DNA of 64,000 bases from Macrostomum lignano (GCA_002269645.1 NIVC01001334.1:1-64000); one strand, 5' to 3'; shown: positions 1-64,000, numbered from the stretch's first letter. Notes: a model not told the origin generated them from the sequence alone. Numbers and translations are program-made.

Positions 1-3000
1 CATCGCCTGCTGCCACCAGCCGCTCCTTGGTGCTGATCACCCGGCGCCCGGTCTGCGGGTCGATCACCACTACCAGATCGGTCGGCTGCAGGCCGCTCGA
101 GCCGGGAGCGGCCAGCATCTCTAAAATTTCGTCTGGCATCTCAATGTCTTCGTTGGCACCGGAGTCCGATGCGTCCGTGTCGCCAGCAGTCTTGGTAACT
201 GCAATCGTGTAAATTTTTTTCATCCACATAAAAAAGCGGTGACTACGAAATGCCAATCTAATGTGACTGAAGTAAAACTCACTGGCCGATATCAGGGCCG
301 TCTTGATGGCATCTTTGAATTCGGCCTCCTCTTCTTGAGCTCTCAGCTCCTCATCAGCCTCCGCTTCCTCGTCATAGGCCTCATCATCGCCATCCTCTTC
401 AGTTAGGCTACCGAGCTCCCGCTCCTCGCCAGCACCCGATGCGTCGCCGGCAGCCGCCTCCGAGGCTTTTCCATGGGAGTCGTCTTCCGGAACCTGACCG
501 CCAACGCCAACGCCGTCGACTCCGCTACCGAGCGTCGCCTTTTCGGTGGCGGTTGCCGCAGCGGCAGCGGCCGCGGCAGCTTCTCGGGCCCGACGACTTT
601 GTCGGATGGCCGCGGCGTTGCCGGCCTGTCCGCCTCCGGCGCGGCGTCGCTTCTGAGACGGGATGCTGATGGCCGCTGCGTCATGAGGTCCGCAATGGCA
701 TTCTGCAAAGTTTTTCAGGCGTTTGAGGACCCGATGAGATTTGGGATTTGGTGGCATTCAGGTGGATGGACTCGATGAGAGTCCGAGCATCGAGTGCAGT
801 TTGGCACGAACCTTAAGTACCTTAAGTAGAATTATTTAAGTAATCCTATTTTTTCCGGATTTTTTGTTGCGAAAGTGAAAACTGAAGCTTAATGCTCATA
901 CAAATAAGATGGAAAGATAGAAGAAATTGAAGCAGTTAGTTTACTTAAAAATAAAACACCAACCTTGAATGAAAACTCCTGAAACAGAAAAACAAAAGTG
1001 CAGTTTTCTATTGCAACTAAAAGGATAATTAGTGAACGCAACAAAATATACAGTGACAGACAGGTGGACAAGACAAGACGTGCGCAAGAGGAACTAAAAG
1101 CAATATAGAGCCAGATGCAGCAGCAGTTACGCACTGGCTGCATTCTATTATCAGCTTTTCGGCGAAACTGCTGACGTAGATTTCGCTGCCACAATCGGTA
1201 GGCAACCTGAATGAAATGGTTCAGATTCATATTTATGAAAGTCTTGAAATTGGCGACGGTAATTTTCACTAAAGTGTTATCTCTACTAGCATACTACTTA
1301 CCCAATTTTGTCATGTAAAATTAGAAATCAAATAGAAAAAGCACCGGTTAAAGTACAACTTAGGACCGATTCTCACCTGCACATCCTCTGCGATATCCTG
1401 CCCGGCCTCTGGTTCTTGAGAACATTCTCGGCAACGTCCTCGGCGTGCTGGGTCAGCACCGACATGAGCTGGTCCTGACTCAACGCCGCCACGTCGATTT
1501 GCTCCCCACCTGCATGGGCGTGAAATAGTGAAATAAAAAATTTGCATTTCGTCTACTTGTAGTAGCTGATGTTGCTAATCACTCTATTGCTTCTATGTTA
1601 TAGCGGCAAAATAGTCAGCGCTGTACTTTTGATCTACAAATCAAAAAGCTATGAATGCCGTTATTGTTTTCTGACGAGTGGAAATCAAATCAAATTTCCA
1701 TTTAAAAACAAACGCAAAATCAGACCAATCATACACAATAGTCAGTCGCTGACAATCTGCCAAAAAATGGGATGAGACATGAATAGCTGTCAGCTTCAAG
1801 CTTCTACTAATCTACAAAAATGCGAAAACAAGCCACTGCACTGTTCAATAGAAGCGCGTGAATCAAGGTTAAGTCGCTGTTATACGCTTCTATGCTATTC
1901 TATGCTTTGCCATGTCTGCTTTGTGCGCGGCAATGCGGCACTTACGAGTATGCTAAGACACATAAGACACAGGTTAGATAGTAGAAGCTGTGAACTCTCC
2001 ATACTAGTAAATTCGTAAGCTTTGTAATGTTAGAACTTCAGCAGCCAATCGTGGGCCGCGTTGAGGGAAGAAAACTTCGGCAGGCGAGCCTTAGTGTACA
2101 TTAGGGCTTAATTTGGGCGCACGCCGCTGGTGCATGCTTATCGATCCTGGCCTTACCCGGGCCAGCGTGCGCTGGGGCAATCAACCCCTTGCCCCCAAGC
2201 TGCAGGTCCTGCCCCTCCTCATCCGCCTGCCCCGCCGCCTCAGCCTCGTCTCTCTCCGATTGGAGGGTTCGCGGGCTCGGCGGTGAGGAGGCTCTTGAGG
2301 GACCGTCCGACAGCGGGCCGTCCGCTGCCTTGTGCGCCACAAGGAACTCGGTGGCATCGAAGTCGCCTCCTTTCAGGTTGAACTCTGTGCGTGATTCATC
2401 CGGAGTCAATATATAAGGTGTAACTGATTATTATTTGGTATGTAGTACTCTCAATATGAGTCGTAACTTTTAATAAGTAATTAATAAGTGGTGGTAGGCA
2501 CACTCGGTGTTAAGTAAAACTAGTTGGTGTGAGCTCCTTTTCGACTCCAATTCAAGCAAGCCTTCAAATCAGGTAACAAAAGTAAATGGCTTTGATGATG
2601 GTGCGAACGGCTGTTTTACTCAGAGTTTGACAATAACTCGCTTGAATCCTGATTACTACAAAATTCTTAATAATTGTCTCAATACTGCAGTTAATACTGT
2701 TAGATGTTCACTCAACAACGGCATATACATTTATTATATGTAGGTTCACACCAACATGTTGTGCTTGAATGATATAAAGGAATGAAGGAATGAAGTAAAG
2801 GTTGTTCATGACATTTGAGCTCCGAGTTCCTACCTCGCTTTACAGGCGATCGCGCTCTCAGGTTTCTTGCATCTGCAAGGTTGAAAATGAATCAATAGGT
2901 GAAAAACAGGTAAAACATGACCAATGCGAGTCAATAGACAGGCTGGGAGTTTAGCCAACAGAAGTAGAATTTGAGTTTGCTCACCCTGACGCGTTTTCCG

Positions 3001-6000
3001 TGTTTTCAGGCGAACGCTTGCCAGATCGTTTGAATCGGTGGAGGCGTCCTCTGTAATTGCAAGTTTGCGAGAAATAGCAATAGCGACAGGTAAGCAGCGA
3101 CAGGTACGCTTTCGCATACAGCAAAGAAAGCATTTGCGATAGCATTCAGATGCATTTTTCATAGAAAAGTTTTGCTTGGCAGTAAAAGTACTAAAACGTA
3201 AGACTAAGCATCAGTGCATGCTCCTTGCAACTCTGCACTCGATTTACACCCAAAAAAGATCAAACTCCTCATAAGACTTTCTGATTTTCGAGTAAGAGAG
3301 CTCTGCTTGACTTTGCTTTTTCGAGTTTTCAAGCAAATCACGCAGGAGCGCCGTTCTGCAGAAGCAAACCAAACAGAAGAGTCTTCCTCAGCCTCCTTCA
3401 GCCTCTCTATCGTGCAGCTTCATCAATGCTCCGATTGGCTTCTTGTGTGTGTTCAAGAAGTCTACCATCGCCCTTTCCCTTCTCGTGAGAACCTGTTCTC
3501 AATGTTTGCCGCCGGTAAACACACCTGTCCCGTGGCTTAATTCACTTCAGAAAGATTCCTCGGCATTAACAAACTTTTTACTTGTCGTTAATAACGCGAT
3601 TTGCTAAGCTACCGTGCTGGCGCATCGACTGAATTGAATAATGGAAGCAATCGATGAATATTAAAATAATAAAACAAAGCGCAGGACAGGAGAGCCAACA
3701 AGTCAACAGCGAAATTTGCTTCAATATGCAATACAGCATCCAGCAAAGCGGTTTTCGCCATGACAGGAATGATCAACTCACAGACTCAAGGAGCCTCTCA
3801 GCTCAGCCTAAATTCTGATTGCTGAGATTGTATAGTGGGCCACTTTATCCATGCTAAAAAAGGAAGGAAAGAAGAAAAATAACGCAGTTGGGAAGGAAAT
3901 CCCTTTGCGGACTGATCAGTCTGAGGGGGAGGTGGATGGCGCCACAGGGCCTTGGCGCGCGTGCCGTAACCAGGAAGATGGGGAAGGGATGCTGAAAGGG
4001 GCGCACTCTTAGTGACTGGGTTTGTGAGATTAAACTGCTTATGCATACGGCTAGCAACACACTTGACAATAGTGCTTAGGGGGAAGTGAACCGTAATCTT
4101 TTATCCCGGGTTTTTAATCCCTTCGTCCTTCTTATTTGCCGGATTTTTGTTGAAGCGCTACAGCGTGCTGTATCCTGTATCTTAAGTCCGTCAAAAATAT
4201 TAAATTCATATGCGACGGCTGATTGACAGTGTTTTAGGACGGTTGATATAATGTGTTGAGCGACACTAACGCAAGAGTGCAACCACACTTTCCAGAAGAT
4301 TCAGAAGGATCGATTTCAACTAAGAGCACCGGCTTCTTTTTTGTAGATTTGAAGAAAAAAGAAGCGTTTCAACCGCTCCCCTTCTCTTTGCACTGCCCCT
4401 TTTGTTCTTCAACTTTGACTGACCCTTGCGGTCAAACTTAGCTGCAGTGGAAGTGCTCCCGTGTCATGAGGGGATGGGCAGAAAGACCGAAAACTGGAAA
4501 AGAGGACAAAGGGACCGTGCCGAGAGAGTGAAGGTGTAATCAAGTCGTTTCATGCATATTTGATGCCTGGAAGGAGAACGGGAATTCTACACGCCCAATG
4601 ACGTCCGATAGCCATCACCGCTTGGCTCTTGTATGGTATTTTACAGCTGGAACATTAACATGAGATTGTCCCTCAAATTCTATTTACTATATTAATGCCT
4701 GCGCGGCGCCAATGGAGCAGCAGACGTAGAGCCTAGAAGATGCTTAAAAATAGAAAATTATCTATGAGCAGAAATCTATGCGTATATTGAGACGCATTCG
4801 TGCTCACCCAGTCCGTGGATGAAATATAGGCTAGTGAGCACAGATGCAGAGTGAGAGAAATAGACTGAAACAGACAATTAAAAAAATTATTCCGCACTAT
4901 AAGAAGCCGCTGGGAGTCCGCAAAGCCTAAGCATGGCTCTGTGCCATCGCTGTCTCGGAGCACTGAAAGAGAGGCAGCAGGGTGGCGGTAGGGCCGCTGT
5001 GTATGGTAGAGAGGCTGGACAATCGGAAAAAAGATAAACATGGCTGCAAAAGGTACAACAGTTGAAAGGAAACAGGTCTGTGTTGCTCAGGCGCACACCT
5101 GGTCAAAGGTAAAGCAGAAGAAAGGGCTTATGTGAAGCTCTTGTACAGAAGAAGATTCGAATTTTTTTATAGAGACTATGGAGGCGGTAAAACACCCAGC
5201 AGCGCTCGCCTTAGCAACTCTCAGCTACTCTATCTACTCATATACGCTATAGATAGAGCATTGGCGGCATGCACAGTGCATTTAGAACCCACCATCGGCA
5301 GTTGAGACTCGCGATTCCGGCTCTGTTCCTAGGAACAAATCCGCCGTTTTCAGCTGAACACCTCGACCAGAGCCTGAGAAAGAATGTTGGTTTCGGTTAG
5401 GTCACACTTTGACGTCGAAAGTGATTCCATAAGTTGTAGTTACGAATACTTGTAGATAAAAGCATACCTGCTTTCTGCTGCTGCTCTTGCTGCTCTTGCT
5501 GTTGCTGCTGCTGCTGCTGCTGCAAAGGCGACTGTTGAGGCCTTCTTCGCTGAGAAAAATTGCCCCACACACCGCGTGCTCTTGGCATGCTGCCAAACAG
5601 CTGAGGACCACTGCGGGCTGCACGTTTTTACATTCCAAAGATTCGAAAACTCGCTTTGAATTCTAAAAGAGGCGTGGGCACTTTTATCAATCGCACTCTT
5701 ACCTGGGCCTTCGAATGGCAGCTCCATCACTCGGTCGGCTGCCTCCCTGCGAGTTGTGTCGCCCTCAGCATCTTCTTCACCGCTGTCGATACTTGCTGTC
5801 GCATCAAGTGACACCGCCAACCGAGGAAGTTTCGGCCTCCGTCCGGATCCACCGTCTTCATGATCGCCAGTCCGAAGACCTCTAGTGGCCATCGGTGGCT
5901 GGTCTTCCACTAGTGGTGGTAGAAACCCATCTCTGCCGTCGTCCGGCCTCGCCGGTCGCTCCCAGTCAGGGGGTTCGAATTCCGGACCAAAGTGCTCACC

Positions 6001-7281
6001 TTGCATGGCAAGACTGCCGCCTCCACCAGCGCCGGAGCGCCTTGCCCGCTGCTGCAGTATTCGTTGCCGGCGCACGTTTTTATCCTGCAGTCGCTTTTGA
6101 CGAATCCTTTCGAAAATTCGTTCGTCCTCTGGCGAGAACTCTTCCCTTGTGACTCCACCGGCGCCGCTGTCCCCCTCCTCGCGTAGCGCGTTTGTGTCAC
6201 GATCCAGCAGGCTGCGGACGGCGTGCACCATGTCGAAGGGGCCTTCACCTGAAGAGGCGTCGGCTGTGCCTTCGCCGGACTCAGAGGCTTTCGCTTCCTG
6301 GACGGTGGGTTGGAAGAAGAGATCACAAGCTCAGTGGACGCATGTAAAAAACATCGTAGAGTTCTAGTAGAAAACTCACTTTCAATAAAATAATTTTTTA
6401 AATAATCTGTTCTCCCGAACTGTGCTTCGATATAAAAAACTTGAAATTAGTCTTGTTGATTAATGCGCAAATACGAGAGAAGCAACTGGTACCTGTGCTC
6501 GAGATAAGCCGTAGTTGAGCGCCGACTTTACCAGTAGTTTTGATAGAATCCCTTTTTGCGTCTCTTTGTCTAGCTCAGAGTACTTCACAAGCTCCGCTTT
6601 GTCTTCCGAAAACACCTGGATGTCGCCTCGGCTGAGACCGTCATCTTTAAGGGGTGGGAAAGTGATTGAATGCATGTAGGTGCAGCAAATTCAAGAAAAA
6701 GAGCATTATAAAAACATTGCAGAAAACTCACCGGACACCTCTTTCTTACTCCAAATAAAAGAGTACTCGTTAAGCGGCCCCGGTGCAATCAGCATCTGTT
6801 TCACGATTCGGTATGGTGCTGGGTACTCGCTGAGGTTGTCGTTTGCCCGTTTCTTGAGATGGGGCAGGAAAGCGTTGGTCTGAAAGATGGTCTTCTCCGA
6901 TAGCTTTCCCAGGCTCAGCCAGGTGTTCACCGTGTCCTCGTCCAAGGTTTTCGTCCAGGAAGCCAGGTAACGTCGGGCAGAGAATCCAGGTCGGACAACT
7001 TTTGGCTCTTGGCTGGATGTTGACGTCATCTGTTGGATGTCCAAGCATACTGATTCGTTTCCTTTGGAACCGAAGTTTAGTACTGTACTAGCCAACTCGT
7101 CCACCGTGATGGCGGAGAAGGTTCCCTCTGACTGATCTGCGCTGTCGACACTGGAACTTAACCTTCGACCCAGGTGTCGCCTGTGCTTCTTTAGAACATG
7201 TCTCGCCTTTAGGTTCTCAGATACGATGGACAGATTTCCCTTTTTTGAGGTGACCGTTTTCGGAATTGCAATGGTTGTCAT
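1..7281 (-). CDS. Multi-exon orphan gene encoding a low-complexity (acidic, poly-Q, poly-A) protein with a Cys/His cluster; runs off the window start
   Basis: Phase-compatible GT-AG exons read by hand: 7281-6732, 6644-6493, 6297-5703, 5617-5468, then an unresolved stretch at about 5400-3100, then 3050-2985, 2872-2834, 2384-2157, 1509-1377, 1206-1135, 811-283 (needs one extra base near 740-745) and 198-<1. No family recognised. Could be two adjacent genes. Confidence 0.6.
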
Positions 7282-9223
7282 GTGTAGTGCAAATTTTAAC
7301 TAGACGGGAAAACCAACTGCATAAGTGAAGAGGAGTCTGAAGTTTTCACTGACAGCCAAGTTGCGCCAGAGTTAAAAAACGACTGGCGGCGATGAGTTCA
7401 ACCACTGAGCAGACTTCCAAATTAAAAGTTGAGTTTGTTCTAAAGATGGTTGGAAAAACAAAATAGAAAAATAAATCTATTTGTTTACTTCGCTGGTAGC
7501 ATCTTAATCAGAATATTTCATGCGTAAAAATACATTTAAAAGTTTTGTTTTACTTTTACTTTAAACTTGCACTCATGAATTTCGAGCGCGTGAAGCATTT
7601 TTTTATTTAAAAATGCTTTGTGCTGATTGTACAGAAAGTTTTAAATTATATTTTAAATTTAAAAATCCTGAAATAAAAAAAAATACAATGAAAAAATAAA
7701 ATATTATTTTAAAACCCATAGTGAAATTAAGCAACGAAATTCACAGAAAGCGCAGTTTTAAAGCGTAAATAATTAGGTAGATTTATGAAGAAAAATTTGT
7801 CGCTTGTGTTTGATGACTACGAATGCTATTTAAAAAAATAAATTTAACTAATGAAAGTCTAACTAATAAAAAAATGACCATCAGCTTTTAGCTTTGAAGT
7901 TAAACATAAATTCAATGCATAAAATTTAAAGGACATGTAACTGTTCCTTGCATAATGCATTAATGCAATGTACGTCTTGATTTTAGTCTTGTAATATTAA
8001 AATTCTGATGTCCGTTAAATAACTTAATAATATTGATGCAACAATTGTTATGTTGGATTTCAGTTGGCTATGCGTTTTACGTATGGTTGACAATTTGACT
8101 ATGTTGAGTAAGATACAGAAAACAGTTTATCTGTATATATTTATTTAATTGTTTGCAAAGGAAATATTTATAGTGTGAGAAATTCTAAGTGCAAAACAAT
8201 TAATTTGCACGCATCTTTGCAGTACGTGTTTGGCAGGACAAAAACAGCTGATCATGCTCCCACCACAATTCATGCAGACTATAAATTCATCTAAAACAGA
8301 TTTGCGAAAACAATTGTTTGTTTGTTGGACTTTACAGCAACTTTAAACATGTATTCAGCTAATGTACGAGCTACCAGTACGTGGGATTGTTGGACCCTGG
8401 CACACTATGGAAATCATATATTATTATTTACATGCGATTCTAAGCATGCGAGCCACCCCAGTTTGTTCTACGGCAATGAATTTCAATCTTGAAATATCAA
8501 TTTGTAAAATTCTTTCTTAGGTCAAAGTCGGAGCACCGTCTATCCCACAGAATACCTGGTCTATCTAGTCTTGGTGTTTGGCTAAGCCATAGCTGTCCTG
8601 TACGCCAGCGCAACCACCCACATACAGAAATTGCGAGACTCCCCCCTGCACCTCACTTCCTAACTGAATCCCCACGCCAGCAGATCGGGAAAGCAGTTCG
8701 GGATCAACTGTCCACGCGTGGGGATTGTTATATTGGCAACAGCAACAGCTGCTACTCAAAAAACGCGTCTTTCTGTCTCCTGCTCTTTCTGTGCTCTTTT
8801 ACGAGCCACACTTCGATCCCTGCTCAGCCCCAGAGGGACGTGCAAGGTTTAAACGTACTCTTTCCTTTTCTACTCTCTCGCTTGCAAAGAAGGGGAAATA
8901 TGACACATAAGTCGGATCCTACGCCGCCCATGAGAGGCAAACCGTTAAAGCGAATCCCTGCCAAAACCTACCTCACCTCGAATTGTCTAATAGCTATCCA
9001 CTTTAATCCCCATTCGTGCCTCTACGTCGCTCATGCGTCTAGAATAATCATTTTTTACAAGTCTCACCTCAGCACAGAGAAATCATAAATCTGAGAAGAC
9101 CCCAGCAATGAATTTGAGAAGTTTACGTCCAAGCATATCCCAGAAATCTCAACAGTGAATTTTACCCCGCTGATCAAACACGCACAATAGCTACCAGCGT
9201 TGAAGCAGCAAAAATCTTCACTC

Positions 9224-29110
<19,887 letters not shown>

Positions 29111-29547
29111 AGTGAACGGCGGCCTCGGTTGAAATGCTGGAGACGAATTGGAAATTGCAACCAGTTACAAATCAATGAGACTAATTACCAACACTACACA
29201 CAGCAGACGCTTGTACCTTAGACAATTGAAGTACTGGGACGCTAAACATTGTGTTTTCTTAGAAGTCAGCTGGACGCCGATCAGGAATGCATTTAGTAGT
29301 ATGGTCTCAAGAAATCCGATGCTAATTATAGTTTATGGCTAAACCTATAATTCAGTGTGTTACGCGTTCTCTGGTCCTCTCTTGATATCACAGAATTTAC
29401 AGAAAGTTCTGTGCTTGATATTACTGTTACATTATTTTAATTAAAATTACACTATGGACAGTTTTGTGCTTTCAGACTTGTTTAGCTTCCATAACGCCTT
29501 GCTAGTAATAGTTAACCTACAGAAAGGGCTGCATATGTATGTACGAG

Positions 29548-29824
29548 TATACTCAGCAACATAGAAAAGTCGCCACTCTATACGCCAGTGAGCAATTTCT
29601 CTTGGACTATTCTGAAAGAGAAGATACGAGAAAACTGATCGGAGTAGCTTAAATCCGTCCAACCCCCTTCATTTTTCCCTCTTCATTCCTCAACTCAAGT
29701 CTGCCTCAAGTAGCTGAGTTGCGTCACTCCCAAAGATTGAGAGAGACTTTACCTGCACTCTCAAAAGTGGCGACCACAGATGGAATCTTCCGTGATGGCG
29801 ACTTTTCGATGTTGCTGAGAATAT
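29548..29824. mobile_element. Possible small MITE (about 275 bp) with imperfect ~28-bp TIRs
   Basis: ATACTCAGCAACATAGAAAAGTCGCCAC (about 29549-29576) is an imperfect reverse complement of ATGGCGACTTTTCGATGTTGCTGAGAAT (about 29795-29822). No clear TSD. Confidence 0.45.
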
Positions 29825-30249
29825 TACTATCCTTGTCGGTTCTTTTGGTTCCTATAAAATTGAAAAATTCTTTTGTAACTCCCGAAAAGAATTATTGATG
29901 CAGTCTTTGAACACAGTTTCTTTGCTGTTATAATGCTTAATTTGAGTTTTCAGATAATAAATACAATGTTGTCTTTAACGATGTGATGATTGCGAGAATG
30001 TTAATGATTAACGATTTACTAATCAATCGCTGATTGAAAAAAGACATTTGTTCCAAGAAGCAACAAACAATGAGTGAAGTACTCGTGATTTTTTCTGCAG
30101 TCGATTGGTTGATTGTGATTTCTGTGGTATGGATTGGCGTTCGCAATTTTTCTCTTTAAATACTCTTTGAACGCCCCCATGTGATCAAATGATTTTTGTG
30201 CTGCACTCCGCAACATGCTAAACTTTCCACCCTGAAACCAGTGGTCAAC

Positions 30250-31040
30250 TCACGATGTCAAGGCTCACGAGGGGACACTGCTGAGATGTCAATGCTCACG
30301 AGGGGACATTGCTGAGATGTCAAGGCTCACGGGGGACACTGCTGAGATATCAAGGCTCACAGGGGGAATTTCTGAGATGTCAAGACTGACGGGGGGAATT
30401 GCTGAAATTTCAAGACGGACGGGGGGCATTGCTGAGATGTCAAGGCTCACAGGGGGATTGTTGAGATGTCAAGGCTCACAGGGGGATTGTTGAGATGTCA
30501 AGGCTCACAGGGGGAATTTCTGAGATGTCAAGACTGACGGGGGACATTGCTGAGATGTCAAGGCTCACAGGGGGAATTTCTGAGATGTCAAGGCTCACAG
30601 GGGGAATTTCTGAGATGTCAAGACTGACGGGGGGAATTGCTGAAATTTCAAGACTGACGGGGGGCATTGCTGAGATGTCAAGGCTCACAGGGGGATTGTT
30701 GAGATGTCAAGGCTCACAGGGGGATTGTTGAGATGTCAAGGCTCACAGGGGGATTGTTGAGATGTCAAGGCTCACAGGGGGAATTTCTGAGATCTCAAGG
30801 CTCACGGGGGACATTGCTGAGATGTCAAGGCTCACAGGGGGAATTTCTGAGATGTCAAGGCTCACAGGGGGAATTTCTGAGATGTCAAGACTGACGGGGG
30901 GAATTGCTGAGATTTCAAGACTGACGGGGGGCATTGCTGAGATGTCAAGGCTACCGGGGGGATTGCTGAGATTTCAAGGCTTACGAGGGGAATCGCTGAG
31001 ACGTCAAGGGTTACGGGGGAATTGCTGAGATGTCAAGACT
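30250..31040. repeat. 30-bp minisatellite (CTGAGATGTCAAGGCTCACAGGGGGAATTT)n
   Basis: About 25 degenerate tandem units. Confidence 0.96.
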
Positions 31041-31544
31041 GAGAGGTCAGAAACTAAATGTAGTTTATTAAAAAAATGTATTCCATTCTTTGTTGGCTCC
31101 CAGAAACTTTTCCTCAGATCTCACGAGTGACGCAATTTACACTACGGCCGCGGTTCTCGTTTCAACTGTGTGGGTGATGCAGTTTGCGTCCCAAGGCCCC
31201 AGGCGAGGAGAGAGTGGAGAGTGGCTCTCTTTTGTACTCATGAAACGGTGACGCTCAATCCAAGCACAACCCCGCCAGTTTTTATATCAAGCGTACAGTT
31301 TAAAGGAGAAGGTGGGTGTCGTATTCAATTCAGTCAATAAATTTGATAACTCCAGCTAAATCTATTATTGATTTAGATTTGTAGAGCTCTGTAGAGGCAG
31401 AGGTCACGTGACTTCATGCAATTGGCTCACCGCGACTCATACGCTTGTAAAAGTGTGTGGCTATTAAATAAGGCTTCTTATTTCCATCATCTCAACTTAA
31501 GAGTTATTGACGGAGCGCCATACTTGTTGCAGCTGCTAGCAGGC

Positions 31545-32765
31545 ATGACTGGAACCGACCGCTGCCCAATCGTGTTTGACACCGGTTCGAGGGAGTGCAG
31601 ATTCGGATTAGGTGGAATGAAGCACGATAAACCTCGTTATTTCTACTCGATGGCTCCTAGACGAACCGATCAAAAGGTACAAAAGCGATGAAACTGAGAG
31701 TTTAATTTAGTTCTCATGTATAACTTTTCTTCAACTGACTTCAATTCATTCCAGGACGCTGTTGTTGACCAGAACGACAATTACATCAGTTCAAATGTAC
31801 ACAAGAAGCAGAGCGACCTCCCACTGGTGAGCCCGATCGAGCGCGGCGTTGTGATCAATTGGGACGACATGGAGAAGATCTGGCACCATGCGTTTTACGA
31901 CAAGCTCTCCGTGGCCCCAGAGGAGCACCCGGTGGTCCTGACGGAGCCGCCGCTCAATCCGAAAGCCAACCGCGAGACAATGGCGCAGGTCATGTTCGAG
32001 ACCTTCAACGTCCCATCGATTTACATTGGCTTGTCGCCCATAATGGCACTGTATGCAAATTGCCTTTGGACCGGTATCGTACTGGAGTCCGGCGACGGCA
32101 TCTCAACGGCCATGCACGTCTACGACAACGAGATACTCCCAAATACGACTTTTCGACTGGACCTGGCAGGCCGCGACCTCACCGACAACCTGGCGCAGAT
32201 GCTAAATGAGCGCGGCTACAGCTTCACCAGCACCGCCGAGCACAAGATCGTCCGCGACATCAAGGAGAAGCTGTGCTACGTCGCCATGGACTTCGAAAAA
32301 GAGATGCAGACAGCCGCCAGCAGCAGATCCCTGAAGAAGAGCTACAAGCTGCCCGACGGTCGGGTGATCACCATCGGCAACGAGCGCTTCCGGTGCGCCG
32401 AGACCCTGTTCCAGCCGTCTTCTTTTAAAATGGGGAAGTCAGGAATCCAGCAGATTCTAATAAGTAGCATTCTGACCGCTGACGAGGGAGTAAGGGACAC
32501 CCAATTCCAGCAAACCATCGTGCTAACCGGAGGCTCAATGCGTTTCAAGGGTACAAAGCAACGCCTACAGAAAGAGCTCGCCTACCTGGCGCCACCCAAC
32601 TTAAGATTCAACATTTTGGCCCCAACGCAGCCCAACTTCGACGTCTGGTTCGGAGCCTCCAAGTTGCCAATTATAAGCTTTGGTAAGCCATTGCGCATCT
32701 CCAAGACAGATTATGAAGAGTCTGGCCCAACCGTTGCGCACATCGGAGCGATAGCGGAACATTAA
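31545..32765 (+). CDS. Divergent actin / actin-like protein, 380 aa, two exons
   Basis: Exon 1 is 31545-31676 (MTGTDRCPIVFDTGSRECRFG...DQK), followed by a 78-nt GT-AG phase-0 intron and exon 2 at 31755-32765. Near-actin segments include NWDDMEKIWHH, APEEHPVVLTEPPLNPKANRE, DLAGRDLTD, RDIKEKLCYVA and LPDGRVITIGNERFRCAE. Confidence 0.95.
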
Positions 32766-34096
32766 TTTCCTTTATTTAAGTCTATTTCATGCAGTTACGA
32801 CGCGTTACCATAAGAGCCGATTGCAATACGGCTACAGGAACAACAATTTGAAGCAATTAACTTAAGCATATAAAGATTTTCTTTGATTTTAGTCCCCAAC
32901 GGTTGACTGCCATGTTCGTTCTTTAAAAATTTGGTGCACGTTCGTAGTACTTTTGCCGATTTTTATTGATCTCATCAAATAGATTTTATACCAAATTCTT
33001 ATGATATTTTTCGATCATTTTAATTAGTTTTTAGCCCTCTATGCTAATTTTCTTTCAAGCCAGACGCCTCGTACGTTGCAATTAGTAAATTTTGAGCAAA
33101 AAAGTATTTAATGCAGATAAAACTCGAACCATCAGTAGCTCGCAGTTGGCAAGTACGGTTGTAACTTGTGGGGTCGTATTTATTCCTAGAAATTTCTGTA
33201 CATAAAGTGTTATCATACGTACATTACGAGTGTATGTAAGCCACCTATATACTCACCGTATACTAAATCTCTCAGATCTTCATAGTTCTTAACCAGCGGA
33301 TTATGTGTGCATGAAGCTGTCAATTAATCTAACGTATAAGTTTGTGTTGGCGATTTTGCACGATTTTTCCTGATTTAATTATGAGTTGGAACTACTTGAG
33401 ACGTATCTCCTTTAATTACATGTATTACAACTTAAAAAACACATTAAGCATAGTCGATTCTTAGTATAAGTAGGTTTCAACGGCAATAAAACTAGATATA
33501 TTCTATTAGGAATAAATTATACACAAGTACGAGCGTGCAGGTGTACTAAAAGTCCCAAGTCGTCCTTGAATAAAGTCATGATACATTAAAATATTTTCAT
33601 GTTTCTTTACGGTGTGGTAAGTACAAAAAATACAAGCAGATATCAATTAGTCAGGATTTTAGTCTGGAACAATATCGTTTCGGCTTGGAGGCGAGTCATA
33701 TATGGGCCATGCCATCAAAGGTGATAATTAATACATTATAGGTAAGCGACCGTATGTTGTACATATAGCGACAACAGCTGAGGGAACATCTTGTTGCTAC
33801 GTGGATGCAAAAATATATTGTATTTTCGATCTGCACTTTACTACCACACGCCCTGTATACATACGAGCGTACGTCAAAAATTAGGGTTAAACATTTTAAT
33901 GCATCACAAGGAAAGTTTTCTTATGTTTGTCCGTCATTACATAATCCACATGCCTAAGCTCCTAAAAGATTACCGCAAAAAACTATGAATTTATTATTCT
34001 AAAAAATCTTTTTCTCGAATTTTTTAGCTATATACTTGCGGCTGTATCCATTCATTTGTTTAACTAGATGTACGCGGAAAAGTTTTTAAAAAGGAC

Positions 34097-36857
34097 GGGT
34101 CTGTATAAAAGCAGGGCACCATTGGCACATTGGACACCCCTTATGTTAACAAAAATCGAGTTTTGATCGTTGTTTTGCTTGAATAAATATACTTTGGCTT
34201 TCGAATAAAAATGTAAATATTTATTTATAATTGCACTTTTTCATATACTTCTAACAACCATGAGATTGGTAGTATCAACAAGTTTTATTCTACATTTAAA
34301 TTCATTTCTTATCTTGCTTTATTGTCGAACTACTTTCGGTACGTCATTTTCATTTACCTAGTTGGTGCACTTACAGAAAACATAGAAACATTAAATGCCG
34401 TTTCTTGTCCTCAATAAACGTTGGAAAAAGTGAGCAGCAGACTAGTTGCAGAATTTTATTGCCGGACATGGCATATTTGACTATTTGCAGCTGCTCTGGC
34501 TTGTTTACTGCCTTTCCATAAATCAACAGCAATGGTGAAAGTGAATCTAATCCTTCTCTCTCTCTCTCTCCCATAATGTTAATGATTGATTTGCTGTTAA
34601 TATGGATTTTTAAAATCCCCCGTGTCTTAAATAAAAAAACGAATAATTTTTTAAGTTGTGATTTCCATCAAAATGCAATTAATTAATGTTTTAAAAACAT
34701 TTAAACTCAATAAATTATTTATTCTCTTATCAAATAGAATCCAACTCTAGAATCTTTTTCAAGGAAGGAATACTAACTATCCTTAATATTCAATATGCAT
34801 GATAATAAAGCAGTGCATTACTTTTTCAATTTAGAGAATCTAACAAGGAAATAAATATAATTTAGTACAGTACCATTGTAAGCAAAAAACCATAAGTTTA
34901 CAGGTACAATTTTTTGTAAAGATAGATACAGCGGAAAATTAAAATTTGACAAAAGAATACCACAAACACTAAAAATGGGGAGAAAAAGTATTACAAACAT
35001 TGGCATTAATAAAAAAGTAATAAATATTGCAGCTGAGCAAATGAAATTAGCAATTAAACAATGCAATGAGTTAAATGATAAATAACAAAGAAATGCTAAA
35101 TAACATCTAGCAATGTATATTAAAGCAATTGAAGTGCACTCTGAGTTGAAAGGCTTACAACTCATAAAGTACAGTTTAAATGCAATGTAACTTTTTATTT
35201 ATTTGTAACTTTATAACAATAGAAATCATTACCATAAGCAATTGTATGAAAAGTTGCTATTAATAGTCTTATGTACTTTATCTCTACTCTAAGAGCTAAC
35301 TTTCTATAAATATATATGATTCCTTGTATAAAATTAGGGATTCTTTAAAAAATTCATGCTGCAATATGCATATATCACACTCTTGACCCAAGAAAATTAT
35401 TGAAAGTGGTCAACCAATTAGCACAAAAAAATTATAGACAGCTGTAATGGTGCAAGTGGTGTTTCGGCACACCACTTAAATTAAAGTTGAAATTTTTGGA
35501 GCAGTTACACTAAAGAAAATTATTATTTTATAAAATTAAGAGAGGCTAATAAAATTAGTAGGGCTTGAATTGAATAATATGCTGTGAAGACTCAAACTTG
35601 TAAGCCAAGAAGGCTAGAATTAGGGTTAGCAATTAGGCAATTAGGCGAACTATAGACATTAAGGAATGTGTAGGTATTAAATAAATAAATCATGCAGGTG
35701 CTAATAGTAGCTTAAAACCTATCACTTGGTCCCTTAGAATGCCATAATTTTGGACATTAGAATTAAAATATAGTGTTTTACTGATTGGGAACTTGTTCTT
35801 ATTGGAAAACTTCTCATAAATATAGAAATATTAATATAAACAATACGAATAAATTTGCCTATTAAAACTTTGTGGCATTTGTAGGATTTTAGAAGAAGGA
35901 AGTATACCCTGCAACATACGTGCAGAATATTTATGTGCTAAAGGATTTAGGTCTGAAATAAATGACAATAAATGTTATGTGAAGATGGTTTATATGTTGT
36001 TTTTTCAAAGTGTCATATATAAACTTTCAGTAAAAAGACTTCTTGGTCTGTGAGGTAGATTTTTTACTTATATGCTTGCATTTTTTAACTCATAATTTAA
36101 ATGATTAGCACAATTTCTTAAATATCATGACTTGGCAAATTATTCATAATAATGTTTTCTTAAAAGGATTGTATGTAAAGAAGAGACTGTAATTTGGACT
36201 TTCACTGAGTAGCTATTCCTTTTTTTGTTGGTTGAAATCATACAAAAAGTAATTGAACTAATAAAAGAAGAAGCTTGGAAATTATTAATTTAATCATCAT
36301 CTTACAAAGTAAAAAACACTTTTTGGGTGCAATTTTTTCATCAAATAATCTGCCAATGTATTAACTTTTTTAATATAGAAATACTTGCAATTTGGAATAT
36401 CCAAAGTTCGTTCTTCATGAAGTAATCCTAACAAAATAAGTTGTGGTTTTTTGATAAGAGCAGAATGCTTCATCATTTTATGGAAAATTGAGTTCTGACT
36501 ATTAGTTTGATCATTTCATATATCAGGCATATTTAGCATTAAATCGGTACGCCTGTAGTACAGAACCTTCGGGGTAGTAAAATCACAGTGTAATAGCATT
36601 GCAAGCTGCAGTTTTTGCATGTGCGATTATTTTAAAAAATCGAATGCCAAATTAAACATGTACAAAAAACGATAATACAAAGAATATTTAACAAATCATC
36701 TATCACGAAAGCAAGGATGTCATTTCTATTATTATCAATTTTTTAAATTATTTAAAAGTATCTCCGCAAGTTTATTCTGCATTTTCATATCTAATTTTGT
36801 TATAAAAAGGGGTGTCCAATGTGTCCAATGTGCCAGTGCCAGCTTTTATACACACCC
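34097..36857. mobile_element. Degenerate DNA transposon, 2761 bp, ~55-bp TIRs, 10-bp TSD (Mutator/MULE-like)
   Basis: Left end GGGTCTGTATAAAAGC...ATTGGCACATTGGACACCCC; right end is the reverse complement of GGGTGTGTATAAAAGC...ATTGGACACATTGGACACCCC. TAAAAAGGAC lies immediately outside both ends (34087-34096 and 36858-36867). The interior is AT-rich with only stop-interrupted reading frames. Superfamily is inferred from TSD length and G-rich termini only. Confidence 0.85.
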
Positions 36858-38675
36858 TAAAAAGGACGTCCACGTTTCGGGCTAAGATATTACTATCTCG
36901 CGATGGTGGTGACGACCAATAGCATGAGTACATGAGCTGAGCAGCTAAAACGTAAGAAAGCAGCCCGTTACTAGCTTAATTGTTTTCATTTCAAGCACTT
37001 TCTAATAGTTTTGTATCACCTATTGATTGTCGTTGTTCATTGATAATGATGTTGATGGCTCGTGGTTATTTTGATTAACTATATTCTATTATTGTCAATT
37101 GAATTCTCAGTATGGCAAAAACTATACAGATTTAGAATTTGTAAAAATAACCCCTAGCACGCTAATTTTAATTTCACGCAGCTAAAAATTGTTTTTAGTG
37201 TAGAAAACGCTATATACTCGTATAAAGCTATGTTCTATGATACCAACTCATACAATAACATAATAAAGGCTGTTATGGAGATACTAATTATAATGTGTTC
37301 AGCAATTTTTCTTGGTTAAGTAGTGTGTTAATATGCTAAAATCTTTCAGATTCAAGTTTTTTACTCTTCTACTAAAACATGAATGAAACAAGGGTCTAGA
37401 ATCTAATATTTATCTTGTATCCTTTAGGTCTCATAAAATAGTAATTCTCTATGATATTTAGTGTTTAGTGATTTGATATTCATAGTTAAATTTCATTTTT
37501 CAACTAATATTGTCCTATATCAACTTTTGTAGTATATATATATTTTTAAAGATAGCTTTTTAGCAAAAGTTGATTACTTTATCTTTGTATAGTAACACTT
37601 CCTTATATATTTTATAGTATATATGCCAATTGTTACAGTGTTATAAAAATATAAAATTATTGTATATGTAATTATTCCCTAAGATTTTTTGGTTAATACA
37701 TTTTTCTTGATAACTTTGTATCATAGTCATATCATATGCTCATAACTATTAGATTTTATCCTAAAGTACCTTTGATGAATGATTGTAGATATAAAAAACT
37801 ATTAAAAATACAATGATTTGAAATAATTCAAGTAAAAATTTTTGGCTACTTAGCCATACAAGCTACTAAGAAACTGCAACATAAAATTTGGGGATTCAAT
37901 GTGCAGCATAAAATGGTGTAGATAAGTTGATTACAATAAATTTATTGTTTCTAAAGAATACAAATTTATTTTAGTTTTGGTATTTACGAGTACCTAATAG
38001 CATAATTATATATGCTATCTTAGCTTATTTTCTAAAAGCTTTTATAATAAAAGGCTAAGTAGGAAAGTGCTTGAATATTTTTTACTTTTATCTTTTAATT
38101 TGGTTTTCAGTGTGACTTTTCAACAAAAACATTAATTAAATTTCACAATTTTAGCAAAATGTCAGATTGGCAGGAGCTTATGAACTTTGATGCACCCAAC
38201 AGCAAAGATTTCCTTGCTGTGAGCAGAGAATTTTTCAAAAGTCATGAGGAAATTCCAGACTCCACTACTCATAAATGTAAGTTGTAGAATTAAATCATGC
38301 TGTCTGATGGTTTGGTTTATATGTAGCAACTTCAATTCAAATTTGAGTGACAGGTTTCAACAAAAAATTCAAAGCCTATTTAGCTTAAAACTAGAACTTG
38401 AGCTCATTTTCACTAGGAAAAAAATCAAATCAAATTTACCTGACAATTTTGTTATAATCCCAAGCAATCATACAGTGTATCTGAACAGCTTAACGGCAGT
38501 TGATAGTTTGTATTATTTTTCTAGTTGAACCTTTTTGCAGTTTAGAAACAAAATGCATGCTTGGCAATACAAGTTGGCAGGCTTTGGGTATGGCATGTTT
38601 AGCATTCTGTTAGCAGTTTAGCCGGGAATTCACCACTATATATGCAACCTTTGTGTCTCAGTACTGCCCCTTAAA

Positions 38676-39085
38676 GCATCTCAGCCTTTCTTGGTGAGCC
38701 TTGACATCTCAGCCCTTCTTGATGAGCCTTGACATCTCAGCCCTTCTTGGTGAGCATTGGCATCTCAGCCCTTCTTGAAGAGCCTTGGCATCTCAGCCCT
38801 TCTTGATGAACCTTGGCATCTCAGCCCTTCTTGGTGAGCCTTGGCATCTCAGCCCTTCTTGATGAGCCTTGACATCTCAGCCCTTCTTGGTGAGCATTGG
38901 CATCTCAGCCCTTCTTGAAGAGCCTTGGCATCTCAGCCCTTCTTGATGAACCTTGGCATCTCAGCCCTTCTTGGTGAGCCTTGGCATCTCAGCCCTTCTT
39001 GATGAACCTTGGCATCTCAGCCCTTCTTGATGAGCCTTGGCATCTCAGCCCTTCTTGATGAACCTTGGCATCTCAGCCCTTCTTG
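38676..39085. repeat. 28-bp minisatellite (GGCATCTCAGCCCTTCTTGATGAGCCTT)n
   Basis: About 14 tandem units; inverted relative of the 30250-31040 array. Confidence 0.96.
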
Positions 39086-39165
39086 AGTCTGCTGCGGGTT
39101 GATTCCCAATTTAGTTTATTTTCAATCTCATAAATGCTATTAGTTTCTCTGTTGCTCTTCCTTAG

Positions 39166-43129
<3,964 letters not shown>

Positions 43130-45005
43130 AGAGGGCTGAGTTGTGATGGCTTATCATTACATTCATAAATTGCAATCCTCTCCGTTGTTTTTCTTCATTG
43201 CAGTTCGACAAGTCAGCCAAAAATGTTCGAAAAATGTCCCTTCGCGCAGAGTGAAGTCGCGGGCGAAGAATAATAACAAATATTGATTTTTTAATAATGG
43301 AAGAAGTTTTTTTCTCGATATGCAACTTGATTTGTAGCAGCTAAATAAAAATAAAATTTAAAAAAAATAAATATCCTAAAAGTACTTAGATACGCTCGTA
43401 TATTATTTTGTTTGATACGTTAAATCAAATTCTGTTACTGCTTTGTAAATACTGCGCACTTGATATAAATATTTTCCATAAGTTTCAAAGCATAATTTCT
43501 ACTTTAATGATACTGCAAATACACGTTCATAATTTCTAGTATGGTGACTATTTAAAAACTACTTGTTTTGAGTTAGTGATGGCAGGCAACAAAAAAATTC
43601 CGGATATTTACGTATGTATAACTGAAAAAATAGATAACATAGTTAGATAGCTCTTAATTGGTTTAAAAACAGATAAACGAAATTTTCAATTTTTTGTGAA
43701 TTGATGGTGCAAACCTATCACATTAAATTTATAGAATCCTAATATACCTTAATTTAAATAGAATTTTGATAAATTTCTTGATCCTTTTATTTAGGAAAAT
43801 TAGAGTTAGTATTTAATTGGAAGTTATTATACTTCTATTTCTGTTTTTTTAGTTGTTAATTGTATCTGAAAATTTCGAACTTTAATTCTTATTTTAAAAT
43901 TATAAAAATTATTGGTTTTTTAGTTAGTAGTTTTAATTAATAACTCAGACGAATTTTCGGGTTTCGTTGTTTAATTTTTATTTTCTGTTGCATTCTGTTG
44001 CTTCTGTTGCTAAAGGCTGAAAAACGTGTAAATAAACGCAAATGTTTAAACATTTAGTTTTAATGCTTAAAAATAGTTTCCAATAATATTGAATTTAGTG
44101 CATGAATTTCGTTTTTTGAATATTCATTAAAATTACTCAATTACCAGAAGTAACACAAGTAATATTTTATCTATTATACTTCTGTGATGAATTGTACTCG
44201 CAACGAAATAGCATTTAATTATCGTGTTACTGTGAATAAATAGTTTAAAAGAGATTAAAAATAAAGAAACTATTGAAACCATGCAATATTCAAAACAGTG
44301 CGATGAATACTTTTAACAAACTAGGTAAACATCTTGTTTGCGTTTTGTTTTATCGATTAGGACATCGTGCTTTAAATTTAAATTTATCCGTTTCTACGAA
44401 ACAACGCTAAACCGCGTGGTCCGCTGTGACTTACGCTGCAGCGGATAACAGAGAAATACGGCTAATATTTAAGTTTTTACATTAGCTGATTATAGCTTTT
44501 TTGGCAAATGCCTGCAAAATCGCAGATCGCTTGCACGGCAGACGCACTGGAACTTCTTTTTCAATAGGTATGCTTGTGTACAGATATTGGAACATTTATA
44601 CTAACGTTCATATATAAAGTCAGTGAACTCAAATTAGAACCGTCTAATCTGTGGACTGTGGCTGAGTAAGATCAGAGCCTCTGCGATTACCATAGATATG
44701 CGGTAACACGAGTACATCAGAGGTCCCTGGTAAGGTACATGTACGATCGTAGCCTCTAGAGAATTGTCTATGGTTATAAGCTCGGAAAATAATACGCAGT
44801 AGTCTATCGTCATTCCCCCTTTTTATGAACGAAACTGCACTCAGTCTTTATTCTCTTTTGAATCTATCTCCTATCCTTAAGCTGTTTCTTTACAAGAAAA
44901 CAGATTTTGAAAACTAAAAATTTAGCACAGTAAAAACTATACTCTGTTTCTTTATAAACACGTCGCAGGTGACGCCTCTCCGAGGCTCTTTGCAGCAGGG
45001 TAGCG

Positions 45006-48000
45006 ATGCGCCTTCACTGGCTATCGCTGTTGCGGCTATTGCAGCTTCTGGAATTGTTGTCAAACTTATCGGCGGCGACGAGGCTGCGCTTTGCTACTGG
45101 TGGCAGCTATCGTGGCCTTCTTGTTCTCGGTCGTCGAATGCCTGTGCTAGTTCGCGGTCCGCCAATCGCTTTGATCATCGTCAACAAAGACTACAACAAA
45201 GTTCAGGACAAAGACGTTTTCAATATCGGCGTCAACTATCGCATAGCTGATGCTCGTCTCGCTCAGTGGCTGACGGTGGCGGAAGCCGGGCCGCGAATTG
45301 ATGGCCACGCCTTCCTGGAGGTCCGAGCGACCGGTCAGCACAACCTGGACAAAAACTTTGCCAGAGTAGACGGCAACTGGTTGACGGTGCCGATCCTGGC
45401 AACAACCGCGACTGCTACTGCTCGATGCCGGCTGACGATTCGCCTGCTGCCGCGTCGGCCGCTCTGCCCCCGCTTCGGCGCCGTTTCGTACGCCTTCACT
45501 GCGCCGGCGCCAGACCTGCGTAGGCGCCTCGCCGTGGTCGGCCGGCTGAGCACGGCGCCAACGACTTCGGAAACTTCCAGTAGAGGAGGCGTGAAACCGG
45601 CCTTTACTCTTGTGGCCTCCAACAATGCCGCGGCATCGGGTGACTTCGACGTCGAATCGACTAGCGGTGCGGTGCTGATGCTGAACCCGGCGCCTCGGCC
45701 GGGGCTACACCGCCTGCGGGTTCGAGTCCATGGGGTTGGCGGCGACGCTCCGTGCGGTTACAGCAATGACGGCAGCATCTCAGAGACGGGATTCTTCTCC
45801 GAGGCCGACGTGACCATCGTTGTGGCCGAGCCGTCGAGCGTGGACTCGGACGGGGCGGCGATCCTGACCGCGGCTGTCACCCTGGGCGTGGTCCGGCCGC
45901 CGCTGGTGACCAGCTGGAGCCGCGCCGGCGCCACCTACGCGCTGGTGCGCCCGGAGGGCGGCGGACTGATGGTGGGTCTCGGGTCTCGGTTTTGACCTTG
46001 GCCTCATTGCATCTTGGCGGTCCTTGGCCTTCTTCATTGTCCCTTTTTGTCATTGACTTTTATTAGTTTTTTTATTAAAATTGACTTTTTTACACGTAGG
46101 TCTTTGTTGCCTCTCAAGCCCTTAATCGCAGCATTGAGCAGGTCTCTTTGGGCAACCCTTGTCAACCCACAGACCGCAGCGCCGGGCAGAATTGATTTGC
46201 AACTGGTTGACGATTATCAGGGCACCTTCCAGTTGGTGCCGCCGCAGCAGGCATCGGAGTCGGCCGGATATCACCAGCTGCAGCTGGCTCGAAACCTTCA
46301 GACAGCCGACCTGGGCCGGACTTTCGACGTGCGTATCGCAATCTCAAACGTGTCCGTCGAATCCGTACTCATTGACCCGTCCGATCGACGGCTGCTGAGC
46401 GCCGATATCCGGAACCGGAACTTTCGGCTGACTGTGCAGGAGTGCACGCCGGTTGGCGCGCTGCTGTACCGCTTCCGGCCGAGCTTCTACGATGAGGCGT
46501 TGGCCGCCGAAGAGGCTGCGACCGGCCGCGGCGGCGTCGAGAGGCTTCGGCGGCTGCTGATGGGCCCCGAGTCACGATTCGAGTTTATCGAGTGGCAGTC
46601 TAGCAAGCAGCTGAGACTCGAAAGGGGCAGCGGAGCCGTCACTATTAGGTAAGGCTCACTCATAGCTCACTCATGATCTCACTCATGACCTCACTCATGA
46701 ACTCCCTCACTCATGAACTCCCTCACTCATGAACTCCCTCACTCATGAACTCCCTCACTCATGAACTTGCTCATGAACTCACTCATGAACTCATGAACTC
46801 ATGAACTCACAAATTCCACAGATCTCCAATGGACGCCGAATCCACCGCCGGGCGCGAGCAACGCCTCATCGCTCGCATCCGCGACCTGTCCGCGCCAAGT
46901 CATGTGACCTTCCACACTCTGCTAGTCAGCGTGTCCGACTGCAACGAGTTTGCACCGTCTTTGGTTGGCGGCCAGACAGTCAGCGTCAGCTTGCCCGAGT
47001 CCGCGCCGGTTGGTCGCCTGGTCGCGACGCTGAATCTTACCGATGACGATGCTGACGCTGACAAAGACGGCGAGGCCGCGGCTACGCTGGTTGCCATGTC
47101 AATGGACAGTTCCGCTTTGTCCCCCTTTCACCTGGACGAAAGCGGCCGGCGGCTGCTACTGGCCCGACCTCTCGATTTGGAGACGCAGTCGGGGTCGTAC
47201 AGCGTCCGGCTGCGCCTCACCGACCGGGGTCGCCCGTTTCCCCGAGTTTCCATGGCAACCGTTAGCGTCACCGTGCTACCGGTGAACGAGTTCGCGCCGG
47301 AATTCGAGCACGCCGTCTGCCGTTTCGACGTCGACTTTTTCGGCAGCCGCAACCGCCGGCTCTTCTCTACCGGACCGCTGGAAGCCGTCGACTTGGACGA
47401 GCCGCCCGAGCCCGTTTCCTACCTGTTGCTGGGCGCTCCTAGCTGCGCCGAGGTTGCCATAGCGACCGGTAATGTCACGCTAAATCTCGACTGTCTGCGC
47501 CAACATAACTTAAGCCGCCTGTCGCTCCTGATGGTTGCTAAGGACGCTGATGGTCGAGTTTCGCCTTATCCGCTGTCGCTCGAATTCAACTCTGCTTCAG
47601 CGTCGCCATGGCAACAGAAGCGACACAAGCGCTGTGACAAGCCGGCGTCGGGACGAAGTCGGCGACCAGCGGCCGTCGCCGCTGCTAATCGCCGCGCCCG
47701 TGACGACCATCGGCGAAGACTCGCCGACGCCGTCTCCTCGAACGCCGCCGTCAAGTCGCTGCCGAATCGACCGCCCGTCATCTTTTGGAGCGTCGCCGAC
47801 GGCGATGTTCGATCGACGCGCGTCATCGCGCTACCTGAAGACGCCGACGCTGGCACCGTCGTCGCCGACTTCCCGGTAGACGATCCTGACGATGCCGACT
47901 GGTACAACGGCCACCTACCGGCCTTCGCTGCCACGGTGGCTCTGAGCTCGGACTCTAACGAATCCCAAAATTCTTACGATTTTGCCTTCAACGCCAGCGT

Positions 48001-50509
48001 CAAGGAGCTCTGCGGCGACGACCACGACGACGACGACAGCGAGAGCCGCGCCAGGCGATTCTTCAGCCGCTGCCGCCGCCGAGTCCTCCGGCTGGTGGTG
48101 GCCGAGCCGCTGCTGCTGGACAGGGAGCGCCGTCCGAGCTACGGCCTGAAGCTAAAAGTCTGCGACGCCGGCTCCCCGCCGCTCTGCTCCAGCATCGACG
48201 TTGGCGTCCAGCTTGCCGATGTTAACGACAACCGGCCGGCGTTCCTGTCACCGACGTCCAACCTGACGGTGAGCTCAGCGCCGACACTGGGCGTGACGCT
48301 GCACCGGTTCGCCGCCGTCGACCCCGACCTCGGCGACAACGGGACGGTTCGGTTTCGCCTCCTGCTTCCAGACGCTCCCGAGGCGGCTCTGTTCAGCCTG
48401 GACGCCGTCAGCGGTGAGCTGCGCTTCGCCGATAACGCCACCGAAATTTCTGACGGCTTAGGTCGCGATTTCGAGCTGGAGATTCAAGCATTCGACCTTG
48501 GCCGACCGTCGCTGACGTCGAGTCTTCGAGTTCGCGTCGATTTCAACATTCGGCCAGATGATCGGCGGCGCCTGAAGTTCGTCACTGGAGATGTGGACCA
48601 GCCGGGCAAGCTGAGCCTCCGACTGAACGAGATGACGCCTCCGGGGCTCTGCTGGCCAACCTGCTGGCTGTTGGTTTCCATAGCAACCGGCCACCAGCGG
48701 GCGGAGTGGCCTACTCGCTCTCGGGCCTGCCAGCGGTGGTCGGACAGTTCAGCCTGGACCGGCGCACCGGCTGCCTCAGCCTCGGCCGTCGGCACCGACT
48801 GTCGGCTTCGACGTCGCCGTATCGATTGTTCGCCGTAGCCGAAGCGCTGGTCAACGATGAGGAGGACAAGAAAATTCGCGCCGAACTGTTCATCATTGTG
48901 GACGTCGTGGCGGCGCCGAATCTAACGTCCGTGGTTCGATTCCGCTGGCCAGCAATCGCCCTGAATGCGGCCGAGTCGCTGCCGGTTGGCTCCCTGATTG
49001 GCCGGCCGCCTGAGCTTCGAGTTTGGCGAGACGGCAACGACAAGGAGGCTGCGGCCGACACAGGCGAGCTCGGAAATGTTCGCTACGAAATTCTGCACGA
49101 TGATGGAGGCTGGTTTGCTATTGATAGCGATGGTGAGTCCTGCTGGTTCTGCCGGGACTGCCGGGCTAATGGGGTTGGGGTGAGACTCTAGTGAGATTGG
49201 AGTGAGATTTGTGAGGGAGATTGGGGTAAGATTTGTTAGTGAGATTAGGTTGAGATTTTTTAGTGAGATTGAGGTGACATTGTGAGTGAGATTGGGGTAA
49301 GATTTGTTAGTGAGATTAGGTTGAGATTTGTGAGTGAGATTTGGGTGAGATTTGTGAGTGAGATTAGGGTGAGATTTGTGAGTGAGATTTGTGAGTGAGA
49401 TTTAGGTGAGATTTTTGAGTGAGATTTGGGTGAGATTTGTGAGTGAGATTTGGGTGAGATTTGTGAGTGAGATTTGGGTGAGATTTGTGAGTGAGATTAG
49501 GGTGTGATTTGTGAGTGAGATTTGGGTGAGATTTGTGAGTGAGATTGGGGTGAGATTTGTGAGTGAGATTTAGGTGAGATTTGTGAGTGAGATTTGGCTG
49601 AAAGATCTGCATGGGCATCAAGGAACCGGGCCTCAGTGCGATTGCATAATATCCTGGTATTTCTCAGATTTGGAGTGATTCAGCAAAAGAATCGCCCAGG
49701 CAAAAGAGGCGACTTTAAACAAATCAAAGTCAACCAGTCCGGGATGTCGGTTCCGCCATTCAGTGACCTGCTGTGACTTTTTCACCAAAACCCCTAAAAA
49801 ACATGCTGTTTGAAAAAATTTCTCATCTCTGCGATCAACTTTGCGGGCTTCAGTTTCTCTTTTTTTTGTTTGAGTTCTCTGAGGCTGGACTGGGGCGGAT
49901 TTTTGAGCAGAGATGCCGAGAAGGTTACGTCAGTGAGATCCGGGTCTCCCATCCAGAATTGAAAGGGAGAGGGAGGGTCAGTCGTGGTAAGATCTCAGAG
50001 TAATTTTTCTTTATACTCCAGAGCAGCGGCAGTGAGGGAGGGTCAGCTTTTCAATGAGTTTTTTTCGGGTCTGAATGGGAAATTGAGATCCTCCCCACGT
50101 CCCGGGCTTCATCCCTTGCATTTTTCAGTGTCCTGGACTTCAAGTTCTGAGTTTGACTGACGGGAGATGGAAATCGAAGGGAAGTGAAAGAAGGACTAGA
50201 GGACTGATGAGAGTTGGGGAAGGCGGCGGTCAATTCTAAGGAGCTCCAGAAGGGATGACGCAATGCATTTTATAGTAAAATAGTAAATTAAACTTTATCT
50301 CCGGGGCCGTGACATCGTGAAGGAAGGGTATAATTGATATTGAGTGTGCCGGCTTGGAGATCAGGTTGACGTTGGCATGGATGGTTGGGCCAGCTTCGAA
50401 GGTACACAGAGAGTGTGCATGCCAAACCTCTTCCTTGTGAACCCCTAATTGTAGAATCCCTTTCCACCAAATCCTCAAAATCCTATTTTCCTCAGCCGCC
50501 TTCCAGAAC

Positions 50510-50555
<46 letters not shown>

Positions 50556-53500
50556 TCTTCTCCCTGGAAATTCCTTCTCCAAAACCCCTTTATACAGAAT
50601 CCACAGAGAGCGGTATCCCCGTTGAAAAAAGAGAGTAGAGAAACTAGCGGAGAGTAGAGACGAGACAAGATGAGAGTAGATAAAGGAGAGGAGAGGAGAG
50701 ACGAGAGAGGATAGTTGAGAAGGAAGAGAAGAGTAGTGAAAAGAGAAGAGAGAGGAGAGATAAGAGAGCTGAGAAGAGACACAAGCCTTGAGCGGGCGGG
50801 ATTGCTATTGTGAAGTTTCAAAGGACCCCGAGGGCCGGATAGAGAGGCTTCCGTCTTGGAGGCGACCATCACCTCACCATGGAAAGGATAGATAGATAGG
50901 TAAACACACTCGTAGATGCCTGAGTTGGTAGATAAGATTAATGAATAGATCTGTAGCAGGTACCAAATAAGCAGAGGCATCGGATGTTGCATGCACGGAC
51001 TAATGCAGCTGATTAGGCAGTCACATTTAAACAATATTGACCATACAGCTGCCTCAGCACCGCTCAACAGTTTTAAACTTGTAATTCTTGTTTTTTTAAC
51101 CCATTGGCCAACTCCCACCTCTCTCTCGCGGACACGTCAACCCGTGTCCAAACTAATTAATATGACATTCAAATTCTTCTGTTTACCTGTTTTATCCTGA
51201 CTGGCTGTGCGCGCGTGTCAAATAGCCATTTATTGTACTTGTGAGGCTTGTAGGTTTTCTAATTAATTGGGCAGTTAGAACTCAAAGCGGTTTTGGGCCA
51301 AGCTAGCGAGTTAGACATTTTACCCAAAAAGCCAGCGGAATTCAATCAACAGGTTTGAGAGGCGGAGTTTTGTTTAAAAAAACTTTTTTTGGCTAATTTT
51401 GATTGAAGCATCGCCGAGGAGGGGAGTTGGGCGGGCCCTGGCGGGGTCACGCGGCGGGGTCAAGTTGATTAATAGAGGCACTAGGGAGGAAAAGCGCGGA
51501 GTGGCTGAGGAGGCGGGCGCAACTTGGCCCCGACTGAGAGCTTGCTTATAGAAGAAATTAAAGCAAATTAAAGCAAATGACGATGACGGGCCTGGCAGGT
51601 TTGCTGGGAGAGCTTCCAATGTAGGATTTAGACAGGACACCAGGGCGACTTAGATGAGAGTCTTGGGGAGATTTAGACACGACACTATGTGAGATTTAGG
51701 GGAGATTTAGGCACGACTCTGTGGGAGATTTAGACATGACTCTAAGGGAGATTTAGACATGACTCTAAGGGAGATTTAGACATGACTCTAAGGGAGATTT
51801 AGACATGACTCTAGGGGAGATTTAGAAATGACTCTAAGGGAGATTTAGACATGACTCTAGGGGAGATTTAGACATGACTCTAGGGGAGATTTAGACATGA
51901 CTCTAGGGGAGATTTAGACATGACTCTAGGGGAGATTTAGACATGACTCTAGGGGAGATTTAGACATGACTCTAGGGGAGATTTAGACATGACTCTAGGG
52001 GAGATTTAGACATGACTCTAGGGGAGATTTAGACATGACTCTAGGGGAGATTTAGACATGACTCTAGGGGAGACTTAGATACAACTCTAGAGGCACTTTA
52101 GATGCGACTCTGGAGGACAGCTAGACACGGCTATAGGAGCGACTTCGACTCGGATCTTAAAAATTCTCTAAAATTTTGTTTTATCAAACGAATCTGCCGG
52201 AAACGCCTCGGTTTCAAATGAGTTTGTTATTGCCAATTGTCACGCGAGCTAAGATTCTAAAGCAGCAATTAGGCTCTAATTGTCCTGTTACTAATTATCC
52301 TTCGGCCAGAGTATGACGCAATCAGCTAAAACCCTCAAAAGCCTCTGCTTTCGTTCTTATCTACTCTTATTTTTATCGAGTTATCCATTTGCCAGAGTTG
52401 GCTATAATGCTGTCCCTAATAGTGTCCCTAAGTGCCTCTAATGCTGTCCCTAATCGTGTCCCAAAGTGCCTCTAATACTGTCCCTAATAGTGTCCTTAAG
52501 CGCCTCTAATACTGCCCCTAATAGTGTCCCAAAGTGCCTCTAATACTTTCCCTAATAGTGTCTTTAAGCGCCTCTAATACTGTCCCTAATAGTGTCCTTA
52601 AGCGCCTCTAATACTGTCCCTAATAGTGTCCTTAAGCGCCTCTAATACTGTCCCTAATAGTGTCCTTAAGCGCCTCTCATGCTGTCCCTAATAGTGTCCT
52701 TAAGCGCCTCTAATGCTGTCCCTAATAGTGTCCCAAAGTGCCTCTAATACTGCCCCTAATAGTGTCCCAAAGCGCCTCTAATACTGTCCCTAATAGTGTC
52801 CCAAAGTGCCTCTAATACTGTCCCTAATAGTGTCCCCAAACGCCTTTCCTAATAGCATCCTAATAAAATCCTGATAGCATTCTAATAGCATCCTAATAGC
52901 GTCCTAAGGGTAATCCAAATAGCGCCCCTCTAGTCGCGCATACGTGCAACCTAATCCCGAAACCTCTGCCAAACGTCCTCGCCAGGCAACATTGAAACCC
53001 GGACACCGCTGGACAGAGAAGCCACCCCGGCCGGTCTGTGGCTCAGCATTCGAGCCACAGCGGCCAGCGCCGGCTTCTCCTCGGGCCTCAGCAACAGCAG
53101 CGGCGGCAGCAGCTCTGAATTTTCCACGGCTGACTGTCTCGTTTTTGTTAACATTGTCGATGTCAACGACTGCCGACCCGTGGCGTCGGAGGCCGCGCAC
53201 TACCGGGTGCGCGTCGTCGAGGGCGCCCCGGCCGGGCTGGAGCTGCTGCCCGCCGTGCCGGCCGAGGACGGCGACAGCCTGGGCGAGGGCTCGAGGTCCG
53301 GAGTTCGATTCTCGCTGACAGGCGGAAACGAGGCCGGCCACTTTCGGGTGGATTCTGGCACAGGTGAGGATTTGAATCTGTGATCCCCAATCTCCATGAA
53401 ATCCCGCTTAGTCTCAGCAATTCCCCTGAGTATCAGCATCGCAATTCCCCTCAGTATCAGCATCGCAATTCCCCTCAGTATCAGCATCCCGATTCCCCTC

Positions 53501-56500
53501 ATTATCAGCATCGCAATTCCTCTCAGTATAAGCATCGCAATTCCCCTCGGTATCAGCATTGCAATTCCCCTTAGTATCAGCATCGCAATTCCCTGCGCAA
53601 TTCTCAGGCCGCCTGACAACAACAAACTCAAGCATCGATCACGAAGTGGACGAGCGATTTCTGTTGACGCTGAGCATCGCAGACGAAGGCTCACCGCCGC
53701 TGAGCAGCCATGTACAGATCGAGGTCGAGGTCGCCGATGTCAACGACTCGCCGCCGCAATTTGTGGCTTCCCATTTTTACCTGGTCACCTTCGCCGGGAT
53801 GGCTCCGCTGAACTGGACTCGAGCTTTGGAACTCATGCCTCCCGGAGCCGAGCACTGGGATCAGGGTGGGATATTTGGTTGAGATGGGATATTTGATTGA
53901 GATGGGATATTTGGTTGAGATGGGATATTTGGTTGAGATGGGATATTTGGTTGAGATGGGATATTTGATTCAGATGGGATATTTGGTTGAGATGGGATAT
54001 TTGATTCAGATGGGATATTTTAATGGGGATTCCGGTTATTTTACACAATGTTATAAATAGACTGTGCGATAACTCCCTGGGAGAATTTATTGGAGCATCT
54101 CCCAACGCCGCCTCTCCAGTGCCGTCAGCGGCCCTCTCAGCTGCAGCTCCATCGAGCTTCGTCAGCATCGGTGCCCGCCTTTCAGCGCTCGACTTCGACT
54201 CGGCGCCCAACGCCGTCACCGCCTACTCACTGGCGTCGTCGTCAGGCGGCGCTGCCGCGGCGGAGCCTCCGCCGGTTCTGTCCGTCGACAACGGCACCGC
54301 GGAGCTGCGGGTTCGCCTCGCGGCCCTCCTGGCAGCCGGGGGCGCGCACTCGACGCTGGTGCTGGCGCGGGACGCCGTCTCGTCGGAGGTCGCGGGGTCG
54401 GCGTCGGCGCCAGTCCGTCTGGAACTCACCGGCCGGCCGCCACCACCGCCGACGCCAGAGTCGGAGCTGTTCGACCTGCTGCTGGCCGACGGTCGGCCGG
54501 AGGCGCTGCGGGAGGACTCGCGGCCTGGCAGCTCCGTGCCTGGAGTGCTGGCGGTGCCGAGGCTCGGCAGCGGTGGCCGCGGCCCGATCGTCTTCCACCT
54601 GGCCGGTGCGTTGGCTCAGTGCTGGCTGAGCTGATTTCCTGACACCCTGATAGCTTCCTGACACCCTGATATAGCTTCCTGACACCCTGATATAGCTTCT
54701 TGACACCCTGATATAGCTTTCTGACACCCTGATATAGCTTCCTGACACTCAGATAGCCTCCTGACACCCTCATAGCTTCCTGACACCCTCATCGCTTTTT
54801 GACACCCTCATAACTTCCTGACATCCTCATCGCTTCCAGACACTCTGATAGCTTCCTGACGCCCTCATCGCTTCCTGACAACCTTCTAGCTTACCTGACA
54901 CCCTTCTAGCTTTCCTGACACCCTTCTAGCTTTCCTGACAACCTTCTAGCTTCCCTGACACCCTTCTAGCTTTCCTGACACCCTTCTAGCTTTCCTGACA
55001 ACCTTCTAGCTTACCTGACACCCTTCTAGCTTCCCTGACACCCTTCTAGCTTCCCTGACACCCTTCTAGCTTTCCTGACAACCTTCTAGCTTCCCTGAAA
55101 CCCTTCTAGCTTCCCTGACACCCTTCTAGCTTCCCTGAAACCCTTCTAGCTTCCCTGACACCCTTCTAGCTTCCTTGACACCCTTCTAGCTTCCCTGACA
55201 CCCTTCTAGCTTCCCTGACACCCTTCTAGCTTCCCTGACACCCTTCTAGCTTCCCTGACACCCTTCTAGCTTCCCTGACACCCTTCTAGCTTCCCTGACA
55301 CCCTTCTAGCTTCCCTGACACCCTTCTAGCTTCCCTGACACCCTTCTAGCTTCCCTGATACCCTTCTAGCTTCCTTGACAACCTTCTAGCTTCCCCAACA
55401 TCGTGATGCCTCCTGGCATCATGATACCCGGATATTTACATTTTCTCACTCAACATTTCCAAATTTAGCCCCTAATTATCTCGGGTTGGAGCCAGCCCAG
55501 AGCAGAAGTGCTACCCTGACTCTGACACTCTGACACGTCTGTCTGAGATTCAACAATGTTTTGAGAGCATTTTAACTTGACACTGATCGCTACTGAACCA
55601 CTAAAGAAAAACATCGGACCATATTTTTTATTGCACTCATTTTGCACCCACGCACTTCTAACTGACTGACATGGCGCTTCAATCATCAGAAAAAGTCAAA
55701 TTTTTATTTCTCTCTTGACAACTCACCAGGCGCTGGTAGCTCGGATTTTTACCTGCCCCAATCAGGCGGCCGATTAGTGCTAATCCGACGGCTCAACTAC
55801 AGTCGGCAGAGATTGTACAACCTGACCCTGGCCGCCTGGAACGGCTGGAGCATTTCTAGGAAACTGGTGATTATATAATAGATATACTTGATTGCTTTCA
55901 ATTTTTTTAATTGGTGTGTTTATTAGTGTGTTTATTGATGTGTTTATTGATGTGTTTATTGGTGTGTTTATTGGTGTGTTTATTGGTGTGTTTATTGATG
56001 TGTTTATTGGTGTGTTTATTGATGTGTTTATTGGTGTGTTTATTTATGTGTTTTTTGGTGTGTTTATTAATGTGTTCATTGATGTGTTTTTTATGTGTTT
56101 ATTGGTGTGTTTATTAATATGTTCATTGATGTGTTTTTTATGTGATTATTGGTGTGTTTATTGATGTGTTTATTTGTTAGCGTGTTTATTGATGTGTTTA
56201 TTGGTGTGTTTGTTTGCGTGTTTATTGATGTGTTTACTAGCGTGTTTTTAATTCGTTTATTGATGTGTTTATTGATGTTTTTATTGATGTGTTTATTAAT
56301 GTGTTTATTGATGTGTTTATTGATGTTTTTATTGATGTGTTTATTAATGTGTTTATTGTTGTGTTTATTGATGTGTTTATTGATGTGTTTATTAGCGTCT
56401 TTATTGATGTTACTATTGATGTTTTGAAGTGTTTATTGGTGTGTTTATTCCAGCTTTAAAAAAACGGTTTCGCCTTTGTATGTTACTTAGCTACCTTTTT

Positions 56501-57394
56501 AATGATGCTTTATAAACCGTGTGTTTTACCTGTGTTTATTGGTGTGTTTACACACGCTGATACGTCTACCGTGTGTCTACCTGTTAAGTGATGTGTTCTT
56601 GTTCATGGGTGTGTTTAACTACGTGTTTACGTATGCGTTTACGTTTTTGAAAATGTGTTTATCTTCGCGTTTAGCAATATATTTAGCAAAACCTTTATTT
56701 ATGTGTGTTAACTACGTGTTTATTAATGTGTCTGTGTTTATAAACAAATCGTTCCGAGTTGGGTCGAGAATCGAACCCCCGACTTTTCAGTCGTGAGTCC
56801 GACGCTCTCAGCAACAGGCTGCAACCCTACTTGTTTAGCAGTGTGTTCAGCTCTGCCTGCTCTAACCCTGCTCCCGCCTCCGCCCACCCGCGCAGCTGAC
56901 CGTGACGGTTCAGCCCATCAACCGCTGGTGCCCGAAGTTCGACCAGCCTGCCTATCACCGCCGACTGCCGATGCGTCGGGGCAGCCGTCAGCCGGTGATT
57001 CGCGTGTCGGCGAGCGACCCGGACCCGGGCCCGCTGGGCTCCTTGCAGTACTCTGTGCAGGCGGCTGCTCAGGCTTCCAGCCTCTCGCTGTTCTCCATCG
57101 ACCCGCTCACCGGCCAGGTGTGGCGACTCGCCAACCGGGACGGCGCTGTCGGCTTTGTCAGGCGTCGAGTCCACTGGCTGCTGCTGCGCGTTGCCGACTC
57201 GTTCATGTCGCTGGAGGACCGACGGCACGGCTACGCTTGGTTGAGAATTGACGAGCAATGGGCCGCGGCGACGGCTCCGAATGGCGACGATGCGTCGAGG
57301 CCAACGGATGTGGCCGAGGTGCCAGCGAGGGCTCCGGTGGGCTATCCGGTCTGGGCGCCAGCGACAGGGGATGGAAGGTTCCGCATTGAGTCTG
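45006..57394 (+). CDS. Large cadherin-repeat protein (Fat/Dachsous/protocadherin-like); 3' end not resolved
   Basis: Signal-peptide-like start MRLHWLSLLRLLQLLELLSNLSAA. Exons 45006-45971, 46173-46648, 46822-49132 (1 nt short at 48643-48646), 52986-53363 (1 nt short at 53120-53122), 53608-about 53782, about 54100-54605, 55730-55866 and 56896-57394. Cadherin motifs: SDCNEFAP, LDLE, PVNEFAP, LDRE, DVNDNRP, AVDPDLGDNG, DVNDCRP, IDHE, DVNDSPP, ASDPDPG. Confidence 0.9.
46655..46810. repeat. 16-bp minisatellite (CTCACTCATGAACTCC)n
   Basis: Fills the short cadherin intron 46649-46821. Confidence 0.92.
49190..49600. repeat. ~24-bp minisatellite (GTGAGATTTGTGAGTGAGATTTGG)n
   Basis: Tandem units at the 5' end of the cadherin intron 49133-52985. 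Confidence 0.94.
51655..52080. repeat. ~23-bp minisatellite (GGGGAGATTTAGACATGACTCTA)n
   Basis: Near-perfect tandem units. Confidence 0.96.
52405..52905. repeat. ~34-bp minisatellite (CTCTAATACTGTCCCTAATAGTGTCCTTAAGCGC)n
   Basis: Tandem units upstream of the 52986 acceptor. Confidence 0.94.
53415..53592. repeat. 24-bp minisatellite (GCAATTCCCCTCAGTATCAGCATC)n
   Basis: About 7 units, intronic. Confidence 0.94.
53865..54020. repeat. 18-bp minisatellite (GAGATGGGATATTTGGTT)n
   Basis: About 8 units, intronic. Confidence 0.94.
54635..55395. repeat. 21-23-bp minisatellite (CCTGACACCCTTCTAGCTTC)n
   Basis: Tandem units; the unit drifts along the array from CCTGACACCCTGATATAGCTT. Confidence 0.95.
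55905..56450. repeat. 12-bp minisatellite (TGTGTTTATTGR)n
   Basis: Degenerate tandem units, intronic. Confidence 0.93.
56755..56830 (-). mobile_element. tRNA-like (SINE-head-like) fragment
   Basis: Minus strand reads GAGCGTCGGACTCACGACTGAAAAGTCGGGGGTTCGATTCTC, with a B-box. No complete cloverleaf. Confidence 0.4.
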
Positions 57395-57409
57395 GTGAGT
57401 CGGGGTGGC

Positions 57410-57622
57410 AGTCCAGTAGGATTCCAGTTGAGCTGGAGTGGCGGTCCAGTCAGGTTCCAGTTGAGCTGGAATGGCGGTCCAGTCAGGCTCCAGTTGAGCT
57501 GGAGTGGCGGTCCAGTCAGGTTCCAGTTGAGCTGGAGTGGCGGTCCAGTCAGGTTCCAGTTGAGCTGGAGTGGCGGTCCAGTCAGGTTCCAGTTGAGCTG
57601 GAGTGGCGGTCCAGTCAGGTTC
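57410..57622. repeat. 33-bp minisatellite (CCAGTCAGGTTCCAGTTGAGCTGGAGTGGCGGT)n
   Basis: About 6 units right after the 57395 donor. Confidence 0.95.
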
Positions 57623-57966
57623 TGACGAGTTTTCAGCAATTTCCCTGGAGCCAACAGGAGTCAGCTCCCCATTCCAAACACGTGGTGGTGCCGTGCAACT
57701 CCCGCTCTGCGACCGCCCCGCCTTCCCCTGCTGGCTCCAGCAGAGAGCAAACACGCTGGCTGCTTGGCCAACTGTTGAGATGTCGAACTCCTGTGCACTA
57801 CCCAGCTGTCCTGCCTCCCAAAGCCTTCATCATGTTCCCGATTTTCCCATCTGGCCTGACGCCAATTTGTCGGCTCGTTTAGCCGCCGGTAATCCGCTTG
57901 GGCCTCCCCGCTGCTCTGAGCTCTTCCGCGTCGGTTGCCCGCCTCTCAACCAGCAGGTTTGGCTGC

Positions 57967-58015
<49 letters not shown>

Positions 58016-58269
58016 CCTCTGATTTTCCATTTTCCTCCAGCTGCGACAAGCAAAGCGGAAGAGCCGCCCGGACCGGCTTGTTGCTTTTGACTTCTTTTTT
58101 TGGCCGCCTTCTTTGCTGTGTATGGTCCGAAATATTAGTTCTTGACTTGATCCCTTGCGATGGGATTCTAGAAAGGGTGTTGAACATTTTTAGTGACTAA
58201 AATTTTGCTAAGAGTTTTTCAGTCAGTCGAATCGTAGTTCGTAAAAAATGGCCAGCTTGTTAGCCCGTG

Positions 58270-58920
58270 TGTCTACCTGACATCTATCTGCCTTTCTACT
58301 CCACTATCTGCCGTTCTACTGATCTTTATCTGCGGTTCTACTAATCTATCTACCGTTCCATCTAACGTTCTACTAATCTATCTACCGTTCTACTGATCTA
58401 TCTACCGTTCTACTAATCTATCTACCGTTCTACTGATCTATCTACCATTCTGCTGATCTATCTACCATTCTACTGATCTATCTGCGGTTCTACTAATCTC
58501 TATCTGCGGTTCTACTAATCTTTATCTGCGGTTCTACTAATCTATCTACCGTTCTGCTTATCTATCTACCGTTCTACTGATCTATCTGCGGTTCTACTAA
58601 TCTCTAACTGCGGTTTTACTAATCTCTATCTGCGGTTTTACTAATCTCTATCTGCGGTTTTACTAATCTCTATCTGCGGTTTTACTAATCTCTATCTGCG
58701 GTTCTACTAATCTCTATCTGCGGTTCTACTAATCTCTATCTGCGGTTCTACTAATCTATCTACCGTTCTACTGATCTATCTACCGTTCTGCTTATCTATC
58801 TACCGTTCTACTGATCTATCTACCATTCTGCTGATCTATCTACCGTTCCATTGATCTATCTGCGGTTCTACTACTCTATCTGCCGTTTGCTCTACTGATC
58901 TATCTGCTGTTCTTTGCATC
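58270..58920. repeat. ~21-bp degenerate minisatellite (TCTATCTACCGTTCTACTGA)n
   Basis: Tandem units. Confidence 0.9.
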
Positions 58921-59669
58921 TATCTACATTTTTATCTATCTGGTGTTTGGCCTTTCTATCTACCGTTTTATTCACTCGTTTATCTGCTTTTCTACTCATC
59001 TATATACCTCTTAATAACTTATCTATCGACCTGGCCTCTATTTTCACATTTCCATTTAATACTTGTTATTCAGACTTATTGTACAGCCCTTTCAATCAAC
59101 TTCAGTTTCGAGTTGTTCATTAAAATGTCTAAAAAGCATTGTTTCGAACACGGGCAGGTGCTATTACTTAACCAAAATCATAGCGGATTACTGATTAGTT
59201 AGAGAATACTAATAACATATGAGCTTTCTAAAGCCTAAAGAGTTTTATCGAGAGGCCGCCCTCCCGCCCATCCCCCTCCTGAGTCGTGCTATCAAAGTGG
59301 CGGCTCTCCAAGTCTCAAAAGCGGCCTTACCGCTCGCCTCGCATCCACGCCTCCGGCTCTTCGGCTCTCTGTTCCCTCCTTAATACCCACTTGAAAATAA
59401 TTACGCAACGATGTGGAACAGAGGCTGATACCTGTTTGACATGCTTTGCCAATCTAGTCGCTATCTGTCTGTCTGTCTGTCTGCCTGCCTATCACTGACA
59501 AGCTGAACTGCCTGTTCGCGGTGAAGGATGGTTCGAATTCCATCCGGAAATTTTCGGACAGACTGAAAGCCGGCAGTATTATTGACTGACTGACTCACTG
59601 CACCGCTGCGTTAGAGACAGTTTTGAGTTGCCTCCATGCCCATGCATTCTGCAGCCTCTTCTAAACTTT

Positions 59670-61125
<1,456 letters not shown>

Positions 61126-61140
61126 CCTGGTTGTCTGTAG

Positions 61141-61278
61141 AAACAAGCCCCATAAGCTGCTTGATGCCCTGATTCTTCTTGTAGACACTGCTGACTGCCA
61201 AGTGCGATGGAGCCCCGATGAGTTACGGGCACCGCAGGGAGTGAAAATCATTATTGATCAGTTCAAACTGGCCGCAGG
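61141..61278 (+). CDS. Isolated candidate exon of an unidentified gene
   Basis: Acceptor TGTCTGTAG after the (GTCT)n array, open frame [46 protein letters not shown], then a GT donor. Confidence 0.3.
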
Positions 61279-61624
61279 GTAGCCGAATTCCAGCGTCCCG
61301 TAGTTACGCAACCAACCAACTATGCGGCAGGGCACTGGGTGAGGCAGAGAGCTGAGATATGACAGATAAAACAGATAAGAAAGCTTAGCCGTCATTTTTC
61401 CAATTCTTTTTCCAATCAGTGCTGATAACTCCTGCGGGGCCTGGGTAGGCAGCCATCAATCAAGTGGGCCTAGCTCCCGCTAAATTATTGAAATTGTTGA
61501 GCTTGTTTTTAAGAGTCAGTTTCTTTAATTGAATTAAAACTAGCCGCACTTGGAGCGGTAAGTCGCCGGCAAGCAATAATAGAAAATAATGGATCTTCTT
61601 CTTATGATATCTAATAATTGAGCT

Positions 61625-62003
<379 letters not shown>

Positions 62004-62524
62004 TATTCAGGAAGAAGATGCTCCCCCCTATTGCATCACGGAGGTTGGGCTTGGCACTCAAGTGAACAATGTGAGTCCCCTTTGCTCCACTTTGCTGTTC
62101 CACTCCAAACTCTCTTAATCAAATATTTACCTGAACCAACCGCTCCGAATTCTATTCTCCAAGTGGCACAGGTTAGCAGGAAGTGGCCGTATAGGTAGAT
62201 TCTGTATTTGAAGTATTTAGAGTTACTAAGTAATGTATTGTTATATAAATATAGAATCCTGAAGAAGTTGGCCCGCCATAGAAATCATAACATTACGCAA
62301 TCAGGCAGTGCTGGCAAGTGCTCAGTCTCTGACTACCGCGTGGGGGCCACCTGGGCTCATTGAATGGGGAAAAGCCAATTAACTGATTTTGCACCTGCAG
62401 AGTTATTGAATTGGGGATGTTCGTTCTGATCGGCTCTGAACCGGCTGGATCTGTTTTGCTGCATTTTTTCTGAGCTCTCGTTTCCGCTTTTTTCATGTTT
62501 TTTATCGTATCTGGTTGCTCAAGC

Positions 62525-63180
62525 TTCGTCTGTCTGTTTTCATATCTATTCTTATCATCTGTCTGTTCTCATATCTGTTCTCATCATATGTCTGTTCTCA
62601 TATCTCTTCTCATCATCTGTCTGTTCTCATATCTGTTCTCATCATCTATCTGTTCTCATATCTATTCTCTTCATCTGTCTAGTCTCATATCTCTTCTCAT
62701 CATCTGTCTGTTCTCATATCTATTCTAATGATCGTCTGTTGTCATATCTGTTCTCATATCTATTATTATCATCTGTCTGTTCTCATATCTGTTCTCATCA
62801 TCTATCTGTTCTCATATCTATTCTCTTCATCTGTCTAGTCTCATATCTCTTCTCATCATCTGTCTGTTCTCATATCTATTCTCTTCATCTGTCTAGTCTC
62901 ATATATGTTCTCATCATCTGTTGTCTAATCCCATATCTGTTCTCATCACCTGTCTAATTTCATATCTGTTCTCATCACCTGTCTAATTTCATATCTGTTC
63001 TCATCATCTGTTGTCTAATCTCATATCTGTTCTCATCACCTGTCTAATCTCATATCTGTTCTCATCACCTGTCTAATTTCATATCTGTTCTCATCACCTG
63101 TCTAATTTCATATCTGTTCTCATCATCTGTCTAATCTCATATCTGTTCTCATTATCTGTTGTCTAATCTGTTCTTTTCAT
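62525..63180. repeat. Degenerate ~26-29-bp minisatellite (TCATCTGTCTGTTCTCATATCTGTTC)n
   Basis: Tandem units. Confidence 0.9.
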
Positions 63181-63679
63181 CTGTCCCAAGAGTTTCACTC
63201 ATACAGTTATCTAAGCCAGCCCCAATTCAGTGGAATCCGCAGTCCATTAAGAAGAAACTCGGCGGTCTCACAGAGCGGGGCCCAGCAGCGCGGACAAACT
63301 ATAATGTATGCAAATTTCAGTCAGTCAGGAAGAAGATCTTGCAATCGTACGGAGCCAGCCCAGCCTGAGGTCTCTGCGCCCATCAGGGACAAAAAATATT
63401 CTCATCTTTAGCAGCTAATAGCAGCTTGCTTAGGTAGAAAAAATTATTATTTGTTATATTCTCTCTAGACGCGATCGTAAAATGTCTGACCGATTGAATT
63501 TTTCTTAGAAATGATCTGCGCACTTTTCCTGCCTGGCTGGGTGCGTGGCGGCCTCATAAACTTGTCCCGGCAACTGCCTCTCAGTTCGCCTAGGAGTTTG
63601 AGAATATAATTTTATAATTATCTTTCTTCTAGTGCACTTTTCAGTTCACTTGACTCTTGGATAGTGAGCTCTGGTTAAT

Positions 63680-64000
63680 GTGTGCTTGTGAGTGACTGAG
63701 CTACTGATTGATGTGTGCTTGTGAGTGACTGAGCTACTGATTGGTGTGTGCTTGTGAGTGACTGAGCTACTGATTGGTGTGTGCTTGTGAGTGACTGAGC
63801 TACTGATTGGTGTGTGCTTGTGAGTGACTGAGCTACTGATTGGTGTGCGCTTGTGAGTGACTGAGCTACTGATTGGTGTGTGCTTGTGAGTGACTGAGCT
63901 ACTGATTGGTGTGTGCTTGTGAGTGACTGAGCTACTGATTGATGTGTGCTTGTGAGTGACTGAGCGACTGATTGGTGTGTGCTTGTGAGTGACTGAGCTA
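63680..64000. repeat. 33-bp minisatellite (GTGTGCTTGTGAGTGACTGAGCTACTGATTGGT)n
   Basis: About 10 units running off the window end. Confidence 0.96.

What the first reader, a model, noticed from the sequence alone, without database searches (positions are those of the whole stretch)
31545..32765. Actin with intact core segments but substituted ATPase and regulatory residues
Seen, using conventional actin numbering from a by-eye alignment: Q137 to S (YIGLSPIM), H161 to T and D154 to E (ESGDGIST), H73 to R (PIERG), phosphate-1 loop DNGSGMCK to DTGSRECR, adenosine motif GGTTMY to GGSMRF, a replaced D-loop, and a C-terminus HIGAIAEH instead of RKCF. The ORF is full length and keeps a phase-0 intron at the classic codon-41/42 position. 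Established: Q137 and H161 position the catalytic water, H73 is the SETD3 methylation site, and the D-loop and C-terminus mediate filament contacts. Inference: a hydrolysis-deficient, probably non-polymerising or capping actin paralogue (pseudo-ATPase), perhaps germline- or cilia-specific.
Basis: partly seen in the sequence, partly recalled or inferred. Interest (0 to 1): 0.7.

Follow-up and report, generated by a model that had tools for sequence, protein, structure and literature searches.

The report
Ovary-expressed divergent actin copy in flatworm
This is a real, expressed gene of the flatworm Macrostomum lignano: an old, fast-diverged copy of ordinary actin. It is switched on in the ovary and has lost the residues ordinary actin uses to split ATP. 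This kind of lineage-specific germline actin-like protein is already known from flies and mammals.

Summary
Window 31545-32765 (+) carries a two-exon gene for a 380-aa protein with a full-length Pfam Actin match.

- **Source:** the window is the start of contig NIVC01001334.1 of Macrostomum lignano. The gene is BOX15_Mlig026162, which has three genomic copies.
- **Expression:** a published transcript (RNA815_4558) confirms the splice. Published RNA-seq and in situ hybridisation show ovary-specific expression, not testis or cilia.
- **Origin:** it is not Arp1, Arp2 or Arp3 (38, 36 and 29% identity). It shares the single phase-0 intron of this worm's conventional actin genes.
- **Relatives:** no database protein outside M. 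lignano is closer to it than to beta-actin.
- **Not a pseudogene:** the reading frame is intact despite about 367 nucleotide differences from its parent. Non-synonymous sites differ about nine-fold less between homeologous copies than the flanks do.
- **New detail:** the well-kept subdomain 4 segment has unusually low synonymous divergence from conventional actin, which points to gene conversion.
- **Context:** 14 of 45 comparably divergent actin-like proteins also lack both Q137 and H161.

Impaired ATP hydrolysis and non-canonical assembly are plausible but untested. Verdict: a new member of a known kind, of moderate to low interest.

The parts
31368..31544 (+). 5' untranslated region as assembled in transcript RNA815_4558. 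It contains an in-frame upstream ATG at 31416, which NCBI models g1/g3 use (423 aa), and a possible splice acceptor (ttgttgcag) ending at 31531.
   Evidence: The first 399 nt of the transcript map exactly to 31368-31676 plus 31755-31843. The upstream extension is interrupted by stop codons in the g2 copy.
31545..31676 (+). Exon 1, 44 codons: non-acidic N-terminus, altered phosphate-1 loop (DTGSRECR) and the first half of the replaced D-loop.
   Evidence: There are 0 differences among the three genomic copies.
31677..31754 (+). Single intron: 78 nt, GT..AG, phase 0, at or within one codon of actin codon 41/42.
   Evidence: It is removed in transcript RNA815_4558. Conventional M. lignano actin genes have their only intron at CAG(Q41)|GTAAGA.
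31755..32765 (+). Exon 2, 336 codons plus a TAA stop: H73R, Q137S, D154E, H161T, GGSMRF, K336N, and a C-terminus HIGAIAEH.
32163..32417 (+). Codons 181-265, roughly actin subdomain 4: 89% nucleotide identity to M. lignano conventional actin. Putative gene-conversion tract; the boundaries are approximate.
   Evidence: dS is 0.25 here against 0.8-1.5 elsewhere. 59 of 68 same-amino-acid codons are identical, against 48 expected under actin's own codon bias (p = 0.0004). GC3 is 0.91 here and 0.58-0.82 in the other segments, 0.59-0.67 in the two that flank it.
32766..33561 (+). 3' untranslated region. Its end is inferred from the stated transcript length of 2117 nt, assuming no further intron.
   Evidence: The primers of the in situ probe map to 32320-32339 and 32824-32843, giving a 524-bp product as published. 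The end was calculated. Only the first 399 nt of the transcript were available.

Best explanation
**Shown.**
- This is a functional, protein-coding, lineage-restricted 'orphan' actin-like gene of Macrostomum lignano, BOX15_Mlig026162, with three near-identical genomic copies.
- It is transcribed specifically in the ovary, in growing oocytes.
- It keeps an open reading frame and changes much less between homeologous copies than the adjacent non-coding DNA does.

**Inferred about its origin.**
- It arose by DNA-level duplication of the worm's single-intron conventional actin gene.
- It then diverged strongly in the N-terminus, subdomain 2 (D-loop), subdomain 3, the nucleotide-cleft loops and the C-terminus.
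- The helix-rich part of subdomain 1 (actin residues 74-134) stayed under purifying selection.
- Subdomain 4 was later re-homogenised with conventional actin by gene conversion.

**Inferred about its mechanism.**
- The protein keeps the actin fold and probably still binds a nucleotide. D11, G13, S14, G156, D157, G158, G182, R210, K213, E214 and G301-G302 are retained.
- It has lost the water-activating residues Q137 and H161 and has altered D154 and G15. ATP hydrolysis is therefore likely slow or absent.
- Both partners of the main longitudinal filament contact are replaced: the D-loop, and the barbed-end cleft with the C-terminus. It is therefore unlikely to behave as a normal F-actin subunit.
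- It most likely acts in oocytes as a non-canonical actin. It could be a monomeric or complex-bound factor, or a subunit that co-assembles with conventional actin through its conventional subdomain 4 face and changes filament-end behaviour.
For: **Identity and model.**
- Gene model and translation.
- Pfam Actin at 305 bits.
- 53% identity to actin over the full length with only three small indels.

**Organism and copies.**
- The window equals NIVC01001334.1 positions 1-64000.
- The three copies are P0001, P0121 and P0122.

**Expression.**
- Transcript RNA815_4558 was classed as ovary-region.
- Normalised counts were 85 (head), 126 (plus testis region), 2295 (plus ovary region) and 4125 (whole worm).
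- In situ hybridisation stained the ovaries.
- The probe primers map inside this gene.

**Origin from conventional actin.**
- The intron position matches that of the M. lignano actin genes.
- Nucleotide identity to conventional actin is 89% in codons 181-265.
- Identity is 52.7% to actin against 37.8, 35.8 and 28.8% to Arp1, Arp2 and Arp3. The NJ tree places the gene outside Arp1-3.

**Selection.**
- None of 20,000 simulated neutral sequences stayed stop-free at the observed 367 substitutions.
- Between homeologues, the CDS has 8 differences in 1143 nt and the adjacent flanks 30 in 731 (p = 6e-7).
- Non-synonymous sites have 4 differences in about 870, against 30 in 731 for the flanks (p = 2e-7).
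- The segment 75-135 has dN/dS = 0.075 with saturated dS.

**Gene conversion.**

**Residue table.**
Against: - No biochemical property was tested or can be tested here.
- In the divergent segments the pairwise dN/dS against conventional actin is 0.54. Almost all amino-acid change must lie on this gene's branch, so the branch-specific ratio there could approach 1. Much of the divergence could therefore be relaxed constraint rather than adaptation.
- Between homeologues the split is 4 non-synonymous to 4 synonymous differences. That alone does not reject neutrality (binomial p = 0.10).
- Synonymous sites and the intron are also less diverged than the flanks. Part of the CDS/flank contrast could therefore come from conversion among copies.
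- Non-glycine residues at the position equivalent to G15 occur in other members of the actin/Hsp70 superfamily (own knowledge), so nucleotide binding is not excluded.
- Some divergent actins of protists still polymerise (own knowledge).
- The AlphaFold2 model was of low confidence (pLDDT 47.8) and gives no structural support.
- No RNAi phenotype was reported for this transcript. It was not included in that screen.
Confidence: 0.55

Rival explanations
1. It is a transcribed but functionless, neutrally decaying actin duplicate (an expressed pseudogene).
For: - Many otherwise invariant actin residues are replaced.
- Pairwise dN/dS is 0.54 in the divergent segments, which could mean about 1 on this branch.
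- No orthologue was found elsewhere.
Against: - The 380-codon frame is intact in all three copies, with only three small in-frame indels relative to actin.
- No stop-free sequence appeared in 20,000 neutral simulations at the observed divergence.
- Non-synonymous sites are about nine-fold less diverged between homeologues than the flanks.
- The segment 75-135 has dN/dS = 0.075.
- Expression is strong and organ-specific.
Confidence: 0.05
2. It is a specialised but still canonical-acting actin isoform. On this view it binds and hydrolyses ATP and forms its own filaments in oocytes, with its interfaces co-evolved, as in some divergent protist actins or Chlamydomonas NAP1.
For: - Full-length actin architecture without large insertions.
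- Many nucleotide-contact residues are retained: D11, G13, S14, G156, D157, G158, K213, E214, G301, G302.
- Lateral-contact residues 110-113 and 195 are identical, 5 of 5, and the subdomain 4 contact surfaces are largely kept.
- Both sides of the D-loop/cleft contact have changed, as expected if they co-evolved.
Against: - Q137 and H161, which position the attacking water, are both replaced. D154 and G15 are changed as well.
- H73 and the acidic N-terminus are lost.
- The subdomain 3 surface 283-294 (2 of 12 identical) no longer matches its well-kept subdomain 4 partner surfaces.
Confidence: 0.2
3. It belongs to an established Arp subfamily (Arp1 to Arp10, or the vertebrate or fly testis Arps) that already carries these residues.
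For: Its overall identity to actin (53%) is in the range of Arp1. The GGS start of the adenosine motif resembles the GGST of Arp1, Arp2 and Arp3.
Against: - Identity is 37.8, 35.8 and 28.8% to Arp1, Arp2 and Arp3, against 52.7% to the worm's own actin. It lies outside Arp1-3 in the NJ tree.
- Arp1, Arp2 and Arp3 keep DSGDGVTH and Q137, as seen in the sequences used.
- The intron is shared with M. lignano conventional actin genes, and a tract is 89% nucleotide-identical to them.
- None of 268 retrieved homologues is closer to it than to beta-actin.
- The fly and mammalian testis Arps are restricted to their own lineages (PMC7038667, PMC3064208).
Confidence: 0.02

Closest known systems
Non-canonical ('orphan') germline Arps derived from actin or Arps: Drosophila Arp53D and the obscura-group paralogues (Schroeder et al., PMC7038667, PMC8291977); mammalian ACTL7A/B and ACTRT1-3 (PMC3064208)
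   Same: - Actin fold.
- Lineage-restricted duplicate of a highly conserved cytoskeletal gene.
- Strong sequence divergence from the parent.
- Gonad-specific expression.
   Different: - Expression is in the ovary (growing oocytes), not the testis.
- It arose by DNA duplication that kept the parental intron. At least Arp2D in flies is a retrocopy.
- The fly obscura-group paralogues are reported to preserve the ATP-binding and hydrolysis motif, whereas this gene has lost Q137 and H161.
- There is no orthology to any of them. This was not tested by sequence here.
Conventional actin of Macrostomum lignano (P0271; loci L004-L006)
   Same: - Same length class and the same single phase-0 intron.
- 53% identity overall.
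- About 85% amino-acid identity in actin residues 74-134 and 180-264.
- 89% nucleotide identity in codons 181-265.
   Different: - Catalytic residues, P1 and P2 loops, H73, the D-loop, the W-loop, the hydrophobic cleft, the plug, residues 283-294 and both termini are all replaced.
- GC3 is lower, 0.71 against 0.87.
- Expression is restricted to the ovary.
Arp1 (centractin), the canonical Arp most like actin
   Same: - Similar size.
- Similar overall distance from actin.
- Forms or caps short actin-like assemblies (own knowledge), which is the kind of role proposed here.
   Different: - Only 37.8% identical to this protein.
- Arp1 keeps DNGSG, Q137 and DSGDGVTH (sequence).
- Arp1 is ancient and pan-eukaryotic, whereas this gene has no detectable orthologue.

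Membership tests
Actin family (Pfam PF00022, actin/Arp fold) | Full-length match to the family profile above the curated threshold | tested here: met
   305 bits against a cut-off of 27, covering residues 8-373 and profile positions 6-406 of 410. PDB actins match at E about 1e-124.
Conventional actin (polymerising ATPase isoform) | Near-invariant sequence: conventional actins are usually more than about 85% identical to each other | tested here: not met
   50-53% identity to 30 conventional actins in one alignment. 52.7% to the M. lignano actin.
Conventional actin (polymerising ATPase isoform) | Catalytic and phosphate-loop residues G15, Q137, D154 and H161, plus the methylated H73 | tested here: not met
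   G15R, Q137S, D154E, H161T and H73R.
Conventional actin (polymerising ATPase isoform) | Conserved D-loop, hydrophobic cleft and C-terminal ...HRKCF, which make the longitudinal filament contact | tested here: not met
   D-loop 4 of 15 identical, cleft residues 3 of 12, C-terminus HIGAIAEH.
Conventional actin (polymerising ATPase isoform) | ATP hydrolysis and filament formation | not testable with these tools
   This needs purified protein.
Canonical Arps (Arp1, Arp2, Arp3) | Closer to that Arp than to actin, and groups with it in a tree | tested here: not met
   37.8, 35.8 and 28.8% identity against 52.7% to actin. It falls outside Arp1-3 in an NJ tree, though bootstrap support on the backbone is weak. 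The Arp sequences were checked against PDB entries.
Nuclear Arps (Arp4-Arp8) and Arp10/11 | Groups with that Arp; has the characteristic insertions | not tested
   No reference sequences were compared. Against membership: the protein has no insertions relative to actin and shares an intron and a near-identical nucleotide tract with the worm's own actin.
Orphan, lineage-specific germline actin-like proteins (a functional class, not a clade) | Restricted to one lineage, with no orthologue elsewhere | tested here: met
   - Only the M. lignano copies were found with the full query and with a query masked for conventional-actin words.
- No closer representative appeared among 1.84 billion.
- None of 268 homologues is closer to it than to beta-actin.
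- Limit: proteomes of other Macrostomum species appear not to be in the databases.
Orphan, lineage-specific germline actin-like proteins (a functional class, not a clade) | Gonad-specific expression | tested here: met
   From the literature: an ovary-region RNA-seq class and ovarian in situ signal for RNA815_4558, which corresponds to Mlig026162.g1. The probe maps to 32320-32843. The organ is the ovary rather than the testis.
Orphan, lineage-specific germline actin-like proteins (a functional class, not a clade) | Rapid or positively selected evolution | tested here: inconclusive
   dN against the parent is 0.35 overall and 0.56 in the divergent segments. No orthologues or population data were available for a branch or McDonald-Kreitman test.

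The most novel reading that the evidence does not exclude
The protein is a female-germline pseudo-ATPase actin that co-assembles with conventional actin through its conventional subdomain 4 face. That face would be kept compatible by recurrent gene conversion. Its remodelled barbed-end face would then block or alter further subunit addition. This would make it an oocyte-specific, actin-derived filament-end regulator and the first orphan actin-like protein with an ovarian role.
Probability: 0.12. Interest if true: 0.6.

Novelty: new member of a known kind. Interest (0 to 1): 0.33.

Why it matters
Lineage-specific, germline-restricted actin derivatives are known almost only from the male germline of flies and mammals. 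An ovary-specific example would widen that pattern to the female germline and to another phylum. It sits in a flatworm in which RNAi and transgenesis are established, so it can be studied experimentally. It would also be a natural experiment on which parts of actin can change once the ATPase and the filament contacts are released from constraint.

The apparent conversion patch over subdomain 4 carries a caution. 'Conserved core' segments in a divergent paralogue can reflect recent sequence exchange with the parent gene rather than long-term constraint.

The gene itself is already in public databases as an uncharacterised actin. It has also been used, unnamed, as an ovary marker.

Tried and rejected
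1. **AlphaFold2.** The run used a 32-sequence alignment and gave mean pLDDT 47.8 and pTM 0.41. That is too poor to interpret, so no Foldseek search was run. A second run was not attempted, because only 48 near-identical conventional actins were eligible for the alignment.
2. **Orthologue searches.** The full-length word-indexed search, the exhaustive representative search and a query masked for every 5-mer shared with conventional actins found nothing outside M. lignano. The one extra hit, P0284, is a frameshifted gene model of the same gene from an older assembly.
3. **Expression in other papers.**
   - The identifier Mlig026162 is absent from the main text of all searchable papers.
   - It is also absent from the stored supplements of PMC5816591, PMC8662610 and PMC5730564.
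   - The complete transcriptome annotation table of PMC7336406 was not retrievable.
4. **Full transcript sequence.** The stored supplement cuts it at about 400 nt, so the 3' end is only calculated.
5. **The 423-aa NCBI model.** It starts at the upstream ATG 31416. It was rejected as the conserved product because the extension carries stop codons in the g2 copy.
6. **Tandem actin duplicates in the window.** None were found.
7. **The sigma-70 promoter and terminator scan.** It is irrelevant for a eukaryotic gene and was ignored.

Full report
**What is at the coordinates.**
- The + strand of window 31545-32765 carries a two-exon gene:
  - Exon 1 is 31545-31676 (44 codons).
  - The intron is 31677-31754: 78 nt, GT..AG, phase 0.
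  - Exon 2 is 31755-32765 (336 codons plus TAA).
- The 380-aa product matches Pfam Actin over its whole length, at 305 bits against a cut-off of 27.
- Its best matches among solved structures are cytoplasmic and muscle actins, at E about 1e-124 and 53-55% identity.
- No other actin-like sequence lies in the window.

**Organism and copies.**
- The window is 100% identical to NIVC01001334.1 of assembly GCA_002269645.1 over 21416-42765, in the same coordinates, so it is the first 64 kb of that contig.
- The gene is BOX15_Mlig026162 and has three genomic copies:
  - The copy on NIVC01000249.1 is identical across the gene.
  - The copy on NIVC01002216.1 (g2) differs at 8 of 1221 nucleotides and 4 amino acids.
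- Several copies are expected in this recently duplicated genome.

**Start codon.**
- NCBI models for g1 and g3 begin at an in-frame ATG at 31416, giving 423 aa.
- In g2 the same stretch carries three stop codons.
- That stretch is also about 4.5% diverged between copies, whereas exon 1 has no differences.
- ATG 31545 is therefore the conserved start.
- A splice-acceptor-like ttgttgcag ends 14 nt upstream of it. Trans-splicing there would remove the upstream ATG. This is an inference and was not tested.

In beta-actin numbering:
- P1 loop: DNGSGMCK becomes DTGSRECR.
- H73R, Q137S (YIGLSPIM), D154E and H161T (ESGDGIST) are present.
- GGTTMY becomes GGSMRF, and K336 becomes N.
- The D-loop keeps 4 of 15 residues, and the C-terminus is HIGAIAEH.

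- The acidic N-terminus is gone.
- The W-loop keeps 3 of 8 residues and the hydrophobic-cleft residues 3 of 12.
- Residues 283-294 keep 2 of 12, and 322-326 keep 1 of 5.

Retained residues: D11, G13, S14, G156, D157, G158, N111, R177, G182, R183, R210, K213, E214, G301, G302, and lateral-contact residues 110-113 and 195.

Identity is strongly mosaic by subdomain:

| Region | Identity to beta-actin |
|---|---|
| Subdomain 4 | 78% |
| Actin residues 70-144 | 69% |
| Subdomain 2 | 27% |
| Subdomain 3 | 36% |
| Residues 1-32 | 41% |
| Residues 338-375 | 39% |

**It is transcribed, spliced as predicted, and ovary-specific.**
- A supplementary table of Brand et al. 2020 (PMC7336406) links Mlig026162.g1 to transcript RNA815_4558 of Arbore et al. 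2015, with the in situ pattern 'ovaries'.
- The two probe primers map to 32320-32339 (exact) and 32824-32843 (one mismatch). They span 524 bp, the published probe length.
- In Arbore et al. (PMC4490696) the transcript belongs to the ovary-region class [0,+,0].
- Its normalised counts were 85 in heads, 126 with the testis region added, 2295 with the ovary region added, and 4125 in whole worms.
- It is the one class [0,+,0] candidate with specific ovarian staining (their Fig. 3o). [quoted passage not shown]
- It was not part of the RNAi screen.
- The stored first 399 nt of the transcript map exactly to 31368-31676 and 31755-31843, which confirms the intron.
Nothing points to cilia or testis.

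**Origin.**
- The M. lignano conventional actin P0271 is encoded at three loci. Each has a single phase-0 intron exactly between Q41 and G42 (CAG|GTAAGA...ACAG|GGC).
- The intron of the divergent gene lies at the same place within one codon. The D-loop alignment contains indels, so the exact register is ambiguous.
- The gene therefore arose by DNA-level duplication of a conventional actin gene, not by retroposition.
- It is 52.7% identical to the worm's actin. It is only 37.8, 35.8 and 28.8% identical to Arp1, Arp2 and Arp3, whose sequences I verified against PDB entries.
- In a bootstrapped NJ tree it is an isolated long branch outside Arp1-3, among actins and other orphan actin-likes. Backbone support is weak.

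**No sister sequence.**
- The full query found only the M. lignano copies at high identity.
- An exhaustive HMMER scan of 1.84 billion representatives found nothing above about 55% over the full length.
- A query in which every 5-mer shared with conventional actins was masked recovered only the gene itself and a frameshifted older model of it.
- None of 268 retrieved homologues aligns better to this protein than to beta-actin.
- Within database coverage the gene is lineage-restricted. Proteomes of other Macrostomum species seem not to be included, so how far it extends within the genus is unknown.

**Is it under selection?**
- Against conventional actin, dS is about 0.8-1.5 outside one tract, so the duplication is old.
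- At the observed 367 nucleotide differences, none of 20,000 neutral simulations stayed free of stop codons. Relative to actin the gene has only three small in-frame indels.
- Codons 75-135 have dN/dS = 0.075 with saturated dS, which is classic purifying selection.
- Between homeologues (window copy against g2), the adjacent flanks differ at 30 of 731 aligned bases (about 4%). The CDS differs at 8 of 1143 (p = 6e-7).
- Non-synonymous sites differ at about 4 of 870 (p = 2e-7 against the flanks). Synonymous sites differ at 4 of 270 (p = 0.05).

Caveats:
- The 4:4 split alone does not reject neutrality (p = 0.10).
- The low synonymous and intron divergence leaves room for conversion among copies.
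- In the divergent segments the pairwise dN/dS is 0.54. Conventional actin hardly changes, so this may mean a ratio near 1 on this branch.
- Much of the divergence could therefore be relaxed constraint or an early adaptive burst. Without orthologues the two cannot be separated.

**A conversion patch.**
- Codons 181-265 (subdomain 4; window about 32163-32417) are 89% identical in nucleotides to conventional actin.
- Their dS is 0.25, against 1.49 for the equally well conserved codons 75-135.
- Of 68 same-amino-acid degenerate codons, 59 are identical. Only 48 are expected even if the gene drew its codons from actin's own strongly biased usage (p = 0.0004). All other segments are at or below expectation.
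- GC3 in the tract is 0.91, like actin. It is 0.67 and 0.59 in the two segments that flank the tract, and 0.58-0.82 across all other segments.
- The simplest reading is gene conversion from a conventional actin gene after the original divergence.
- Part of the 'intact core' is therefore recent import rather than old conservation. Arguments from conservation of subdomain 4 are weakened accordingly.
- This is an inference. I compared only one conventional actin family and did not identify the donor.

**How unusual is the residue pattern?**
- I looked at 45 representatives that are less than 60% identical to beta-actin and align over at least 330 residues.
- Of these, 21 lack Q137, 24 lack H161, 14 lack both, 15 lack D154 and 21 lack G15.
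- In the wider set of 110 representatives that align over at least 330 residues, the same replacements recur: R at 73 in 17, S at 137 in 8 and T at 161 in 6.
- Loss of the hydrolytic residues is thus a recurrent outcome in orphan actin-like proteins, not a singular feature.
- By contrast, the testis-specific Arp paralogues of the Drosophila obscura group are reported to keep the ATP-binding and hydrolysis motif (PMC7038667).

**Mechanism (inferred).**
- From established actin biochemistry (own knowledge), Q137 and H161 position the attacking water, D154 and D11 help hold the cation, and the backbone of S14-G15-M16 binds the phosphates.
- With S137, T161, E154 and R15, hydrolysis is probably slow or absent. 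Nucleotide binding may persist, because most ribose, adenine and phosphate-2 glycine contacts remain.
- Both sides of the D-loop/cleft contact are replaced, as are the subdomain 3 surface and the C-terminus. Ordinary incorporation into F-actin is therefore unlikely.
- A conventional subdomain 4 face combined with a remodelled barbed-end face would fit docking onto a conventional filament end and blocking further growth. This is speculation, and the conversion finding removes the conservation argument for it.
- An AlphaFold2 attempt was uninformative (pLDDT 47.8).

**Comparison and verdict.**
- The closest known kind is the class of non-canonical, lineage-specific, gonad-expressed actin-like proteins. 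Examples are Drosophila Arp53D and the obscura-group paralogues, and mammalian ACTL7A/B and ACTRT1-3 (PMC7038667, PMC8291977, PMC3064208).
- This gene shares their logic but differs in three ways: ovarian expression, retention of the parental intron, and loss of the catalytic residues. It is not orthologous to them.
- It is a member of the actin family by profile. It fails the defining features of a conventional actin and of Arp1-3.
- I rate it a new member of a known kind. The gene is already deposited as an uncharacterised 'Actin' and has been used, unnamed, as an ovary marker.
- Interest is moderate to low. It would rise if the capping or pseudo-ATPase role in oocytes were shown.

Noticed in passing
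window 30254-31037: A 30-nt tandem repeat of about 26 copies, with a higher-order period of 267 nt, lies 330 nt upstream of the transcript start. It reads as an open frame (MSRLTGGISE repeats). Its copy number differs between the three homeologous loci.
   Followed up: partly
window, whole length (e.g. 12781-14092, 14402-15283, 17142-17875, 18419-19237, 19467-20363, 59671-60663): The window is packed with micro- and minisatellite arrays: 45 TRF rows score above 300. Many of the long mechanical ORFs simply run through these repeats and gave no Pfam match.
   Followed up: partly
window 18858-23634 and 23634-28377: A segmental tandem duplication of about 4.8 kb, about 99% identical. It contains AGTT and GATGG-type repeat arrays. 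It showed up as off-diagonal BLAST matches and as duplicated TRF rows.
   Followed up: no
window 11693-12439 and 18120-19403 (+): ORF fragments with Pfam Voltage_CLC matches. The 18120-19403 match is strong (E 4e-18). The 11693-12439 match is weak (E 2e-5, 24.2 bits, just under the 24.8-bit curated cut-off). They are probably exons of a chloride-channel gene upstream of the actin-like gene.
   Followed up: no
window 46829-48838 (+): A 669-aa ORF with two cadherin domains (E 2e-24), probably a large exon of a cadherin-family gene downstream.
   Followed up: no
window 32233-32242 compared with L001: Three of the four amino-acid differences between the homeologous copies cluster in four codons (STAEH against SNTER, actin positions 202-206). 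Each copy matches conventional actin at different positions. This could be a multi-nucleotide event or a micro-conversion.
   Followed up: no
protein P0284 (UniProt A0A1I8F5N6, M. lignano): A 251-aa model named 'DUF3327 domain-containing protein' is a repeatedly frameshifted reading of this same gene. It probably comes from the older, error-prone assembly. The name is misleading.
   Followed up: partly
Arbore et al. 2015, Additional file 4: The published annotation table lists no BLAST hit for RNA815_4558, although the transcript encodes an obvious actin-family protein. This may be why the ovary marker was never recognised as an actin.
   Followed up: no
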